Below, piece after piece: positions 1 through 64,000 of a stretch of DNA of 64,000 nucleotides; the first letter of the stretch is position 1, and each line of letters begins with the position of its first letter. Source of the stretch: Acholeplasmatales bacterium (GTDB lineage: Bacteria; Bacillota_I; Bacilli_A; Acholeplasmatales; Anaeroplasmataceae); the NCBI GenBank assembly GCA_024698125.1, contig JAILRQ010000014.1, forward strand, positions 2,679-66,678, given 5' to 3'. A program made the translations under genes and the position numbers. The notes under the pieces are model-generated. The model searched no databases. It was given only the letters and a program-made list of their open reading frames with translations, and had not been told where the DNA came from.

Positions 1-542
1 TCATCAAGCCTATATTCCATATCTAGATAAGGCTTTGCATATTTCATAGGATTATTAAATATTTCGCATAGTCTCTTACCATCACTTGGATCAAATAGAT
101 TAAAGTGAAGCTCTACCTCAACAGAGTCCATTTTATATCCTATATGATGAGCACAATCCTCAAGGTCATCCTCATGAAGGCCATTTTCCTCAAATACCTT
201 ACGAGCTCTTGTGAAATCATCAAGTGTAACATACACATCAATATCTCCACGAGTTCTTACTGCACTATCTGGATACATCTTTGATATTAAGGTACCCTTA
301 ACATAAAGGTGCTTAATACCATTCTTATTTAAAATATTTGTCACATGATCCTTAACCTTACAATACTTCTCATCACTTACAGCACCAGATATATAATATT
401 TCTTATATTTTGAATCATTTGTTATAGGATAAAGTATGGTTAAAAGGGATTGCTCATCTGCAATCCTTATTAAATCATTATCTAATTCAGAATCTATTTT
501 ATCGCCTAATACATAGGCTGATACAAGATTTGAAAAATCCAT
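1..542 (-). CDS. nucleotidyltransferase family protein (NTP_transf_5/PF14907-like); C-terminus runs off the window
   Basis: Absent from the ORF track because it is truncated. Hand translation from ATG at 542-540 gives MDFSNLVSAYVLGDKIDSELDNDLIRIADEQ...KGTLISKMYPDSAVRTRGDIDVYVTLDDF...HFNLFDP, open to position 1. It has a GDIDxxV acidic nucleotidyltransferase-type motif. The start lies 1 nt after the ABC stop (TAG T ATG). Confidence 0.6.
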   Translation of the reverse strand, partial: MDFSNLVSAYVLGDKIDSELDNDLIRIADEQSLLTILYPITNDSKYKKYYISGAVSDEKYCKVKDHVTNILNKNGIKHLYVKGTLISKMYPDSAVRTRGDIDVYVTLDDFTRARKVFEENGLHEDDLEDCAHHIGYKMDSVEVELHFNLFDPSDGKRLCEIFNNPMKYAKPYLDMEYRLD

Positions 543-543
543 A

Positions 544-2142
544 CTATTCCTCCTTTAAAGAAATATTTCCTTCTCCTTCAATTACTGAATCTCTATGAGA
601 AATATAAATTATAGTCTTACCTAAAGTGTGAAGATTATTCATAATTGCTATCTCATTATCCTTATCAAGAGCTGATGTAGGCTCATCTAGGATTATAATA
701 GGTCTATTTGAAGCTATTGCGATAGCTATCATAATACGCTGTATTTGACCCATTGAAAGTCCTGCACCCTTATCTCTTAATACTGTATTAATTCCATCAG
801 GCATTTCAACAATTTCATCATATATTGAAGCCTTCCTTAAGGCTTCATTTATTTGATTTATATCACTAACATTTGAAAATAGCTTAAAGTTATCATAAAT
901 ACTTCCACTAAATAAAATGTTTTCCTGTGATACATAGGCTATAAGGCCTCTTGTCTTAAATGATGCCTCATAAGAGGCTCCATCAAAGTCAAATGTAACC
1001 TTACCACTTTGTGGCTTATTAAAACCTAAAATAAGGCTTAAAACTGTTGATTTACCAATTCCTGAAGGACCAGATATTCTTACAATATCTCCCTTACCTA
1101 TTGTATATGATAGGTCATGTACTACATTTGGTCTATCATCATATGAGTATGATACATTATCAATTACAATTCTTTCAAAATCATTAATCATATCCTTATC
1201 CATAGCCTCAGGCATCTTATAGATTTCACTAATACGCTCAAGTGAAGCCTTACCCTTGTTATATCTATTTATAAGTGGTGAAATCATAACAAAAGGATTG
1301 TAGATATTATTTAGGATTGCAAGTAAGGCTACAAGTGATCCATAGGATATCTTATTCTTTGAGATAAGATAGGCTCCAAGTGTAATCATAAATACATAAA
1401 GTATTGATGACATAGCACCCATTATAGAGCTTGATGTATAGCTCCATTTATTACGATTAGATCTACTCTTATAGGCCTTATAATTAAGCTCTCTATAATA
1501 GGCTCTAGCATTATCATAGGCATTATAGCTTTGAATAAGCTTAGCCTCATCTATTGTTTCAATCACAAATGATGAAGCCTTAGAATCTAGGGCTAATACC
1601 TCCTTATGCTTTGGCTTCATTATACGAGAATAAAGCTTTGCGATAAGTGCCATTAGTATTCCGGCCACAAGTACAACTCCAAGGAAGTATTTAGCACCAC
1701 CTATAATTATAAGTAGCGCTATTGCAAGCAATGCTCTTGCAATAGAACGTACGATACCTGGAATTGCATCAAGATATGCCTCACATATATTATCAACATC
1801 ACCTATAAATAGAGCTTCTATTTCTCCTCTATGATATTTATTTAAGGTATTGATGTCCTTATAAATAAGGCTATCATATAATGACTCTCTTAAATCCTTC
1901 TGCATCCTTAAATCAAACCTTGAGAATGTTAGATTATAAGCAAATCTTCCAACTATTGTAAGAATTCCAAAAATAATCATTAGGATTAAATATTTATTAA
2001 ACTCACTATATCCTACACTACTATCCTTAATAATCTCTTCTGCACAGTCTACTAAGTATTTTGCAAGATATGGAAGTATTAGTAGGACTATCGCATTAAC
2101 GCATGCGATAAAGGAAAGTATTATTGTATATTTCTTTTTCAT
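544..2142 (-). CDS. ABC transporter, fused permease/ATP-binding protein (exporter type, no N-terminal C39 peptidase domain)
   Basis: 532 aa. N-terminal half has multiple TM helices. Walker A GPSGIGKST, signature LSMGQIQR, Walker B IIILDEPTSALD. ATGA overlap with the upstream peptidase gene. Confidence 0.9.
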   Translation of the reverse strand: MKKKYTIILSFIACVNAIVLLILPYLAKYLVDCAEEIIKDSSVGYSEFNKYLILMIIFGILTIVGRFAYNLTFSRFDLRMQKDLRESLYDSLIYKDINTLNKYHRGEIEALFIGDVDNICEAYLDAIPGIVRSIARALLAIALLIIIGGAKYFLGVVLVAGILMALIAKLYSRIMKPKHKEVLALDSKASSFVIETIDEAKLIQSYNAYDNARAYYRELNYKAYKSRSNRNKWSYTSSSIMGAMSSILYVFMITLGAYLISKNKISYGSLVALLAILNNIYNPFVMISPLINRYNKGKASLERISEIYKMPEAMDKDMINDFERIVIDNVSYSYDDRPNVVHDLSYTIGKGDIVRISGPSGIGKSTVLSLILGFNKPQSGKVTFDFDGASYEASFKTRGLIAYVSQENILFSGSIYDNFKLFSNVSDINQINEALRKASIYDEIVEMPDGINTVLRDKGAGLSMGQIQRIMIAIAIASNRPIIILDEPTSALDKDNEIAIMNNLHTLGKTIIYISHRDSVIEGEGNISLKEE

Positions 2143-2567
2143 TTACACACCCTACTAAAGATTAATCTTAAAAAGCTAATTCGTACTAATAGCTTATATA
2201 TCTTATATCTAAAAGATTTAAGATTATATTCCTTATCCTTTCCTTTTTTCTTATATGATGTAAGAATTCCAATTATGGAATTCATATCAATATTCTTTTC
2301 TACCTTGTATTGGTGATCTCCAACACAATAAAATATATTCTTCTTTCTTTTAATTCTTCTTACTCTATGTAAGATGAATTGACCATTAGGTCTTTTATAT
2401 AATAAAATATCACCCTTTTTTAAAGGTTTATTTAAGGCTTCAATAGTTACTAAATCTCCTGTATGAAGCATAGGGCACATAGATACTCCCTTATTAGGAA
2501 ATGAAAAAGCCTTACCAGATTGTAAGGTTTCTTTAATAAGAGGCTCCATATCCTCCATTTTAATCAT
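2139..2567 (-). CDS. S24/S26-family (signal peptidase I / LexA-like) serine peptidase, small stand-alone form
   Basis: 142 aa. GVSMCPMLHTGD matches the Ser-nucleophile motif (G-x-S-M-x-P). GDILLYKR and LHRVRRI resemble S26 boxes. SD AGAGGAA lies 6 nt upstream of the ATG. Confidence 0.6.
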   Translation of the reverse strand: MIKMEDMEPLIKETLQSGKAFSFPNKGVSMCPMLHTGDLVTIEALNKPLKKGDILLYKRPNGQFILHRVRRIKRKKNIFYCVGDHQYKVEKNIDMNSIIGILTSYKKKGKDKEYNLKSFRYKIYKLLVRISFLRLIFSRVCK

Positions 2568-2826
2568 TGTAGATTCCTCTTTTTCTTAATTCTTCTACAA
2601 AGTCTAATACATCCTCTCTTAATGTATCCTCATTAACATCGTATTCCTTTAATAAAGAAGAGACTGTCTCATCAATAGACTTACCCTTTTCAAGGCATGT
2701 AAAAATATCTGCACCAACCTCGTTTATGTTAAATATTTTGTTCATAACTACGTTAGAATTAGTTGTAGGAATTATCATATATTCCTTACCAACCTTCTTT
2801 AAGAAAAATCCTTTATTTATTCCCAT
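2560..2826 (-). CDS. PqqD-family peptide chaperone (RRE-type)
   Basis: The tail SIDETVSSLLKEYDVNEDTLREDVLDFVEELRKRGI is typical of PqqD (PF05402). I prefer the ATG at 2826 (MGINKGFF, SD AGAGGGA) over the TTG at 2868 used in the track. Confidence 0.7.
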   Translation of the reverse strand: MGINKGFFLKKVGKEYMIIPTTNSNVVMNKIFNINEVGADIFTCLEKGKSIDETVSSLLKEYDVNEDTLREDVLDFVEELRKRGIYND

Positions 2827-2924
2827 AATCTTTATTCCCTCTATACAATTTGATATTTCATATAACAAGTTATATGTAGCTAATTATATTTTAGCACAAA
2901 AGATAGAATATATAAATAACGGCC

Positions 2925-2950
2925 TAAAAAAAAGAGATTATAAAATCTCT
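2925..2950 (-). terminator. rho-independent terminator/attenuator immediately after the 40-aa peptide ORF
   Basis: Minus strand reads agagatt-ttat-aatctct followed by eight T. The hairpin starts 6 nt after the peptide stop codon. Confidence 0.7.
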
Positions 2951-2955
2951 ATTTT

Positions 2956-3078
2956 TTATCCTCCGATAATATCATCGCTATTATTAACATCAAATGTATC
3001 ACCATTAGGTGAGGCAGCGATTACATCTTCAATCTCTATTGCTTCATCTATAATGATTGGCTTTTTGTATTCCTTCAT
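2956..3078 (-). CDS. unannotated 40-aa acidic peptide, candidate RiPP precursor or exported peptide
   Basis: Hand translation: MKEYKKPIIIDEAIEIEDVIAASPNGDTFDVNNSDDIIGG*. SD AAGAGG lies about 8 nt upstream. It fills the gap between the secreted-protein stop (3090) and the terminator. It is too short for the ORF track. Confidence 0.55.
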   Translation of the reverse strand: MKEYKKPIIIDEAIEIEDVIAASPNGDTFDVNNSDDIIGG

Positions 3079-3089
3079 TATTATGCCTC

Positions 3090-4148
3090 TTATGCTTGAT
3101 AATTAAATGTATATGATGAAGATTGAGATAAGTCAGTTGTTACACCATCAATTTCAGCATTGAAATCTACAGTAACACTTAGACCATCATAGTCTTCACA
3201 ATTCTTAATCTTTATAGAATAAGCTATATAATAAGTGTCCTCTTGTGCCTCATATCCAGCTATAACTTTACCATTATAAGTAACATAGTTAACTAATGAC
3301 TTATTAATAGTTGATGTATATGTAGTACCATCTGCATAAGTTAGGGTACGAGTACATGTTGTAGCTACAGAATCCTTATCTGTAACATTGTTTAATGTAT
3401 ATACAAAATATACTAGCTTAAAATTAGAATCGTTATATACACAATCCATTGAATCTGCTGACACAGTCTCATTAACCTCAATGTTATCTACATTTGAAGC
3501 AGTTAAATCATCAGTATTTTGGGCATCACCAGAATAGATTCCATAAATATATGAAGTAATTCCTGGAACACCAATATGATAAGTTCCTGCAGCTAAGGCG
3601 TATACAAGTCTATATAAGGTATTCTTTACTAAAGCAGCTGCTGTTGAATAGTTATTTAAAACTGTATATGTAGAATCTGAATCATACTCAACCTCTGAAA
3701 CTGTAAATCCTGAATCTCCATCCTTTGATACTGATGTATAGAACTCAAGATTCATTGGCTTAGATAATGTAAACTCTAAATAATTAGTTCCATACTTCTT
3801 TGTAGTATTAAGATTATATGAACCAAGCTTTATAGCATAATCGAATAAAGAAGTTCCATAGCTATATTCCTTCTTATTCTTTTCTACTTGTGCTTCCTTA
3901 CCTGTTGAGTAAATTGTACCATCGATAGAATCTCCTGCTGATAATGTATAGCTAGAGCTACTGCTCTTTGCGTTTAAAGTATTTGTTGTAGAAGATGTTG
4001 CAAGCTCGCAAATCTCCTCTTGTGTTAATGTAGTCGCTTCTGATGTTTGATCCTCATCAGCTGCATTAACAGTCTTAGTGTTAAGCCCAAAAATTGAGAA
4101 GCTTAAGATTGCTGCTGTGGCAGCAACAAAAAATCCAATCTTTTTCAT
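3090..4148 (-). CDS. secreted protein of unknown function (signal peptide, beta-rich)
   Basis: MKKIGFFVAATAAILSFSIFGLNTKTVNA/ADED is a Sec signal. No domain confidently recognised, though LAAGTYHIGV looks PPC/beta-sandwich-like. The ATG at 4148 has SD AAGGA; the track start at 4175 has none. Confidence 0.6.
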   Translation of the reverse strand: MKKIGFFVAATAAILSFSIFGLNTKTVNAADEDQTSEATTLTQEEICELATSSTTNTLNAKSSSSSYTLSAGDSIDGTIYSTGKEAQVEKNKKEYSYGTSLFDYAIKLGSYNLNTTKKYGTNYLEFTLSKPMNLEFYTSVSKDGDSGFTVSEVEYDSDSTYTVLNNYSTAAALVKNTLYRLVYALAAGTYHIGVPGITSYIYGIYSGDAQNTDDLTASNVDNIEVNETVSADSMDCVYNDSNFKLVYFVYTLNNVTDKDSVATTCTRTLTYADGTTYTSTINKSLVNYVTYNGKVIAGYEAQEDTYYIAYSIKIKNCEDYDGLSVTVDFNAEIDGVTTDLSQSSSYTFNYQA

Positions 4149-4242
4149 GTTCAGTTTATATCCTTTTCTCTTCAATATGATAATGTTTTATAGCTCTTAA
4201 TTGGGGTTACAAAGCCCAATTGGCAAACACTATCTATAATAC

Positions 4243-4270
4243 ATTATATTTACTTTTTGAGGCTTGTCAA
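4243..4270 (-). promoter_or_regulatory. near-consensus sigma-A promoter (TTGACA-16-TATAAT) for the secreted-protein/peptide operon
   Basis: Minus strand reads ttgaca agcctcaaaaagtaaa tataat, about 95 nt upstream of the ATG at 4148. Confidence 0.6.
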
Positions 4271-4370
4271 CATTTTTTTGGCGATTTTGTGTATTTTCGA
4301 CCTTTTTTTACATATTTTAGGACAAATTCATACAAATTTAGGCTAAATTGTTCTAATAATCTTTAAATAC

Positions 4371-4400
4371 AAAATAAAAGTGTCGAATAAATATCGACAC
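4371..4400 (-). terminator. rho-independent terminator after the DUF308-like gene
   Basis: gtgtcga-7 nt loop-tcgacac, followed on the minus strand by ttttatttt. Confidence 0.65.
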
Positions 4401-4413
4401 TTTTACGAATTAT

Positions 4414-4983
4414 TTACTTTTCTTTAATTTCAGCATCTATTGCGTCACTATGAGGGTTGTTCTTCTTTTCCTCTTCATTAATAAGCTTAGCCTCAGCCAT
4501 AGAATATAGGATATCTACAACTCCGTTAAATACAAGAATTGCTCCAAGGATATAATACAAAACACTCTTATCAAGGAATAATAGGATTCCTGCTGTAAAG
4601 TATAATACTGCTTCTACAATAAGTATAATCTTTATTTGCTTTGGTAGTGCATCCATTATAGATAATAGCTTTAATACTCCATAGCACATTAATAGAACTC
4701 CTACTATAATTCTTATTGCTGCCGCAAATGCTCCAGCAAACACAATTATTAAAGCTCCAATAAGTATTAGTGCTACATCAAACACTGTAGCTTGATTATT
4801 GTTAGATTTCATATCACCTATAATATTTATAGCTGCCATTACTACAACAATAATACCTAATGCTAATGCTGCCCATCTTATAACCTCACCCTTGAATATC
4901 ATGATTAATACTCCCATGATAATATCAAGTAATGGTGCTAGATATAATTCTGTCTTACTCTTTTTAATTTTCATTTTTATCAC
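4414..4983 (-). CDS. small multi-pass membrane protein (HdeD/DUF308-like)
   Basis: 189 aa with about six hydrophobic helices and repeated G-x-x-x-I/V-x-G patterns. The family call is weak. Confidence 0.4.
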   Translation of the reverse strand: MIKMKIKKSKTELYLAPLLDIIMGVLIMIFKGEVIRWAALALGIIVVVMAAINIIGDMKSNNNQATVFDVALILIGALIIVFAGAFAAAIRIIVGVLLMCYGVLKLLSIMDALPKQIKIILIVEAVLYFTAGILLFLDKSVLYYILGAILVFNGVVDILYSMAEAKLINEEEKKNNPHSDAIDAEIKEK

Positions 4984-5030
4984 CTAATCCATTATATCAT
5001 AATTTAATCTTTTGTAAAATATAGAGAAAA

Positions 5031-5054
5031 GGTGGCTATAAAAGTATAGTCACC
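5031..5054 (-). terminator. terminator hairpin downstream of the patatin-like gene
   Basis: ggtgactata-cttt-tatagccacc on the minus strand, followed by ttttctct. Confidence 0.5.
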
Positions 5055-5221
5055 TTTCCCTAAAAAACCAAATATTTTCTTTCTTCTCCACTGAACCCAA
5101 CTTAATTATACAATATAGATATTTCCTTTTCAAGAATTATCATAGACGAATTTATAAAATGTGGTAAGAAAATACTACATATTTATAATAATTTTCGAAA
5201 AATGGTATAATCCTACTTATA

Positions 5222-6124
5222 TTATTCGATATTTAAGAACTTTTTAAGCTCTGGAAGCTTTGCCTTACAGTCGTTATATCCAAGCCAATAATAGGAACCA
5301 AGCTTATCCATATCGCCTTCAAGACGGTCTATTTCAATAGTTTTTGTAGGACAGATTGTAAATATCTTTCCTTCCTTCTCTAATGACTCAATTAAATCCA
5401 TATCCTCATTATAAAGCCTATCTGTATTCTTCATAGCCTCTACAAACTTAGGATATTTACGATATGTAAGCTTTGTAATAGTATCTCCCTTTGAGCTTAG
5501 CTCTCTTCTAAAGCTTAATGGACGAGTACCTACAAATACAATCTTCTCATATCCCTTTTCAAGGGCATATCTTATAGGAAGCTTTGTAGCACATCCTCCA
5601 TCAAGATATTTTTGATCTAAAATCTTTACAGGCTCTGATACAAATGGCATTGATGATGAGGCCTTAGTAGCCTTTATGATTAAGCTATTATGATTATCAA
5701 AATATTCAGGCTTTCCTGTACGCATATTAGTTACAACACTAATAAGCTTACGGTCACCCTTATATAATCTATCAAAGTTAAATGGTATTTCCTTTTGAAG
5801 ATCAGTAAAATAGAAATTATAATTTACTATTCCACCGTTCTTAAATAAATGTCTTTTACCAATCCATCTTTTATTGTGACGATGCTTAAGATCACAGTAG
5901 GCATTTCTTCCCATATTACCTGCAATATAGCTCATACCATTTAGAGCCCCTGCACTTACACCAATTGCATTTCTTATGTTAATTCCCACTTCCATAAGAT
6001 AGTCTAATACTCCTGCTGTATATATTCCTCTAAATGCTCCTCCCTCAAGACATAGTGTTCCCTCAACTACATCTGTTGTAGCATTACCTATTTTAATTTT
6101 ATCTAAGTCCTTATAAACCTTCAT
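5222..6124 (-). CDS. patatin-like phospholipase
   Basis: Oxyanion motif GGAFRGIYTAGVLDYL, nucleophile GVSAGA (GxSxG), catalytic DGG. ATG at 6124 (MKVYKDL) with SD GAGGTG. Confidence 0.85.
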   Translation of the reverse strand: MKVYKDLDKIKIGNATTDVVEGTLCLEGGAFRGIYTAGVLDYLMEVGINIRNAIGVSAGALNGMSYIAGNMGRNAYCDLKHRHNKRWIGKRHLFKNGGIVNYNFYFTDLQKEIPFNFDRLYKGDRKLISVVTNMRTGKPEYFDNHNSLIIKATKASSSMPFVSEPVKILDQKYLDGGCATKLPIRYALEKGYEKIVFVGTRPLSFRRELSSKGDTITKLTYRKYPKFVEAMKNTDRLYNEDMDLIESLEKEGKIFTICPTKTIEIDRLEGDMDKLGSYYWLGYNDCKAKLPELKKFLNIE

Positions 6125-6206
6125 ACTAACACCTCGACTAATATTATACCATATAAATATCTCTTGTTGAAAAAACAACTGATATTTTCATAAAAAAGGA
6201 AGAGAA

Positions 6207-9152
6207 TCAATTCTCTTCCTTAGCTGTAGCTTTTGTTTCATCCTTAACATCATTTATTTTAAGTTTAGGATCAAATCCATTATTTATTTCAAGCTTACCA
6301 TTCTTTATAAGATCAATTACAACGGTTGCGATAATTGGATCAAGCTGAGTTCCCTTAGCTTTCTCAAACTCTTGAATAATCTTTTCCTTTGTATAAGGCT
6401 CCTTATAGGATCTACGTGTAGCCATAGCATCAAAGGCATCACAGCAGGCGATAATACGTGCTGTATATGGAATATCTGTTCCACTTAATCCTTCAGGATA
6501 TCCCTTACCATCATATCTTTCATGGTGATATTTAGCACCATCTGCGATATTTGGAATTGTTGTAATTCCTTTTAATATCTTTCCACCCTTAGCCGCATGT
6601 GTCTTTATGATTTCATATTCCTCATCTGTAAGACGTCCTGGCTTGTTTAGGATTTCAAGTGGGATTGCAATTTTACCAATATCATGTAGTAGAGCAATAT
6701 AATATATATTATCTACCTCATCCTTGGATAATCCAAGCTCTGTTGCGATAATCTTTGCGTACTGACCAACTCTTGATGAGTGACCATTAGTGTACTCATC
6801 CTTCGCGTCAATTGTACGAGCAATCGCCTCCATAGCTTCAATTGTAATTTGCTTATACTCAAGCTCTCTTTTCTTTAAGGCATTTGTCCTTCTCTTAATA
6901 ATTAAAACATTTCCAAGAGCTAATACTGTAGCTCCAAGTATAATCATTAATACCCAGAATAGTGGCTGCTCATAAAAATGCTTAGCCTTAATAATGGTAA
7001 TACTTATAGTATTATATCCTTCAGTACCATCACTAGATACTACCTTAAATGTAAATGTATATTCTCCACCATCAAGGTTAGTATATGTAATTTCATTAGA
7101 ATCATTAGATCTTAATGGCTGCCAATTATCATCAACACCATCAAGCTTATACATTGCAGTATAATTTGATCCAACCTTATATGATAATACAGAGATAGAG
7201 ATTACTAAACGCTTTGCATCCTTAGACATCTTAATAGTATCTCCTGATACTCTAGTACCATCAACATTGATTGAATCAACACCAAGCTTTATTGGTGTTG
7301 TTTTAGAAGCTGTTGAATCTAATTGGTATAGATATACTCCTGAGCTTCCTGCAAAATAATAGGAATTGCTATCTGTATCATAATATCCAGACGCATTAGC
7401 AACAAGGCTTGATTTAAGACCATTTGATGTACCTATTTCCTCATAGTCTACAAAATCTCCAAAGATATCTGTTGTAAGCTTATATACCTCATAATCTGTA
7501 CCAATATAGTATGTATTGTTGATATAAAGTATTTCAACAATTGTACCACTAAACTTAGCATTAACTGTATGAATGCCATTACCATCATAATAATATAATG
7601 TAGAGGCATCACTATAGAATAATACTCCATCGACACATAAAACCTTTAATGATGGGTGATTATTCTCATCTATTCTTGTTTGTGTCTCAAGATCCTCAGA
7701 TATAATAACAACTCCAATATTTTCCATACAAGAGTAAATTACACCATCATTAACATATAAGTATAATGGTCTTGCATCTAAGGCCTTAGATGTAAATGTA
7801 TTACCATCATATTTTGTAATTCCATAGTTCGTACCTATTAGTAGGTAATCAGCTGTTACCGCAAGACATCTAAGCTGACCTGCAGATGCTGATGCACTTC
7901 CATCCTCTGTAAGGTAGGTAGAATCATAATATGTTATATTTGTTCCATCCCATACTATTAAATCATAATCACTACCATAGGTTGCGATATATAGCTTATT
8001 ATTAAATACTGCTAAATCTCTAAGTCTTACATCAAGTAGTATGGCTGTTAAATCATTTTCAACAATTTCTGATGTTTCCTCATTTACAACTGCAAGACCA
8101 TTACCAGTAGCTATATATGTAAGACCATTATATTTTGTAATAGCATTTACAGTATATGATCCACCTGTAATTCCATTACTTGTAAACCAAGCTGATACCT
8201 GATATTCATAGAAATAATCCATTAGCTCATTTTCAGTAATCTTTGAAACTCCTGTCTCAGATGAGCAAATCCAAAGTGTTCCCTCATAATCAAAGAATAG
8301 GGATTCAATAGATTTAGAGCATTCAAGCTTATCAGCAATCTCCTCTACAGTGGTAAAATCATAATAATATAACCCATTATCTGTTGCGATATATAAAGCA
8401 CCCTTATAATAGAAAATATCATTTATTGAATATCCATCACAGATTTCAATATCCTTTGTTTTGTTTATAATTAAATGTCCGTTATTAGACCCAATATAGA
8501 CATTAGATCCTACTACTGTAATACACTTTGCAGGTTTTTCCAAAGAATCATAATAAGCACTAGAGGCTGATGCGTTGTTATATATAACATTATCCTTTGT
8601 AATATAGTAGAATGTTTCTATTGTTGAACCAACTCCAAGATCAATTGACTCAGTTGAAGCTGATGAGAATGAATTACAAATACTACATTCTCCATTTATT
8701 CTATTGTACTTATAGGTTCCCATTGATGTAGCAAATACTACATAAGAACCTACTGTATCAATATCATATACACTAAACTCACTATTAAGTAGCTCTATTT
8801 TAGTATATTCTGAACCATCATATTTAATTAAGCCCTTCTGTGTTCCAATATAAAGCTCATCATCAACAGCTGCCAAGGTTTGACATCCTGTAAGCTCTAT
8901 ATTATTATCTGTAACATCTAAGCAATCAAATGATTTACCATTATATCTTGTAAGCCCTACATATTGTGCAATCCAAATATATCCATCATTAGTTTGAACA
9001 ATATCATTAGCGATTATAGATGATAATCCATCCTCCTGACCATAATTAGTTTCTGTTTTATCAGACATGTATGAATAGGCGTAGGAGTTTTTTGCTATGA
9101 ATAATACACAGGCTACAAGGACTATTAATAAAACCTTTTTTACCCTCTTCAT
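6207..9152 (-). CDS. membrane sensor HD-GYP phosphodiesterase (signal peptide, beta-propeller/Y_Y_Y extracellular domain, TM, HD-GYP)
   Basis: 981 aa. Repetitive propeller-like region. YKLDGVDDNWQPL...GEYTFTFKV matches the Y_Y_Y domain. TM helix FWVLMIILGATVLALGNVLII. LLHDIGK and HHERYDGKGYP are HD-GYP motifs. Confidence 0.85.
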   Translation of the reverse strand: MKRVKKVLLIVLVACVLFIAKNSYAYSYMSDKTETNYGQEDGLSSIIANDIVQTNDGYIWIAQYVGLTRYNGKSFDCLDVTDNNIELTGCQTLAAVDDELYIGTQKGLIKYDGSEYTKIELLNSEFSVYDIDTVGSYVVFATSMGTYKYNRINGECSICNSFSSASTESIDLGVGSTIETFYYITKDNVIYNNASASSAYYDSLEKPAKCITVVGSNVYIGSNNGHLIINKTKDIEICDGYSINDIFYYKGALYIATDNGLYYYDFTTVEEIADKLECSKSIESLFFDYEGTLWICSSETGVSKITENELMDYFYEYQVSAWFTSNGITGGSYTVNAITKYNGLTYIATGNGLAVVNEETSEIVENDLTAILLDVRLRDLAVFNNKLYIATYGSDYDLIVWDGTNITYYDSTYLTEDGSASASAGQLRCLAVTADYLLIGTNYGITKYDGNTFTSKALDARPLYLYVNDGVIYSCMENIGVVIISEDLETQTRIDENNHPSLKVLCVDGVLFYSDASTLYYYDGNGIHTVNAKFSGTIVEILYINNTYYIGTDYEVYKLTTDIFGDFVDYEEIGTSNGLKSSLVANASGYYDTDSNSYYFAGSSGVYLYQLDSTASKTTPIKLGVDSINVDGTRVSGDTIKMSKDAKRLVISISVLSYKVGSNYTAMYKLDGVDDNWQPLRSNDSNEITYTNLDGGEYTFTFKVVSSDGTEGYNTISITIIKAKHFYEQPLFWVLMIILGATVLALGNVLIIKRRTNALKKRELEYKQITIEAMEAIARTIDAKDEYTNGHSSRVGQYAKIIATELGLSKDEVDNIYYIALLHDIGKIAIPLEILNKPGRLTDEEYEIIKTHAAKGGKILKGITTIPNIADGAKYHHERYDGKGYPEGLSGTDIPYTARIIACCDAFDAMATRRSYKEPYTKEKIIQEFEKAKGTQLDPIIATVVIDLIKNGKLEINNGFDPKLKINDVKDETKATAKEEN

Positions 9153-9170
9153 AAATATCTCCCCCTAAAG

Positions 9171-10211
9171 CTATTTCTTTAGACTATCAATATAGAGTGC
9201 CATAGACATAATATTAGCAAGATTCTCTAATAATACTAAGTCCTCATTCTGCCAAATACGTCCTGTATCAACCGATACCATATCCGCTCTTAGTATTCCA
9301 AACACCTTGCCATAAGCCCTTAGAATACAAATAAACTCTGCATATATTCCCTGCTCTACAAAGCTCTTATAAAGCTTTGATTCTAAATGCTTAGATCCAA
9401 TTACTGTATTTTCATAGAATACTCCATTATCAGATACATATTCTACTACTGACTCTACTCCAAATGGAGCATATACTCTATCCTTAAATAAAGGCTGGAA
9501 GTATTCATGCCTTAATCCATCCTTATCCTCAATACATAAATGATCTATTAAAAGATATGGTCCCACAAAATCTATTGCCTGCTTAATATTTTCATCAACG
9601 CTTCTCTTTTCATTGGTTAAAATATTAAAAATCTTAGCATGTAGATGAATTGGTGAATAAACCTTTTCTCTGAATGTTTGAAGAGCAATATTTGCATGCT
9701 TCTCTGGTAGATAGATTATAAAGCAATTTCTTCCCTTTACCTTACCTCTATATAAAGCCTTATCAGCTAATGTAAATAGCTCATCAATATTTGTTGTGTT
9801 CTCTGGGAAGCGAGAGCATCCCATAGTATATGAAATATTGATTGAGCTTTCACTAAACTCAAGTCTTGTTCCAGATTTTAATACTCTAAATAATATTTTC
9901 CAGACAGTATCATAATCTACAAGATATGGGAAAACAAAGATGAACTCATCTCCACCATATCTTCCGACAAACCCTTTACCATCTGTCTCCTTTTGCAATG
10001 ACTTAGCAACAATCTTTAGGACCTCATCTCCCATTTGATGTCCATAATTATCGTTTACAAGCTTAAAATTATCGATATCTAGAATAGCAAATGTAAAAGG
10101 TACATTTTGCTCAATTAGATGCTCGGCATAAAACATAATGGCATCTCTTCTAAATATTCTAGTAAGCTCATCTGGGTCTGCATGTAGTTGTTCAAAAAAC
10201 TCATTAGTCAT
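9171..10211 (-). CDS. GGDEF-domain diguanylate cyclase with C-terminal GAF-like domain
   Basis: DIDNFKLVNDNYGHQMGD and RYGGDEFIFVF (intact GGDEF). It ends 18 nt upstream of the HD-GYP sensor gene. Confidence 0.85.
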   Translation of the reverse strand: MTNEFFEQLHADPDELTRIFRRDAIMFYAEHLIEQNVPFTFAILDIDNFKLVNDNYGHQMGDEVLKIVAKSLQKETDGKGFVGRYGGDEFIFVFPYLVDYDTVWKILFRVLKSGTRLEFSESSINISYTMGCSRFPENTTNIDELFTLADKALYRGKVKGRNCFIIYLPEKHANIALQTFREKVYSPIHLHAKIFNILTNEKRSVDENIKQAIDFVGPYLLIDHLCIEDKDGLRHEYFQPLFKDRVYAPFGVESVVEYVSDNGVFYENTVIGSKHLESKLYKSFVEQGIYAEFICILRAYGKVFGILRADMVSVDTGRIWQNEDLVLLENLANIMSMALYIDSLKK

Positions 10212-10290
10212 AATAACACCCCATTTAATTAATACCTGTTTAATTAATTATATCACATAAAACCTTTAATTAAAACAAGTGTAGGTAACA

Positions 10291-10314
10291 AAAAAGGCTC
10301 AAGCGAGCCTTTTT
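10291..10314 (-). terminator. rho-independent terminator
   Basis: aaaaaggctc-aagc-gagccttttt; T-run on the minus strand after the flavin reductase gene. Confidence 0.7.
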
Positions 10315-10316
10315 CA

Positions 10317-10871
10317 TTACTTATTTAATGTTTGACCAATCTTGAATGCATCCGCAACCACTTCACCACTAAGTAATAAATACTTATGGTTAACTGGATC
10401 AAAGGATACTGCCTCAAGCTTTTTAGGATCAATTTTCCCATCAGTTAATATACTTTCATCTGCTTGAATTGCAACTATATCTGCAATTACATGATAGTCA
10501 TCATCAACAGAACGTACAGTACACTCAAGTGTTAATGGATACTCCTTAAATAAAGGTGCATTAACATTTGGAGCCTTAACCTCAGTAAGGCCTGCCTTTT
10601 TAACCTTATCTGGAACATTATCTCCTGATACAATTCCTACATAATCAGATTGTGCTATAGTTTTTTTAGTCGCAAATGAGATTGTTAAGGCCTTATCTCT
10701 TATAAGGTTTAGGGTAGTCCTATGCTTTGCAAGATTTAAGATTACTGTATTGTAATCGTAAATTGAAACCCAAGCTGCATTCATAGCATTTGCGCTACCA
10801 TCCTCATTATATGTACCAATAATGGCTACTGCTAGTGGATAAAACCACGTATTCTTCTTAAACTCTTTCAT
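10317..10871 (-). CDS. flavin reductase-like FMN-binding protein
   Basis: 184 aa. Overall resemblance to the Flavin_Reduct family (PLAVAIIGTY...AMNAAW). Confidence 0.6.
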   Translation of the reverse strand: MKEFKKNTWFYPLAVAIIGTYNEDGSANAMNAAWVSIYDYNTVILNLAKHRTTLNLIRDKALTISFATKKTIAQSDYVGIVSGDNVPDKVKKAGLTEVKAPNVNAPLFKEYPLTLECTVRSVDDDYHVIADIVAIQADESILTDGKIDPKKLEAVSFDPVNHKYLLLSGEVVADAFKIGQTLNK

Positions 10872-10904
10872 AATATCAATCCCTTCTTCTTAATTATATC
10901 ACTA

Positions 10905-11561
10905 TTATCTTTTAATGATAATAGGCTTTTCCATAACCATACCCTGTTTAGCATTTTTCTTACATTTTACAACAAAAACATTGCTATATTTCTTATTATC
11001 ATCAAAAACCATCTTACATACCTTTGGCCAAAGATTATGCTTTCTAAGCTCAATCATACAATCATCCATACGAGATGTAAGATATAAGAAATAAAGTGTA
11101 CCATTATCCTTAAGATTACGTGAGATACTATCAATAAGCTCAGATAATGTAAATAGTGATTCATGCTTTGCAAGATTCTTATATTTATTATCTGCCTTAT
11201 TAGCCTCATCGGTTTTAAAATATGGAGGATTACAAATAATTACATCTACAGGATCCTCCCTGTAGGTTAAAATATTTGCTTCCTTAAGAGTACAATAATC
11301 TATATTATTAAGCTCCATATTCTTCTTTGCAAGCTCTAAGGCACGAGTGTTTATATCAATTCCAATCATTTTTTTAGGATTCCATCTAGAAGCATATAAT
11401 AATAACGCTCCTGTGTTAGTACCCATATCAAGTACAGTATCATTTTTATATACCTCAACAAACTCACCTAAAACAGTTGTATCAGTATTAATTAAAAACA
11501 TATCAGTATCCTGATAAATCTTTATATCCTCATGTCCTTCAATAAAATCTAATCTAATCAT
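10905..11561 (-). CDS. SAM-dependent N6-adenine methyltransferase, TrmN6/YfiC-like
   Basis: Motif I VLDMGTNTGALLL and motif IV IICNPPYFK. Confidence 0.7.
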   Translation of the reverse strand: MIRLDFIEGHEDIKIYQDTDMFLINTDTTVLGEFVEVYKNDTVLDMGTNTGALLLYASRWNPKKMIGIDINTRALELAKKNMELNNIDYCTLKEANILTYREDPVDVIICNPPYFKTDEANKADNKYKNLAKHESLFTLSELIDSISRNLKDNGTLYFLYLTSRMDDCMIELRKHNLWPKVCKMVFDDNKKYSNVFVVKCKKNAKQGMVMEKPIIIKR

Positions 11562-12040
11562 ATATCCTTATCCATCCAAACTACTGAATGCCAAGCATTC
11601 ATCTTATAGCCTACATTAAGCATTCTTCCACATTCCTTAAATCCCATTCTTTCATGAAATGATATACTTCTTTCATTAGATAATGTGATACAAGAAATAA
11701 TCTTTTTAAATCCCTTTTCCATGGCTATCTCCTCAAGCCTTTTATAAAGGGCAGAGCCAATACCCTTATTAATAAGCCCATTCTTTAAATATATTGAAAG
11801 GTCTGCTGAAAAGCGATATGCACTCCTCTCGCTAAAATAAGATAAATATGCATACCCTAAAACCTTACCATCCTCTACATATACAATATATGGGAAAATA
11901 TTCTTAATAGAGTCAATTCTTTCCTTCATTTTGGAGTATGATAGCTCCTCCTCTTCAAAGGTAATTGCTGTGTTTTTAATATAGTAATTATAGATATCTG
12001 TGATATCCTTATAATCACTATCATTTACAAATCTTATCAT
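11558..12040 (-). CDS. GNAT family N-acetyltransferase (phosphinothricin acetyltransferase-like)
   Basis: NKGIGSALYKRLEE is the acetyl-CoA binding motif. ATG at 12040 (MIRFVNDSDY). ATGA overlap with the downstream gene. Confidence 0.75.
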   Translation of the reverse strand: MIRFVNDSDYKDITDIYNYYIKNTAITFEEEELSYSKMKERIDSIKNIFPYIVYVEDGKVLGYAYLSYFSERSAYRFSADLSIYLKNGLINKGIGSALYKRLEEIAMEKGFKKIISCITLSNERSISFHERMGFKECGRMLNVGYKMNAWHSVVWMDKDI

Positions 12041-12161
12041 AATACCGCCCTTTTCTATCCCCACTAATATTATTATATAAAAAAATATCTTATAATAAAA
12101 TCTTTTTAATTCACTTTTTCATCTCTAAAGACTATAATAGGTATTACTTGGAGGTTTTATT

Positions 12162-13364
12162 ATGTCATTATTAGATAGATTTTTAAAATATGTTAAGGTT
12201 GATACAATGTCTGATGATAAAAATGCAGATTGTACTCCTTCAACTAAAAAGCAATTTGATTTAGCAAACATCCTAAAGGATGAGCTAATAGGACTTGGTC
12301 TTAAGGATGTTATGATTAACGAATACTGTACAGTATACGCAACTCTTCCTGCAAACCAAAAGGGATATGATAAAATTGGTTTTCTAGCTCACATGGATAC
12401 AATACCTGAGCTATCAGGTAGCAATGTTAAGCCTAATGTTGTAGTTTTTGATGGTACACCTATAAGGCTTGGTAATACTAATAAGTATTTATCACAAGAT
12501 GAGTTTTCTTCTTTAAAGAAGCAAATAGGTCATACCCTTATTACAACTGATGGTACAACAGTTCTTGGTTGTGATGATAAGGGTGGAGTAGCTATTATTA
12601 TGCAGATGCTTGAGGATATCATCACAAAGAATCTTCCTCATGGAGAAATACATGTAGCATTCACACCAGATGAGGAGATTGGTACAGGAGTTTTAAAGTT
12701 TGATACATCAAAATTCCCTGTAGACTATGCCTATACAGTTGATGGAGGAGATCCTTGTGAGTTCTCTTATGAAACATTTAATGCGGCACAGGCTACAGTA
12801 AATATTAAAGGATTTGAAATCCATCCTGGATTTGCAAAGGATAAGATGATTAATGCTTCTTTAGTTGCAATGGAGTTTAATAGCCTATTAAATCCAAATG
12901 AAAGACCTGAATATACACAAGGATATGATGGATTTAATCATCTTACAGAAATTACTGGTTCTATTGGTAGTGCATCAATGCATTATATTATAAGAAACCA
13001 TAGCCTAGATTTACTAGAAAAGCAAAAGCAGGAATTCTATAACGCAGCTCTTTTCTTAAATAAAAAATATCCTAATTCAGTAAGTGTTGAAATAAAGGAT
13101 CAATACAAGAATATGAGAGTTCTAATTGAAAAGGATATGAGATGTGTTGATAAGGCCTTAAATGCTTATAAGAGTGCTGGTGTTGATGTATTTTGTGCTG
13201 CTACTCGTGGTGGTACTGATGGTTCTCAGCTTACATTTATGGGAATTAATACACCAAACCTAGGTACAGGTGGGTATAATGAGCATGGAGTCTTTGAGTA
13301 TGCTGACCTTAACGAAATGACTAAAATGCTTGAGGTAGCAACCCTAATTGCTACTACAAAGTAA
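12162..13364 (+). CDS. pepT: peptidase T (tripeptide aminopeptidase, M20B)
   Basis: MSLLDRFLKYVKVDTMSD, AHMDT, GCDDKGGVA and TPDEEIG are metal-ligand motifs. 400 aa. Confidence 0.9.
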   Translation: MSLLDRFLKYVKVDTMSDDKNADCTPSTKKQFDLANILKDELIGLGLKDVMINEYCTVYATLPANQKGYDKIGFLAHMDTIPELSGSNVKPNVVVFDGTPIRLGNTNKYLSQDEFSSLKKQIGHTLITTDGTTVLGCDDKGGVAIIMQMLEDIITKNLPHGEIHVAFTPDEEIGTGVLKFDTSKFPVDYAYTVDGGDPCEFSYETFNAAQATVNIKGFEIHPGFAKDKMINASLVAMEFNSLLNPNERPEYTQGYDGFNHLTEITGSIGSASMHYIIRNHSLDLLEKQKQEFYNAALFLNKKYPNSVSVEIKDQYKNMRVLIEKDMRCVDKALNAYKSAGVDVFCAATRGGTDGSQLTFMGINTPNLGTGGYNEHGVFEYADLNEMTKMLEVATLIATTK

Positions 13365-13366
13365 AC

Positions 13367-13392
13367 AAAAAGCACCCCACGGTGCTTTTTTT
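13367..13392. terminator. bidirectional terminator between pepT and tcdA
   Basis: aaaa-agcacc-ccac-ggtgct-ttttttt. Confidence 0.75.
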
Positions 13393-14101
13393 ATTTTATT
13401 AAATCCTTTATAACCTCAGATGCAATTAAAAGACCACATGATGCAGGAACCCATGCATTTGAACCAGGTAGTGCTCTTCTTACTCCCTTATCCTCATCTA
13501 TAGATGTAGAGTCTACTGCTATTGGCTTTTCAGTAGAATATACTACCTTTAGCTTTTTAACTCCTCTTTTTCTAAGCTCATATCTCATAACACGAGCTAA
13601 AGGGTCTGTATCTGTTTTATAGATATCACAAGCCTTAAAGGCCTGTGGGTCTAGCTTATTTCCAGCTCCCATAGATGAAATAACATTAATACCTGCCTCC
13701 TCTGCCTTTAATATTATTTCTATTTTGGCAGTGACTGTGTCTACACAGTCTATGGCATAATCATATTTTTTAAAATCAAAGATATTACTATTTTCAGGAA
13801 GTAGGAAGGTATTATATACCTCAACTGTGGCATTAGGATTAATAGATAATATTCTTTTCTTACAAGCATCAACCTTTGGCATACCAATACTATCGTGGGT
13901 TGCGATTATCTGACGATTTATGTTTGTTAGAGATACTTTGTCATTATCTACAAGAACAAAGTGTCCTACACCAGTTCTTGCAAGGGCCTCACATACATAC
14001 CCTCCAACGCCACCAACTCCAAAGATAGCTACAGTCTTATTATTTAGTTTTTCTATATTATCCTCACCAAGCAGTAAGGCTGTTCTTTGAAATTGATTCA
14101 T
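13391..14101 (-). CDS. tcdA: tRNA threonylcarbamoyladenosine dehydratase (ThiF/E1-like)
   Basis: IFGVGGVGGYVCEALARTGVGHFVLVDNDKVSLTNINRQ is the Rossmann/E1 motif. 236 aa. Confidence 0.8.
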   Translation of the reverse strand: MNQFQRTALLLGEDNIEKLNNKTVAIFGVGGVGGYVCEALARTGVGHFVLVDNDKVSLTNINRQIIATHDSIGMPKVDACKKRILSINPNATVEVYNTFLLPENSNIFDFKKYDYAIDCVDTVTAKIEIILKAEEAGINVISSMGAGNKLDPQAFKACDIYKTDTDPLARVMRYELRKRGVKKLKVVYSTEKPIAVDSTSIDEDKGVRRALPGSNAWVPASCGLLIASEVIKDLIK

Positions 14102-14113
14102 TATAATCCTCTT

Positions 14114-15244
14114 TTATTTATTATTTCTTTTCTCCAAACGCTCATTCCAAATCTCAAGCATTCTAATTGCTGATTTTTCAACGGTAAGCTTTGAAGCCCA
14201 AGCTTGATAATTTTCTGAAGCCTCCTTAAGCTTTTCTGGTGAATCATACCAGTAATCAATTCTTTTCGCAAGCTCCTTATAATCTCTTGCTTTAAACTTG
14301 TTGTTCTTTGAAATAGCATATTGAGATGTTGCACTTAATCTAGAATCTGCAATAATAGGAACACATCCTCCTGCAAATCCCTCCATAAGGCTCATACCCT
14401 CAACCTCAACATCAGCGCAGTGAACAATAAGGTCTGCATATGATGTAACATTCATAAGCTCCTCACGAGTCATAAACTTCATAATTGGCTTATTTAAAAG
14501 CTTTGATCCAAGCTTCTCATATTTCTTCCTTAAAGGACCCTGTCCTGCCATAATAAGGACAATATTATCCTTATGATGACATAGGTTTAAGGCCTTTAAT
14601 AAAGTCTTTTGATTCTTTTCAACACTAAATCTTCCAACAGATAGGATAACCATCTTATCCTCATATTCTAAAGGCTTATTAGTACGAGCAAGAATTCTAT
14701 CTGGAGTTATACCATTTGTTATAACCTCCATATCAGCCTTATAATTATTCTTCTTTAATCTATCCATTACAGTTTGGGTAGGACATTGGATAAACTCACA
14801 ATACTTATAAGACATTGATCTAAACCAAATGTTTAGACAGTAATTTAAAAATCTCCAATGTCCTAAGTGAATTGATGAAACAATATTTTCTGGGAATAGA
14901 TGGTATGTACCAGTTATAAGCTTTCCCATTTTTTTAGCAATTTTTGCAGTAGTATTTTGAATAAAGAATGGCTCCTCAAGATGAACGACATCTGCCCACT
15001 CACATGCCTCTTTAATAACCTTCTTATTAACCTTAGCAAATACATATCCCTGCTTTTCAATTAAAGCTTCAAACGGATGTATTTCCTTCTTCTCAAGACT
15101 ATAATAGGTCTTTCCATAGCTTTTACCAGATAAAACTCTTACCTCAGCCCCAAGCTTTAAAAACTCCTCACAAAATCTTTGGGTTGAAATAGAAAGTCCA
15201 TTTGTTTTAGCATAAAACTCATTTACAACTAATAATATTTTCAT
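14114..15244 (-). CDS. glycosyltransferase family 4
   Basis: 376 aa. GRFSVEKNQKTLL plus a C-terminal E-x7-E-like region (EGMSLMEGFAGGCVPI). Confidence 0.75.
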   Translation of the reverse strand: MKILLVVNEFYAKTNGLSISTQRFCEEFLKLGAEVRVLSGKSYGKTYYSLEKKEIHPFEALIEKQGYVFAKVNKKVIKEACEWADVVHLEEPFFIQNTTAKIAKKMGKLITGTYHLFPENIVSSIHLGHWRFLNYCLNIWFRSMSYKYCEFIQCPTQTVMDRLKKNNYKADMEVITNGITPDRILARTNKPLEYEDKMVILSVGRFSVEKNQKTLLKALNLCHHKDNIVLIMAGQGPLRKKYEKLGSKLLNKPIMKFMTREELMNVTSYADLIVHCADVEVEGMSLMEGFAGGCVPIIADSRLSATSQYAISKNNKFKARDYKELAKRIDYWYDSPEKLKEASENYQAWASKLTVEKSAIRMLEIWNERLEKRNNK

Positions 15245-15308
15245 ATTTAAAACCTCGATTTATAACTAATATAATTATAGCACCATATTTATTTAAAATA
15301 AATATCTC

Positions 15309-16418
15309 CTATGTTATATCAGCATCAAGCACTACAAGGAATTTGTAGGCTGGATATAGTGCCTGTATCTGCTCTTTAATATCTGATATAGTCTGCTCTG
15401 GTGTATTACAGCAGAAATCAATTATTAAATCAAAGGATACAACAAGGTTTGCCTCATCAACGAAGAATCCATGCATCTCTAAAACCTCTGGGAAGGCACT
15501 TATAATACGCTCTAGATCTTTTTTTATTTCTGGTGAAAGATTTTCTCTTGCATATATTCCAAGAGTAAGGATTACTCCATATCTTTCGAATACATCCTCC
15601 TGGATGTGCTTTGTAATAATATGGATTTCATGAGCAGTCATATTCTCATCAACCTCCATATGGGCTGAAGCTATCTTCTTATTTTCACCATATGAATTAA
15701 TAATTAAATCATAAAATCCTAAAGCCTCATCATGCTCTAAAACTGTTTCCTTAATATTTTTAACAAGCTCTGCATCGCTTCTTTCTCCAATAACTGAAGA
15801 AAGTGATTCCTTTAAAATATCAATACCAGCCTTTATAATGAATAAACCAATGATAATTCCAAGTGCCGCTTCAACACTAAAGCTTGGACTTGCAAAATAG
15901 GTAATAAGAGCTGCTACTAATGTTGAAAATGATAATACTGAATCCATTAAGGCATCAGTTCCTGAGGCCTTAAGTGAATCACTATTAACTCTTTTTCCAT
16001 TACGGATAAAAATAGTACCAATTATAATCTTAAACACTACAGCAATTCCTACAACCACAAGAGCTACAACACTATATTCTGCACTATTTCCATCCTTAGT
16101 AGATGAAATAAGTGATTTAATAGACTCAAAAATCGCAGTAGCACCTGCTAAAAGTACAATGAATCCAATAAGTGTTGATGTTAGATATTCAATTCTTCCA
16201 TAACCAAACGGATGCTTTCTTGTAGGTCTTTTATTAGAAAGCTTTGTACCAATAATTGTAATTATTGAGGAAAGCGCATCTGTTAAGTTGTTAACAGCAT
16301 CTAATACAATGGCAATAGATCCTGCAATAAGACCTATAATAGCCTTACAAACAACAAGGATTATATTTCCTATAATACCAAATACGGACGTTCTAATTAT
16401 TGTCTGTTCTCTAGTCAT
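15309..16418 (-). CDS. cation diffusion facilitator family transporter
   Basis: Six TM helices plus a C-terminal cytoplasmic domain. AIVLDAVNNLTDALSS is a typical CDF TM2 motif. ATG at 16418 with SD GGGAG. Confidence 0.8.
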   Translation of the reverse strand: MTREQTIIRTSVFGIIGNIILVVCKAIIGLIAGSIAIVLDAVNNLTDALSSIITIIGTKLSNKRPTRKHPFGYGRIEYLTSTLIGFIVLLAGATAIFESIKSLISSTKDGNSAEYSVVALVVVGIAVVFKIIIGTIFIRNGKRVNSDSLKASGTDALMDSVLSFSTLVAALITYFASPSFSVEAALGIIIGLFIIKAGIDILKESLSSVIGERSDAELVKNIKETVLEHDEALGFYDLIINSYGENKKIASAHMEVDENMTAHEIHIITKHIQEDVFERYGVILTLGIYARENLSPEIKKDLERIISAFPEVLEMHGFFVDEANLVVSFDLIIDFCCNTPEQTISDIKEQIQALYPAYKFLVVLDADIT

Positions 16419-16457
16419 ATAATCATCTCCCAAAACGATATATTATAATTATAACAC

Positions 16458-16478
16458 AAAAAAGACCCATACGGGTCT
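16458..16478 (-). terminator. rho-independent terminator
   Basis: gaccc-gtat-gggtc followed by tttttt on the minus strand. Confidence 0.7.
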
Positions 16479-16487
16479 TAATTGTAA

Positions 16488-17948
16488 TTAATTATCACTA
16501 CGCTTAAAGGCATTCTTCATTTCCATTGATGATGTATATAAGACATTAGATAATACCTTATCTGTTTCCTTCTTACAGCTTTGAGCAATTTCTTCATTAA
16601 TACGCTCAACATCATCCATTGACTTAAATTCCTTTGAAAGCTTATTTAATAGATAATGACAAGATGAATGAAGTGCATCCTGATAACGCTCAATATGAAT
16701 TGAGTTAGATGTAAAATGAGCATCAGCTAAGGCGCTAATAATTCTATTAGCCCAATAGAAATTAGATGTTTGTGGTGTAAGCTCTACATCCTTATAGTAG
16801 CTTGATACATTATGCCCTGATGTAACAAAGGCTGTAAATGCGTTAAATGGGTTAGATGCGAATGTAAACCATAAAACTCCTTGAAGCTCAGGTCTTTCAT
16901 ATCCTCTTATTTGACATAAGGATAGGATAGATGTTCTATTAATACCAATAACTCTATATCTCTTATCCTCAGGACGTCCAAACCTTGAATATGGATCAAA
17001 TGGTGTTCCTTGATAATGAGATGATAGGATATACTTAACATCCTCTACTGTAATCTTATGCTCTGGTACTAGACACCAAGGAATATCATTTGACTCAGGC
17101 TTATACTTAGCCATAGGACCATCAAATCCAAGGCTTGGGTTAAAGTATCTTTCCATAAACCAAGCTCTTGGTGTATTGTATACATGATCAGAATCATCAT
17201 ATGAACCAAAAATAAGTCTTGGGTTTATTACACCATTTTGGTTTAGATTTAGGTGATTTTCATTCATAAAATCAACTAAATCAGCTGAACACATGAAATC
17301 ATTCTGCTTTCCAAAGGCATCCTCAAAATCAAAATAATCAATACCTAGCTGGTTAGGCATAGAAACATACATATCATCTGGTACACGGCGAGCCATCCAG
17401 TGATGTCCTCCTATAGTTTCTAAGAACCATACCTCATCCTTATCATTAAAGGCGATACCATTACTTTCATATGTACCATACTTTTCAAGTAATGAGCCAA
17501 GCCTTTTAACTCCTTCTCTTGCGCTCTTAATATATGGAAGTGTTACAAGAACTAAATCCTCCTCACCAAGACCACCTGGAACCTCAGGATTATCTCCTTC
17601 TGCCTTTTTATATGTAACAAGTGGATCTGCACCAAGGACTCTTGGATTTGTAGTGATAGTTTCTGTTGCAGACATTCCTACATTACACTCATTTATACCT
17701 TGAGCAAGCCATAATCCCTCAGACTCCTTATCAACATTTGGAAATGCTGAATACTCTAGTGGATTATCTGGAAGAGTAATCTCTAAATGTCCTATTACAC
17801 TCTTATAAAGCTTAGGCTGCATATCCTTTGTAACCTTAATCATTTTCTTAACCGCAAACCTACCGTTTGGATTATCATCATTACGGGCAATCATAGTTGA
17901 CCCATCATATGAAGCATTCTTTCCTACTAAAATTGTTGTACATGCCAT
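16488..17948 (-). CDS. C69 family dipeptidase
   Basis: MACTTILVGKNASYDGSTMIARNDD carries the N-terminal Cys nucleophile. ATG at 17948. Confidence 0.85.
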   Translation of the reverse strand: MACTTILVGKNASYDGSTMIARNDDNPNGRFAVKKMIKVTKDMQPKLYKSVIGHLEITLPDNPLEYSAFPNVDKESEGLWLAQGINECNVGMSATETITTNPRVLGADPLVTYKKAEGDNPEVPGGLGEEDLVLVTLPYIKSAREGVKRLGSLLEKYGTYESNGIAFNDKDEVWFLETIGGHHWMARRVPDDMYVSMPNQLGIDYFDFEDAFGKQNDFMCSADLVDFMNENHLNLNQNGVINPRLIFGSYDDSDHVYNTPRAWFMERYFNPSLGFDGPMAKYKPESNDIPWCLVPEHKITVEDVKYILSSHYQGTPFDPYSRFGRPEDKRYRVIGINRTSILSLCQIRGYERPELQGVLWFTFASNPFNAFTAFVTSGHNVSSYYKDVELTPQTSNFYWANRIISALADAHFTSNSIHIERYQDALHSSCHYLLNKLSKEFKSMDDVERINEEIAQSCKKETDKVLSNVLYTSSMEMKNAFKRSDN

Positions 17949-18069
17949 ATTATAAAACCTCTTTCTTTCAACCCTATAAAACAAGAGTATTATATCACAA
18001 AAAGCATATTACTTTTAATTTAATGCATTTTCTAGGATAATAAAGATATAGAGTGGGAGGATATTTAAA

Positions 18070-18336
18070 ATGATAGTAACAGATAATGCCAAGAAATTTT
18101 TAAAAAAGCTTTTCAAGAAAAATGGTCAAGAGGCCATATCACTACAGCAATCTGCAGGATGCTGTGGTGGTGGAACACTAAATATTGCTTATGAGAAGGT
18201 TTATGATGACAAGTATTATTTAGTAAATGATACTAAGGTATATTGCTATAACCTTACAGATGCTGAAATTGAAAATATCGCAATTGATAGTGATGGTAAA
18301 AGAGTAATTATTAAGAGTGTTGATGAGCTTAAGTAA
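18070..18336 (+). CDS. small HesB/IscA-like protein (weak call)
   Basis: 88 aa. MIVTDNAKKFLKKL...SAGCCGGG resembles the HesB/YneR family. Confidence 0.4.
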   Translation: MIVTDNAKKFLKKLFKKNGQEAISLQQSAGCCGGGTLNIAYEKVYDDKYYLVNDTKVYCYNLTDAEIENIAIDSDGKRVIIKSVDELK

Positions 18337-18337
18337 C

Positions 18338-18365
18338 AAAAAAGGAGTTTTAAACTCCTTTTTCT
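18338..18365. terminator. bidirectional terminator
   Basis: aaaaaggagttt-t-aaactccttttt. Confidence 0.7.
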
Positions 18366-18366
18366 T

Positions 18367-19614
18367 TTACTCCTTAGAATAAACCTTAATAACATCCTCT
18401 ACTATCTTAGAATCAATAAAGTTATCTCTTGCCATTTGTCTTAGGATGGCAAAGGTATCATAAAGCTTAAACTCCTTCTTATAGCTTCTTTTTTCAATTA
18501 AAGCCTGGAAGATATCAATAACTGCAAGTAATTTATCCTCAAATGATAAATCACTTTCCTTTAAACCAAAAGGATATCCTGATCCATCAAGCTTTTCATG
18601 ATGACGACCAGCCCAGTTCTTAATATCCTCAATATCTGGAATCTCACTTAATAATAGATATGTCCAATAGGCATGGTTTTTAACTCTATTATATTCAATA
18701 GGTGTTAAAGCTCCTGGCTTTTCTAATATATCATTTGTAACCATAAGCTTTCCAATATCATGGAAGGCTCCAGCAAAATAGAATCTAATTCTTTTCTCCT
18801 TATCAAAGCCATAGTAGTCTGCCATTCTTAAGCACTTAGAGGCTACTCCAAGGGAGTGGCTCTTAGTGGTTGATGATTTATAGTCAATTATCTTACCAAA
18901 GAACTCACAAATATTCATAATTTCTTCATCACTATAATCCTTCTCATAGGTATGAAGCCTTTCCTTAAGGAAGTTAATCTCTCCTACATCCTGCATATGC
19001 TCAATATCCTTGAAGGTTACATATTTAACAAAGGCGTCTAACATTTTCTTACTAAATAGTGTAGACTCAAATGTTTTAAATCTTTCAATAGATTTATTAT
19101 ACATATCCAAATCCATAACCTTTATATCAAACATAACATCAAAAATATCTGCGATATGAATTATTTGAGCCATCTCTGGTGTATCCTGCTCCTTAACCTT
19201 TAAGGGTCCAGTACCATTGGCATTCTCATGATGATATAAAATTACATTCTTAACATTTGTTGAGAAGGGAATAAGCTTAATATTCTCTTCTCCTACAACA
19301 TTATGCCTTGCTTCTCTTAAAAAGCCTTCACGAACATCCTTAGACACAGCTTCCTTTTTAAGCTCCTCATAATCTAAAAGCTCACCATTGTTATACTCCT
19401 CGCGTACATACTCAGTGAAGGCATTATCGTGAAGTATCGCAAGACCTACAAGATCATTTAGCTTAATATCATCATATCCAAGACCTTCTCCAATAAGATA
19501 TGATAATACCGCAACATGCTTACCATGAGCATTTGAAATACCACCCATTTCCTTTTGGACAGTATCAAGGGCATTAGATAGGGCATATAGTGTTTCAGTT
19601 AAATTTAGCTTCAT
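18367..19614 (-). CDS. cytoplasmic tandem HD / HD-GYP domain protein
   Basis: The first HD domain (ILHDNAF, HHENANGTGP) has a degenerate GYP. The second (FHDIGKL, HHEKLDGSGYP) is canonical. ATG at 19614 with SD GGGAAG. Confidence 0.8.
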   Translation of the reverse strand: MKLNLTETLYALSNALDTVQKEMGGISNAHGKHVAVLSYLIGEGLGYDDIKLNDLVGLAILHDNAFTEYVREEYNNGELLDYEELKKEAVSKDVREGFLREARHNVVGEENIKLIPFSTNVKNVILYHHENANGTGPLKVKEQDTPEMAQIIHIADIFDVMFDIKVMDLDMYNKSIERFKTFESTLFSKKMLDAFVKYVTFKDIEHMQDVGEINFLKERLHTYEKDYSDEEIMNICEFFGKIIDYKSSTTKSHSLGVASKCLRMADYYGFDKEKRIRFYFAGAFHDIGKLMVTNDILEKPGALTPIEYNRVKNHAYWTYLLLSEIPDIEDIKNWAGRHHEKLDGSGYPFGLKESDLSFEDKLLAVIDIFQALIEKRSYKKEFKLYDTFAILRQMARDNFIDSKIVEDVIKVYSKE

Positions 19615-19662
19615 ATAAATCACTTCCCATATTAAGATTAATATCGATTATCTTATATAATT

Positions 19663-19671
19663 ATTATACCA
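19663..19671 (-). promoter_or_regulatory. extended -10 promoter element (TGgTATAAT) upstream of the HD-GYP gene
   Basis: Minus strand reads tggtataat, about 45 nt upstream of the ATG at 19614. Confidence 0.45.
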
Positions 19672-19680
19672 TAATATATT

Positions 19681-19709
19681 AAAAAATGGGAACCGAAGTC
19701 TAACCATTG
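19681..19709 (-). terminator. terminator candidate closing the methyltransferase/nuclease operon
   Basis: Minus strand reads aatggttagacttcggttcccatttttt: an imperfect stem aatgg/ccatt with an inner UUCG-capped helix, then six T. Confidence 0.45.
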
Positions 19710-19789
19710 CAACAACCATTATATGTTATCTATCTATTTTTAGGTTGGGTTTTAAAAATACCTTTGATTCTATCACTGGTACCATAATA

Positions 19790-20746
19790 CTACTTAATTT
19801 TATAAATAAACTTAGATTTCTCATTCACTTTTTCAAGATTAGTATTTTGTGATAAATCTCCCTTGAATTCTTTATGAGTAATTAATTTTATATCACCAGC
19901 ATTATATACACGAGCTAACACATAATTTTTAATTTTTTTACTTGCTGCTAATTCTATATCAGTAACATAAAAAATGTTATCTAATCCACCATTAGTTGTT
20001 TTTACTTCAATATAAACCTTTTCAATAATACCTGTTGCGTTTTTTCTATAAGTTAAAATATCAAAGCCATATGAATCATTAGTTCTTGATACCCAAATAG
20101 GTTTTTCGTCAATATTCAAAGATTTTACATTTCTTTCCTCAATATCTAAAATATATTTCTCACCTACATCACCTATTTTTTGAGACCTAATTTGTTTATC
20201 AATATAATTAATCTTTTTCAGTGGAATTTTTGTAAAATCAATTGAATCATACGAATCAGTTGTACTGGCTGAATTATCTATTTCTGCTTCAATAGAGTCA
20301 GTAACTATAGAATCCTCTAAAAGTGAAGAATAGAAAGCAAAATACTTTTTCTTCCTTGACCTTTCTAATTTTTTGGGTAATTGAATTGGTTTTCTTTCAC
20401 ATTGAGTTACTGTTATAGTACCAGATTTCATTTCATTACAATAATACCAATCAACATTAGGATCTCTAACTAAGCTGGTTGAATTATCTTTATTACTTCC
20501 TATTAAATTTTTTAAAATTTGAATTAAGTTCTTATCACTTTGTAGCACATTTGATAGACGTTTTAAATATTCCGACTTAATATCAACAAGTCTAATTACG
20601 CTATCATCATAATTATCTTTAAGTATAGATATAAACACGTCTTTAAAATACTTTTCCTTGTTAGAAATTTTTATATAATTTTCGTAAGAGACAATGTAGT
20701 TATCATTAATTATTATTTCATTTGGTTTTTTTACTTTCTTTTTCAT
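19790..20746 (-). CDS. DUF3883-type PD-(D/E)xK nuclease-fold protein with an unrecognised N-terminal ~190-aa domain
   Basis: The C-terminus GDVGEKYILDIEE...SYGFDILTY...VYIEVKTT...FYVTDIELAASKK...YVLARVY matches the DUF3883 pattern (GE...GYDI...IEVK...lS.nE...Y.lyrV). Confidence 0.65.
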   Translation of the reverse strand: MKKKVKKPNEIIINDNYIVSYENYIKISNKEKYFKDVFISILKDNYDDSVIRLVDIKSEYLKRLSNVLQSDKNLIQILKNLIGSNKDNSTSLVRDPNVDWYYCNEMKSGTITVTQCERKPIQLPKKLERSRKKKYFAFYSSLLEDSIVTDSIEAEIDNSASTTDSYDSIDFTKIPLKKINYIDKQIRSQKIGDVGEKYILDIEERNVKSLNIDEKPIWVSRTNDSYGFDILTYRKNATGIIEKVYIEVKTTNGGLDNIFYVTDIELAASKKIKNYVLARVYNAGDIKLITHKEFKGDLSQNTNLEKVNEKSKFIYKIK

Positions 20747-20753
20747 ATACTTA

Positions 20754-22322
20754 TTAATTCCTTATTAAAACCCTTCCCAAGGGTAAATTTACTTGAATTG
20801 ATTTAGCAATTTCATCTTTTCGATAATCAATGTATGATTCCTGTTCGTTTTCAAATCTAGCAAAATCCACTGTATTCATCGGAGTTTGAAGTAATATATC
20901 CCTTGTAATAATACTATTATATTTTACAATCTTATGAGTAATATACTGATTTTGAATTTGTTTATTAACACTATCACATAATAATAAATAATTTCCAATA
21001 TTATCTATTAATACCTTTTGTTGCTCTCTATGTGATGGCCATCCATTAGCAGCCCATTCAGAATCCGGATTTTGAGGATAAATATGTTCAAGGTTAATTG
21101 TATCAACATTGACCGTTCCTGAAACATTTCTATATATAACATCAATTATCAATAATGCTTTTTTAATTCCTCTAGACGTATTAATGTCTCCGAGTTTATT
21201 AGAAAAATCGTTTATATTAATTTGCCAAGTTGTTTTATCTGTATTTATTTTATCAATAAGTTTAGCGTTAATAGTAGCTGGTCCTATTCCACTCTTTATA
21301 TCATCAACTATTTCATTTAACAAATATCTAAATGTCTTTGGACTTCCACCATTTAGGCTTAATACAATACTCATCATACATAGTGGTATCATAACCTTGA
21401 TTAAATAATCATGGTTAGTATTGATATCAATATGTTTCATTGCCATTATATTTAAAACATCTAGAAGAGTATTACGATTTATATAATTGATTACATATCT
21501 AATAGGACTATTACCAATCGTACTAAGTAATGTAATAGTATCAACAAAATCTTGATAAGTATCCCTATTTTTTGTTACATACTCTCTCAAAAATGTGATA
21601 ATTTCCATATTATCAAAGTTTTTTTCATAATTTGAAGATTTGAGTTTATAAAAACTAATCAAGGATTGTCTCACCTCTTTCATTTTTGATGTATCAAACC
21701 TTATTCCATATGCCAATGAAAATTGATCTAAAGCTGTTTTAATAACTTCGTCCTTTGATAAAGGCTTCCCTCCTGTGTTTATTTGTTGGAAAATATTGAA
21801 TGCATCATCTGCATTGCTACACTTTTTCATATAGACATATATATTATTCTTTATAACCTTCACCATATCGTTTATTTTATCAACATTTGATTTGACATAA
21901 CTGTATAAATCTAAATATACTTTTTTGAAAGGAGAAGTTACATAATTGTAAAAATGCGTTTCATATTTTTTCTGATTTGAAAACACATCATACGAAATAT
22001 CAAATAGTTCGATATCCTCTACATCAATACCTAATTCAATTGAGACGTCTTTTATAGCCTTAATCAAATTATTTAGTGTTACAATTCTTTGTTGGCCATC
22101 AGCAAACTTTATTTTTCCATCTTCTTCATAATATATAAAATCTAACAAATAAAACTGACTGTTTTTGTCAGCAATAACATTCAATAAATCCTCTTTAAAT
22201 TGTACAATTTCTTTTTCTTTCCATGCGTAAAACCTTTGAAAAATAGGAATTCCTATTTTTCTATCCTGCCAATCATAAAGTTTTACATACTCGGAAGATA
22301 TAGTATTATTTTTTATAATCAT
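20754..22322 (-). CDS. DUF262 (ParB-like NTPase/nuclease) plus DUF1524 (His-Me finger) protein, GmrSD/SspE-like
   Basis: IPIFQRFYAWKEKE and FADGQQRIVTL are DUF262 motifs. NLEHIYPQNP and IGNYLLLCDSVNKQIQNQ are DUF1524 HNH-like motifs. SD GGAGGTG lies 8 nt upstream. Confidence 0.8.
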   Translation of the reverse strand: MIIKNNTISSEYVKLYDWQDRKIGIPIFQRFYAWKEKEIVQFKEDLLNVIADKNSQFYLLDFIYYEEDGKIKFADGQQRIVTLNNLIKAIKDVSIELGIDVEDIELFDISYDVFSNQKKYETHFYNYVTSPFKKVYLDLYSYVKSNVDKINDMVKVIKNNIYVYMKKCSNADDAFNIFQQINTGGKPLSKDEVIKTALDQFSLAYGIRFDTSKMKEVRQSLISFYKLKSSNYEKNFDNMEIITFLREYVTKNRDTYQDFVDTITLLSTIGNSPIRYVINYINRNTLLDVLNIMAMKHIDINTNHDYLIKVMIPLCMMSIVLSLNGGSPKTFRYLLNEIVDDIKSGIGPATINAKLIDKINTDKTTWQININDFSNKLGDINTSRGIKKALLIIDVIYRNVSGTVNVDTINLEHIYPQNPDSEWAANGWPSHREQQKVLIDNIGNYLLLCDSVNKQIQNQYITHKIVKYNSIITRDILLQTPMNTVDFARFENEQESYIDYRKDEIAKSIQVNLPLGRVLIRN

Positions 22323-22340
22323 TCTATCGCCACCTCCAAA

Positions 22341-22718
22341 TTATGCTTTTTGGTAAACTATTCTTTCACCCTTTTTAAACTCATTAATTTCTTTATAAGC
22401 ATATATTCCATCTTGATTTGCCAACCCATCAGGATGAAAAGCATTACTACTAAATAGATTTCTAATAATAACCCTAAATCTTTCTTGCTTATTAGAAGGC
22501 AAAATTTCTTGAAAATATTGTGGAATACTATCCAAGTTATCACAAACTATATCGTAATATAATGGGATTATAGTATCGCTATCAATAGGAGAATTGTACT
22601 CAATGATTTCTTTAACAGCTATTTCTCTTAGTATAACCCAAAAAGCATCTTGGCCAACCTTTTTCAATGAAGCATATTTCAACCTATATATTTCTCTCTT
22701 TAAAACATCTCCAAGCAT
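22341..22718 (-). CDS. 125-aa protein of unknown function, translationally coupled to the methyltransferase
   Basis: SD AAGGAGAAAG is embedded in the last codons of the MTase. The junction is GAC TAA T ATG. No motif recognised. Confidence 0.55.
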   Translation of the reverse strand: MLGDVLKREIYRLKYASLKKVGQDAFWVILREIAVKEIIEYNSPIDSDTIIPLYYDIVCDNLDSIPQYFQEILPSNKQERFRVIIRNLFSSNAFHPDGLANQDGIYAYKEINEFKKGERIVYQKA

Positions 22719-22719
22719 A

Positions 22720-23829
22720 TTAGTCTTTCTCCTTTACTAGTAAAAATAGGTATTCTTTAACATGAATGTCCCTATTTCTTAAGTTTCTGCAACCTCTAAA
22801 TACATTATATTTTTTATCAAAAGCTCTCACATTTCCTAATTCTTCTAACATAGATACCATCTCATCAAACGTAATAAAACCTTCTGAATTGTAAGAAATT
22901 AAAATATATGTAGCATTTAATTTTTGACATAAATCTTTCATGGATTCAAGGGCTTTATTCTTCTTGTTATAGTCTGATTTATTCCATCCTGTAGGAATTC
23001 CAGAAACTTTAGAAATAATAGTAGGTTCTTTATAATTATTAATAAGATTTAACATAAAATAATTAGAACCATAAGGATGCTGATTATATGGTGGATCCAA
23101 GTAGGCTAAATCCACATGAGGTACAATCTTACAAACTTCATTCGAATTTCCTTGCAAAACATGTACCTCACAATGGTTATTACTTAGCACAGGCATTTTC
23201 AGTTCAATATTTGCTAATATCCTTTGTAAAGCATTTTTGCCATCACCACCATACTGCCCAATGTGTGTTTTAGAATTTTTATAAAATCCTTTAAATACAC
23301 CTGAAGTATTGTTTTTAGTTGATGCTTCATATAATAATGGCCCCAATAACAAAGTTTTATATGGCTCAGGAACTTCTTCTAAATATTGTCGCGCCGAATC
23401 CAAATATTTAGCATTTCTAGTTGTATAAAAAACCCTTTCCCCTTCTTTAATATTTAAATCATCATCTGGAGCATATAATTTTGATATAAACCCATTGTTA
23501 ATTAAGGGGCTATTATTTATTTTATTTATAACAAAGTCATACCATTTTCTTAAAGTATCTAAATCTATTTCATCTTCATTTGACAAATAACACTTATTAA
23601 TTGTATAGCTATAATCTTCTAAATCATTTGTATACAGTATATTAGAATATTGTTTTAAATACCTTGAAACTATCCCTGATCCTGCAAAAACATCAAAAGT
23701 ATTTATTTTCTTTGAACCAATTTCTTTTAAAACGACCTTTATAGCATTATCAATAAACGTTAAAAGCGAACGCTTATTTCCCAAATATGTAATTATTTGT
23801 TCAGTTAAAAATTCTTTTCTTTCAGACAT
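22720..23829 (-). CDS. D12-class (Dam-like) N6-adenine DNA methyltransferase
   Basis: YLGNKRSLL (Dam-family N-terminal motif), FAGSGIVSRYL (FxGxG SAM site), LAYLDPPYN (DPPY catalytic motif). I prefer the ATG at 23829 (MSERKEF) over the GTG at 23838 used in the track. Confidence 0.85.
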   Translation of the reverse strand: MSERKEFLTEQIITYLGNKRSLLTFIDNAIKVVLKEIGSKKINTFDVFAGSGIVSRYLKQYSNILYTNDLEDYSYTINKCYLSNEDEIDLDTLRKWYDFVINKINNSPLINNGFISKLYAPDDDLNIKEGERVFYTTRNAKYLDSARQYLEEVPEPYKTLLLGPLLYEASTKNNTSGVFKGFYKNSKTHIGQYGGDGKNALQRILANIELKMPVLSNNHCEVHVLQGNSNEVCKIVPHVDLAYLDPPYNQHPYGSNYFMLNLINNYKEPTIISKVSGIPTGWNKSDYNKKNKALESMKDLCQKLNATYILISYNSEGFITFDEMVSMLEELGNVRAFDKKYNVFRGCRNLRNRDIHVKEYLFLLVKEKD

Positions 23830-23830
23830 A

Positions 23831-23926
23831 TTATTCACTAACCTCTTTAAAATTAAGGTTATATCTTATAAATAAGTACACCTTCGATTCAAATCTAATA
23901 ATGTACTTAGGTAAAACAATTCTCAT
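23831..23926 (-). CDS. 31-aa upstream ORF coupled to the methyltransferase start (speculative)
   Basis: Hand translation: MRIVLPKYIIRFESKVYLFIRYNLNFKEVSE*. SD GGAGG lies 7 nt upstream. Its stop sits 1 nt before the MTase ATG (GAA TAA T ATG). Confidence 0.3.
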   Translation of the reverse strand: MRIVLPKYIIRFESKVYLFIRYNLNFKEVSE

Positions 23927-24139
23927 AGTAATTCCTCCGCTCATGATTACTAGTCATATTTTATCATTTTTTCAAAAATAATACTACCAACTGTCTTAAA
24001 CATTTATATTTAATTATACTTTCACCAAAAGAAAATAGACGATTTTTTATTATATCTTGTCAATTAGCACTATTCTTACATACAATTCAAAAAAAGTTAC
24101 TTGAAGTACGAACTTAGGATTAAAAAATGATTTAATAAG

Positions 24140-24184
24140 AAAAGGCTACAAGGTCTGATTTTAAAAAATCATTCCTTTGTAGCC
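24140..24184 (-). terminator. terminator hairpin after the DAHP synthase gene
   Basis: Minus strand reads ggctacaaagg...ccttgtagcc (one bulge, long loop with an inner hairpin) followed by tttt. Confidence 0.5.
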
Positions 24185-24205
24185 AACTATAAAAATCTTA
24201 CTTTG

Positions 24206-25273
24206 TTAATCAATAATTCCTCTTCTTAAATCAGCGATTTGCTTAATAAGCTTTTCAGTCTTCTCCCATCCAAGGCAGGCATCAGTAATTGACTTACCAT
24301 ATACACCATCTCCTGGCTTTTGGTTTCCATCAACTAGGTATGACTCAATCATAAGTCCCTTTACAAGCTTATGAATATCCTCATTATGTCTTGTTGAGTG
24401 TAGAACCTCCTTAGCAATACGGATTTGCTCCATAAACTTCTTTCCAGAGTTTGAGTGGTTACAGTCAACGATAACTGCAGGATTCTTATAATCCTTAGCC
24501 TTGTATAAATCAGATAGCTGCTGTAGGTCCTCATAGTGGTAGTTAGGATGAGTCTTTCCACCCTTATCTACATATCCACGAAGTACTACGTGAGTTAAAT
24601 CATTACCAAGAGTATTTACCTCCCAACCACGGTAGATAAATGTTGTAGGTGCTTGTCCGGCACTAATTGAGTTCATAAGAACTGAAAGGTCTCCTGATGT
24701 AGGGTTCTTCATACCAACTGGTACATCCATACCAGATGCTAGAAGTCTATGCTGCTGATCCTCAACAGATCTAGCTCCTACTGCAATGTATGATAATAGG
24801 TCAGATACATATGCATAGTTTTCAGGGTATAGCATCTCATCAGCAGCGCTAAATCCTGTTTGGGCAATAATCTCCATTTGAAGCTTTCTTATTGCTACAA
24901 GTCCCTTTAGCATATCAGGCTCTGCATTTGGATCTGGTTGGTGAATCATTCCCTTATATCCAGCTCCTGTAGTTCTTGGCTTTCCAGTGTATACACGAGG
25001 GATAAGAACTAAAACATCCTTAACCTCCTCCTGTACCTTTCTTAATTTATTAACATATTCAAGCACAGCGTCCTCTCTATCAGCTGAGCAAGGTCCAATG
25101 ATTAGAATAAACTTATCACTCTCTCCAGTGAAAACCTTTCTAATCTCCTCGTCATTCTTAGCCTTTACTGCCTTTAGCTCGTCAGATAAAGGATACATAG
25201 CTCTTACTTCTTCTGGAGTAGGAAGCTCTTGTGTTGAAACCATATTCTTTGAAAATTCATCTCTTACATTCAT
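24206..25273 (-). CDS. 3-deoxy-7-phosphoheptulonate (DAHP) synthase, class I
   Basis: About 355 aa. IIGPCS, KPRT (YTGKPRTTGAGYKG), DCNHSNSGK. ATG at 25273. Confidence 0.85.
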   Translation of the reverse strand: MNVRDEFSKNMVSTQELPTPEEVRAMYPLSDELKAVKAKNDEEIRKVFTGESDKFILIIGPCSADREDAVLEYVNKLRKVQEEVKDVLVLIPRVYTGKPRTTGAGYKGMIHQPDPNAEPDMLKGLVAIRKLQMEIIAQTGFSAADEMLYPENYAYVSDLLSYIAVGARSVEDQQHRLLASGMDVPVGMKNPTSGDLSVLMNSISAGQAPTTFIYRGWEVNTLGNDLTHVVLRGYVDKGGKTHPNYHYEDLQQLSDLYKAKDYKNPAVIVDCNHSNSGKKFMEQIRIAKEVLHSTRHNEDIHKLVKGLMIESYLVDGNQKPGDGVYGKSITDACLGWEKTEKLIKQIADLRRGIID

Positions 25274-25374
25274 ATTACAAATTCCTTTCAAATACATTTA
25301 AAGACTCTAAAATGTATAAATACTTTATAATTATATCATTTATAAAATTATTTTAAAAGAAAAAATATATTAAT

Positions 25375-25401
25375 AAATAAAAAAGCCATTAAAAATGGCC
25401 T
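25375..25401 (-). terminator. rho-independent terminator
   Basis: aaaggccatttttaatggcctttttt-type hairpin on the minus strand, right after the stop at 25403. Confidence 0.65.
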
Positions 25402-25402
25402 T

Positions 25403-25711
25403 TTAACAATTTTTATGCAAAATACTACAGCTTTCATTCTCATAATCAATAGGCTCATGATTATAATACTTTAAATAAGCCTCCCAGTCAGTAAATACAA
25501 TCCCATCATCTACTATACAAGGGATTCCAATATCATGAATCATCTTTAATCTATCAAATACTCTTGGGTTAGTATCTCTATAGATTAAAAACTGCTTAAG
25601 GTTTTTAAGCTCTCTTATATCATAATACTCATACTCAACCTTATAGAAATCAAAGTTTTTAACACAATTTCTGCAATCTGGACAATCAGGATGTCCATAT
25701 ATTTTTAACAT
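25403..25711 (-). CDS. glutaredoxin/thioredoxin-fold small protein
   Basis: N-terminal MLKIYGHPDCPDCRNC carries a CxxC motif. 102 aa. Confidence 0.55.
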   Translation of the reverse strand: MLKIYGHPDCPDCRNCVKNFDFYKVEYEYYDIRELKNLKQFLIYRDTNPRVFDRLKMIHDIGIPCIVDDGIVFTDWEAYLKYYNHEPIDYENESCSILHKNC

Positions 25712-25713
25712 AA

Positions 25714-26190
25714 TTATTCCTCCTTTATATGCTTACCGCTTATATGCTCAATAGATAGCTCAAGCATTTGAACATGTGGATATGAATGAATCATCTCCTG
25801 CTCAATATCCTCCTTTGATGGATTATACTTAAGCCCAATATTTTTACACATATCATACGCAAGCTCTGAATCCTCCATAAGCCTAATGCGGCCAAATACT
25901 ATAACTGATGTAAGACGATAAAACCATTCTCCCTCATTTTTTACACCCTTATCCCAAAGTGTAAATGAGCACTTATCACATCTTTTAATACTATCTATCT
26001 TATGACCTTCCTTAGCCCCATGAAAATAAATCTTATTATTTTCCTTATTGTAATAAAAATCAAGAGGGATACCATATGGATATCCATCATCACCTGATAG
26101 TGATAATACTCCTCTTTTCTCCTCACAAAGTATCTTAATACACTCCTCAAGTGTAGCCTTTTGTTTAAATCTTCTCATTTCACGAAACAT
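25714..26190 (-). CDS. pyridoxamine 5'-phosphate oxidase family (FMN-binding, NimA-like) protein
   Basis: MRRFKQKATLEECIKIL...RGVLSLSGDDGYPYGIPLDFYY is typical of the family. ATG at 26190 with SD GGAGG 10 nt upstream. Confidence 0.7.
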   Translation of the reverse strand: MFREMRRFKQKATLEECIKILCEEKRGVLSLSGDDGYPYGIPLDFYYNKENNKIYFHGAKEGHKIDSIKRCDKCSFTLWDKGVKNEGEWFYRLTSVIVFGRIRLMEDSELAYDMCKNIGLKYNPSKEDIEQEMIHSYPHVQMLELSIEHISGKHIKEE

Positions 26191-26287
26191 ATAATAATAT
26201 CCTCCAAAATACAAATATATTATAACAACTACCAAATTATATTTAAAGTAATATACATTAAAAAAGGTAAGGATTTAATCCTTACCA

Positions 26288-27427
26288 TTAAGAGCTCGCA
26301 AGAGCCTTTATTACTAAATGTATATAATCAAGTATCTCACTATACATTCCAAAAAGTATTAAGAACAATACCATATAATACATAAAATATATAAGCTTTA
26401 AAAATCTAAATCTAGCTCTTATTTTATGATTATAGAATACTATTAAAGGAGATACTAAATAATAGCTTCTTCCATATCCTAATCCAAAATCCCTTAAGGA
26501 ATCAAACATACCAAGTATTCTAGATACAATAGAGACAATAATTATAAATATAATTAAATAGGAATTATAAAAGAATAATCCAATTCCCTCATCAGGATAA
26601 TAGAAAAACTCCTCTTTTTCCTTTTTATACATATACTTATAAAAAACACAAAGGAAGATAAATACTAAATATACATATATACCATGGCTTGAAAGCATTG
26701 CCCCTAGGGCAAATGGCATATCAAGTATATACTTTCTTTCAAGCCCCTGTAATACCATAGACATTATAACAAATACTAAAGGTACTAAAGAAAGTCCTCT
26801 ATATATTCTCATATGCTTCTTAAAGAAATCCTTCTTAGGACGTAGCATAAAGAACTTATAAAATACAACACAGGCTGCAAGATCTATAAACATGTTAACA
26901 TTAGCGTAAGCTCTTGTTATCATGCTTATAAGATCATAGCACAAATCCTTTGTGCTTTGTGTTATATTTTCAGCATCCATTACTGTATCAACCATAGGCT
27001 CAAGCATAGTGTAATACATAGTAATTTCAAATATATAAAAGATAATAGATAAGCATACATAATCTATAAATATTCTTTTAACATTTACTCTTTTTTGCAC
27101 AAGCTTTCCAAAAAGACCAATAGTCATTAAAAGTGGTACAAGCCTTACACCATAATATATGGTCATAACCGCATCCTTAAGGCTTATAAGCTCTGCATAA
27201 TCTGATGCAGCATCTATAAGATCTCCTGATACAAAAAGCCCTATAAATATATCAAATATATTTGAAGCATTATCAGGATTTAGACTACTTTCTGGAATAA
27301 CTGATGTATACATCAGAAGGTAGGTAGCTAAAAGGAGGTTTGTAATACCAAATATTATTAAGGCTACAATACGAAGTGTTGTAAAGCTTAAAAAGGGCTT
27401 ATAAGTAAAAGCCTTCATATTCTTCAT
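26288..27427 (-). CDS. polytopic membrane protein, unknown function
   Basis: About 10 hydrophobic helices. ATG at 27427 with SD GAGAGGTG. Confidence 0.55.
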   Translation of the reverse strand: MKNMKAFTYKPFLSFTTLRIVALIIFGITNLLLATYLLMYTSVIPESSLNPDNASNIFDIFIGLFVSGDLIDAASDYAELISLKDAVMTIYYGVRLVPLLMTIGLFGKLVQKRVNVKRIFIDYVCLSIIFYIFEITMYYTMLEPMVDTVMDAENITQSTKDLCYDLISMITRAYANVNMFIDLAACVVFYKFFMLRPKKDFFKKHMRIYRGLSLVPLVFVIMSMVLQGLERKYILDMPFALGAMLSSHGIYVYLVFIFLCVFYKYMYKKEKEEFFYYPDEGIGLFFYNSYLIIFIIIVSIVSRILGMFDSLRDFGLGYGRSYYLVSPLIVFYNHKIRARFRFLKLIYFMYYMVLFLILFGMYSEILDYIHLVIKALASS

Positions 27428-27474
27428 ACACCTCTCACCTCCCACAGTATAGCCTAATTATAGCACAATTTAGC

Positions 27475-28146
27475 TTATAGCCTAGACCTTATTTCTTTTA
27501 AAACGTTCTTATTTAAATCACTTATTCTATATGAGTCAATCATCTTAGATATAGCCTTTCTTTTTAATGCTATGCTAAGATTTGATGTCAAAAGAAAATC
27601 CTTAACTCTATCAAAGTGATAAATACCAAGTTCCGCAATAAGCCAAGCCTCAGCCATTAATACATAATATCTTTCATCATCAACTATATTAGATAGGAAT
27701 AAATCACAAGCCTCTTTATCTCTTGCCATCTTTAATCCTATAACATAGCCAAATCTTCTTTCATATACTCCTTTAAGCCCTATAAGCTTTAAGAAGTATT
27801 TCTTATATTCTTTAATATTTGGCTTTTTTAAGTATTGATTACATAAATCAACACTCATCCAAGACTTTGCGATATGGGCATTATTATAAATAAACTCTAA
27901 TTGTTCATTAAATGTTTTTATCTTTGAAAGCCCAATTATAAAATAGCATATTTGATATTCTACAAGATCATCATAAGGAATGTTTGAAATATCAAACGAA
28001 TCATCTAAAATAGCCTCTTTACAGGCTTTTTTGATGTTTGGTATGCTAACTCTTGAAGATTTAATTAAATGGTCTATTCCAACCATATTTCTATACTCTG
28101 GATTACCAATTCCATTTGGGTATAATCTTTTCTTAAGATTTTCCAT
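27475..28146 (-). CDS. DNA alkylation repair (AlkD-like HEAT-repeat) protein, tentative
   Basis: 223 aa, all-helical. YYVLMAEAWLIAELG and ALKRKAISKMIDSYRIS resemble PF08713. Confidence 0.45.
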   Translation of the reverse strand: MENLKKRLYPNGIGNPEYRNMVGIDHLIKSSRVSIPNIKKACKEAILDDSFDISNIPYDDLVEYQICYFIIGLSKIKTFNEQLEFIYNNAHIAKSWMSVDLCNQYLKKPNIKEYKKYFLKLIGLKGVYERRFGYVIGLKMARDKEACDLFLSNIVDDERYYVLMAEAWLIAELGIYHFDRVKDFLLTSNLSIALKRKAISKMIDSYRISDLNKNVLKEIRSRL

Positions 28147-28191
28147 AATAACACCTCTATTTATTATAGCATATAAAAAAGACTCAATTCA

Positions 28192-28842
28192 TTAGAATCG
28201 AGTCACTTTTAAATTATCATATATTTCTTTACAATTTATTCTAGATTGCTTCTTATAGCATATAATAGAAACTGTATTATTATCCATTAAATAGTCATAA
28301 ACTACCTTTGCTACAAAATCCTTTCCAGTTCTTTCTTGCATATTATTATCCTGATACTTATAGTATATAACATAGGCATTTACTGGTCCTACATTTGGAT
28401 TACGGTTTAATTCTGCACTTGTAATTGTTCCAGTTGTAAAGTACTGATACTTCATATTAAGCATTGGTCTTACAATAGCTATTATACAAAATATTATTGT
28501 AAGGCTTAGTAATGCTGGTACTACATATAATCCCTTTGCATATCCTGCGTTAAATGGAATTCTAAATCCTTCGGTAGTCATAACTATTGAAAAAATTAAA
28601 AATACAAATCCTTCAGCGATAAACTTTTTACCACCTATATCCATCTTAGCTGAAGCAATACCCATCCATACTGTACCCATAAATAATCCAAATAAATAAA
28701 GTCCACTTACTATATAAAATGCAATGTTTGCTCTGATTAAATCTCTTGTTCTATCAGCTATTTCAATTTTATTTAAAAATACTGGTGCAAAAATAGCTAA
28801 AGCTAGTAGCCCTACTGAAATTAAAATCTTTAAATACTTCAT
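28192..28842 (-). CDS. membrane protein, unknown function
   Basis: 216 aa with about five TM helices then a soluble tail. SD GTGGAGGA. Confidence 0.55.
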   Translation of the reverse strand: MKYLKILISVGLLALAIFAPVFLNKIEIADRTRDLIRANIAFYIVSGLYLFGLFMGTVWMGIASAKMDIGGKKFIAEGFVFLIFSIVMTTEGFRIPFNAGYAKGLYVVPALLSLTIIFCIIAIVRPMLNMKYQYFTTGTITSAELNRNPNVGPVNAYVIYYKYQDNNMQERTGKDFVAKVVYDYLMDNNTVSIICYKKQSRINCKEIYDNLKVTRF

Positions 28843-28870
28843 CTTGATCCTCCACTATTAAACAATTTTA

Positions 28871-28899
28871 ATTTTAAGATATAATTATCTTTTTTTCAA
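28871..28899 (-). promoter_or_regulatory. promoter TTGAAA-17-TAAAAT for the 28192..28842 gene
   Basis: Minus strand reads ttgaaa aaaagataattatatct taaaat. Confidence 0.5.
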
Positions 28900-28920
28900 T
28901 AAAAAGCTTAAAACTATGAT

Positions 28921-29013
28921 CAAAAACAAAAAAGCACAGTTATACACTGTGCCTTAATGCAAATATACTTGGGGGTATATTTTAAATAGAGAGTTTTTTG
29001 CAGCAAATGCTGC
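28921..29013 (-). ncRNA. candidate ~90-nt small RNA with its own promoter and terminator, class unknown
   Basis: Hairpins tgcagc-attt-gctgca and atatac-cccca-agtatat. Terminator gcacagt-gtata-actgtgc followed by ttttttgttttt. No SD or ORF. Confidence 0.45.
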
Positions 29014-29019
29014 ACATTT

Positions 29020-29048
29020 AATATAAACCCATTCTAAATAATTGTCAA
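29020..29048 (-). promoter_or_regulatory. promoter TTGACA-17-TATATT for the ~90-nt transcript
   Basis: Minus strand reads ttgaca attatttagaatgggtt tatatt. Confidence 0.55.
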
Positions 29049-29154
29049 ATAGAAATTATATATTAAACTAGTGCTTCTACATTGAATTATAATGTAATGA
29101 ACATTCAAATCATTTTAAACATATTATCATCTTTGAGATATAATCATTCTCATG

Positions 29155-29178
29155 AAAAAAACGTGGCTTTCACCACGA
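29155..29178 (-). terminator. rho-independent terminator after the 54-aa ORF
   Basis: Minus strand reads cgtgg-tgaaag-ccacg followed by ttttttt. Confidence 0.7.
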
Positions 29179-29185
29179 CTCTTTC

Positions 29186-29350
29186 CTACTTAATTTTATT
29201 TAGCATTGACTCTACTAAATCCTTTTGCTCTAAAAGCTCCTTTGTAGTAGCTTCATCAGATTTTTGAATTAAGTCCTGAAGTTCTGATTTTTCTGTTAAT
29301 AAAATACCTTTTAATGCTTGTAATTCTTCATTTGTTAAATCTAATTTCAT
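29186..29350 (-). CDS. unannotated 54-aa coiled-coil-like protein
   Basis: Hand translation: MKLDLTNEELQALKGILLTEKSELQDLIQKSDEATTKELLEQKDLVESMLNKIK*. SD AAAGGAG lies 8 nt upstream. It has its own extended -10 and terminator. Confidence 0.55.
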   Translation of the reverse strand: MKLDLTNEELQALKGILLTEKSELQDLIQKSDEATTKELLEQKDLVESMLNKIK

Positions 29351-29386
29351 AATTGTGTGCTCCTTTTCTGGTCCCTTGTTAATATT

Positions 29387-29395
29387 ATTATATCA
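29387..29395 (-). promoter_or_regulatory. extended -10 element TGATATAAT for the 54-aa ORF
   Basis: Minus strand reads tgatataat, about 37 nt upstream of the ATG at 29350. Confidence 0.5.
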
Positions 29396-29401
29396 CATAA
29401 T

Positions 29402-29618
29402 AAAAAAAAGTTCACTCCGTCGAGTGAACCTGACAAACATATTCAAATGTTACTTAAGAAGCCTTTCTGGGACGTCGCTCCCGAGCCCACCGAAGTGCCA
29501 GACTTTCACCGCTGGAAGTCGCTTCCAAGATTTTCCCGTATAGGACTTACTTCAAATCAGCCATACCGCCTATCCATTACGTTAATGGACGTTTTCTAGC
29601 GTCTCGCAGTTGCCTTAC
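29402..29618 (-). ncRNA. ~215-nt G+C-rich structured RNA, class not recognised (raiA-motif-like or 6S-like size)
   Basis: A TATAAT box (29625-29630) lies upstream. Hand-drawn GC-rich hairpins: gacg..cgtc, ccatta-acg-taatgg, ggaag-cga-cttcc, cac-ttcg-gtg, ggga..tccc. It ends in an 8-bp terminator gttcactc-gacg-gagtgaac plus eight T. G+C is far above the flanks. No SD-led ORF. Confidence 0.55.
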
Positions 29619-29624
29619 AATATT

Positions 29625-29651
29625 ATTATAGTATATTTTTAAAAAAATCAA
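29625..29651 (-). promoter_or_regulatory. candidate promoter (TTGATT-15-TATAAT) for the structured RNA
   Basis: Minus strand reads ttgatt tttttaaaaatatac tataat. The spacer is short, so this is tentative. Confidence 0.4.
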
Positions 29652-29671
29652 CTATTTTTTGATTCCAAGTA

Positions 29672-30835
29672 TTATGCATCAATATGCTTAAGCGTTGTAT
29701 TACTATGAACAATGGCATTACTACTTACATTTGATAATTCTCCACCATATTCAATATATTCAAGTGTTGTGCAGTTATAGAATGCCTCTGATCCTATACC
29801 TAATATATCTTGGTAAACAACAAATTTGTTTATCCATAAGCATTTATAGAAGGCTTTTGATTTAATATCTACATTTGCATAAATATATATGTCATTAATA
29901 GCTGACAATCCCATAAATGCTTCAGTATCTATTACCACATCCTCTGAAGATTGGATTTTTATTGATTTTAGATTACTAAATGTGGGCAATGCATTGCTAC
30001 AAATATATGATGCATCATAAATAGAAATATTTGATATTAAAATAAGCTCTTCTGTAATTGGTGATGTAATATCACCATGTATTTCTAGACGATATAAACT
30101 AGTTGGAACATAGTTTTCTCCAACCAAATATGACTCTTTTGTCTCCTCTGTTCCAAAAAGACTAGCAATACTTGTAACTTTACTTGTGTTATAGCCAATA
30201 GTGTCAAGATTACTACATCCCTCAAGTGCAGAGTCACTAATAGTATTATTTGGCATATCTATTGTACCTACCATACTAAGGCCTTCGAAGGCATGGTATG
30301 GTATGTAGGCATCTGATGATAAATCTATTTGATATAAAAGCGTTGGTATTGTGTATGTATTTGATACATTGGCTTTATTTGTTTGTGTGACATTTAAAAA
30401 ATTATTATCTGCATCTTCTATATATCCAAATATATAACCAAATGTATTATAGTCAACTGCATCACTATCTACTTCCTTATCACCTACATATGGAATCTCT
30501 ATTATTTCAAGATTACTACATCCCTCAAATGCTCCATATCCTATTTTTTCAACGCTTGAAGGAATACTAGCGCCTATACAAGAGCTATTTCTAAAAGCGT
30601 ACTCAGCAATTTCCTTTACAGGAATACCTTCATAGCTATCTTTAATTGATATATAATTAGTATCCTCATCCGCTTCAAATCCAGTTACAACATAATAAGA
30701 TTCATCATCTGATAGAGTATATTTAACAGTCATATCTACATGTACTCTACATCCTGTTGTAATACTTAAAATAAACACACATAAGAATAACACAAAAACT
30801 ATTCTTATTCTAAATAGCTTTAAAAATCTCCCCAT
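29672..30835 (-). CDS. BspA-type leucine-rich-repeat surface lipoprotein
   Basis: Signal peptide with lipobox LSITTGC. Repeated FEGCSNLE/ALEGCSNLD/FYNCTTLE LRR_5-type motifs. Confidence 0.75.
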   Translation of the reverse strand: MGRFLKLFRIRIVFVLFLCVFILSITTGCRVHVDMTVKYTLSDDESYYVVTGFEADEDTNYISIKDSYEGIPVKEIAEYAFRNSSCIGASIPSSVEKIGYGAFEGCSNLEIIEIPYVGDKEVDSDAVDYNTFGYIFGYIEDADNNFLNVTQTNKANVSNTYTIPTLLYQIDLSSDAYIPYHAFEGLSMVGTIDMPNNTISDSALEGCSNLDTIGYNTSKVTSIASLFGTEETKESYLVGENYVPTSLYRLEIHGDITSPITEELILISNISIYDASYICSNALPTFSNLKSIKIQSSEDVVIDTEAFMGLSAINDIYIYANVDIKSKAFYKCLWINKFVVYQDILGIGSEAFYNCTTLEYIEYGGELSNVSSNAIVHSNTTLKHIDA

Positions 30836-30922
30836 ATTTAATTTTCTCCCTTGCTTAATTTACTTTAAATATAACCAATTTTTTATATATAGTCAACAAT
30901 AAACAAAGGCCATCATATCCCT

Positions 30923-31585
30923 TTATTTGTTGCTTAAGGCAAAACTTTTATCTATAAGCTTTAAAATGAAGTCATCAGGATGTGTGTCATCAAGTATTAT
31001 TGTTACCCACTTCTTTTTATTCATATGATAAGCTTGGAAGATATCCCTATTATTTATATAATCTAGGGCTTCATCCCCTAGATTTATATCAATAATATCA
31101 ATAATCTTCTTATCACTACCATAAATCTTAGACTCTTCTACATCCATAATTATGGTAATCCACTTTTTAGTTTTATTATTCCTATATACCTTATAGCCTG
31201 GATACTTTTCCCACAGGGCTTCAGGCAATGAGTTATATAGCTTATTTAAGGCTTTATCAATTCTATTAGCTTGATTTGATTGATGTACTAGTTCTATGTA
31301 GCAGTTATCTCTTATATCCTTTAAAGCTTTACTGCATTCATCTCTAAGGCTTGTAAGAAATGAACCATCATTTATAGAATCTATTAATGTATATTCCTCA
31401 TTAAAATCATTATCATAAAGCTTTGCAGTAAGAATATTATTATCTATTACAACACTAAGTGTAAAGGAGTTATCCTTTATACCTATGGTTTTAATATATT
31501 TATTATTATCTTTTGTAAATCCATATGGTAATAATTTATCTTTGTTTAATTTATAGCCCTTAAACAATTCCTTTGTAAGCTTCAT
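30923..31585 (-). CDS. MmcQ/YjbR family protein with an N-terminal extension
   Basis: The C-terminal half YKVYRNNKTKKWITIIMD...AYHMNKKKWVTIILDD matches the YjbR fold signature. Confidence 0.6.
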   Translation of the reverse strand: MKLTKELFKGYKLNKDKLLPYGFTKDNNKYIKTIGIKDNSFTLSVVIDNNILTAKLYDNDFNEEYTLIDSINDGSFLTSLRDECSKALKDIRDNCYIELVHQSNQANRIDKALNKLYNSLPEALWEKYPGYKVYRNNKTKKWITIIMDVEESKIYGSDKKIIDIIDINLGDEALDYINNRDIFQAYHMNKKKWVTIILDDTHPDDFILKLIDKSFALSNK

Positions 31586-31660
31586 ATAATCATCCCTTTA
31601 ACATATTATAGCACTTAAAAGAGAAAGGATATCTTTTAAAGATATCCCTTCATTAATTTA

Positions 31661-32836
31661 TTAGTAATTTTCACAGTTTAGCTCAAAGTATGACTGTGGA
31701 TGTAGACATACAGGACATACCTCTGGGGCCTTTGTACCTACTACAATATGACCACAGTTTCTACACTCCCATACCTTAACCTCAGACTTCTTAAATACCT
31801 CTTGAGCTTCTACATTATGAAGTAAGGCTCTATATCTTTCCTCATGATGCTTCTCAATTGCAGCTACAGCTCTAAACTTAGCTGCAAGCTCAGGGAATCC
31901 TTCCTCATCTGCAGTTTTTGCGAATCCATCATACATGTCAGTCCACTCATAGTTCTCACCATTAGCAGCCTCTTCGAGATTTTGCGCTGTATTTCCAATT
32001 CCATCAAGCTCCTTAAACCATAGCTTTGCATGCTCCTTCTCGTTGTCAGCTGTCTTTAGGAATAGAGCTGCTATCTGCTCAAATCCTTCCTTCTTGGCAA
32101 CTGATGCAAAGTATGTGTATTTATTTCTTGCTTGTGATTCTCCAGCAAATGCTGTTTCTAGATTCTTTTGTGTTTGAGTTCCCTCATACTTGTTCTTCTT
32201 TACCTCATTTGTAATTTCTACAAGCTTGTCACCCTTAGCTCCACACTTAGGGCAAACTGGTTCAACACCATCCTCTACAGTAAATACCTCTCCACATATT
32301 AAGCACTTATAAGTTTTCATTTTTTTATTCTCCTTCCTATTATCATTGTTTGGCAATTTTTTTAAAAGCTTTTCTACTATATCTATTGGTAAATCCAATA
32401 AATCCTTATTATTTTTAAGCTTCTCTAATAATTTATGTGTATTATCACTTTGTGGAAGCATATATCCTGATTCTCTTGCTAAATCCTCTGCTATTAATCT
32501 TTCCGACCTAGAAACTGCCTTCATAAGCCTATATAGACCATCCTTATTGCTATTCTTGGCAATAGCTAAGGCAATTGCTTCCTCTTTAGATTTATTTTGA
32601 ATCATTTTATTTAATCTTCCAACCACCTGGTCACTCTTGACCTGTTGTGGTGGGTATTCTAGTGGAAGCATGCTAATCGCCTTGCTAGGGCATGCTTCTA
32701 CACATAAACCACAGCCATCACATTTAGTGATATCAATTACACTGTCCTCTGTATCTGTAGCTCCATATGGACATACAAATAAGCATAGACAATCCTTAGT
32801 ACATAATCTAAGATTTCTTACGGCTACCTTTTTCAT
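31661..32836 (-). CDS. fusion protein: 2x[4Fe-4S] ferredoxin domain, linker, rubredoxin-like, rubrerythrin diiron, C-terminal rubredoxin-like
   Basis: [10 protein letters not shown] and [12 protein letters not shown] are ferredoxin motifs. CLICGE...CPKCG is rubredoxin-like. [10 protein letters not shown]...EKEHAKLW...EKHHEERY are ferritin-like ExxH pairs. CRNCGH...CPVC is the C-terminal rubredoxin-like site. Confidence 0.8.
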
Positions 32837-33480
32837 TTTAACCCCTCCATTCTTTCAAACTTCCATGAAGGGACCTTACATACAGGGCAAAGCTCTGGTG
32901 GATTGTCTCCTATATATACAAATCCACATACTGAGCAAACCCAGATGTCGGTATCCTTAAGCATTTTCTCTCCTTCGCTTTGATACCTATTAACAAGTGA
33001 TGCTAGCATTCTTGTTACCTTATCTCCCCAAACACTTGCTCTTGCAGCACCTCTATCCTCATTATCTAGACAGAAATCCTTTAAAGAATTATATTCCTTA
33101 ATATCAGCATTTAAGAGATCTAGTAAATCTATAACCTTAGCATTTTCTTCAAGTGGTCTAATACCATCAAAATATCTAGCAAGACTCAAAAACATCTCCT
33201 GCTCTTCCTTAAGCATTTGCTTTTCACAAGCTCTTGCAAGGTTTGAACACAAAGCTCCCATCTCACCAACATTTAGCTTAACTAAATCATAATCTATATT
33301 AGGGGATTTCTTATCCTCTTTTATAGTTTCTTCCTCCATTGGTGCAAAATCAGATTTGGATGCTCCACATAATGGGCATTTCCAATCATCAGGAAGCTCG
33401 TCAAATGGTACCTTCTCCTTTGACTCGTCATATATGTATCCGCAAACTTGGCATACGAACTTCATATAATATCCTCCCAT
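32833..33480 (-). CDS. protein with N-terminal rubredoxin and C-terminal rubredoxin-like zinc/iron ribbon around a helical core
   Basis: [13 protein letters not shown]...[13 protein letters not shown] is a canonical rubredoxin. [10 protein letters not shown]...CPVCKV is at the C-terminus. ATGA overlap with the downstream gene. Confidence 0.7.
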
Positions 33481-33549
33481 ATGTTAAATTTTTACAACGC
33501 TTATCTCTACAATTATTTTAACATATAAATACCATTTTGCAAAATTTCA

Positions 33550-33584
33550 AAAAAATAAAGGAATTATCCATATGGATAATCCCC
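33550..33584 (-). terminator. rho-independent terminator after the giant surface protein gene
   Basis: Minus strand reads ggggattatcca-ta-tggataattcc followed by tttattttttt. Confidence 0.65.
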
Positions 33585-33655
33585 TTATATTTTACTTATC
33601 TATAACAGTTATAATAGATTTTCCTTCAAGCTCCTTAAGATTTAAATAGTAGCTA

Positions 33656-36600
33656 TTATTCTTGTACAAGTACCCTATTCTTTCTTGCGTATAGATAATA
33701 GAATACTGCACCTATTACAAGTATAGAAGCAAGAATCATTGCGGTTATACCAAATGCACATTGATGAATGATTATTACTACTATATCTAGTACAAGATTT
33801 AGAAGTAATACTATACAAGATATTAAAGCAATTCTTTCATCCTTATCTTTTAGTTTATCCTTGAATGGCTTTATTCTAAGTATTACATATACACAAGCTG
33901 TAACTACAAGCATTATATTAATAATTAGAATTAACCATCCTCCACAGAATCCATGCTCATCCTCAGAGATGATGAATGCGAACTCAGATAGCTTATCAAT
34001 TCTTGTTACTAGGTAACCATCCTCAATAACATATGTTCCAATAGCTGCCTCTTCACCAAGACTTACTAATGTAATATCTGTTTCACTATGAGCATGTACT
34101 AGCTTGAAGCTATCATCTAATAATTCAGTAGGAACCTTAATCTTAATTGTAATAATTGTACCTTCCTTTAAATCACTAGGCTGAATAGGTACTCCGTTTA
34201 ATGATAATATAACATCATATACCTGACTTAGCTTATCATTCTTTCCAAGTAAGCTAGAATAATCAACATTTAAAGATTCTCCTTCAACCATAACAGCCTC
34301 TTGAACCTTTACCTTAACCTCTAATGAAACATTATCATCAAATCCTTCATCACTAGAGATAACTACAAGTGGTTTTCCTGTTTCTTCATCTACTACTGTA
34401 TTATCAATCTCTTGCTTATAAATAGACCAGCTTAGATTTGGAATTACAACCTCCTTGTAATTATCAGTATCATATGTAAGAGTAGCTATGGCAACATAGT
34501 TACCAACCAAAGTCTTAACATTATCAGTATATGTAACCTCAATTAAGCTTGGAACATTAAGTAGTGATACAGTCTTTTCTTCTCCATCATAGATGAAGGC
34601 TTGTGTATAATCCCAGCTTACATTTGACATATCAATTGTAGCTCTATCTACAGTAAATACATACTCTAAGGCTTCAATTGTTCCATCCTCCCAAGTATAG
34701 TTAGATGTATCATTTAATGTTACTGTAACTATTTGAGAGCCTGCATCAGTTCTAGTTATATTATCAGATATTGTATATAAAGTACTTATAGCTAATGTAT
34801 ATGTCTTTACTGATCCATCATATACAAAGATAGTTTCATTTGCTGTAGGTGCTTCTATTTTAGCCTTATTTACTACTACATTTACTGTATCTGTAGTAGC
34901 TAAATAGTTATCAGATGCAGCAGCGTTAACTTTTACTGTATACTCTCCTACATTTGTAAAGCTATTATCTTCATAACTAATTGTTCCAGTACCAGTGGCC
35001 CCTGTAATTGATAGGGCCTCTCCTGTATATGTGAACTCATTAACTACACCTGTTATATCAATTGATCCTGCAGCCTTATTTACCACTACATTAACTGTAG
35101 CTGTAGCGGCTAAATAGTTATCACTTGCAGCAGAGTTAATTGTTACTGTATACTTTCCAGCATTAGTAAAGCTATTATCTTCATAACTAATTGTTCCAGT
35201 TCCTGTAGCCCCTGTAATTGACTTAGCAGTTCCATCATATGTGAACTCATTAACTACATTTGTTGTATCAATTGAACCTGCAGCCTTATTTACTACTACA
35301 TCAACTGTAGTTGCAGCGGCTAAATAGTTATCAGATGCAGCAGAGTTAACTGTGACTATATACTGTCCTGCATTTGTAAAGCTATTATCTTCATAACTAA
35401 TTGTTCCAGTTCCTGTAGCTCCACTAATTGACTTAACAGTTCCATCATATGTGAACTCATTAACTACACCTGTTATATCAATTGAACCTGTAGCCTTATG
35501 TACTACTACATCTACTGTAGTTGTAGCGACTAAATAGTTATCACTTGCAGCAGAGTTAATTGTTACTGTATACTCTCCAGCATTAGTAAAACTATTATCT
35601 TCATAACTAATTGTTCCAGTTCCTGTAGCTCCACTAATTGACTTAACAGTTCCATCATATGTGAACTCCTTAACTACATCTGTTGTATCAATTGAACCTG
35701 TAGCCTTTAAAATTGTAAATGTGTACTCTAAATCATCTGTTGTACCATCACTCCAACCATATGAATCCTTATCATTTAAGGATACAATAACAGTTTGAGT
35801 TCCAGCATCAGTTCTTGTATTGTTAGTAATAGTATATGCACCATTTTCTTCTAAATCAAATGTCTGCTCTAGACCATTATAAGTATATGTTGCTGTAGTT
35901 TCTGGTTTATCTATTACTGTTCTAGATGTTGTCCACTGAGCATATAGGACAATATCACTAGAAACTATAATTTCACCTCCTGCAGCATATGCAGTTCCAC
36001 TTCCATCGGATTTTGTATTCCATCCATTGAAAACATAGAATCCAAAGTCAAGAGAATCACCTGAAAGGGCTGTTGCATTGTAGGTTTGACTATCACTACT
36101 GTAATAATAATTTGTACTATCAACAACACTACCTGTACCACCATTAGCGTCATAAGTGATGTTTACTACTAATGCCGCTTCATTAGTAGATAAAAGTACA
36201 GTCTTATATCCGGCATCAGATGAAAAATAATCTGATACCTTCTTATCACTCATGTAGGTATTAAATCCAGATGTAAACTCACCTGTATTATTATTTAATG
36301 TAACTCCAATAGGACTAGCTGCGGTTAAGGCTCCATTAAGGTATACTAAACCGCCACTTTCTATCTTTAAATTACAAGTACTATCTGATAAAGTATTATC
36401 CTTAATTGTAACATTACCAGCTAAACGAATAGATGTAGCATCTACTCCTCCACCCAAATTATTTACAATATTAATTTCATTTGATGATTCTGATGCATCA
36501 AGATTTAATAAATGTCCATCTGATTCAAGCTTTGCAGATGATATTCCATATCCTGTGTTGTTTGAAATATTACCATTATAAACTGTAATACTAGCCTTTC

Positions 36601-37345
36601 CATAGCACCATGCTGATGATAAACCATGTCCTGTATTATGCTCTATTGATCCACCATACATATAAAAATATCCAGTTCTTACAGCTGTAGCATATCCTTG
36701 AGAACGTACATTAATTCCAGCTCCCTGCTCAGATACATTATACATTACAGTTCCACCATACATATTCATAGTACCATTTACTACTTCGATTCCACCACCA
36801 AAGCCCGCTTTATTACCTAAAACTGTACCACCATACATATTAAGTGTTCCACTCCATACTAGGATAGCTCCACCATCTCCCCAGTAATAGGCAGATTGCT
36901 CAAAACCTGATCCACCATTACCACCAGTGATATATCCACCACTAAATGAATAGGTACCTGAGGTATCATTTACATTATTAGCTAAACCGGTATCACTTAC
37001 ATCAAAATAATGAGTTGTTGAACCATAATCATATAAATTAAGCGTAGCTCCATTCATAGATATAACTCTTCCTGATGTTGTAATAATACCATATCCATTT
37101 AAATCTAGGTTATATGTACCTGAAGTTATTGTCCAAGATGTTGATATTGTTACATTTGATGTTAAATAATAGCTTCCCTCGGATGTTGGAAGCGATGTTG
37201 TACTAGTCCATTCTGTATAACCTGAATGTACATCATCTGCAAAAACATCCTTGTTCTTATAGCCTAAAAATGCTATAGAAGCAATTGATAGCACTATCAA
37301 GGCTATTACACGCCAAAAAAGGCTAAATAGTCGATTAGTTTTCAT
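33656..37345 (-). CDS. 1229-aa cell-surface protein: signal peptide, beta-helix-like Gly-rich region, Listeria-Bacteroides (Flg_new) repeat, MBG-type repeats, C-terminal TM anchor
   Basis: The MYGGT(V/I) motif recurs in the Gly-rich N-terminal region. YDANGGTGSV...FNGWNTKSDGSGTAY is the Flg_new repeat. There are repeated 70-aa units FTYDGT.KSI.GATGTGTISYEDNSFTNAG.YTVT.NSAASDNYL. C-terminal hydrophobic helices are present. Confidence 0.8.
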   Translation of the reverse strand: MKTNRLFSLFWRVIALIVLSIASIAFLGYKNKDVFADDVHSGYTEWTSTTSLPTSEGSYYLTSNVTISTSWTITSGTYNLDLNGYGIITTSGRVISMNGATLNLYDYGSTTHYFDVSDTGLANNVNDTSGTYSFSGGYITGGNGGSGFEQSAYYWGDGGAILVWSGTLNMYGGTVLGNKAGFGGGIEVVNGTMNMYGGTVMYNVSEQGAGINVRSQGYATAVRTGYFYMYGGSIEHNTGHGLSSAWCYGKASITVYNGNISNNTGYGISSAKLESDGHLLNLDASESSNEINIVNNLGGGVDATSIRLAGNVTIKDNTLSDSTCNLKIESGGLVYLNGALTAASPIGVTLNNNTGEFTSGFNTYMSDKKVSDYFSSDAGYKTVLLSTNEAALVVNITYDANGGTGSVVDSTNYYYSSDSQTYNATALSGDSLDFGFYVFNGWNTKSDGSGTAYAAGGEIIVSSDIVLYAQWTTSRTVIDKPETTATYTYNGLEQTFDLEENGAYTITNNTRTDAGTQTVIVSLNDKDSYGWSDGTTDDLEYTFTILKATGSIDTTDVVKEFTYDGTVKSISGATGTGTISYEDNSFTNAGEYTVTINSAASDNYLVATTTVDVVVHKATGSIDITGVVNEFTYDGTVKSISGATGTGTISYEDNSFTNAGQYIVTVNSAASDNYLAAATTVDVVVNKAAGSIDTTNVVNEFTYDGTAKSITGATGTGTISYEDNSFTNAGKYTVTINSAASDNYLAATATVNVVVNKAAGSIDITGVVNEFTYTGEALSITGATGTGTISYEDNSFTNVGEYTVKVNAAASDNYLATTDTVNVVVNKAKIEAPTANETIFVYDGSVKTYTLAISTLYTISDNITRTDAGSQIVTVTLNDTSNYTWEDGTIEALEYVFTVDRATIDMSNVSWDYTQAFIYDGEEKTVSLLNVPSLIEVTYTDNVKTLVGNYVAIATLTYDTDNYKEVVIPNLSWSIYKQEIDNTVVDEETGKPLVVISSDEGFDDNVSLEVKVKVQEAVMVEGESLNVDYSSLLGKNDKLSQVYDVILSLNGVPIQPSDLKEGTIITIKIKVPTELLDDSFKLVHAHSETDITLVSLGEEAAIGTYVIEDGYLVTRIDKLSEFAFIISEDEHGFCGGWLILIINIMLVVTACVYVILRIKPFKDKLKDKDERIALISCIVLLLNLVLDIVVIIIHQCAFGITAMILASILVIGAVFYYLYARKNRVLVQE
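34868..35707 (-). repeat. four tandem 210-bp (70-aa) near-identical repeats inside the surface-protein gene
   Basis: tcataactaattgttccagt recurs at 34971, 35181, 35391 and 35601 (exact 210-nt period). Units are roughly 85-90% identical by eye. Confidence 0.85.
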
Positions 37346-37463
37346 ATTGACCCCTCCTCAATATATATATTAATTTTTATAGTTATCGTATTTCCTCAAC
37401 TTAATTATATTATTTTTTTAAAAAAAACACAAATTTTATAATAAATATATTGCTGAAGCAATA

Positions 37464-37488
37464 GAAAAAACCGGTATAAAACCGGTCT
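37464..37488 (-). terminator. rho-independent terminator
   Basis: Minus strand reads accggt-tttat-accggt followed by tttttt. Confidence 0.65.
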
Positions 37489-37495
37489 TAAATAA

Positions 37496-38656
37496 TTAAT
37501 TTAATCTCTTATACGCAAGAATATATAGAAGGATTGCAGAGGAATACATAAGGGATGCTCCACTAGACTCTCCAGTTGTGGGATCTAGCTCCTGTGAAAA
37601 AGGATTAGAATTATAATTCCTCTTAAATCCTTCCATCCACTTAGATAAGATATTATCATATTCCCTCTTAAATCCATAGCTATCCATCCAAAGATTACAT
37701 CTTAAGGCTATAAGTGCTTGACTATAATATCCCCAAGAGTTTGGCATCTTATGACTATCTCTTGATTTATCACTTAATGATACTGCAGGTATTGGATAGC
37801 TTGAATTAAACTCATTCTTATTCATTAAGTATTTATGATAAATATTATCTATCATATCTTTATCAACTATTACATGCTCCTGGAATAGATGAAATATTTG
37901 TGATGATTTAACATATATGAAATGATTATCTGAATCCAAATCATAAAAGAAATCAGTTTCCTTATCATATAAATACTTAAAGATATTCTTCTTTACCTCT
38001 TCTGCCATCATATAGTATTTTTCTTTATCTTCTTCAATACCAAGGATTTCAGCAATCCTTGAAAGTGAAGATAGATTACCATAAAGGTTTGATGACATAT
38101 CAACTGCAATATAGGCCTTGTCAGGCAATATATCAGATGATATTCTTTCTCCATTTACCCTGTAGCAGCCACTATACTTATAGCTATCTAGTCTTGCTGA
38201 ATTATCATGACCTGTATCATATCCTACAAATGCTTCAGGAAGCCCCATACCTCTTGTCATTCTATATTTATAAATAAAGTCTATATATCTTTTACCTGAT
38301 TGATATAGCTTATTTATAAGCTTCATATCATGTGTTTTATTATAAACATATAATCCTAATGTAATAAAGGATACACACTCCTGGATTTGTGAATATCCAG
38401 GACCTTCTATATCCTTTATAAAGCATGGATATGCTCCTTTATCATTTTGTAAATCTATGAATGTGTTTATAGTATTTATGGCAATACTATAATCAGAAAA
38501 CAAATCTCCATAGATTACTGCATCATATACATGCTCAAGCCACACTCCAGGATAGGCATTAGATATCATAATCATAGGATTTATGATTCCATGAATAGAT
38601 TTAATATGCTCTTTAATTTTAGATGTTGCGATATCATATAATTCATTGTATTCCAT
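37496..38656 (-). CDS. six-hairpin glycoside-hydrolase-like protein (GH63/MGH1/trehalase-like), tentative
   Basis: 386 aa, helical, with W/Y-rich motifs (PNSWGYYSQALIAL, GVWLEHVYD). Weak recognition only. ATG at 38656. Confidence 0.35.
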   Translation of the reverse strand: MEYNELYDIATSKIKEHIKSIHGIINPMIMISNAYPGVWLEHVYDAVIYGDLFSDYSIAINTINTFIDLQNDKGAYPCFIKDIEGPGYSQIQECVSFITLGLYVYNKTHDMKLINKLYQSGKRYIDFIYKYRMTRGMGLPEAFVGYDTGHDNSARLDSYKYSGCYRVNGERISSDILPDKAYIAVDMSSNLYGNLSSLSRIAEILGIEEDKEKYYMMAEEVKKNIFKYLYDKETDFFYDLDSDNHFIYVKSSQIFHLFQEHVIVDKDMIDNIYHKYLMNKNEFNSSYPIPAVSLSDKSRDSHKMPNSWGYYSQALIALRCNLWMDSYGFKREYDNILSKWMEGFKRNYNSNPFSQELDPTTGESSGASLMYSSAILLYILAYKRLN

Positions 38657-38804
38657 AAATCTCACCACCCCCTATATTCTTTAAAGGAGCAAAAGCCACT
38701 TAGCTTTGCTCCCATTTTGCATATAATGAAGTTTCTTCAAATATATAGTTATTATCTGTATCATGCTGCTTTTAATATATTTCTCCCGAAAATATATTAA
38801 TTAC

Positions 38805-39182
38805 TTAATCTATGTACCATCCTACAAGTACTACTCTATATCTACTATATCTATTCTTTTTAAAGTATACATCAAAGTAATACATAAGACCTATAAGTGG
38901 ATCTAAAAATATTAATATACCAACTCCACTGTATCCTATTCTATATCCTAAAGCAATTGCTTCCTCTAATGTAGCATACTTAAACCAATTTATCATATAT
39001 CTTATCATTGGAGGAGCAAAGAATACATAAGCTACAGTCATCATGCATAATAGCACCTTTTCTACTCCCCATTTTAAGCTAGTATTAATTATAAAAAGTC
39101 CAATTACTCCTATTGTAAAGAGTATAGATATTATTAATATCTTTATTTTAGTTCTAATTAAATCCTTCTTTACCATTTCCAT
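38805..39182 (-). CDS. small membrane protein, unknown function
   Basis: 125 aa with three or four hydrophobic helices. Confidence 0.45.
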   Translation of the reverse strand: MEMVKKDLIRTKIKILIISILFTIGVIGLFIINTSLKWGVEKVLLCMMTVAYVFFAPPMIRYMINWFKYATLEEAIALGYRIGYSGVGILIFLDPLIGLMYYFDVYFKKNRYSRYRVVLVGWYID

Positions 39183-39296
39183 CCCTTAACCTTCTATTTG
39201 ATTATACCATATAAGGGTTAGAAAACATAACAATGGATGGGAATTAAAATAAAAAAGCCTTGATACAAAAGTACCAAAGCTATTGTTTAAAAAATG

Positions 39297-39382
39297 TGGT
39301 AGGGGCGATGGGGGTCGAACCCACACGCTATCACTAGCAGAAGATTTTGAGTCTTCCATGTCTGCCATTCCATCACGCCCCC
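39297..39382 (-). tRNA. tRNA-Leu (anticodon CAA), class II with long variable arm, CCA encoded
   Basis: GGGGGCG TG ATGGAATGGCAGACAT GGAAGA-CTCAAAA-TCTTC TGCTAGTGATAGCGT GTGGG-TTCGACC-CCCAT CGCCCCT ACCA, folded by hand. Confidence 0.85.
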
Positions 39383-39407
39383 GTAAATGTAATAGGGGTT
39401 GTCCCTA

Positions 39408-41108
39408 TTACATCTTATTTACATAATCCATTCCTAATAAACGTAATCCTTCATTGATTACAACTCTTACAGCTCCTGCAAGAATCATATTAGTATTACG
39501 TACTGCCTTATCCTCTGCATTTATCTTTTCCTTTGCATAGAATCCATTAAATGATTGTGCAAGAGATAATAAATACTTTGCAACTACTGATGGTGCAAAC
39601 TCCACAGTTGCACGCTCTACTGTTGTCTTAAAGGCTGATATTAGCTTAATAAGCTCAAAATAGTGAGGCTCATTAAATCTATCCTTACAAATATTATCTA
39701 GGTCAAGCTCCTGTCCATCTACAATAGAGAAGATTCTTACTCCTGTATATTGTAGGTATGGTCCAGTTTGACCTTCAAACTTTAGCATGCTTTCAAGGTT
39801 GAACTCAATATCGTTTGTTCTATGATTCTTTAAATCATTGAATACGATAGCTCCAATTCCAACCTTACGTGCGATATCATCCTTATTTTCAATATTAGGA
39901 TTCTTCTCCTCAATCTGCTTACGAGCTTGAGCTATCGCATCCATTAATACATCATAAAGCTTAACTACATTACCCTTACGAGTACTCATCTTAGTACCAC
40001 CTGTAAGGTATAGTCCAAAGTTAATATGCTCAATACGATCTCCGTAGTCATATCCCATCTTCTTTAATACAGTCTTAAGCTGTGTGAAATGAAGCTTTTG
40101 CTCATTTCCTACAACATATAGACACTTATCAAAGTTATAGCACTTCATACGGTCAAATACTGCGGCTAGATCACGAGTGATATATAATGATCCTCCATCA
40201 CTTCTCTTGATAAGTGCTGGTGGTAGGTCATCACCAAGTTCTACTATTTGAGCTCCTTGGTCCTCCTTTAGAAGTCCCTTTTCTTCTAGCTCCTCTACAA
40301 CTGGATCCATCTTATCATTATAATAAGCCTCTCCATTGTATGAATCAAATGTTACACCAAGAAGGTCATAGATTTGCTGAGACTCCTTTAAAGACTCCTC
40401 TCTAATCCACTTCCATAATGCTACATACTTAGGATCTCCAAGCTCAATCTTACGGAATGCCTCACGAGCCTGCTCATCCATCTCTGGCTTATCCTCAGCC
40501 TCTGTATTAAATCTTACATAAAGCTTTGAAAGCTCATTAATAGGGTCACGCTTAATAGCCTCATCGTCTCCCCACATTTCATAGGCTACAATCATCTTAC
40601 CAAACTGAGTTCCCCAGTCTCCAAGATAATCAATACCAACAGTCTTATATCCAGCCTTTTGGAAAATAAGCTTTAGTGAGTTTCCAATCATAGTTGAACG
40701 AAGATGTCCAATACTAAAAGACTTTGCGATATTTGGAGATGAATAGTCAAGGACAATAGTATGTCCATTTCCTACATTTGAATCTCCATAGCTATCCTTC
40801 TTATCATATACATTCTTTAGCACAGCCTCAGCTACAACACCCTTATCAACAATAATATTAATAAATGGTCCTGTAGGGTTAACCTCCTTAATAAATGGAG
40901 ATAATCCCTTTATAACCTCTACTGCCTCACTAACAACCTCGGGCATAGGCTTCTTAAGCTCCTTTACTACAAGGAACATAGGTACTGAAATATCACCCAT
41001 AGAGGCCTTTTTAGGCTCTTCAATAGTAAGGTTTAATGAAATACCATACTTTTCATTATAATAGGCTTCTAGGCCCTTTTTTAGTGTTTGCTTAATATCA
41101 TCTATCAT
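39408..41108 (-). CDS. argS: arginine--tRNA ligase
   Basis: 566 aa. SSPNIAKSFSIGHLRS is the HIGH region. MSTRKG is the KMSKS-equivalent. A C-terminal DALR-type anticodon-binding domain ends in ...VNKM. Confidence 0.92.
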   Translation of the reverse strand: MIDDIKQTLKKGLEAYYNEKYGISLNLTIEEPKKASMGDISVPMFLVVKELKKPMPEVVSEAVEVIKGLSPFIKEVNPTGPFINIIVDKGVVAEAVLKNVYDKKDSYGDSNVGNGHTIVLDYSSPNIAKSFSIGHLRSTMIGNSLKLIFQKAGYKTVGIDYLGDWGTQFGKMIVAYEMWGDDEAIKRDPINELSKLYVRFNTEAEDKPEMDEQAREAFRKIELGDPKYVALWKWIREESLKESQQIYDLLGVTFDSYNGEAYYNDKMDPVVEELEEKGLLKEDQGAQIVELGDDLPPALIKRSDGGSLYITRDLAAVFDRMKCYNFDKCLYVVGNEQKLHFTQLKTVLKKMGYDYGDRIEHINFGLYLTGGTKMSTRKGNVVKLYDVLMDAIAQARKQIEEKNPNIENKDDIARKVGIGAIVFNDLKNHRTNDIEFNLESMLKFEGQTGPYLQYTGVRIFSIVDGQELDLDNICKDRFNEPHYFELIKLISAFKTTVERATVEFAPSVVAKYLLSLAQSFNGFYAKEKINAEDKAVRNTNMILAGAVRVVINEGLRLLGMDYVNKM

Positions 41109-41127
41109 AATACACCTCTAATAAATA

Positions 41128-41150
41128 AAGAGATAGTCGCCTATCTCTTA
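41128..41150 (-). terminator. hairpin between the 41160 gene and the argS start (terminator or attenuator, uncertain)
   Basis: aagagatag-gcga-ctatctctt followed by tatttatt. It ends only about 20 nt before the argS ATG. Confidence 0.35.
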
Positions 41151-41159
41151 ATTTTTTAA

Positions 41160-41774
41160 TTAGTCCTCTTCTCCAGGATAACGACCAAATGCTTGTTCGA
41201 TTACATAATTCCAAGTTGCTGCTTGGTATGTATCATTAATATAATCATCAGAATTGAATACTACCTCTCCATTTTGGAAAACCCAAAGTGATGGTACGAT
41301 AGTCATGTCTACACCACCAAGTGCACGCTCAACCTCTGATAATACTAGATTATTCTCTTCTCCATAATCCTCATCATCAGTATCAATTGATGTAGCCCAA
41401 ACTGAATCTAGAAGATAAACTCTATCAACATTATATGTTTGTGCTCTATCATTAACTGTTTGGATATATGTTAAATAATCAGTATTTGTAGTAGTTCCAT
41501 AGAATACATATACATAATCAGAAGACTTAACCTTAGTTGTTAGCTTCTTATAAGAAATCTCTTTAAATACATTATCCTCATCTAATGTAGAACCAGAGAA
41601 ATCCTCAACTGCTGCTTGAGCAGTTGTAATCTTTGTATAAAGCTTTTCAGCATCAGATTCAATAGAAAGTACTCCTGTAAAAATTGCTATAACTGCAATA
41701 AAGGCTAATAGAATTGCTAAAGCCTTAGTAAACTTAAATCTTGTTTTTACTTTTCTATGCTTATTAGATCTCAT
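41160..41774 (-). CDS. membrane-anchored protein, unknown function
   Basis: 204 aa. N-terminal basic segment plus one TM helix (ALAILLAFIAVIAIFTGVL). Acidic extracytoplasmic domain. Confidence 0.5.
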   Translation of the reverse strand: MRSNKHRKVKTRFKFTKALAILLAFIAVIAIFTGVLSIESDAEKLYTKITTAQAAVEDFSGSTLDEDNVFKEISYKKLTTKVKSSDYVYVFYGTTTNTDYLTYIQTVNDRAQTYNVDRVYLLDSVWATSIDTDDEDYGEENNLVLSEVERALGGVDMTIVPSLWVFQNGEVVFNSDDYINDTYQAATWNYVIEQAFGRYPGEED

Positions 41775-41857
41775 TTAAAATGACAACCCTTTCTTATACG
41801 ATATACTTAATTAGTATAACATTTTATTTAAAATATATCAATGTAAAAATAATCTTT

Positions 41858-42730
41858 TTATCTGTGTGAAGCAATAAAGAATACTGCTAGAGTTCCAGGT
41901 CCAGAATGTGCTCCAATAACTGGTCCTATTTCACCAATTATAATATCCTCTACATCTATTTCCTTACGGATTAGGGATGCAAGATACTCTGCATCATCCT
42001 TACAATCTCCATGAGAGATAAAAATTGTTTGCTTATATGTTACATCTATTGTGTCTAATAGCTGATTTAGGATTTCCTTAATTGCGCTCTTACGACCAAT
42101 TTTTTTAAATCTATTAATAAGGTGTCCCTCATTATCTACATGAAGTACTGGGTTAATTCTTAAAGCCTTTGCGACAAAGGCAGAGGCATTAGATAATCTT
42201 CCACCTCTCTTTAAGAAATCAATATCAGATACTGTAAACCAGTGTGCAAGCTTAAGCTTCATATTCTCTAGGGCATCATGATTATCCTCAAGAGACATAC
42301 CACTCTCTTTATTCTTTGAGGCATAATATGCAAATAATCCTTCTCCCATAGATGCACATAGTGAATCTACCATTAAAATCTTTCTATCAGGATAATCTGG
42401 TGCTATCTCCTCTATTGCAAGATGAGCACTGTTTGCAGTACCACTAAGCCCTGATGAAAAGATTACGGCAAGGATATCCTTACCCATGTCTAAATGCTTC
42501 TTAAACTCATCTATGAATTGCTGAGGAATTATTTGAGCAGTTGTAAACTGCTTACCCTTTCTTTCAGCCTCATAGAATTCCTTATTAGACATTTCACGTC
42601 CATCAGGATAATTAACATATTCCTTATCATCACACTTAAAAGTTAATGGAATAACAACAAGACCAAGCTTATCTATAAGCTCTTGTGATAGGTCTGTTGT
42701 TGAATCAGTAACTATTACATAATCATTCAT
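41858..42730 (-). CDS. DegV family fatty-acid-binding protein
   Basis: IVTDSTTDL at the N-terminus, 290 aa, GPGTLAVFF near the C-terminus. Confidence 0.85.
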   Translation of the reverse strand: MNDYVIVTDSTTDLSQELIDKLGLVVIPLTFKCDDKEYVNYPDGREMSNKEFYEAERKGKQFTTAQIIPQQFIDEFKKHLDMGKDILAVIFSSGLSGTANSAHLAIEEIAPDYPDRKILMVDSLCASMGEGLFAYYASKNKESGMSLEDNHDALENMKLKLAHWFTVSDIDFLKRGGRLSNASAFVAKALRINPVLHVDNEGHLINRFKKIGRKSAIKEILNQLLDTIDVTYKQTIFISHGDCKDDAEYLASLIRKEIDVEDIIIGEIGPVIGAHSGPGTLAVFFIASHR

Positions 42731-44046
42731 TATTTATTCCCTCTTTTTCTCTTCTTTTTACCTTCAGCCTTATAAAGCTTTACAGAAAGCTCATCCTGAG
42801 CCTTACGAAGCTTTTTCTTATATCCAGGTGTAACCTTATCAGGCTTGTGAATAATCTTTCTGGCTCTTTTTTGTCCTTCATTAAGGGGCTTTAATCTCTT
42901 TTCACGAGCATTTCTTCCCTTATAGTCCTCCAAAGCTCCCTCCTTTATAACCTTATAGATTGGCTTAACACCCTTCTTAGCAAGGTTATCTAGGTATATA
43001 TCATCAAGGTCTGTATAGAATGAATAAACCTCTCCAGTATAATTCATTCTTCCAGTTCTTCCACTTCTATGGATATAGAACTCAAAGTCCTTTGGAATTT
43101 CATAATTTATAACATGTGATACTCCATCAAGATCAATTCCACGTGCCGCAAGGTCAGAGGCTACAATATATTGGTACTTTAAGTCCTGTGCCTCCTTTAA
43201 TACTCTCTTTCTTTCACGTGGAGATAGGTCTCCATGAATCTCTCCTGCAGGAATTCCTTTATTTCTTAAGGCGTTTGCTAAAGAAATAACTGTTTCCTTT
43301 TTATTACAGAATATAATACATAGATATGGATTTATTAAAGCCATTAGATTTTGAAGCATTTCAAATCTATCTCTATGCTTTAAAGGAATCCAAATATGTG
43401 TAATATTAAGCTCACTATTATCCTTAATATCAATCATCTTAGGATTGTCTAAATACTTCTTAATAAATGGTAATACTGTTTCTGCCATTGTAGCTGAGAA
43501 GAACATCATTCTCTTATCCTTAAGGATAGCAGCTACCGCATCAATTGCCTCAGCATATCCAGAATCAAGGCACATATCTACCTCATCTACAATTAAGGTA
43601 TCAGCTGTATATGCCTTTAAGACATTCTCATCAACAACTAAATCCTTTAATCTTCCTGGAGTTGCGATAACAATTTGTGGCTGTGAATTCTTTAGGGTAT
43701 TCATCTCACGAATCTTATCAGTACCACCTACATAAAGACGTACTGATATAGCATCAGGTGAAAATGATGCCATATGCTGACAAACCTTATAGGTTTGACG
43801 AGCAAGCTCAGTTGTAGGTGATATAATAACAGCTTGAACTCTTTGATCAGCTGGATCAAGTGCATTAAAAATAGGAATTAGGAATGCATGTGTTTTTCCA
43901 CTACCTGTTTTACTTCTTACAAGAAGATTCTTATTCTCCTTTAAAGAATCAAAAACATCTCTTTGAACTGTAGAAAAGTCCTTAAATCCTAAATCCTTTA
44001 TAGCTTTAACTATAAAATCCTTTAATTCATATCCTTGAAACTGCAT
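42730..44046 (-). CDS. DEAD-box ATP-dependent RNA helicase
   Basis: Q-motif FSTVQ, Walker A SKTGSGKTHAF, Walker B VDEVD, SAT, HRSGRTGR. Lys-rich C-terminal tail. Confidence 0.9.
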   Translation of the reverse strand: MQFQGYELKDFIVKAIKDLGFKDFSTVQRDVFDSLKENKNLLVRSKTGSGKTHAFLIPIFNALDPADQRVQAVIISPTTELARQTYKVCQHMASFSPDAISVRLYVGGTDKIREMNTLKNSQPQIVIATPGRLKDLVVDENVLKAYTADTLIVDEVDMCLDSGYAEAIDAVAAILKDKRMMFFSATMAETVLPFIKKYLDNPKMIDIKDNSELNITHIWIPLKHRDRFEMLQNLMALINPYLCIIFCNKKETVISLANALRNKGIPAGEIHGDLSPRERKRVLKEAQDLKYQYIVASDLAARGIDLDGVSHVINYEIPKDFEFYIHRSGRTGRMNYTGEVYSFYTDLDDIYLDNLAKKGVKPIYKVIKEGALEDYKGRNAREKRLKPLNEGQKRARKIIHKPDKVTPGYKKKLRKAQDELSVKLYKAEGKKKRKRGNK

Positions 44047-44134
44047 AATATCACCGATTCTTTCACGGTAAAATTATACCAAACAAATGTCCATTTTTCA
44101 ACAACTATGTTATAATAGGGGAGGTGAGGAAATT

Positions 44135-44980
44135 ATGGATATTTTAAGGATAGAACCCCAAGGATTTTGTAGAGGTGTAGAAATGGCCATCGATAAATCC
44201 TTAAATCTAAAACTTAATAAGGATGTATATTGCCTTGGAGCCTTAATCCATAATTCTATTATGGTTGAAAGGCTAAAGGAAAAGGGTATTTTAACTATAT
44301 CTAAAAAGGGTGCCACAAGGCTTGAGCTTTTAGATTTAGTACCTAATAATTCCACTGTTATAATTTCAGCTCATGGTGCATCTCCTGCTGTTTTTGAAAA
44401 GGCTAGGGAAAAAGGATTAAATATAGTAGATGCGACATGTGCATTTGTCTATAGAACACATAATGAAATCAAAAAGTATTTATCTCTTGGATATGATATA
44501 TACTATATTGGAGCAAAGGGGCATGCCGAGGCTGAGGGTGCTTGTGGAATATCTGATAAAATACATTTAATATCTAGTATAGATGATATTGATTCATATG
44601 AGTTTAAGGATAACTCATTTGTAATAAATCAAACAACAATGTCCTTATTTGATATTAAGGATTTTCATGAACGTATTAAGGCTAAAAATCCTAATGTATT
44701 GATATCTAATACTATATGTATGGCTACAACAAAAAGACAGGAGGCTGTAATTAACGCAAGACCTTGTGATCTATTTATAGTTGTAGGAGATAAAATGAGC
44801 TCTAATACAGGAAAGCTTTATAAGCTTGCATCTAATAAATCTAAGGCTATTATGGTTGAAAGCCTTGATGAGCTACTATCATATGATTTTAGTGGTATTA
44901 ATACTATAAACATCACAAGTGGAGCTTCTACTCCTAAGGATGTTGTAGATAGGATTATAGATTATTTAAATACAAAGTAA
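44135..44980 (+). CDS. ispH: 4-hydroxy-3-methylbut-2-enyl diphosphate reductase
   Basis: GFCRGVEMAI, SAHGASP and SSNTGKL motifs. ATG at 44135 with SD GGAGGTGAGG. Confidence 0.9.
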   Translation: MDILRIEPQGFCRGVEMAIDKSLNLKLNKDVYCLGALIHNSIMVERLKEKGILTISKKGATRLELLDLVPNNSTVIISAHGASPAVFEKAREKGLNIVDATCAFVYRTHNEIKKYLSLGYDIYYIGAKGHAEAEGACGISDKIHLISSIDDIDSYEFKDNSFVINQTTMSLFDIKDFHERIKAKNPNVLISNTICMATTKRQEAVINARPCDLFIVVGDKMSSNTGKLYKLASNKSKAIMVESLDELLSYDFSGINTINITSGASTPKDVVDRIIDYLNTK

Positions 44981-45008
44981 AAGAGGATTGTTCAAATCCT
45001 CTTTTTTA
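44981..45008. terminator. bidirectional terminator between ispH and the NUDIX gene
   Basis: aagaggatt-gttca-aatcctctt followed by ttttt. Confidence 0.7.
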
Positions 45009-45425
45009 TTCGTATTCCTTTATAATATCTGCTACATGAGCTCTCTTAAAGTCTCTTCTAATACCTGCATCAATTATCTCTAGGTATTCTTCAACTGTAA
45101 GCCATCTATATTCAATATGCTCGAAAGAAAGCTCTATGTCTTCCTTTTCTGTAGGTACGAAGTATCCCTCAATAAAGAAAGGGTTTCTTTCTTCGTTTAT
45201 ACCTGTAGAATATAAATATTTGTACTCATTAACCTCTACACCAGTTTCTTCCAAAACCTCTCTTTTTAAGGCATCGATGATATCCTCACCGACCTCCTTC
45301 TTACCTCCTGGATTCTCCCAGACTCCAGCAGAGGTATCGTCATAGCCTCTTTTTACAGCAAGTAGCTTATGAAGCTTAGTGTTGTAGATGATAGCTTTAG
45401 CACCAACCCAATATTTTGTTGCCAT
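45006..45425 (-). CDS. NUDIX hydrolase
   Basis: Nudix box GGKKEVGEDIIDALKREVLEETG. Confidence 0.85.
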   Translation of the reverse strand: MATKYWVGAKAIIYNTKLHKLLAVKRGYDDTSAGVWENPGGKKEVGEDIIDALKREVLEETGVEVNEYKYLYSTGINEERNPFFIEGYFVPTEKEDIELSFEHIEYRWLTVEEYLEIIDAGIRRDFKRAHVADIIKEYE

Positions 45426-45515
45426 AGTATCGCCTCCCTCTATTTATAATTCTAACCGATATTTCTTTTTAATGCAAATTTATAAGAAAAGGAGGATTTG
45501 AAAATCCTCCATTAC

Positions 45516-48395
45516 TTATTCAAATATTTGATATTCTCCATCAACATAATGCCAGTAGTTATTACCATCGTCTATGTCAATTTCACTATAGTAATAAACA
45601 TTTCTCTCTATAAGTTCTTCATAATTATTAAGACTAAAATAATCATCTATACTTCCTTCATATAAAATCTTTGTTGATGCTGGTACTCCTTCAAATACCT
45701 TTTCTCCAAATCCCTTTATAGATGAGTTTATTACAATATATTCAAGAGATGTAAATCCAGAGAATGCTCCATATTCTAGATACTCCTGTGATCCTGTAAG
45801 CCAAATTGATTTAAGACTTGTTGGAGTATATAGAGTTGATGGATTAGCTGTAGATTTTGTGTATACACTTGCCTTAGCACTATTTGTAAACTCTGTAATA
45901 GAACCAAATAAGTTACCTAGAACAACGCAGCTAGTACTCTCTGATGTATAGCTTTCCCCTCCAGCAAATGGTATCTTTACACTCTTTATGCTTGAAAATT
46001 GTGCAAAGGCACTATTTTTAATAGACTCCGCATATTCATATATCACAAGAGTTTCTACACTACTACATCCAGCAAATGCTGCAAGCCCTATAGTATCTAC
46101 TGTTTCTAGGTTAAGTGATGTAAGTGAGCTACAGTTATAGAAAGCATAATCTTCAACTGTTGAAGCATATGAGAAATCTATTGTAGTAAGGGCTCTACAA
46201 CCATAGAATGCGTATTTTTCAACTATTGAAATTACCCCTGATGCAGTTGTTAGATTACTACAATTATAGAATGTATATTCATGTATTATACTAGTAGATG
46301 TTGGAATTGTAACCTCTTCTAGTCCTGTCATACCATAGAATGCATATGAAGTAATTGCTGTAACAGTTGATGGAATTATAGTTATATTACATCCATATAA
46401 TAATTCAGTATTTGATGTCTTAATAATAGCATTTGCTCCATTTCCTGAATTATATGATGTATTACCATCTGCAACAATTATACTATCAAGGGCAGTGCAT
46501 CCCCTAAATACCTGATTAGTAGATATTGATGTAACAGATGCTGGAATATATATTGCTTCAAGCTTTGAGCAATTAGCAAATGCCATTTGATAAATGCTCT
46601 TTAGTCCTTCATTTAATGTAATAGTCTTAAGACTATCACATTTACTAAATGCGTAATTCTTTATAGATACTAAAGTTGATGGTAATGTAATGCTTGAAAG
46701 ATTATTACATCCAGAGCATGTGAATAAAGCAATTGTTTGAATACCTTCTGCAAATGTTATACTCTTAAGTCCTAGATATCCATAGAATGAATATTCCATA
46801 TCTATATCTTCTAAATCATTAATTGTGGCGTTTTCTAGTAAGCTATAGGTATTGCCATTAAATGTATTAGCTCCACCCTCATCATAAAGGTATAAGCAAT
46901 TAGCACCACAGATAGGTGATGAATCAATACCTGTTCTATCAATAATCTCCCAATCATCTAAGCTTCCATCATAATAAACATTATTAATCGTATAGTTTGT
47001 GAATGCTCCTTTTTCTATTCTTGATACCTCCTTTGGGATAAAGATAGTATCAAGATCCATATTCATAAATGCTCCCTTTTGAATATATGTGGCATTAGTG
47101 ATTATTACATTCTTTAAAGATTCTGGTACATAATATGTTTGTGTATCTAAATTATATATCTGCTTACAAGCATATGAATAGCTTTGGCTTGTTGTACCAA
47201 AGATATATCCTAATGGATATTGAGTTTGTGTTGAAATAAAGTCAGAAGCACATATAATACCTCCAATAAATGGAGCTTTATATGTTACAAGATTTGAAGC
47301 CTCATTAAATGCTCCAGCTGAAATAGCTGTCACATAATCTGGTACAACAATTTCTGTAACAGTATTATCTACAAGTCCTGTAATAGTAAGTGAATAAGCT
47401 GTTGAGGTAAATATGAAGTTTGACATTTCTTCTTTAAGCTCATATTTAGCTACAATTTCTAATGACTTATCTGTAAATGTAAATGTTTCTGTTTCATTAT
47501 TTGATAAATATTCTCCATTTAGATACCATCCAAGGAATGTGTATCCTAAATAGTCACTCATATTTAATGTAAATGTATCTCCAAGCGCTATTTCATCACT
47601 ACTACTACAAACAGTATCTCCTACCATACATGAAATATATTCACAGCTATCAATATTTGAGCTATAGCTTACATGTAGGAATTTTGCTTCAAGCACAACA
47701 TTTCCAAAAAGAGATGAATCAATTGCTGTAATCTTTGTGTCTCCTAAATACCAACCCTCAAAGGTTGCTCCTTCAAGTGTTGGCTCTAAAAGATCAAAGC
47801 TAGTTGTTGTTTGGTATGATAATGGATTTGATTCATTATTAGTTGAACCATTTAGATTATAGGTAATTGTAAAATAATCCCAGTAGGCAACAAGGCTTAT
47901 ATTCTTTGTTGCGCCAAACTCATACTCAAGGCTTGATGAAACTAAAGTTGTACCATCATACCATCCTAAAAATTGGTATGATAGACTACTTGAGGCTAAA
48001 GCCTTTATAGTACTATTCTTATCAAATTCTTGTGATAGTGTATCACTATCATTTAGTGTAACACTACCTATTTCATTATTATATGATGAAATACTTACTG
48101 TATAGTTTTGAGCTTCTTCTGGTGTAGTTGTGGCACCTTCTGTTGATGAACTATCATCACTACTTCCATCATCAGTTGATGTAGAATCACTAGAAGCTGC
48201 TGTGTCCCCACTAGCTGTTGTGTCTTCGCTTGATGCTGTATCAGTTGAATCTGAAGATTCAGTTGTATCTGTTGTATCACTACTTTCAGTAGTATTAGTA
48301 TTATTACTACTTGTTTTAGTACCACATGATACAATAAAGCTCATTGAAAGAATTCCAACAAGCACTATTAAAAAAGCTTTAGCAATTTTTCTCAT
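45516..48395 (-). CDS. large surface lipoprotein: S/T/D-rich linker, Listeria-Bacteroides repeats, BspA-type LRRs
   Basis: Lipobox FIVSCG. Low-complexity region SSNNTNTTESSDTTDTTESSDSTD. FLGWYDG and FEGWYLG are Flg_new motifs. There are many F..C..L LRR_5 units. The start could be ATG 48395 or 48401. Confidence 0.8.
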   Translation of the reverse strand: MRKIAKAFLIVLVGILSMSFIVSCGTKTSSNNTNTTESSDTTDTTESSDSTDTASSEDTTASGDTAASSDSTSTDDGSSDDSSSTEGATTTPEEAQNYTVSISSYNNEIGSVTLNDSDTLSQEFDKNSTIKALASSSLSYQFLGWYDGTTLVSSSLEYEFGATKNISLVAYWDYFTITYNLNGSTNNESNPLSYQTTTSFDLLEPTLEGATFEGWYLGDTKITAIDSSLFGNVVLEAKFLHVSYSSNIDSCEYISCMVGDTVCSSSDEIALGDTFTLNMSDYLGYTFLGWYLNGEYLSNNETETFTFTDKSLEIVAKYELKEEMSNFIFTSTAYSLTITGLVDNTVTEIVVPDYVTAISAGAFNEASNLVTYKAPFIGGIICASDFISTQTQYPLGYIFGTTSQSYSYACKQIYNLDTQTYYVPESLKNVIITNATYIQKGAFMNMDLDTIFIPKEVSRIEKGAFTNYTINNVYYDGSLDDWEIIDRTGIDSSPICGANCLYLYDEGGANTFNGNTYSLLENATINDLEDIDMEYSFYGYLGLKSITFAEGIQTIALFTCSGCNNLSSITLPSTLVSIKNYAFSKCDSLKTITLNEGLKSIYQMAFANCSKLEAIYIPASVTSISTNQVFRGCTALDSIIVADGNTSYNSGNGANAIIKTSNTELLYGCNITIIPSTVTAITSYAFYGMTGLEEVTIPTSTSIIHEYTFYNCSNLTTASGVISIVEKYAFYGCRALTTIDFSYASTVEDYAFYNCSSLTSLNLETVDTIGLAAFAGCSSVETLVIYEYAESIKNSAFAQFSSIKSVKIPFAGGESYTSESTSCVVLGNLFGSITEFTNSAKASVYTKSTANPSTLYTPTSLKSIWLTGSQEYLEYGAFSGFTSLEYIVINSSIKGFGEKVFEGVPASTKILYEGSIDDYFSLNNYEELIERNVYYYSEIDIDDGNNYWHYVDGEYQIFE

Positions 48396-48544
48396 ATGCA
48401 TTTTCTCTCTTTCTCCAATATATCCAATCAATTTTAACATTTTATTTCCATAAAATCAAATATTGATACACAAATTCTAATTTTATTTTATTATGGGGAT
48501 TAAAAGTAAATAAAAAAGTGTCACTAGGTGACACTTCCTCATAT

Positions 48545-48997
48545 CTACTTCTTTACGATGAACTTAGGGTCCATAGCAGCGATTAGCTTTTGTCTAATCT
48601 CCTCTAGAACTGAATCAGCTGGCTCATATGCATGAGTGTTCATTTGGAAGATTCCTCCCCACTCATCTCCACCCTTATACTTAGGGCATAGGTGGAAGTG
48701 TAGGTGTCCTCCTGTATCTCCATAAGCTCCATAGTTGATCTTATCTGGGTTGAATGCCTTATGCATAGCTGTAGCTACTGCATTTACATCCTCGATAAAA
48801 TCACATCTATCCTCCTTAGATAGCTCAACCATCTCTGATACATGGTCCTTGTAAGCAACTATTACTCTTCCGTACTTAGTTTGCTCCTTGAATACATATA
48901 CATTAGAAGTCTTAGTCTCAAATGCAAAGTATCCAAATTTCTGATATAATGATGGATTCTCATCCTTCATACAATATGCGCAATTAATATCCTTCAT
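48545..48997 (-). CDS. HIT family protein
   Basis: Histidine triad GGHLHFHLCP. Confidence 0.8.
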   Translation of the reverse strand: MKDINCAYCMKDENPSLYQKFGYFAFETKTSNVYVFKEQTKYGRVIVAYKDHVSEMVELSKEDRCDFIEDVNAVATAMHKAFNPDKINYGAYGDTGGHLHFHLCPKYKGGDEWGGIFQMNTHAYEPADSVLEEIRQKLIAAMDPKFIVKK

Positions 48998-49065
48998 ATT
49001 TAAATATCTCCTTTATCTATTTTATTTTATTCTTTTTTACAATATTATTCAATATTATTTATAAT

Positions 49066-49087
49066 AAAAAAATCCCTTACGGGATTA
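49066..49087 (-). terminator. rho-independent terminator after the dGTPase-like gene
   Basis: Minus strand reads atccc-gtaa-gggat followed by ttttttt. Confidence 0.65.
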
Positions 49088-49168
49088 ATTTAATAAATGA
49101 AACAATTAAGCTTCCTCTAATAAGATACCTATATTATATCACAAAAGTTTAAATTGTAAAGACTATAT

Positions 49169-50449
49169 TTACTTTTTGCTAAAAGGCTTTGTTAGCTTTT
49201 TAATCTTATGATCGGCATAACCATCAGTCATTTTAGAGATATCAATTGCAACACTTCTAACATAAGTTCTACCTATCTTTATAAAATCTTTTCTATCATT
49301 AATACTATATTTTATACTTGACTGTTTTTTACCTATTTCATAAATAGTCCTTAACATTTCCTTGACAAAGGAATTAATTAATTCTTTCTCTTTTTCTTTA
49401 TCATTTGAATTATTATTTATTATTATATCTATTCTATCTCGTAGTTTATCACTTAGACTAACATACTTTATTCTTTCAATAAAATCAATTAATAAATCAT
49501 TCGATTCTAATGGATTCTCAAAATAGTATGCATATAATTGTTCAATATACGCTTCTTTAATTTGATCATGAATCCTAATTTTATTGTTGCTTCTAATGAG
49601 GTTACTTCTAACCATATCAAAGTTTTTTATCATTTTGATAAAATTTGAATTCTCATAGTTTTCTTTTTTATTATCAGATGAATAATCTTTAACAAAACTA
49701 TCTATTAATATATTAGCAGCTAATTTAGCTTTTTCACGCATATCTTTTTCGTTTATTTGTCTAAAAATCAAACAACCATCAAGATCAGATTCTTTGTTTT
49801 CTCCTTCGCAAGTCTTCAAATCAATATAATCAGATGAAACTTGGGCTATTTCATCTGCAAATGATACAATCAGTCCTTCATTAGTACCAGGATTGCTATC
49901 ATACTTTATGTCAAACTGATTATTCCCTTTCATTCCTGAAACTACATATCTAAAACCATAGTCAAGATCATCTTGATTCTTATAATAAATTGCAGTATGT
50001 TTCATAACTCCATCACAAACCTTACATTCAAAATCTGTAATTTCTTTCTTATGAACAACTAAATACTCTTTATATAATAATCCAGAATTAATATTATGCT
50101 TAAATCCACATGCTATACCTAGTTCTTTAAAATTAACATCATCAAATAACTTAGTTTCTCCAGAGCATATATTATGAAGTGTTCGTTCTCCAATATGACC
50201 ATAAGGTGTATGTCCTATATCATGCAACAGGGCAATATTTGAGATTAATGTCTCATCCAATTTTTGAACATTTATATCTGAAGCATATTCTTCTTTTAAT
50301 CTTTTAACTATTGCTATTGCTATATCGTTCACCTCAAGAGAATGCATCAATCTAGTATGATAATGATCATCTGCAAGACTACTAAACATTTGTGCCTTAT
50401 TTCTTAATCTATTAAAAAGCTTCATTGTATATATATCAAAATAATTCAT
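49169..50449 (-). CDS. dGTPase-family HD-domain dNTP triphosphohydrolase
   Basis: FNRLRNKAQMF...HTRLMHSLEV...LLHDIGHTPYGHIGE matches the Dgt family N-terminal signature. 426 aa. It starts 22 nt after the dinB stop, with SD AGGAAAAG. Confidence 0.75.
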   Translation of the reverse strand: MNYFDIYTMKLFNRLRNKAQMFSSLADDHYHTRLMHSLEVNDIAIAIVKRLKEEYASDINVQKLDETLISNIALLHDIGHTPYGHIGERTLHNICSGETKLFDDVNFKELGIACGFKHNINSGLLYKEYLVVHKKEITDFECKVCDGVMKHTAIYYKNQDDLDYGFRYVVSGMKGNNQFDIKYDSNPGTNEGLIVSFADEIAQVSSDYIDLKTCEGENKESDLDGCLIFRQINEKDMREKAKLAANILIDSFVKDYSSDNKKENYENSNFIKMIKNFDMVRSNLIRSNNKIRIHDQIKEAYIEQLYAYYFENPLESNDLLIDFIERIKYVSLSDKLRDRIDIIINNNSNDKEKEKELINSFVKEMLRTIYEIGKKQSSIKYSINDRKDFIKIGRTYVRSVAIDISKMTDGYADHKIKKLTKPFSKK

Positions 50450-50471
50450 ATTCTTTTCCTAACTCTTTTCT

Positions 50472-51671
50472 TTATTCTTCTTTTTTATCCTTTAAATCAA
50501 CACCCTTTGTAATAAAGGTATCTCCATATTTATTTTTAAACTCCTTGATAATATCGTTAATATTATCTTCCTTCTCTAATATAGACTTCCAAGTAAATAG
50601 ATTATACTCTAATGCGAGATCACTACTCTTCATAAGATTAGAATATCCAACTCCAATAAGCCTATATTCCTTCTCCTTGAAGTTATCATATAACAAATCC
50701 TCTATTACATCATTTATTTCATATAGGTCATCAGTATAATCTATAGTCTTACTTCTTGTGATAGTTTTAAATTCACTATCACGAAGAGTAATAGAGATAG
50801 TCTTTGTAAGATAATCCTGCTCCTTTAAATCCTGATGTAATCTTTTAGCCATATTTTTAAGCTCTATTAAAATATCATCATAATCAAATAGGTTTTGATC
50901 ATATGTTTGGGATGTAGAGATGCTCTTAGAATCCTCATATCTTTGAGGATCTACTATATTTGAGGAATGTCCTGTTAGGGCATTCTTAAATGATTTAAGC
51001 ATTCTATCACCTATAACATCCCTAACCTTATCCTCATTATCTGGATTCATGAAATCTCCAATAGTTTTTATTCCTACCTCAACAAGCCTTGGGGCAGTCT
51101 TCTTTCCAACACCATAGATATCAGCGACATCTAGTGGATATAGGATATCCTTTATCTCTCTTATTCTTAAGACTGTAATACCAAGTGGCTTTTTAATATC
51201 TGATGCCATTTTGGCTAAAAATAGAGTTGGTGCTATTCCTATAGAGCATGGTAGATGTAGCTCCTTTACAAGACGGAGCTGAATCTCCTTAGCTACCTCT
51301 ATAGGATTTCTTTTCTCACTTATTTCAGTCATATCGGCATATACCTCATCAATAGAGGCTACCTCTATTGTTTTAGTATATTCCATTATAAGATTTTTAA
51401 ATAATCTATGATATTTCTTATATTCCTCAAATTGTGGGTTTACAACAATTAAAGATGGGAGTAGTCTATATGCCTCAATAAGTGGCATAGCACTATGAAT
51501 ACCATACTTTCTTGCTTCATAGGATGCAGTTGATACTACACCCTTCATAGAGTTTTCCCTACCTACTGCAAATGCCTTACCCTTTAAAGAAGGATTTTTT
51601 ATGACCGCTACAGAGCAGAAAAACATATTCATATCAATATGGAAGATTATTCTTACATTACTATTTTTCAT
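50472..51671 (-). CDS. dinB: DNA polymerase IV (Y-family)
   Basis: IFHIDMNMFFCSVA, SIDEVYADMT, and a GVGKKTAPRL HhH motif. Confidence 0.9.
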   Translation of the reverse strand: MKNSNVRIIFHIDMNMFFCSVAVIKNPSLKGKAFAVGRENSMKGVVSTASYEARKYGIHSAMPLIEAYRLLPSLIVVNPQFEEYKKYHRLFKNLIMEYTKTIEVASIDEVYADMTEISEKRNPIEVAKEIQLRLVKELHLPCSIGIAPTLFLAKMASDIKKPLGITVLRIREIKDILYPLDVADIYGVGKKTAPRLVEVGIKTIGDFMNPDNEDKVRDVIGDRMLKSFKNALTGHSSNIVDPQRYEDSKSISTSQTYDQNLFDYDDILIELKNMAKRLHQDLKEQDYLTKTISITLRDSEFKTITRSKTIDYTDDLYEINDVIEDLLYDNFKEKEYRLIGVGYSNLMKSSDLALEYNLFTWKSILEKEDNINDIIKEFKNKYGDTFITKGVDLKDKKEE

Positions 51672-51751
51672 AAAAATTCCTCTTTCAATTTCAAATTTTA
51701 TAGTATATAATGAATATATCGTAGTAAACGAAATAACATTATTTAAAGTAG

Positions 51752-51934
51752 GTGACTATCTTGGCAAATAAGAATGAGGTACAAGAGAAAAAGGAAAATA
51801 AGGGAAAGGTATATCATAACCCACTTCAAACAGTTTGGGGTAAGATACTTATTTGGACATTATCTCTTGCAATGGTTTTAGGAATTCTAATTGCATTAAT
51901 TTGGAACATTGTTGAAAACTTTGGACAAGTATAA
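51752..51934 (+). CDS. small single-TM protein (start uncertain: GTG 51752 or TTG 51761)
   Basis: Lys/Glu-rich N-terminus then the TM helix ILIWTLSLAMVLGILIALIW. SD AGGTGA fits the TTG start. Confidence 0.3.
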   Translation: MTILANKNEVQEKKENKGKVYHNPLQTVWGKILIWTLSLAMVLGILIALIWNIVENFGQV

Positions 51935-51941
51935 TTGATTT

Positions 51942-51967
51942 AAAAGGAGCATTCAAGCTCCTTTTTT
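51942..51967. terminator. bidirectional terminator (also serves recN)
   Basis: aaggagc-attcaa-gctcctt followed by tttt. Confidence 0.7.
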
Positions 51968-53645
51968 ATTGCTTAAGCATTTCCTTTGCCACCTCAATAA
52001 AGTGAGATGATAGGGTGTTTCCACCAATCATCTTGGCAATCTCCTCTACTCTTTCATCCATGTTTAAGGCCTTAATCTTTGTAGTAGTTCTTCCATCCTT
52101 ATATGACTTAGATATAAGGAGCTGATTATCGGCCTTAGAGGCAACGCTTGGAAGATGTGTGATACATAAAACCTGTGAATATTCTGAAATACTCTTCATC
52201 TTCTTTGCAATCTCTAGAGCGGCGTTACCACTAACTCCTGTATCTATTTCATCAAATACCATAAGTGATAGGTTAGCCTTCCTTGCAAAATATGATTTAA
52301 ATGCTAGCATGATTCTTGAAAGCTCTCCACCAGATGCAGTCTTATGTAGTGGCTTTAAAGGCTCACCCTTGTTTAATGAAATCATGAAGCAAACACTATC
52401 AATTCCACTATCAAGGAAGATTGAATCATCCTTAATATCCTTCTTTTCTACCTCATTAAACTCTACCTTAAAGCTACAATCCTTTAAATCAAGATCCTTA
52501 CATTCAGCCTCAATTGCCTTTTCAATTAGCTTGGCATTCTTTCTTCTTATATTAGATAAGGCCATAGCCTTGGCGAATGCGTCATCATAAAGCTTTGAAA
52601 GATTTTTATTCTTTTCTTCTATAACAGAATCAAAATCCTCATTTAAGGCTATCTCCATCTTAATATCTGCAAGCTCCTTTAAAAGCTCATCAAGATTCTT
52701 TTTATATTTAGCCTTACAATCCTCTATAGCCTTTAAATCATCCTGAAGCTTATTAAGCTCATCCTCATCAAAGTCTAGGGAATCTATAGCCTTATAGATT
52801 GTAGATTTAGCCTCAGTAAGATTTGAGTAGGCGTCAAATATAATATCTGCCTGCTCCATATATTCCTTATCATAATCTCTTATATCATCAAGTGCCTTAT
52901 AGGCATTGTAGATATTATCTAGTGAGAAATATTCACTTTCCATATTTTGATAAGCCTCATTAAGTGATTTAAATATCTTATCATAATTTGAAAGCTTGGA
53001 TATTTTCTCTTCTATTTCAATATCCTTTCCAGGATATAAATCTAAAGCCTCTAGCTCATCACGCTCAAAGATTAAAAACTCTAATCTTTCCTGTGATGAC
53101 TTATGTCTCTTCATTATATCTAAAAGCTCCTTTAAAGCTCCCTTATATTTTGATAATGAAATAACATAGGCGTTATATGAATCCTGGAATGCCTTATCCT
53201 CCTTTGAATCAATAAAGGAAAGATAGGTATCAGGATTAATTAGCCTAAAGGTATCATGCTGTACATGAATATCTGCAAGATATAATGCGATGTTTTTTAA
53301 GGCCTGCTGTGTAACTGGGGTATCATTTACCTTTATTACATTACGGCCTGAGGTTGAAATCTCACGGTATATTGTAAGAGAGTCCTCACTTTTAATTCCA
53401 AGAGAGTCAAGAATATCATTTATATTAGGGTTCTTATAATCAAATACTCCCATAATATAAGCCTTACTCTCTCCATAACGTACCATATCAGAATCAGCAC
53501 GTGCTCCAAGTAGGAGTGAGATTGAGTCAATAATAAGTGATTTACCTGCTCCTGTCTCTCCACATAGTACTGTCATATGGTCACTAAAATCAATAGTTAA
53601 ATCTTCAATTATCGCAATATTTTTAACAGATAATCTTTTAAGCAT
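51966..53645 (-). CDS. recN: DNA repair protein RecN
   Basis: Walker A GETGAGKSLIIDS, long coiled coil, signature ASGGELSRIMLA, Walker B MVFDEIDTG. Confidence 0.92.
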   Translation of the reverse strand: MLKRLSVKNIAIIEDLTIDFSDHMTVLCGETGAGKSLIIDSISLLLGARADSDMVRYGESKAYIMGVFDYKNPNINDILDSLGIKSEDSLTIYREISTSGRNVIKVNDTPVTQQALKNIALYLADIHVQHDTFRLINPDTYLSFIDSKEDKAFQDSYNAYVISLSKYKGALKELLDIMKRHKSSQERLEFLIFERDELEALDLYPGKDIEIEEKISKLSNYDKIFKSLNEAYQNMESEYFSLDNIYNAYKALDDIRDYDKEYMEQADIIFDAYSNLTEAKSTIYKAIDSLDFDEDELNKLQDDLKAIEDCKAKYKKNLDELLKELADIKMEIALNEDFDSVIEEKNKNLSKLYDDAFAKAMALSNIRRKNAKLIEKAIEAECKDLDLKDCSFKVEFNEVEKKDIKDDSIFLDSGIDSVCFMISLNKGEPLKPLHKTASGGELSRIMLAFKSYFARKANLSLMVFDEIDTGVSGNAALEIAKKMKSISEYSQVLCITHLPSVASKADNQLLISKSYKDGRTTTKIKALNMDERVEEIAKMIGGNTLSSHFIEVAKEMLKQ

Positions 53646-53650
53646 TAGGC

Positions 53651-54412
53651 CTACCCCCTATGTGCTTCCTGCACAATACTTCTATAATTTAGCTTTATAG
53701 TTTTTCTTTTAGAAATAACAGATATAAACTCAATGTTTCCACTTCCACCCTTAATAGGAGATGGTGCAAGCTTATTTATATAAAGCCCCATACCCTCTAG
53801 GAAATCTGAAACCTGATTTAATACCTTTAAGTGAATTGATTTATCCTTAATAACTCCCTTACCAATCATCTTACCAACCTCAAACTGAGGCTTTATAAGA
53901 CAGATTAGTGAGTTATTATCATCAAGAAATTTAACAATTCCTGGAATAACATGCTCAATAGATACGAAAGATACATCCATAACTAGATAATCAAACCTAG
54001 ATGTTGTGTTAAAGTCTAGGATGTTGGTGTTTTCAAAAAGGACTACCCTAGGATCCTCTCTTAGAGAGGGATGCATTTGATCACATCCAACATCAACAGC
54101 ATATACAAGCTTAGCACCATTTTGTAATGCACAATCTGTAAATCCTCCTGTTGATGATCCAATATCTAGTATTGTTTTTCCATTAAAATCAATTCTAAAC
54201 TTCTCTAAGGCACCAGCAAGCTTATATCCACCTCTTGATACATACTTAAGTGCATCAAAGGCTACCTCAACCTTATCAGTATCTGATACATCATATGATG
54301 GCTTATCACATACCTTACCATTTACTAAAATGGAATGAGCCTTAATAGCCTGTGCGGCTTTATTACGTGATTCAAATGATAGATTTAAAACTAGGTACAA
54401 ATCAATTCTCAT
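53651..54412 (-). CDS. tlyA: TlyA family rRNA 2'-O-methyltransferase
   Basis: N-terminal S4 domain (RIDLYLV...SRNKAAQAI). FtsJ-type motif ILDIGSSTGGFTDCAL. Confidence 0.85.
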   Translation of the reverse strand: MRIDLYLVLNLSFESRNKAAQAIKAHSILVNGKVCDKPSYDVSDTDKVEVAFDALKYVSRGGYKLAGALEKFRIDFNGKTILDIGSSTGGFTDCALQNGAKLVYAVDVGCDQMHPSLREDPRVVLFENTNILDFNTTSRFDYLVMDVSFVSIEHVIPGIVKFLDDNNSLICLIKPQFEVGKMIGKGVIKDKSIHLKVLNQVSDFLEGMGLYINKLAPSPIKGGSGNIEFISVISKRKTIKLNYRSIVQEAHRG

Positions 54413-56276
54413 ATAACTTCTTTAATCCTTCTAAAATATCCTTGTCTCCTAGTCCATAGTTATCTAAAACCTTATCTACCTCACCAAAGCGTATTATAGT
54501 GTCCTCACTTATATTAATAGCGCTAACCCTTGATGTTTTACTAAATTTATTTTTAAATTCTACTATTTTCTCATATAATGAGCCACTTTTTATAGCCTGC
54601 TCATAGACAAGTATTGGCTTTTCAGAGTCAAATAGCTCTGAAAGCATATCACAATCCATTGGTCTTATAAATCTAGCGTTTATAAGAGTAATGGATAGAT
54701 TATTTTCAATAATAATATTCTTTATTCTTGTAACATCTGGTCCATATGTAATACAGATTCCAACATTACCATCTAAAACCTTAACCCATGTTTTAGAGAT
54801 ATCTTGGATTTCTGCATCAAGATTACAAATATCACTACGCTTAGCGTAACGAATAGCTATAGGGCCATTATGGTTCATAGCATACTTAAGCATCTCTCTT
54901 GTCTCACGACCATTAGATGGCATTAGTATTTCCATATTTGGCATGCTTTGAAGCATGGCAATATCATAAATACCCTGATGTGTTGAACCATCTGGTCCAA
55001 TAACACCACATCTATCAAGACCAATCACAACATTGGCATTTTGTCTTGCGATATCATTAAGTACAAAATCATAGGCACGCTGAAGGAATGTAGAATAATA
55101 AAGTACTACTGCCTTCTCTCCTGCTCTTGATAGAGCAGAGGCTAGTACTGCACCATGCTCCTCTGAAATACCAACATCAAGAATAAAATCAGGATATGTC
55201 TTATTATATTCCTTAATGCTATCTCCTAAAATCATTGCAGGGTCAATTATAGTAAATGGCATTTCTCCTCTTAGCTTATATAATGTTTTTAGGACAATAT
55301 CAGTATATGTATATTCTCCTTCAAGAAGGCTCTTCTTTGGAAGACCTGTCTTAATATCAAATGGAGCTACATTATGATATTTACCTGAATTATCATTATA
55401 GGCAGGTAAATATCCCTTACCCTTTTCTGTAATGATATGGATTACAAGAGGTCTTTTCATCTTCTTAGCTCTCTTAAAATCTCTTATAAGCTCAAATAAA
55501 TTATTACCATCATATGGTCCAAAATAATCATATCCTAAGGCTGAGAAAATATTATCAGATTGAATAAAGGATTTAAATCCATTATTAATCTTATGGAAGA
55601 AGTTTCTAACTGGGACTATTGTAATCATTTTTACAAATCTCTTTAATCCTCTTGTAAATGCGTTACTTCTTAATTTATCAAGAGAGCGGTGGAATGAACC
55701 AACAGTCTTTGATATACCCATCTTATTATCATTTAGGACAATAATAGGCTTAGCTTTACCATTTTTAGAGCTTAAATTATTAAGCGCCTCAAAGGCTACA
55801 CCTGAGGCTATAGCTGAATCTCCTATTACCGCAACACAGTCTCCAATAGACTCATTTCCATGATCCTTTGCACGCAAAAATCCCTCTAATGCACTAATAG
55901 AGGTAGAGCTGTGCCCAGATTCCCAGGCGTCATATAAACTTTCCTTATAGTCAGGATATCCACTAAGCCCTCCAAACTTTCTAAGCTTTTTAAAGTCCTT
56001 AGCTCTTCCTGTTAAAATCTTATGTGTGTATGTTTGATGTCCTACATCAAAAATTAGCTTATCGTTAGGCGAAGAGAAAACATAGTGTAGAGCTACCTCT
56101 AGCTCTACTACTCCAAGGTTAGAGGAAAGGTGTCCACCAGTTTCTGAGACATTTTCTAGAATGAATTTTCTAATGTCCTCACATAAAACCTTAAGCTCCT
56201 TCTTTGATAGAGTTTGAAGGAACTCTGGACCCGTAATTTCCTCTAAATTAATGTGCTTAGTTATCTTCCTTGACAA
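54402..56276 (-). CDS. dxs: 1-deoxy-D-xylulose-5-phosphate synthase
   Basis: GGHLSSNLGVVELEVALHYVF, GHSSTSISA and a GDSAIASG TPP motif. 624 aa. Confidence 0.92.
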   Translation of the reverse strand: MSRKITKHINLEEITGPEFLQTLSKKELKVLCEDIRKFILENVSETGGHLSSNLGVVELEVALHYVFSSPNDKLIFDVGHQTYTHKILTGRAKDFKKLRKFGGLSGYPDYKESLYDAWESGHSSTSISALEGFLRAKDHGNESIGDCVAVIGDSAIASGVAFEALNNLSSKNGKAKPIIVLNDNKMGISKTVGSFHRSLDKLRSNAFTRGLKRFVKMITIVPVRNFFHKINNGFKSFIQSDNIFSALGYDYFGPYDGNNLFELIRDFKRAKKMKRPLVIHIITEKGKGYLPAYNDNSGKYHNVAPFDIKTGLPKKSLLEGEYTYTDIVLKTLYKLRGEMPFTIIDPAMILGDSIKEYNKTYPDFILDVGISEEHGAVLASALSRAGEKAVVLYYSTFLQRAYDFVLNDIARQNANVVIGLDRCGVIGPDGSTHQGIYDIAMLQSMPNMEILMPSNGRETREMLKYAMNHNGPIAIRYAKRSDICNLDAEIQDISKTWVKVLDGNVGICITYGPDVTRIKNIIIENNLSITLINARFIRPMDCDMLSELFDSEKPILVYEQAIKSGSLYEKIVEFKNKFSKTSRVSAINISEDTIIRFGEVDKVLDNYGLGDKDILEGLKKLYEN

Positions 56277-56481
56277 AGTCCTCTAAACCACTTTCTGTCA
56301 TCTTTTTAACAACAAGCTTTTCATTAGATCCTAAAATATCATAGCACTTCTTTGAAAGCTCTAGACCCTTAGTATAGTCCTTTACAGCCTCATCAAGTGA
56401 TATTTCCTTATTCTCTAGGTTCTTTACAGTATTCTCAAGCTCTGTTAAAAGCTCCTCGAAGCTCTTATTTTCCTTCTCCAT
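56257..56481 (-). CDS. xseB: exodeoxyribonuclease VII small subunit
   Basis: 74 aa. FEELLTELENTVKNLENKEISLDEAV is typical. It overlaps both neighbours. Confidence 0.85.
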   Translation of the reverse strand: MEKENKSFEELLTELENTVKNLENKEISLDEAVKDYTKGLELSKKCYDILGSNEKLVVKKMTESGLEDFVKEDN

Positions 56482-57820
56482 TTTGATAAACCTCCATTAC
56501 CTTTGTAGTAATATTTCCGTCCTTCATTCGAACATTTAACACAGAATCACGCTTAACATCTTTTACACTCTTTATTGCATGTCCATCAATAGATGGAATA
56601 GAGTATCCCTTATCCATTAGATTCAATGGATTTAAGGCATTAAGCTTTGATGTATAAATATTAAACTCCTGATTCTTTCTATCAAGAATTATTCCAATGT
56701 TTTTATTTAAAAGCTTTAATGTGTTCTTTAAATCCGCTTCCTTTTGCTTAATAAGAGTTAGTGGGTTATTTGCCACAAATCTTTTAGACATGCTCTCAAG
56801 CTCTAGGCTCTTATGATACATTATGTTATTAATAGAAACATTAAGTCTATTAATTAAAGCTCTTAAATCCTTCTTATTCTCCTTAATCTTATTAGATGGT
56901 GAGGCATTATCAAGCCTCTCATCTAAATGAAGGAGAATTGTTTTATAGTTTTCAATCTTATTCATTAAATCCTTATACATCATATGAACTGATGTAAGGA
57001 TTTCATTTCTAAGCTCAACTGTATCAGGGGTTGCAAGCTCAGCAGCCGCAGTTGGTGTTGGAGCTCTAAGGTCTGATACAAAGTCTGAAATAGTAAAATC
57101 TATTTCATGACCAATTCCTGTAATAACAGGGATTTTAGAATTATAGATTGCCAGTGCTACTATCTTCTCATTAAATGCCCAAAGGTCTTCAATAGATCCT
57201 CCTCCACGTCCAACAATTAATGTATCACATAAATTATCGGAATTAGCACGCTCTATTTGCTTAACAATGTTATCCTTAGCATCTGGCCCTTGAACTATGG
57301 CTGGATATAGGATAACCCTTGTAAATGGATATCTACGTGAAATAGTATTTATAATATCACGAATTGCAGCTCCTGTAGGTGATGTTATAACACCTATTAT
57401 TGAAGGTATTCTTTTAATTGGCCTTTTATGAGCCAAATCAAAATATCCCTCCTTCTGCATTTCCTTCTTTAGCTTTTCAAACTGAATGTATAGGTCTCCT
57501 ATACCATCACTTTTCATTTCAGTAATGTTTATAGAATATGAACCAGATGGCTCATATACTGTAACCCTACCCTTAACGAAAACCTTCATTCCATCCTCAG
57601 GCTCAAAGTGAACCTTTGAGGCATAGGACGCGAACATGGCACATGAAATAGTTGCACCCTCATCCTTAAGGCTAAAATAAAAGTGTCCCTTTTGATTATG
57701 CTTAAAGTTTGATATTTCACCCTGTAATAGTACAGATTCAAGATGTCTGTCACAGTCAAACTTGTACTTTATATATTTAGTTAAAGCCGAAACAGTTAAA
57801 TACTGTGCATTATCTTCCAT
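56465..57820 (-). CDS. xseA: exodeoxyribonuclease VII large subunit
   Basis: N-terminal OB fold (LLQGEISNFKHNQKGHFYFSLKDE). GRGGGSIEDLWAFN motif. Confidence 0.9.
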   Translation of the reverse strand: MEDNAQYLTVSALTKYIKYKFDCDRHLESVLLQGEISNFKHNQKGHFYFSLKDEGATISCAMFASYASKVHFEPEDGMKVFVKGRVTVYEPSGSYSINITEMKSDGIGDLYIQFEKLKKEMQKEGYFDLAHKRPIKRIPSIIGVITSPTGAAIRDIINTISRRYPFTRVILYPAIVQGPDAKDNIVKQIERANSDNLCDTLIVGRGGGSIEDLWAFNEKIVALAIYNSKIPVITGIGHEIDFTISDFVSDLRAPTPTAAAELATPDTVELRNEILTSVHMMYKDLMNKIENYKTILLHLDERLDNASPSNKIKENKKDLRALINRLNVSINNIMYHKSLELESMSKRFVANNPLTLIKQKEADLKNTLKLLNKNIGIILDRKNQEFNIYTSKLNALNPLNLMDKGYSIPSIDGHAIKSVKDVKRDSVLNVRMKDGNITTKVMEVYQNGEGK

Positions 57821-57827
57821 ACTATCC

Positions 57828-58226
57828 CTACTTACCTAATTGTTTTCTAATATTATCTAAAAGCTTATTATTAAATTTAACTTCCTTCTTATCTCCAGCA
57901 TCAGTATACATTTTAGTAATCTCTAATGCCTCATTGATAGCTATAGCAGGTGCTACAACATCATTCTTCATTTCATATGTTGCAAGCTCTACAATTGATC
58001 TATCAACAACATTTAATCTATTAAGTGTATATCCAACTAAGGCATTGGCAATAATTTCATCAATTGCCTTAATATCAGCCATTGTACCTAAGGCATACTT
58101 TATAGCTAAATCATCACCATCAGTGATAACAGCTGCGGCTATTTGTGCAGCCTCTGTGTTATTCATATGGCAGCTATAAATTACCTTAATTGCGTCAATT
58201 CTTGACTCTCTTATAGATTTTGACAT
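57828..58226 (-). CDS. nusB: transcription antitermination factor NusB
   Basis: 132 aa, helical. It occupies the conserved position upstream of xseA. DRSIVELATYEM resembles the NusB core. Confidence 0.8.
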   Translation of the reverse strand: MSKSIRESRIDAIKVIYSCHMNNTEAAQIAAAVITDGDDLAIKYALGTMADIKAIDEIIANALVGYTLNRLNVVDRSIVELATYEMKNDVVAPAIAINEALEITKMYTDAGDKKEVKFNNKLLDNIRKQLGK

Positions 58227-58312
58227 AATACCATCTCCAAATCATACCCTATTATATCATTTATGAGGGATTATATAAAGGATTTTATTACATAAATTAT
58301 TATAATAATTTA

Positions 58313-58339
58313 ATAAAAAAGCTGCACAAATGTGCAGCC
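58313..58339 (-). terminator. rho-independent terminator
   Basis: Minus strand reads gctgcac-attt-gtgcagc followed by tttttt. Confidence 0.7.
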
Positions 58340-58345
58340 TATTTA

Positions 58346-61300
58346 CTAATTATTATTTGCTGTATAATCCTTGATTAATGTATCAATGGTATCACTACTC
58401 TTTAGTATGTCCCCACCTACAATATCAATACCTATTGTATGAAGTAGGCCAATCTCTCCCTTTGATTTTAAGGATGAGGCGTACATCTTAATATTCATTT
58501 CATCAAGTGATGTCTTTAAGGCCTTAGTAAGCTCTAGGCTATAAAGAGATTGATTACATATATAGGCATTAAGCTTATTCTTTATTACAAGATCAAAGGA
58601 TTCTGATAAAAGATTAATACCAAGTGTATTGTAGTATACTGCAAGGTCTACTATTGAGCCTTCAATATCATCAACAATATTAAATGACACAACCTGTCCT
58701 GGAACCTTTAAATATTTAAGCTTTTGCTCTAAGAATATTTTAAATCTCTTATCCATAATAACACTCTTATGGATAGGTATTAAAACAGGGAAATATACCT
58801 TACATCTATCATAGAAGGTCTTAAGCTCAAATAGGGTTTCAGAGATTATATATTTATCATATGTCTTCTTTATATCTCTTATACAAACAACCTTATTAAA
58901 GTATTCCTCGTCGCAATCAAACTGACGTAGGTTTGGACGTGGAATATAATACTCAATTGTACCCTCATCAGCATTAACCATTTGCTTATAGCAAATCTTT
59001 AATTCTCTTGTATCAATTGCCTCTGTACAATAAAGTATTATTTGAGAATCTCTAAATCTTTGAAGAGCTCTGTCCTTATCATAGAAGGCTATATCCTCTT
59101 CTCCCTCTCTTGCGTCTATTAACGCCTCTGAGGCATAAGATATTACCTTACGGCAATCCACCTGGCCCATAGCCTTAGTATAACGATAAATACCCGCCTT
59201 CATCTTAAGCTTAAGCCTTGGGTTTATTTCAAAGGATTTCGCTCTTATCTCATCTAAGATATCAGAAACCCTCTTCTTAATAGCTCTCATATCATTTATA
59301 TCAAAGAATACTAGCATAAACTTATCATTTTCTAAATGATATACATCCATGTTTTTATTAATTTCCTTCTTTAATATTTTTCCTATAAGTAGGGTTAGAT
59401 CATCCGCAAACTTATAGCCATAAATATCAAAGTAGGTATCATAATTATCATTTTTAATTAAGGCTACCGCAAACTTCTTAGAAATAATTGCCTCATCAAG
59501 ATCAATATATAGCATACTCTTATTCTTAAGATGAGAGATTTGATTATTATAGGCCTTATTCTCTAAGGCACGCTCCTTAGTCTCTATTTTAGTTTCATCG
59601 CTAAGAATGCTATATATTTCAAGGACTGATGAGTCATTTGCCATTATATCCTCTTTAATGTATCTTCCATTTATGTGGTAATAAATGGTTGCTTCATTAG
59701 TAAGTCTTTCATATATTTTTCTATATGCTTCCTTATATCCTACAACATCCTTTGCATCAATAAGAGCTATATACTCACTATCCTCAAGCTTTCTTTGATT
59801 AAGACCTAGAAGTAAGGCTGCCCCATCATTTAGGGTAATCTCCTTATCCTCCTCTACCTTTAATCCCTGCTTTGAATGAGATGTAATGAAATCATACATT
59901 CTCATTTCCTTTGAGGTATCAAAGGTATCATATAGCTCATTTATAAAGATGTTTAAAACTTGAGTTAGGGTTTTAAGGGATTCATAAATATAAATGTCCT
60001 TAAACTCTGATGTATAAAAGTTATAGCAGATTGCTCCTATTGGCTTATCATTACGGAATAGGGTAAAGCCTATTACTGCTTTAAAGCTATCCTCAAATGG
60101 TCGTGATGTGATTATATTCTTATCCCATAGGGATTCCTTTACATTTATTAGTAAAAGCTTTGTTGAATTATTAAGAAGCTCCTCAAATGGAGAGTCCTTA
60201 ATCATATCATCAGTAAATGTCTTCTCATATACCCTTGATACCTTATAATGGAAGCCATCTCCATTATGATTTAAGGCTATTACTATTTCACATTTAGAAT
60301 AAAGACGTTCAATCTCCATTCCATAATTTCTTAAAATATCTCTAAATCTTAATCCCTTATTAGGATTTAAGGCGCTTAATACTCCCTCAAGAGCCTTAAA
60401 TCTTTCAGTTATAGCAATAGGTGTTTCCTTAACCTCTGACTTAACCTCAGTGAAATGAGATTTAGCCTCACTAGGTCCTCTTAAGGAAATGTTTATTGTC
60501 TCCTCCTCTAAAGGCTCTGGAATAATTTCATCCTCAATAATATTAATATTGATAGATTTCTTCTTTTCCTTCTTTTTATCCTTCTTTAAAGCCTTTATCT
60601 CTTCCTCAAGGGAGGCGATACTCTCCTCATATTCCTCAACACCAAATCTATTTTGAATAGCCTTTGATACTAAAAGAGCAGTTTCTGCAAACTCTAAGGC
60701 TACACTCTTTTCAGCATCAAGATAGATATCATGATACTCTGACTCTAAAATCATTGCACGTCTATTCTCTGAGTTCTTTAAATGAATATTTAATAAAATG
60801 GTCGCTGAGGCTACCTTTGATGTAATATCTATTTGCTTATCATTAATATAGCTTAAAATAAAGGCCTGAGCCTCATTAAGCTTTCTTTGCTCATATAGCA
60901 TAGAAGCTTCTCTTACATAAAGCTTAAAAAGCTTTTCAAATTGGAAGCTCTTTTCATAATATGCCTTAAGCTTTTTGTATGAGTCATAGAAGTTATCATA
61001 TTCCTTATCATAAAACTGTAGAGTAGATAGCTCCTCTAGGGCCTTAATTCTTTTATCATCATCAATATCCTCAAAAAGATATTGTGTTATTGTTCTTTTA
61101 AGCTCAACCCTATTACCAACATTAGTATAATATCTAATCATATCATAGATGTATTGATCCTTATCAATAGTCTTTAAATGATCATTTTTGATATCAATAT
61201 ACTTTAAGGCCTGGTCGTTGTTATCAAGAGATAAAAATATCTCAATTAGGGTATCACAAAGCGCTACTACAGAATCATTATCGTAGCTTGCAAAATAAGG

Positions 61301-61483
61301 TGTAAGGCTTAAAAGGATACGAAGCGCATCCTTATCCTTATCTTGGGTGTGAAGGATTAAAGCCTTATAGGCTATAGCCCTTGCGTACTCATATGAAGTT
61401 TCATCCTTGTCTCTTAAAAACATATCAATTTTTCTTATTGATTTCTTATCGTTTTCAAGACTAAGCACCTCATCAAGTGTCAT
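58346..61483 (-). CDS. 1045-aa cytoplasmic protein: TPR-like N-terminus, GAF-like middle, degenerate GGDEF and degenerate EAL domains
   Basis: The GGDEF position reads ENDKFMLVF. The EAL-domain start reads ELKICYKQMVN...GTIEYYIPRP, with EYY in place of EAL. This predicts a non-catalytic protein. Confidence 0.6.
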   Translation of the reverse strand: MTLDEVLSLENDKKSIRKIDMFLRDKDETSYEYARAIAYKALILHTQDKDKDALRILLSLTPYFASYDNDSVVALCDTLIEIFLSLDNNDQALKYIDIKNDHLKTIDKDQYIYDMIRYYTNVGNRVELKRTITQYLFEDIDDDKRIKALEELSTLQFYDKEYDNFYDSYKKLKAYYEKSFQFEKLFKLYVREASMLYEQRKLNEAQAFILSYINDKQIDITSKVASATILLNIHLKNSENRRAMILESEYHDIYLDAEKSVALEFAETALLVSKAIQNRFGVEEYEESIASLEEEIKALKKDKKKEKKKSININIIEDEIIPEPLEEETINISLRGPSEAKSHFTEVKSEVKETPIAITERFKALEGVLSALNPNKGLRFRDILRNYGMEIERLYSKCEIVIALNHNGDGFHYKVSRVYEKTFTDDMIKDSPFEELLNNSTKLLLINVKESLWDKNIITSRPFEDSFKAVIGFTLFRNDKPIGAICYNFYTSEFKDIYIYESLKTLTQVLNIFINELYDTFDTSKEMRMYDFITSHSKQGLKVEEDKEITLNDGAALLLGLNQRKLEDSEYIALIDAKDVVGYKEAYRKIYERLTNEATIYYHINGRYIKEDIMANDSSVLEIYSILSDETKIETKERALENKAYNNQISHLKNKSMLYIDLDEAIISKKFAVALIKNDNYDTYFDIYGYKFADDLTLLIGKILKKEINKNMDVYHLENDKFMLVFFDINDMRAIKKRVSDILDEIRAKSFEINPRLKLKMKAGIYRYTKAMGQVDCRKVISYASEALIDAREGEEDIAFYDKDRALQRFRDSQIILYCTEAIDTRELKICYKQMVNADEGTIEYYIPRPNLRQFDCDEEYFNKVVCIRDIKKTYDKYIISETLFELKTFYDRCKVYFPVLIPIHKSVIMDKRFKIFLEQKLKYLKVPGQVVSFNIVDDIEGSIVDLAVYYNTLGINLLSESFDLVIKNKLNAYICNQSLYSLELTKALKTSLDEMNIKMYASSLKSKGEIGLLHTIGIDIVGGDILKSSDTIDTLIKDYTANNN

Positions 61484-61486
61484 ACC

Positions 61487-61921
61487 TTAAATCTCCTTAA
61501 TCATAGCCTTTCCATCTTCAACAACTGCATATGTTCTACCATATTTAAGTGAGCCTGGATTTACGAAGATAATTCCATTATCACTAAATATACATGCCTC
61601 GTGGGTATGTCCAAAAAATACATAATCACATGAAAGCTCTATAGCTCTATAATAAAGATTCATATATCCCATCTTTACTCTATAGGTATGTCCATGTGTT
61701 ATAAATAGCTTTTTATTATCAACCTCTATTAAATGCTCTAAATTATCATCATAGGCATCACAGTTACCATCTACAAAGGTGATATCATATTTTTTAAGCA
61801 AAGCTCTATCTATACAGTAATCCCCACAGTGAATTACCTTATAGCCCTTATATTTTTTTATAAGCTCTACCATTAAATCCTTATCCCTATGAGTATCACT
61901 TATTATTAATAAATTCCTCAT
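61487..61921 (-). CDS. YfcE/MJ0936-family metallophosphoesterase
   Basis: IISDTHRD, CGD, GNCD and GHTH motifs. Confidence 0.8.
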   Translation of the reverse strand: MRNLLIISDTHRDKDLMVELIKKYKGYKVIHCGDYCIDRALLKKYDITFVDGNCDAYDDNLEHLIEVDNKKLFITHGHTYRVKMGYMNLYYRAIELSCDYVFFGHTHEACIFSDNGIIFVNPGSLKYGRTYAVVEDGKAMIKEI

Positions 61922-62489
61922 AAATCTTCTTTAGCTCCTCTAAGGCCTTAGCTCTATGAGAAATTGTATTCTTCTCCTCTAGAGTTATTTCTGCCATAGT
62001 TCTTTTAAACTTTTCTATATAAAAATACGGATCATATCCAAAGCCATTATTACCACGTGGAGTATCTATAATCTCTCCCTCGCATGAGGCCTTAGTTATA
62101 ATATGCTTGCCATTTGGCTTGCATAAGCAAATAGCACAAACATATCTTGCATTTCTATTTTTAACATTCTTAATATTTTTTACAAGTAGTGCATTATTAT
62201 CACTATCGTTATGCTGTGGTCCTGCATATCTTGCAGAATATACACCAGGCTCTCCATTAAGGCCATCGCACATAAGACCACTATCATCTGCTATAGCAAG
62301 CTCTCCTGTAAGCTCTGCGATAGCCTTAGCCTTTATAAGTGCGTTTTCCTCAAATGTTGTACCTGTTTCCTCAACATCAATATTAATTCCCTTTTCCTCT
62401 AGGGATTTAAGCTCGATATTTGAACCCTCAAATATCTTCTTAAACTCTCTTATTTTATTCTTATTGTTAGATGCAATAATAATTTCCAT
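61896..62489 (-). CDS. rdgB: XTP/dITP diphosphatase (RdgB/HAM1)
   Basis: IIIASNNKNKIREF, ETGTTFEENA and FGYDPYF motifs. Confidence 0.88.
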   Translation of the reverse strand: MEIIIASNNKNKIREFKKIFEGSNIELKSLEEKGINIDVEETGTTFEENALIKAKAIAELTGELAIADDSGLMCDGLNGEPGVYSARYAGPQHNDSDNNALLVKNIKNVKNRNARYVCAICLCKPNGKHIITKASCEGEIIDTPRGNNGFGYDPYFYIEKFKRTMAEITLEEKNTISHRAKALEELKKIYEEFINNK

Positions 62490-62569
62490 ATATAAATCAC
62501 CAACCTAATTTTAACACAATATTTATTTAAAATAAATAAAGTATGGTATAATTAGTTGGGTGATTAGAA

Positions 62570-63325
62570 ATGTTATTGGAAAAAGTAAAGAAATTTTTTA
62601 CAAGGCCTCAGGCGATAAAGGCCATTATATTTATCGCTTTTTATTTTATAATGATGTTTGTTGTAGCGGAATATGTTATAACTCCATTATTTAAAAATAC
62701 AGCAGAAAGAATATATGATCTGCCATTTGATGATATTCCAGAAGCTAAGGTATATATGCTATCATCTATATTTGATGTAATATTATATATATTCCTTATT
62801 ATTCCACTTCTTATTGGATATTCATTTGAGCTACAGTATGACTTCTTCCATACAGTATCAGATAAGAGATATGGTAAGTTCTTATTAATCTCACTTGGAG
62901 TATTCTATGTTGGAAGTATTATGGCATCAATGCTTGCAAACGTAATATATCATGATTCAACATCTGCCAACCAGGAATCAATTGAAAGTACTTTAAACGC
63001 TGGTAGAGTAGCCGCTATATGTATGTTTACAGCAGCTGTAATAATTGGACCTATTGTTGAGGAGCTTATATTTAGACAGGCTATGTTTGACCTGCTTATA
63101 AATAAGTATGTAGCTACTATTGTTTCATCATTTATATTTGCGTTAATCCACGTTGTATCATCAACTGGATCATTTAGATTTATGGTATCTATTACTCTTC
63201 CATATTTTGTATCTGGACTATTGTTTGCTACAATATATGAAAAAAGCCATAGAAATATATGGCTTTCAATTGGAGTTCACGCAATAAGTAACTGTATATC
63301 CTTAATAATAGCACTTAATGCTTAA
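62570..63325 (+). CDS. CPBP (CAAX) family intramembrane glutamic endopeptidase
   Basis: GPIVEELIFRQ (EExxxR), FALIHV, and HAISN motifs. Multi-TM. Confidence 0.8.
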   Translation: MLLEKVKKFFTRPQAIKAIIFIAFYFIMMFVVAEYVITPLFKNTAERIYDLPFDDIPEAKVYMLSSIFDVILYIFLIIPLLIGYSFELQYDFFHTVSDKRYGKFLLISLGVFYVGSIMASMLANVIYHDSTSANQESIESTLNAGRVAAICMFTAAVIIGPIVEELIFRQAMFDLLINKYVATIVSSFIFALIHVVSSTGSFRFMVSITLPYFVSGLLFATIYEKSHRNIWLSIGVHAISNCISLIIALNA

Positions 63326-64000
63326 GCTTATCATATTGCTTTAAAAGATTATAGGAATCAGTATAATTTAATAATCTTGCGTAATCTATAGGACGATAAT
63401 TAAAATCGTCCTTTTTATCTATATTGTATCTATTTGCTTGCTGCTTAACTCTTAAAAAATCATTATGAATTACCGCAACATGAAGTGGATACCTTTTTAA
63501 ATACTTGTTATATTTTACACTATTCATCTGATATTCAATGTAGTCATGAATCTCACCCTTAGTGATATCAAGAATGGTTTCATAAAATCCATTTCTTTTA
63601 TCTAGTAGGGCTCCATATGAGATAAGTAGCTTAATCATATCATAGTCCTTCTCACGGGCTGCAAAAAATATTGGAGTTTCTCCAAAGTTATCTGCAGAAT
63701 TCGCAAGGACTCCATTTCTTAAAAGATATAGGGCTATATCCTGATCCTTTACCATACAAGCCTCATGAAGTAGGTTTCTTCTTGTATAGTTTAGTGAGTT
63801 TAATAGTTCCTTATTCTTTGATGTGATTTCCTTTAATAGATTAAGGTTATGAGAACGAACAATAGAGAAGCAAATATTCTCATCATTTTTATCTACTACC
63901 TTTAAATCAACATTAGAATCTAAAAGGATATGTGCCATATCCATCTTACGTTGATTTAAGGCTACCATAATAGCACTCTCACCCTTGTTGTTTGTAAGAT
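63315..64000 (-). CDS. ankyrin-repeat protein; the N-terminus probably lies beyond the window
   Basis: NLLHEACMVKDQDIALYLLRNGVLANSADNFGETPIFFAAREKDYDMIKLLISYGALLD contains canonical ANK repeats. The frame stays open upstream of M63968 to position 64000 (..TNNKGESAIM). Confidence 0.7.
   Translation of the reverse strand, partial: LTNNKGESAIMVALNQRKMDMAHILLDSNVDLKVVDKNDENICFSIVRSHNLNLLKEITSKNKELLNSLNYTRRNLLHEACMVKDQDIALYLLRNGVLANSADNFGETPIFFAAREKDYDMIKLLISYGALLDKRNGFYETILDITKGEIHDYIEYQMNSVKYNKYLKRYPLHVAVIHNDFLRVKQQANRYNIDKKDDFNYRPIDYARLLNYTDSYNLLKQYDKLKH

Follow-up and report, generated by a model that had tools for sequence, protein, structure and literature searches.

A kinase-less lpp-type RiPP gene cluster, probably still functional, in an uncultured Anaeroplasmataceae-like bacterium

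ORF calling across the window, i.e. the whole 64-kb stretch of DNA analyzed here, confirmed a group of six genes at its beginning, all on the minus strand. The distinguished genes and regulatory elements, listed in the direction of transcription, are as follows:

4243-4270, minus strand: putative promoter P1, TTGACA-16-TATAAT (12/12 match)
4149-4242, minus strand: conserved 5′ leader of the predicted P1 transcript (invariant blocks in a four-species alignment)
3090-4148, minus strand: gene for a 352-aa secreted protein (ORF, counted from ATG)
2956-3078, minus strand: lppA, encoding the 40-aa precursor MKEYKKPIIIDEAIEIEDVIAASPNGDTFDVNNSDDIIGG (ORF with a GAGG ribosome-binding site)
2925-2958, minus strand: hairpin downstream of lppA, bordered by A and U runs (-14.8 kcal/mol, z = -3.1)
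2888-2916, minus strand: putative internal promoter P2 with an extended -10 element (TTGTGCTAAAAT; promoter scan, TG before the -10)
2560-2826, minus strand: lppB, encoding a discrete PqqD-like RiPP recognition element (RRE) of 88 aa (PF05402, E = 3e-16)
2139-2567, minus strand: lppS, encoding a small archaeal/SipW-type signal-peptidase-I-like leader peptidase of 142 aa (Peptidase_S24 and sigpep_I_arch matches)
544-2142, minus strand: lppD, encoding an MsbA-like half-size ABC exporter of 532 aa (ABC_membrane and ABC_tran)
1-542, minus strand: lppN, encoding a PF14907 nucleotidyltransferase (NTP_transf_5, E = 1.5e-18)

The lppB and lppS genes overlap by 8 nt, lppS and lppD share an ATGA overlap, and lppD and lppN are joined by TAG-T-ATG; these junctions, read from the sequence, suggest that lppB-S-D-N are translationally coupled. 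A first-pass annotation had already described the genes, their three junctions, the perfect promoter and the hairpin, and each was recovered in place.

P1 is the sole perfect promoter match in the 64 kb, where 0.16 would be expected by chance, and both of its hexamers are invariant in four species. It probably drives the secreted-protein gene and lppA, which would be co-transcribed. The 5′ leader contains a conserved core, TTGGGCTTTGTAACCCCAA (4201-4219), found once in the window, and a second element, ATTGAAGAGAAAAGGAT, near the start codon; the four aligned species have a coding dS of about 1 or more. The leader has no Rfam match and its predicted fold is not significant (z = -1.4). The hairpin that follows lppA, whose stem and T-run are conserved in locus L015, may act as an intrinsic terminator or attenuator. 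It had been called a strong terminator: the hairpin and its predicted stability stand, while “strong” is somewhat generous for an AT-rich structure that a simple terminator scan does not pick up. The P2 sequence TTTTGTGCTAAAATATA is identical in L015, and in L007 lppK is preceded by the near-identical TTGTGATAAAATATAAT; P2 would drive lppB-S-D-N.

The 352-aa protein begins with a hydrophobic segment (KD19 maximum of 2.14 at residues 4-22) followed by VNA/A, which resembles a signal peptide. It belongs to no Pfam or NCBIfam family, and just 10 relatives were found among 5.8 billion proteins. Its gene always lies directly upstream of lppA, and analogous pairs of a secreted-protein gene and lppA occur in L018, L020, L021 and L050.

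The leader of LppA, MKEYKKPIIIDEAIEIED, carries a YxxPxI motif and precedes the core VIAASPNGDTFDVNNSDDIIGG. In 11 orthologues the leader is conserved and the C-terminus is hypervariable and acidic, so that the short ORF, proposed earlier as a precursor gene, is a genuine one with counterparts in homologous clusters. From strain to strain the cores diverge, a pattern also seen in active RiPP loci. The leader aligns to the YxxP...FET leader of the characterised LppA, with I-x-[I/F]-E-[D/T] matched, but its Px8IxD spacing departs from the published Px9Fx[T/A] motif, which makes the cleavage site uncertain. The C-terminal GG pointed out in the first-pass annotation is real; since it is not conserved in orthologous peptides, it does not represent a double-glycine motif.

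The assignment of the PqqD-like protein as an RRE was upheld. Its best NCBIfam match is lasso_PqqD_Bac, under the cutoff of that model, and its PDB matches are the lasso B1 proteins TbiB1 and PbaB1 together with LppB; by sequence, LppB (E = 0.13) is no nearer to it than the two lasso proteins. Residues N35 and D72 align with N33 and D70 of the characterised LppB, which in the LppB-LppA crystal structure fix the leader Pro and Tyr (PMC13381572).

LppS scores 24.2 bits against Peptidase_S24 (cutoff 23.3), its best NCBIfam match is archaeal-type signal peptidase I/SipW, and its profile matches SEC11A/C. The GxSMxP (S29), LHR (H67) and GD (D84) motifs are invariant, and no transmembrane segment or membrane anchor was predicted in the protein. 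It shares 33% identity with LppS of Paenibacillus alginolyticus (E = 1e-15), with the catalytic Ser and His aligned. In that system S29A and H68A substitutions abolish leader cleavage, for which LppB is also required (PMC13381572). The suggestion that an S24/S26 enzyme stands in place of the lasso B2 protease is borne out. Leader cleavage by the homologous LppS together with LppB has been demonstrated experimentally (PMC13381572).

LppD has no C39 peptidase domain, and the NCBIfam exporter families match it solely from the transmembrane domain onward. Of lppN, the first 180 of 355 codons lie in the window (full-length gene, L001:11537-12604). Residues G83, D100 and D102 of its nucleotidyltransferase GS...DxD motif, together with H132, E144 and H146, are invariant in 10 homologues. 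LppN of the characterised system was inactive in a heterologous host (PMC13381572), and PsmN, the sole LppN homologue for which an effect has been demonstrated, requires its peptide to be phosphorylated.

The first-pass annotation had allowed that a standard core enzyme might lie immediately past the window edge. Contigs encoding an identical exporter run beyond position 1; on these, lppN stops at 355 aa and is followed by housekeeping-type genes (Cytidylate_kin2, GNAT, Veg and EAL), and no lasso cyclase, B2 protease, radical-SAM or YcaO gene is present. Apart from the remainder of lppN, the cluster does not extend beyond position 1.

Syntenic relatives share the flanks of the cluster, Patatin-DUF308 on one side and CK2-GNAT-Veg on the other. 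Their gene order (secreted protein, peptide, HprK-like ScmC/LppK, PqqD, S24, ABC, PF14907) corresponds exactly to lppAKBSDN, the order published for P. alginolyticus DSM5050 (PMC13381572). At this chromosomal position, related MAGs of the Anaeroplasmataceae contain the complete A-K-B-S-D-N set, while the window and a sister species carry A-B-S-D-N with no kinase gene. The absence of a core-modifying enzyme noted earlier is true of the window: the relatives have a kinase gene between the peptide and PqqD genes, and none is found here.

The combination of PqqD, archaeal-type signal peptidase, MsbA-like exporter and PF14907 protein was published in May 2026 as the Linear Polyphosphorylated Peptide (LPP, lpp) family, comprising precursor LppA, HprK-like kinase LppK, RRE LppB, leader peptidase LppS, exporter LppD and NTP-transferase LppN (Popov et al., Nat Commun 2026, PMC13381572). 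Gene content and order match those of the window. The operon is of RiPP type, as first proposed, but is a kinase-less variant of this family and not the new minimal RiPP or peptide-export class also suggested. Anaeroplasmataceae-like gut bacteria are not in the published LPP dataset (PMC13381572). We consider it likely that the region is an lpp-type cluster of an uncultured Anaeroplasmataceae-like bacterium that has lost lppK, which encodes the class-defining enzyme (PMC13381572), and is still functional.

A kinase gene is missing from the clusters of the window, L015 and L043-L045. An ordinary LPP pathway, in which an HprK-like or other kinase encoded elsewhere phosphorylates Ser23 and LppN decorates the phosphate to give a normal polyphosphorylated linear peptide, seems unlikely, although several observations agree with it. 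Kinase-less and kinase-bearing relatives alike conserve Ser23, LppN is retained and its sole characterised homologue needs a phospho-substrate, and P. alginolyticus LppS handles unphosphorylated precursor poorly in vivo (PMC13381572). HprK-like ScmC genes are also very common in Anaeroplasmataceae (792 matches). However, no ScmC homologue was found across the 64-kb window and the 26-kb contig L001, which together cover about 75 kb around the cluster, and every kinase-bearing locus that was examined has its kinase gene within the cluster, immediately before lppB. The closest non-identical LppK found (P0027, 53% identity) lies in its own K-B cluster in a different lineage. Next after lppN, and not separated from it by a terminator, is a P-loop Cytidylate_kin2 gene, but this looks like a syntenic neighbour, since kinase-bearing relatives have it too and other lpp loci lack it.

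It is considerably less probable that loss of lppK inactivated the pathway and left a remnant heading to pseudogenisation. The class-defining enzyme is gone, and kinase deletion in the characterised system leaves almost no processed peptide (PMC13381572). Nevertheless, two species and several strains retain all five other genes intact, the catalytic residues are invariant, and conservation extends to both promoters and to the leader peptide, with variation in the cores. Between the window and L015, both kinase-less, dN/dS is 0.10 for lppB, 0.17 for lppS, 0.15 for lppD and 0.23 for lppN, close to the flanking genes (0.09-0.17), values that are approximate since dS (about 0.5-1.8) is near saturation. 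These ratios indicate that lppB, lppS, lppD and lppN are kept intact by purifying selection despite the missing kinase.

We regard as very remote the idea that the SipW-like enzyme serves specifically as signal peptidase of the 352-aa protein, in the manner of SipW with TasA and TapA, and that the short ORF is incidental. The enzyme is of SipW/Sec11 type and the secreted-protein gene is always close to the cluster, but the peptidase is anchorless, its gene is coupled to that of the RRE, and homologous LppS cleaves LppA only with LppB (PMC13381572). Moreover, in relocated pairs the secreted-protein gene adjoins the peptide gene, not the peptidase gene, and the leader of the short ORF is strongly conserved. 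A split lasso-peptide system with the cyclase, and perhaps B2, encoded elsewhere is scarcely credible: the YxxP motif is lasso-like, the top PDB match of the RRE is a lasso B1, core Asp positions could close a 7-9-residue ring, and LPP and lasso clusters often occur together in Bacilli (PMC13381572), but the precomputed Pfam calls available for six Anaeroplasmataceae loci list no Asn-synthase-like cyclase or transglutaminase-like B2, and the architecture is that of LPPs, whose products are linear (PMC13381572).

For the kinase-less lpp cluster we hypothesize the following pathway. P1 would transcribe the secreted Pfam-less protein and LppA, with the hairpin stopping most transcripts, and P2 would drive the coupled lppB-S-D-N genes. 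Judging from Asn35, Asp72 and the crystal structure (PMC13381572), LppB may bind the leader via Y4-x-x-P7 and hand it to LppS, a predicted soluble serine peptidase (Ser29, His67). Cleavage would most likely occur after I-E-I-E-D18, aligned with the mapped F-E-T site, and less likely at the small-x-small A-A-S23 junction. The acidic core of 17-22 residues would then be exported by LppD. As the cluster encodes no kinase, its product probably lacks polyphosphorylation; LppN, with its catalytic motif intact and under apparent purifying selection, may modify the peptide directly or rely on a kinase encoded elsewhere. Given the effect of kinase deletion, the inactivity of LppN in a heterologous host and the substrate requirement of PsmN, a kinase-less pathway that retains LppN is mechanistically unexplained.

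An LPP-type cluster stripped of the kinase that names the family, yet with its remaining genes maintained by selection, is unusual. Like the P. alginolyticus lpp cluster, the window contains a discrete YxxP-binding RRE translationally coupled to a small anchorless signal-peptidase-like leader peptidase, followed in the same order by an MsbA-like exporter and a PF14907 NTP-transferase. Both precursors combine a conserved N-terminus with a hypervariable C-terminus, and neither cluster has a macrolactam cyclase; the complete AKBSDN set is present in the syntenic relatives of the window. The window differs in lacking lppK, in its leader (YxKPxIxDExIEIEDxIxxS, Px8IxD, versus YxxPxVLxHQxIxFETxxS, Px9FxT), in its short acidic cores (versus long, Gly/Asn/Pro/Lys-rich ones) and in protein identity (only 33% for LppS and 25% for LppB). 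The window cluster occurs in an Anaeroplasmataceae-like gut bacterium and lies outside any capsule locus, and the precursor is apparently co-transcribed with the secreted protein.

Paeninodin- and pseudomycoidin-type lasso clusters of Bacillota (A, C, B1, B2, D, HprK-like K and PF14907 N) have in common with the window a [Y/W]xxP-recognising RRE (B1), an ABC exporter and a PF14907 nucleotidyltransferase, and their HprK-like kinase also occurs in its relatives. The window has neither a lasso cyclase nor a B2 cysteine protease; a serine peptidase takes the place of B2, and a linear product is expected. The SynChlorMet cassette combines HprK-like ScmC, PqqD-like ScmD and the radical SAM-SPASM proteins ScmE/F (TIGR04248-04251). 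The kinase of the relatives matches the ScmC model (PF27840/TIGR04249) and the window RRE weakly matches ScmD, but the radical SAM/SPASM enzymes are missing and the scores are far under the trusted cutoffs (24.6 versus 125 bits for ScmC, 18.4 versus 100 for ScmD). Bacillus subtilis SipW belongs to the same peptidase subfamily (Ser/His, Sec11-like) and is likewise encoded beside a dedicated substrate gene, in its case tasA/tapA. However, SipW carries a membrane anchor and cleaves off Sec signal peptides on the outer side of the membrane, whereas the window enzyme has no transmembrane segment, is coupled to an RRE and would act on a cytoplasmic leader.

ORF calling recovered all six genes of the first-pass annotation on the minus strand, where that annotation placed them, and profile searches returned the domains proposed for them:

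3090-4148, minus strand: gene of the secreted 352-aa protein, taken from its ATG
2956-3078, minus strand: lppA, precursor of 40 aa
2560-2826, minus strand: lppB, RRE protein of 88 aa (PqqD, PF05402, E = 3e-16)
2139-2567, minus strand: lppS, peptidase of 142 aa (Peptidase_S24, slightly above cutoff)
544-2142, minus strand: lppD, exporter of 532 aa (ABC_membrane and ABC_tran, without a C39 domain)
from 542 and leaving the window, minus strand: lppN (PF14907, NTP_transf_5)

The junctions described earlier were read again from the sequence (an 8-nt overlap of lppS with lppB, an ATGA overlap and TAG-T-ATG), and the layout is that of a translationally coupled operon. The consensus promoter TTGACA-16-TATAAT (P1, 4243-4270), which would serve the secreted-protein gene and lppA, is likewise present and is the sole perfect match in 64 kb, against 0.16 expected by chance. 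The hairpin 3′ of the peptide gene has a predicted energy of -14.8 kcal/mol (z = -3.1). Conservation covers P1, the 5′ leader of its transcript, this hairpin and a second, internal promoter of the extended -10 type that precedes lppB (P2).

The definition of Linear Polyphosphorylated Peptides (LPPs) and their lpp cluster dates from 2026 and is based on a single cluster, expressed heterologously, within a network of 126 members (Popov et al., Nat Commun 2026; PMC13381572). The lpp genes encode a precursor (LppA), an HprK-like kinase (LppK), an RRE protein (LppB), an SpI-like leader peptidase (LppS), an MsbA-like exporter (LppD) and an NTP transferase (LppN) (PMC13381572). The new RiPP class considered in the first-pass annotation had to be abandoned, as the gene content matches this known and widespread family, of which the window cluster is an instance. 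The features found are an LppS-type peptidase beside a discrete RRE, an MsbA-like exporter, a PF14907 protein, and a YxxPx[V/L/I] leader followed by a hypervariable C-terminus.

Sequence past position 1 was obtained from seven assembled contigs that encode the identical ABC protein, the longest of which (L001) spans 26 kb. There the full-length LppN has 355 aa, and its PF14907 match improves from E = 1.5e-18 for the window part to 3.4e-26. It is followed by genes for Cytidylate_kin2, a GNAT protein, Veg, a protein of 278 aa, an EAL protein and a large surface protein of the beta-helix type. The L001 flank has neither a lasso cyclase or B2 protease gene nor one for a radical SAM or YcaO protein, so the standard core enzyme considered for the region beyond the edge is not there. 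No Asn-synthetase-like cyclase (C) or transglutaminase-like B2 was recorded within about 10 kb either side of the cluster in L001, the syntenic kinase-bearing loci L007 and L009, or the homologous loci L049-L051; lasso cyclase and B2 were not found among the scanned window proteins either.

Orthologues of the 40-aa peptide occur in every sufficiently long Anaeroplasmataceae-type locus. They share the leader MKKxYxKPxIxxExIEIEDxIxxS and have unalignable C-termini, so the short ORF upstream of the PqqD gene is conserved in homologous clusters, and it is a real precursor. Across an alignment of 13 precursors, two canonical LppA among them, Y4 and P7 never vary. The C-terminal GG is not conserved among the orthologous peptides and was therefore rejected as a double-glycine export signal. 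In the canonical leader, YxxPxVLxHQxIxFETxxS, cleavage follows T-1 and the phospho-acceptor Ser stands at +3 (PMC13381572). In the MAFFT alignment, I14-E-I16-E17-D18 of the window precursor stands opposite the canonical LppA residues I-x-F-E-T, with a spacer shorter by one residue (P7-x8-I16-E17-D18), the first conserved Ser being at +5 from D18. By homology, cleavage after D18 would release the core VIAASPNGDTFDVNNSDDIIGG, with the conserved Ser at +5; an alternative candidate site is the conserved small-x-small junction A-A-S23. The predicted unmodified core is VIAASPNGDTFDVNNSDDIIGG or SPNGDTFDVNNSDDIIGG. The cores of the kinase-less clade (PNGDTFDVNNSDDIIGG, PGDSYDVFDDAEEPPKP, PGGQTDLDDEDFKIGD and PDFDDIGDFDEGLN) are all acidic and differ even among closely related strains.

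The characterised LppS has the catalytic residues S29, H68 and D93 and requires LppB for removal of the leader (PMC13381572). The window enzyme is 33% identical to LppS of P. alginolyticus (WP_029196374.1, E = 1e-15) with the catalytic Ser and His aligned. Its motifs GxS29MxP, LH67R and GD84 are invariant, and the putative catalytic Ser29, His67 and Asp84 are unchanged among 13 homologues. Its profile matches SEC11A/C (PDB), and its best NCBIfam matches are archaeal-type signal peptidase I and SipW. It has no transmembrane segment at the N-terminus or elsewhere, the maximal 19-residue Kyte-Doolittle value (1.31) being reached only in the amphipathic C-terminal tail. The PDB matches of the window RRE are TbiB1 (1.4e-5), PbaB1 (6.8e-4) and LppB (0.13), and its predicted leader-binding residues N35 and D72 align with N33 and D70 of the characterised LppB, which hydrogen-bond the Pro kink and Tyr of the leader (PMC13381572). 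By analogy with that system, LppB would bind Y4xxP7 and present the leader to LppS, which would cleave it, and LppD would export the product. A weak PqqD-like tblastn match at 13559-13714 of the window falls within a ThiF-like gene and was dismissed as spurious.

S24 homologues about 60% identical to the window LppS sit in clearly syntenic loci: upstream are genes for Flavin_Reduct, GGDEF, Patatin and DUF308 proteins, downstream those for Cytidylate_kin2, GNAT and Veg. One additional gene, of 263 aa, separates the PqqD gene from the short ORF in these loci. It is recorded as PF27840 (ScmC), with ScmC and HprK-related kinases as its top NCBIfam matches, and includes the P-loop APSGTGKST. With this lppK in the lppA-lppB interval (syntenic loci L007, L009 and L017), the gene order A-K-B-S-D-N is exactly the published lpp order. 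Among 28 loci with S24 relatives, scanned at one genome per species, 23 have the HprK-like/PqqD/S24 cluster, nearly all in the same gene order; the ABC exporter and PF14907 genes join it in Anaeroplasmataceae-type MAGs and Halobacillus.

The kinase gene is missing from the window, from L015 (MAG UBA3206; the closest genome relative, with a peptidase 84% identical) and from three L015-type metagenome contigs. In the window the lppA-lppB interval is a 129-nt spacer without a gene. No ScmC/HprK-like match was found in the 64-kb window or in the 26-kb contig L001, the inspected sequence amounting to about 75 kb. Within the protein collection, the LppK nearest to identity without being identical (53% identity) belongs to its own K-B cluster in a different lineage. 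A metagenome scan yielded only four further loci. A search for an lppK deletion scar by cheap-gap alignment was uninformative, its matches being scattered over AT-rich sequence; weak evidence comes from GTTATATGAAA downstream of P2, which by eye matches the start region of lppK in L007. Since the window and L015 are both kinase-less, the loss of lppK most parsimoniously predates their split.

One gene next to the cluster was considered as a stand-in kinase:

L001:12663-13316, just beyond window position 1: Cytidylate_kin2 (PF13189), with a P-loop, starting 58 nt after lppN

No terminator separates this gene from lppN, the first terminator-like hairpin lying directly after it, and it could be co-transcribed with lppBSDN; an extended -10 element (TGTTATAAT) is also found upstream of it. 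We judged replacement of LppK by this protein unlikely, as it is also encoded in kinase-bearing relatives, is missing from other lpp loci and shows housekeeping-like conservation (85-92% identity between species, well above that of the lpp genes).

That the kinase-less cluster is a decaying remnant is unlikely. Deletion of the kinase in the model system leaves almost no processed peptide (PMC13381572). Between the window and L015, dN/dS is 0.10 for lppB, 0.17 for lppS, 0.15 for lppD and 0.23 for lppN, compared with 0.09-0.17 for flanking genes (dS about 0.5-1.8). Two species and several strains have every reading frame intact, and the LppN nucleotidyltransferase motif (G83, D100, D102) is invariant. 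Together with the conserved promoters, leader and hairpin, these sequence data argue against decay.

LppK places several phosphates on core Ser3, whereas no LppN activity was detected in the heterologous host (PMC13381572). PsmN, the sole characterised LppN homologue, is required for hexose addition onto the kinase-installed phosphates of pseudomycoidin; our literature search for PF14907 returned one unrelated phosphonate paper only. Retention of LppN without a cluster kinase means either that a kinase acts in trans or that LppN is active without a phosphate acceptor. A fuller version of the second reading, which we regard as rather unlikely, is a kinase-independent LPP offshoot. RRE-guided cleavage by the SipW-like peptidase, followed by export, would then operate on the unphosphorylated precursor. 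The PF14907 enzyme would act directly on a peptide hydroxyl instead of a kinase-installed phosphate, for instance by O-nucleotidylylation or by sugar-phosphate transfer to Ser23, and the mature acidic peptide would act with the secreted beta-sandwich protein always co-transcribed with it. If true, this would be the first kinase-independent activity of LppN/PsmN-type enzymes and the first functional partner of an LPP. The cluster, which has lost its kinase while purifying selection maintains RRE, peptidase, exporter and PF14907 protein, is a ready-made genetic experiment: either the four proteins have a function independent of cluster-encoded phosphorylation, or the kinase can come from elsewhere.

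lppA always comes second in a gene pair, directly after a gene whose product, of 350-565 aa, is beta-rich, has a signal peptide and belongs to no Pfam family. The pair is found ahead of the enzyme genes (window group) or downstream of lppN (homologous loci L018, L020, L021 and L050):

window 2956-4148, minus strand: secreted-protein/lppA pair
L018:5444-7313: secreted-protein/lppA pair
L020:8195-10035: secreted-protein/lppA pair
L021:3509-5275: secreted-protein/lppA pair
L050:12558-14355: secreted-protein/lppA pair

A small low-complexity lipoprotein-like gene follows the downstream pair in all four loci. AlphaFold2 (10 sequences) modelled the 352-aa protein with a mean pLDDT of 51, only a C-terminal beta-sandwich (about residues 228-352) being confident, and Foldseek against PDB was uninformative, returning generic beta-sandwich domains with TM-scores of at most 0.2. 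In hhalign the 352/372-aa family and the proteins of about 560 aa that precede lppA elsewhere gave E = 0.0075 and a probability of 5%; they are collinear over 186 C-terminal columns and have a common AGTYxxG motif, which weakly suggests homology of the two size classes. The recurrent pairing could point to the biological role of LPPs.

The 5′ leader of the secreted-protein/lppA transcript contains the blocks TAGATAGT, TTGG(G/A)CTTTGTAACCCCAA and ATTGAAGAGAAAAGGAT, invariant in four species with a coding dS of about 1 or above:

window 4149-4242, minus strand: 5′ leader
L015:6300-6400: 5′ leader
L007:5540-5640: 5′ leader
L009:5525-5625: 5′ leader

An Rfam search of window positions 1-5200 was empty at E <= 1, so the leader belongs to no described RNA family, and its predicted fold has no significant advantage over those of shuffled sequences. 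The leader is a candidate operator or undescribed regulatory RNA.

Genes of cyclic-di-GMP signalling flank the cluster in all syntenic species:

window 6207-9152, minus strand: 981-aa Y_Y_Y sensor with an HD-GYP-type HD domain
window about 9171-10211, minus strand: GGDEF protein, on the same flank
L001:15864-17771, other flank: EAL protein, accompanied by a 1307-aa beta-helix surface protein

This neighbourhood hints at a biofilm or surface context, in place of the capsule loci of Bacilli.

An exhaustive LppS profile search (E <= 1e-10) retrieved 3,242 representatives of 50% identity clusters, nearly all of 135-170 aa and matched over their full length. Set against the 126-member network, LppS-like peptidases are thus far commoner than published, and the survey extends the family to gut Anaeroplasmataceae and Christensenellaceae. 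A few LppS-like domains also occur inside proteins of 264-708 aa (P0168, P0187, P0195, P0230 and P0278), so fusions to other domains exist.

Several variants were distinguished. A bare HprK-like/PqqD/S24 module occupies about positions 7000-8450 of Christensenellaceae and Clostridia MAG loci L023-L027 and L031-L034, after a conserved housekeeping block (comEC, holA, a DAC-domain protein, polysaccharide deacetylase, SSB-like); no exporter, PF14907 gene or YxxP peptide was found near it. The PqqD and S24-like pair alone, without kinase, exporter or nucleotidyltransferase, is another kinase-less form, seen in Clostridia-type contigs (L012:7732-8462, L013, L014 and L028:1517-2250) and placed directly downstream of enolase in L012-L014. 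Some Acholeplasmatales-type clusters, K-B-S-D, lacking a recognisable PF14907 gene (L049:8001-11073 and L051:8001-11912) are followed by PFOR and by a 287-aa Pfam-less gene, respectively, with no YxxP peptide within 8 kb; kinase and nucleotidyltransferase are therefore each dispensable, in different lineages. Halobacillus litoralis SL-4 (L038:2006-13304) has two tandem modules: HprK-like, PqqD, PF14907 and ABC genes, then a canonical LppA (MKKVYEAPKVLDHRPIKFETSQSWNKG...) whose leader fits the Px9Fx[T/A] consensus, with HprK-like, PqqD, S24, ABC and PF14907 genes. A metallophosphatase and a LytR-CpsA-Psr gene follow, a context in line with the published association with cell-envelope polysaccharide loci. 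In a Deltaproteobacteria MAG (L039:127-3613) and in L040:66-1599, S24-like and ScmC-like genes stand beside radical SAM and SAM-dependent methyltransferase genes, suggesting a role for SipW-like leader peptidases in SynChlorMet-type cassettes outside Bacillota as well.

Three other systems resemble the window cluster in part. Unlike paeninodin-like lasso clusters, it has neither the macrolactam cyclase (C) nor B2. SipW-type signal peptidases are membrane-anchored and act on Sec signal peptides, whereas the window enzyme lacks an N-terminal transmembrane segment and scores 25.8 bits against the SipW model NF046067 (cutoff 190). The SynChlorMet cassette combines the radical SAM/SPASM proteins ScmE/ScmF with ScmC and ScmD; no radical SAM gene occurs in the window cluster or its flanks, and the window RRE scores 18.4 bits against ScmD (cutoff 100). 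Compared with the published lpp clusters, the window lacks the class-defining enzyme, the kinase, at least one HprK kinase being present in 46/47 SpI neighbourhoods in the available part of the co-occurrence table (PMC13381572). Its leader falls outside Px9Fx[T/A] and its cores are short and acidic, its precursor gene follows that of a secreted Pfam-less protein, and its host group is absent from the published dataset. To the known family the cluster adds kinase loss with retained selection, a second leader consensus and the pairing of the precursor with a secreted protein.

Follow-up and report, generated by a model that had tools for sequence, protein, structure and literature searches.

A conserved operon of an adenine methyltransferase, an orphan protein and a GmrSD-family nuclease: a candidate methylation-protected restriction system

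Results

Overall layout of the operon

Four genes run head-to-tail on the minus strand at positions 19790–23926 of the window, a stretch of 64,000 nucleotides from an Acholeplasmatales bacterium. They encode an N6-adenine methyltransferase (MTase), a 125-residue protein (S125), a GmrSD-family protein and a NOV_C/DUF3883 protein. Judged from sequence and gene context, the operon is on balance best read as a methylation-protected restriction system, in which the nuclease would be the GmrSD-family enzyme together with S125 as an adaptor or recognition subunit, and the NOV_C protein an optional second nuclease. If this is true, it is restriction-modification (R-M) built on a nuclease family that is usually thought to work alone.

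The genes are separated by 1, 18 and 7 nt, and a purine-rich, Shine-Dalgarno (SD)-like stretch precedes each of the four starts; direct reading of the sequence verified this part of the initial annotation. The motifs quoted there for the MTase, the DUF262/DUF1524 protein and the DUF3883 protein are all present and invariant in family alignments. It had also described one MTase wired to two nuclease folds (PF02086, PF07510 and PF13020) in a defence operon matching no named system, and indeed no single PADLOC, Pfam or NCBIfam model spans the operon. Many unrelated contigs show the same arrangement, so the adjacency of the genes is not due to chance. With a G+C content of 26.9% compared with 32.1% for the window, and resolvase genes adjoining the cassette in four loci, the island is horizontally mobile or acquired.

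Linkage of the three core genes

The order of the MTase, S125 and GmrSD genes is the same in each of the 23 cassettes examined, which come from many Bacillota lineages. None of the three was found uncoupled in this sample, for which S125 and close homologues of GmrSD or NOV_C were the starting points. The same core, with tight or overlapping junctions, was present in 16 out of 16 species-level genomes found via S125; it was also seen in L026, L027, L028, L118, L119 and a contig of GCA_016648615. The flanks of the cassettes vary and the identity of the core drops to 39–50%. Pairwise identities are correlated between MTase and S125 (0.59), MTase and GmrSD (0.71) and, most strongly, S125 and GmrSD (0.82). 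By these sequence comparisons the evolutionarily fixed unit is MTase-S125-GmrSD, whose members travel together in gut Firmicutes. The four-gene unit proposed initially thus stands for its first three genes, whereas the DUF3883 gene is optional and is found in 0 of 16 GTDB species-representative cassettes.

The methyltransferase and its upstream region

The MTase ORF spans positions 22720–23838 (minus strand). The ATG at 23829, called as the start codon on same-strain contigs, is the more probable one and gives a protein of 369 residues (22720–23829). The enzyme is a Dam-like, D12-class N6-adenine DNA methyltransferase with alpha-type motif order (PF02086 D12, 1.4e-19) and is matched by the PADLOC model MTase_II PDLC03257 (384 bits, 1.5e-115). 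A YLGNKR motif is found together with intact FAGSG and DPPY motifs. We predict that it is the protective, self-marking enzyme of the system; a palindrome-avoidance analysis, however, gave no signal for a recognition site, which we counted against the restriction reading.

MTase homologues with 47–53% identity over the full length, including the middle region, head operons with EcoRI-family restriction endonucleases (REases) in the metagenome contig L029 and on the Paracoccus marcusii plasmid pCP157_17, where the pair carries the NCBI annotation type II R-M. Since this MTase family is paired with EcoRI-family type II REases elsewhere, S125 and the GmrSD-family protein appear to occupy the REase slot, and the layout is best read as R-M with an unusual nuclease.

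A possible upstream ORF of 31 residues (MRIVLPKYIIRFESKVYLFIRYNLNFKEVSE) at positions 23831–23926 including the stop (minus strand) comes with a GGAGG SD, and the arrangement of its stop with the MTase start is TAA-T-ATG. Gene callers report it on the same-strain contigs L001, L002 and L004, and it is not kept in any other cassette. It may serve translational coupling or as a leader; its significance is uncertain. Its position in other cassettes is taken by a controller-type helix-turn-helix (HTH) gene or by nothing. In L014, L021, L027 and L028, as well as in the EcoRI-context operon L029, a small HTH_3 gene reaches up to the MTase start or overlaps with it, and divergent XRE HTH genes are present at seven further loci. 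These genes suggest R-M-style regulation, which we counted for a restriction role. Against this role counts that the copy in the window has no controller gene; no HTH remnant was found there.

The GmrSD-family protein

The 522-residue protein encoded at positions 20754–22322 (minus strand) consists of a DUF262 domain (ParB-like NTPase; GmrSD_N PF03235, 2e-21) and a DUF1524 domain (His-Me/HNH nuclease; GmrSD_C PF07510, 1.3e-11). It contains FQRFYAW, DGQQR, EHIYP and NYLLL..N, and the NTPase and nuclease motifs (DGQQR; EHIYP...N...N) are invariant in an alignment of 30 GmrSD homologues. It is thus predicted to be an NTP-dependent restriction nuclease. The PADLOC models HEC-06, Orf5 and SspE all match, HEC-06 with the best score. 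A profile search retrieved the solved relatives DndI (9jfl, 1.6e-9), SspE (6jiv, 4.6e-7) and BrxU (7p9k, 0.033); a single-sequence search gave no match to DndI or SspE. The initial annotation had likened its architecture to GmrSD, BrxU and SspE; the closest solved relatives are DndI and SspE, not BrxU.

S125

S125 (positions 22341–22718, minus strand) had been described as motif-less, and searches of Pfam, NCBIfam and PADLOC assign it to no family. It has more than 265 close homologues, with a mean column identity of 72–74% in close-homologue alignments, and just 33 clusters among 1.84 billion representatives. By these searches it is an undescribed protein family and a true orphan. An AlphaFold2 (AF2) model was confident (pLDDT 96), but the fold search returned no match in the PDB or BFVD.

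In two proteins (P0278, P0284) S125 forms the N-terminal part of a fusion with an HNH nuclease, and elsewhere it is joined to Cys-rich C-termini. One fragment, seen once (P0288), joins the C-terminus of the MTase and S125 in frame. The HNH and MTase fusions suggest S125 to be a nuclease partner, which we counted for a restriction role, and we predict that it serves the nuclease as an adaptor or as a subunit for recognition. The protein is mildly acidic (pI 5.85) and matched no known DNA-binding fold above noise; both count against direct DNA reading, which remains a putative function.

The NOV_C/DUF3883 protein

The 318-residue protein encoded at positions 19790–20746 (minus strand) is composed of an N-terminal domain of ~140 residues, an acidic disordered linker and a C-terminal PD-(D/E)xK nuclease domain (PF13020 NOV_C/DUF3883, residues 195–286, 1.4e-10). 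The catalytic residues Glu196, Asp229 and Glu247-Val-Lys249, within the motif GE..GFDI..IEVK, are invariant in 16 homologues. The PADLOC model PDC-S36 covers just the C-terminal half. The N-terminal domain gave no match to DUF3427 and may be S125-like. The AF2 model has a pLDDT of 87; its top fold matches, the REases MspI and DpnI, were non-significant.

In 8 out of 8 NOV_C clusters examined, the gene either forms the 3' end of an operon with an MTase of this family at its head or lies right after GmrSD on contigs cut upstream. It follows GmrSD, an EcoRI-family REase or, as a bare pair in L030 and L031, the MTase itself. The NOV_C gene of L029 follows an MTase that is already paired with an EcoRI-family REase, so NOV_C behaves as an add-on and not as the primary REase. 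We predict an accessory second nuclease, encoded by an optional fourth gene.

Discussion

Proposed mechanism

We infer the direction of modification dependence and the roles of S125 and NOV_C as follows. The MTase would be translated first and would mark host DNA with m6A at the target sites. The GmrSD-family protein and S125 would jointly attack DNA without this mark. Self DNA would be spared either because methylation blocks recognition or because it triggers NTP-driven release, as phosphorothioate does for the related nuclease DndI. S125 would supply the targeting, either as a reader of the site or of its methylation state or by bringing nuclease and MTase together. For the DUF3883 protein we propose the part of an accessory second nuclease, dependent on that same MTase family. 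A GmrSD-like enzyme from E. faecalis retains its toxicity in E. coli free of methylation; the family is therefore not confined to modified targets (PMC11322646).

Alternative readings

The genes could instead be independent modules co-inherited as a compatible block, with S125 and GmrSD as a type IV system against hypermodified phage DNA, NOV_C as another type IV enzyme and the MTase as an orphan or a type II leftover. We consider this unlikely, although several observations point that way. Among the PADLOC models, those of HEC-06 score best with the nuclease, HEC-06 homologues are modification-dependent (bioRxiv 10.1101/2025.02.28.640651), and characterised members are stand-alone; DUF3427-DUF3883 enzymes are modification-dependent as well and can adjoin type II R-M without interaction (PMC6765204). 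Both the HEC-06 matches and the modification dependence of characterised DUF3883 enzymes were counted against the reading as a methylation-protected system. HNH nucleases related to the one in the S125-HNH fusion, moreover, have swappable N-domains that include modified-base readers of the McrB_N type. Independent modules, however, hardly explain a linkage in 23 of 23 cassettes that keeps gene order and overlapping junctions while identities fall in a correlated manner to ~40% and the flanks differ; one would expect an orphan MTase that is carried passively to get lost or swapped. Sister operons that fill the same slot with a classical EcoRI-family REase, the upstream HTH genes and the in-frame MTase-S125 fragment also speak against it.

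A true type II pair of MTase and DUF3883 protein, separated by a type IV module of other origin, as considered in the initial annotation, is less probable still. In its favour, NOV_C has intact PD-(D/E)xK residues, its subfamily was found with this MTase family only, and a bare pair does exist. The reading does not explain why all 16 species-representative cassettes, which lack NOV_C, keep the MTase with S125 and GmrSD; in addition, homologue clusters number ~265 for S125 versus 16 for NOV_C, which behaves as an add-on in L029. We regard as very improbable an arrangement resembling toxin-antitoxin or abortive infection, in which S125 would inhibit the GmrSD nuclease until infection and the MTase would be regulatory or epigenetic. 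The small size and slight acidity of S125, its gene immediately upstream of that of the nuclease and its strongest co-variation with this protein would suit an antitoxin, but a releasable stoichiometric inhibitor would hardly be built covalently onto the N-terminus of an HNH nuclease. The obligate MTase and the EcoRI-family substitution would also be left unexplained.

Comparison with known systems

The type II R-M operons with an EcoRI-family REase (pCP157_17, L029) share with the island a homologous MTase encoded by the first gene, and L029 has the same controller-type HTH upstream as other cassettes and a NOV_C gene downstream. The REase slot, in contrast, holds a PD-(D/E)xK enzyme there and S125 plus an NTPase-HNH protein in the island. 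In LlaJI-type systems, a McrBC-like NTP-dependent nuclease restricts unmodified sites and cognate MTases protect. The concept is alike, but the proteins are not homologous: an AAA+ GTPase and a PD-(D/E)xK nuclease (McrB and McrC) stand against DUF262-DUF1524 and S125. In general terms, nucleases of a family familiar from type IV restriction can take over the restriction part in systems that methylation protects (PMC12707154).

Among type IV enzymes, GmrSD, BrxU and HEC-06 have the same Pfam domains and catalytic motifs as the island nuclease, BrxU being a marginal match (E = 0.033). They act alone on modified cytosines (PMC12707154; bioRxiv 10.1101/2024.01.29.577857), and characterised HEC-06 members block modified T-even phages (bioRxiv 10.1101/2024.01.29.577857; 10.1101/2025.02.28.640651). 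The clade of the island nuclease, in contrast, was never found without an adenine MTase and S125 (23/23). The characterised DUF3883 enzymes YenY4I, McaZI, BwiMMI and EfaL9I are modification-dependent, and two of them adjoin type II R-M (PMC6765204). McaZI, BwiMMI and EfaL9I (323–338 residues) are close in length to NOV_C and share its C-terminal PD-(D/E)xK domain; they are DUF3427-DUF3883 proteins, whereas the N-terminal domain of the island protein gave no DUF3427 match and its subfamily was found with one adenine-MTase family only, the bare pair included.

The initial view of GmrSD-type enzymes as stand-alone was incomplete, as SspE and DndI are DUF262-DUF1524 nucleases coupled to a module that modifies the DNA of the host (PMC11662687; PMC12707154). 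In DndI, sensing of the self mark stimulates the ATPase and frees the enzyme from self DNA (PMC11662687). SspABCD-SspE and IscS-DndBCDE-DndI have the nuclease architecture in common with the island, a DUF262 NTPase with DGQQR and a DUF1524 His-Me domain, and in both, as in the island, the nuclease is genetically coupled to the modification module. That module consists of the sulfur-insertion genes dnd or ssp in one case and of a single m6A methyltransferase in the other. The island has an extra obligatory 125-residue subunit, its nuclease is shorter (522 versus 596–771 residues), and the similarity to DndI and SspE is remote (E = 1e-9 to 1e-7 by profile). By this analogy, the system would be a methylation counterpart of the phosphorothioate-coupled SspE and DndI.

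Organization of the island

The island consists of four genes on the minus strand of the window, which ORF calling placed exactly at the positions given in the initial annotation. The first (22720–23838) encodes a D12 adenine DNA methyltransferase (MTase); translation more likely begins at the ATG at 23829, which results in a protein of 369 residues, as called on contigs of the same strain. It is followed by genes for a 125-residue protein (S125, 22341–22718), a 522-residue DUF262/DUF1524 protein (GmrSD protein, 20754–22322) and a 318-residue DUF3883 protein (NOV_C, 19790–20746). An upstream ORF of 31 residues (uORF, 23831–23926, minus strand) ends in the arrangement TAA-T-ATG with the MTase start. 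The spacing of the genes (1, 18 and 7 nt) and a purine-rich, Shine-Dalgarno-like stretch ahead of every start agree with the earlier description. The same applies to the domain assignments, which were reproduced by profile search (D12 MTase, N- and C-terminal GmrSD domains, NOV_C/DUF3883).

The G+C content of the island is 26.9%, compared with 32.1% for the window. A DAHP synthase gene is located on one side and an HD-GYP gene on the other. A hairpin with a T-run directly 3' of the DAHP synthase gene (24140–24186, minus strand) forms the terminator of that gene, so that transcription of the island probably starts at a promoter of its own within the AT-rich spacer of ~210 nt. No convincing -35/-10 pair was observed in this spacer, and the NOV_C gene is not separated from the HD-GYP gene by any evident terminator. 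In place of a controller (C) gene, an optional hallmark of type II restriction-modification (R-M) systems, the window copy carries only the lineage-specific uORF upstream of the MTase; neither a C gene nor a remnant was found there. The island is present on every same-strain contig reaching upstream of the HD-GYP gene, and no empty-site allele was found. The genes in a second stretch of low G+C content (45516–53645; 24–28% at 49–51 kb) are ordinary, coding for a DinB-family polymerase, a RecN-like ATPase, HIT and HD-domain proteins and a BspA-type LRR surface protein, and none was recognised as a defence gene.

Conservation and spread of the cassette

A scan of the S125 alignment against one genome per GTDB species yielded 16 loci from Bacilli, Erysipelotrichaceae, Acholeplasmataceae, Christensenellaceae and Clostridia metagenome-assembled genomes (MAGs). 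In all of them tblastn located the MTase gene immediately upstream and a GmrSD-like gene immediately downstream of S125, in the same order and with tight or overlapping junctions, at identities down to about 50% (MTase), 53% (S125) and 39% (GmrSD). Further cassettes were reached via NOV_C or GmrSD homologues (loci L026, L027, L028, L118, L119 and a contig of GCA_016648615). The MTase-S125-GmrSD core is intact in 23 out of 23 cassettes, with no uncoupled example among them, and the three proteins co-diverge: over 18 cassettes the pairwise identities correlate with coefficients of 0.59 (MTase-S125), 0.71 (MTase-GmrSD) and 0.82 (S125-GmrSD). Of the four-gene unit of the initial annotation, the three core genes stay together outside this genome; the DUF3883 gene is optional and was found in none of the 16 GTDB-species cassettes.

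The flanks of the cassette vary between loci. A divergent resolvase (serine recombinase) gene lies directly upstream in four cases (L010:5999-6631, L012:970-1560, L013:6123-6791 and L024:6048-6773); a recombinase beside the cassette in four unrelated genomes suggests that it is part of a mobile unit. One locus adjoins what looks like a tRNA gene, on the basis of a tRNA-like spurious ORF translation. Differing flanks, adjoining resolvases and the apparent tRNA gene indicate that the cassette moves horizontally as a block. S125 gave no matches in collections of plasmids, phages and viral contigs. Downstream of NOV_C we observed an AAA_13/SMC-like ATPase in L029 (3122-5035) and a 1481-residue AAA_11/AAA_12 helicase in L028 (4799-9244), so that the operon tends to be situated in wider defence islands. 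In an Erysipelotrichaceae MAG (L020:8383-9941) a frameshift near codon 116 splits the GmrSD gene, with MTase and S125 intact and an IS3-like transposase just downstream; this could reflect decay beginning with the nuclease or an assembly error.

The methyltransferase and the endonuclease position

The MTase matches PF02086 (D12) and the PADLOC model MTase_II (384 bits) with intact FAGSG and DPPY motifs, the features of a type II R-M methyltransferase. A single-sequence search against the PDB returned nothing. Its closest annotated relative (47% identity) is encoded on the Paracoccus marcusii plasmid pCP157_17, where the following gene is annotated by NCBI as an EcoRI-family type II restriction endonuclease (REase). 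The protein following the MTase on the metagenome contig L029 matches PF02963 and contains the motifs PD...EVK and GNAIER, the latter of which we take to be a hallmark of EcoRI. The MTases of L029 and of L030, which carries a bare MTase-NOV_C pair, are 53% identical to the window MTase over the full length. The middle part, putatively responsible for target recognition, is conserved between contexts as much as the catalytic parts. Since an EcoRI-family REase follows the MTase on pCP157_17 and L029, S125 and the GmrSD protein occupy the slot held by a classical REase in sister operons.

Relatives of the operon also carry controller genes. In four cassettes (L014, L021, L027, L028) and in the EcoRI context of L029, a small HTH_3 gene lies directly against or across the MTase start, and a divergent XRE HTH gene was found in seven other loci. 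Such HTH genes upstream are the usual logic for control of a toxic nuclease.

Palindrome avoidance was uninformative as a clue to the recognition site. GATC is strongly depleted in the window (positions 1–64000; 95 observed vs 236 expected, z = -11), as are CATG and AATT. The depletion of GATC and AATT is equal in non-carrier low-GC controls, and the avoidance of the three words is not attributable to the operon because unrelated low-GC contigs show the same.

The GmrSD-family nuclease

The GmrSD protein matches PF03235 (GmrSD_N, 2e-21) and PF07510 (GmrSD_C, 1.3e-11). Its catalytic motifs, DGQQR and EHxxP...N...N, are intact: in 30 homologues Asp75, Gln77, Gln78, Arg79, Glu412, His413, Pro416, Asn444 and Asn453 are invariant and Gly76 is nearly so (at least 90%). 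A single-sequence search against the PDB returned nothing, whereas the family profile retrieved DndI (9jfl, 1.6e-9) and SspE (6jiv, 4.6e-7) as the best solved relatives, with BrxU marginal (0.033). One homologue (P0232, L118:1647-3593) has an additional C-terminal DUF4357 domain (PF14267, 9e-15), with MTase and S125 still upstream.

GmrSD-type enzymes had initially been regarded as stand-alone nucleases. This is how enzymes of the HEC-06 type act, and HEC-06 is the top PADLOC model for our protein. It does not apply to SspE and DndI, the two known DUF262-DUF1524 nucleases working with a host modification module (PMC11662687, PMC12707154), nor to the cassette nuclease, which is preceded by the D12 MTase and S125 in all 23 cassettes. 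The self mark acts on DndI by stimulating its ATPase and freeing the enzyme from self DNA (PMC11662687). Modified targets are not required in the whole family, since a GmrSD-like enzyme from E. faecalis stays toxic in methylation-free E. coli (PMC11322646).

The S125 protein

S125 is not a spurious ORF: its close homologues number more than 265, and their alignments have a mean column identity of 72–74%. The initial annotation had seen no recognisable motif in it, and indeed no family in Pfam, NCBIfam or PADLOC was matched. A profile search found only 33 clusters among 1.84 billion representatives. As had been proposed, we analyzed the protein with AlphaFold2 and Foldseek: the model is very confident (pLDDT 96) and comprises five helices and a C-terminal hairpin, and neither the PDB nor BFVD yielded a match above noise (vague winged-helix-like matches, TM <= 0.42). 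We define the family as a helical domain of ~125 residues with a C-terminal hairpin and the core motif QERFRVxxRNxFSSN...GLxN, the window protein serving as alignment reference. The window copy contains an HPD...ExK pattern, and S125 was considered as a minimal PD-(D/E)xK nuclease. This was rejected, as Asp97, Glu113 and Lys115 are not conserved in the wider family and the modelled structure consists of helices and a single hairpin.

In two proteins (P0278, P0284) S125 is fused to the N-terminus of an HNH nuclease, and in three others (P0279, P0282, P0283; 216–224 residues) an S125-like domain is followed by a Cys-rich tail (CxC...CxxC). In P0288, a fragment of 182 residues, the C-terminus of a homologous MTase runs in frame and without a stop into S125 (…EYLFLLKKGVN-MSFGDVLRKK…), possibly a natural MTase-S125 fusion. 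Relatives of the HNH domain of P0278 and P0284 bear varied N-terminal domains, McrB_N among them, a pattern expected if targeting modules are exchanged on a nuclease chassis. Two metagenome scans for the genomic context of these two fusions gave only HNH relatives without S125. From the fusions to a nuclease and the exchangeable-module pattern, S125 is best seen as a putative targeting or docking subunit and not as an inhibitor. Given its slightly acidic pI of 5.85, S125 might equally well dock to the nuclease or the MTase or read DNA directly.

The fourth gene

NOV_C matches PF13020 in its C-terminal third (1.4e-10) with Glu196, Asp229, Glu247 and Lys249 invariant, as in a DUF3883 PD-(D/E)xK nuclease. 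In characterised enzymes the catalytic function resides in DUF3883 (PMC6765204). At the N-terminus DUF3427, a modified-cytosine sensor as in SauUSI, was not matched at E <= 0.1, and the NOV_C model, including this domain, had no significant match in the PDB. The PADLOC profile PDC-S36 aligns to residues 172–305 (profile positions 139–271 of 280, 4.8e-17), and the N-terminal half lies outside the match. The N-terminal domain shares the motif [RK]NL[FI][SG]SN with S125, and its secondary-structure elements follow in the same order and at the same spacing. The hhalign probability is 13–40% (E 3e-4 to 2e-3) and reciprocal hmmsearch scores are weak (about 10 bits); homology of the two domains is suggestive only.

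Full-length homologues of NOV_C form only 16 clusters, and the context of eight was examined. In six the gene follows the cassette GmrSD (window, L026, L027, L028, the GCA contig with L032, and L033/L034); in one it follows the EcoRI-family REase of the MTase-headed operon in L029, and in one the MTase directly (L030/L031). From these contexts and its absence from the GTDB-species cassettes, NOV_C is an optional add-on tied to this MTase family.

Proposed mechanism

Based on these results we propose the following mechanism. The MTase would mark self DNA with m6A, and S125 together with the GmrSD protein would find and cut unmarked DNA, driven by NTP hydrolysis. Where present, NOV_C would act as a second nuclease under the protection of the same MTase. 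We lean, by a modest degree, towards such a methylation-protected restriction system. The main rival, that an orphan MTase has been stacked independently with type IV enzymes, draws on the stand-alone, modification-dependent behaviour of HEC-06-type enzymes; we consider it unlikely, as it leaves both the invariable linkage of the core and the substitution in the REase slot unexplained.

A more far-reaching version of the methylation-protected system is tentative and in our view rather doubtful. Here S125 would be a new small module linking one Dam-like MTase family, by its mark or its body, to interchangeable nuclease chassis: a GmrSD-type NTPase-HNH in trans, an HNH nuclease by fusion, and a DUF3883 PD-(D/E)xK nuclease by fusion via the S125-like N-terminal domain. 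If true, SspE and DndI, which sense phosphorothioate, would gain their first counterpart for methylation, and the operon would be an NTP-driven, three-component R-M class outside types I–IV.

The GmrSD family is listed under type IV, as nucleases that depend on modification and stand alone, and the only known partnered members use phosphorothioation. The cassette would show that the family also serves, by recruitment, as restriction arm in a self/non-self system based on methylation, that a previously unseen 125-residue module mediates this recruitment, and that one methylase can protect against several stacked nucleases. Annotation pipelines would probably break the operon up, with the MTase annotated as an orphan, the nuclease as type IV and the remaining protein as hypothetical, which would misreport the methylation biology of the host and its barriers to gene transfer. 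This is relevant for the engineering of the uncultured gut Bacillota that carry it.

Comparison with known systems

In the literature covered by our search, which is incomplete and does not extend to REBASE, DefenseFinder and subscription papers, neither an MTase-coupled GmrSD-family system nor the S125 family is described. A conceptual precedent is the recruitment of a McrBC-like nuclease into a methylation-protected system (EcoSal review, PMC12707154). The operon shares its nuclease architecture with SspE and DndI of the phosphorothioate Ssp/Dnd systems but is not a member, since it carries an adenine MTase for modification and neither dnd nor ssp genes. The precedent with the McrBC-like nuclease is presumably LlaJI. 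From the type IV enzymes GmrSD, BrxU and HEC-06 the operon differs in that these stand alone. NOV_C has the C-terminal DUF3883 in common with the McaZI group of DUF3427-DUF3883 modification-dependent enzymes, but not their N-terminal DUF3427. With type II R-M systems the operon shares the MTase, and by our proposal it would work like an R-M system. MTase-S125-GmrSD would then be a variant of a known R-M theme, and S125 is a truly orphan component of it.
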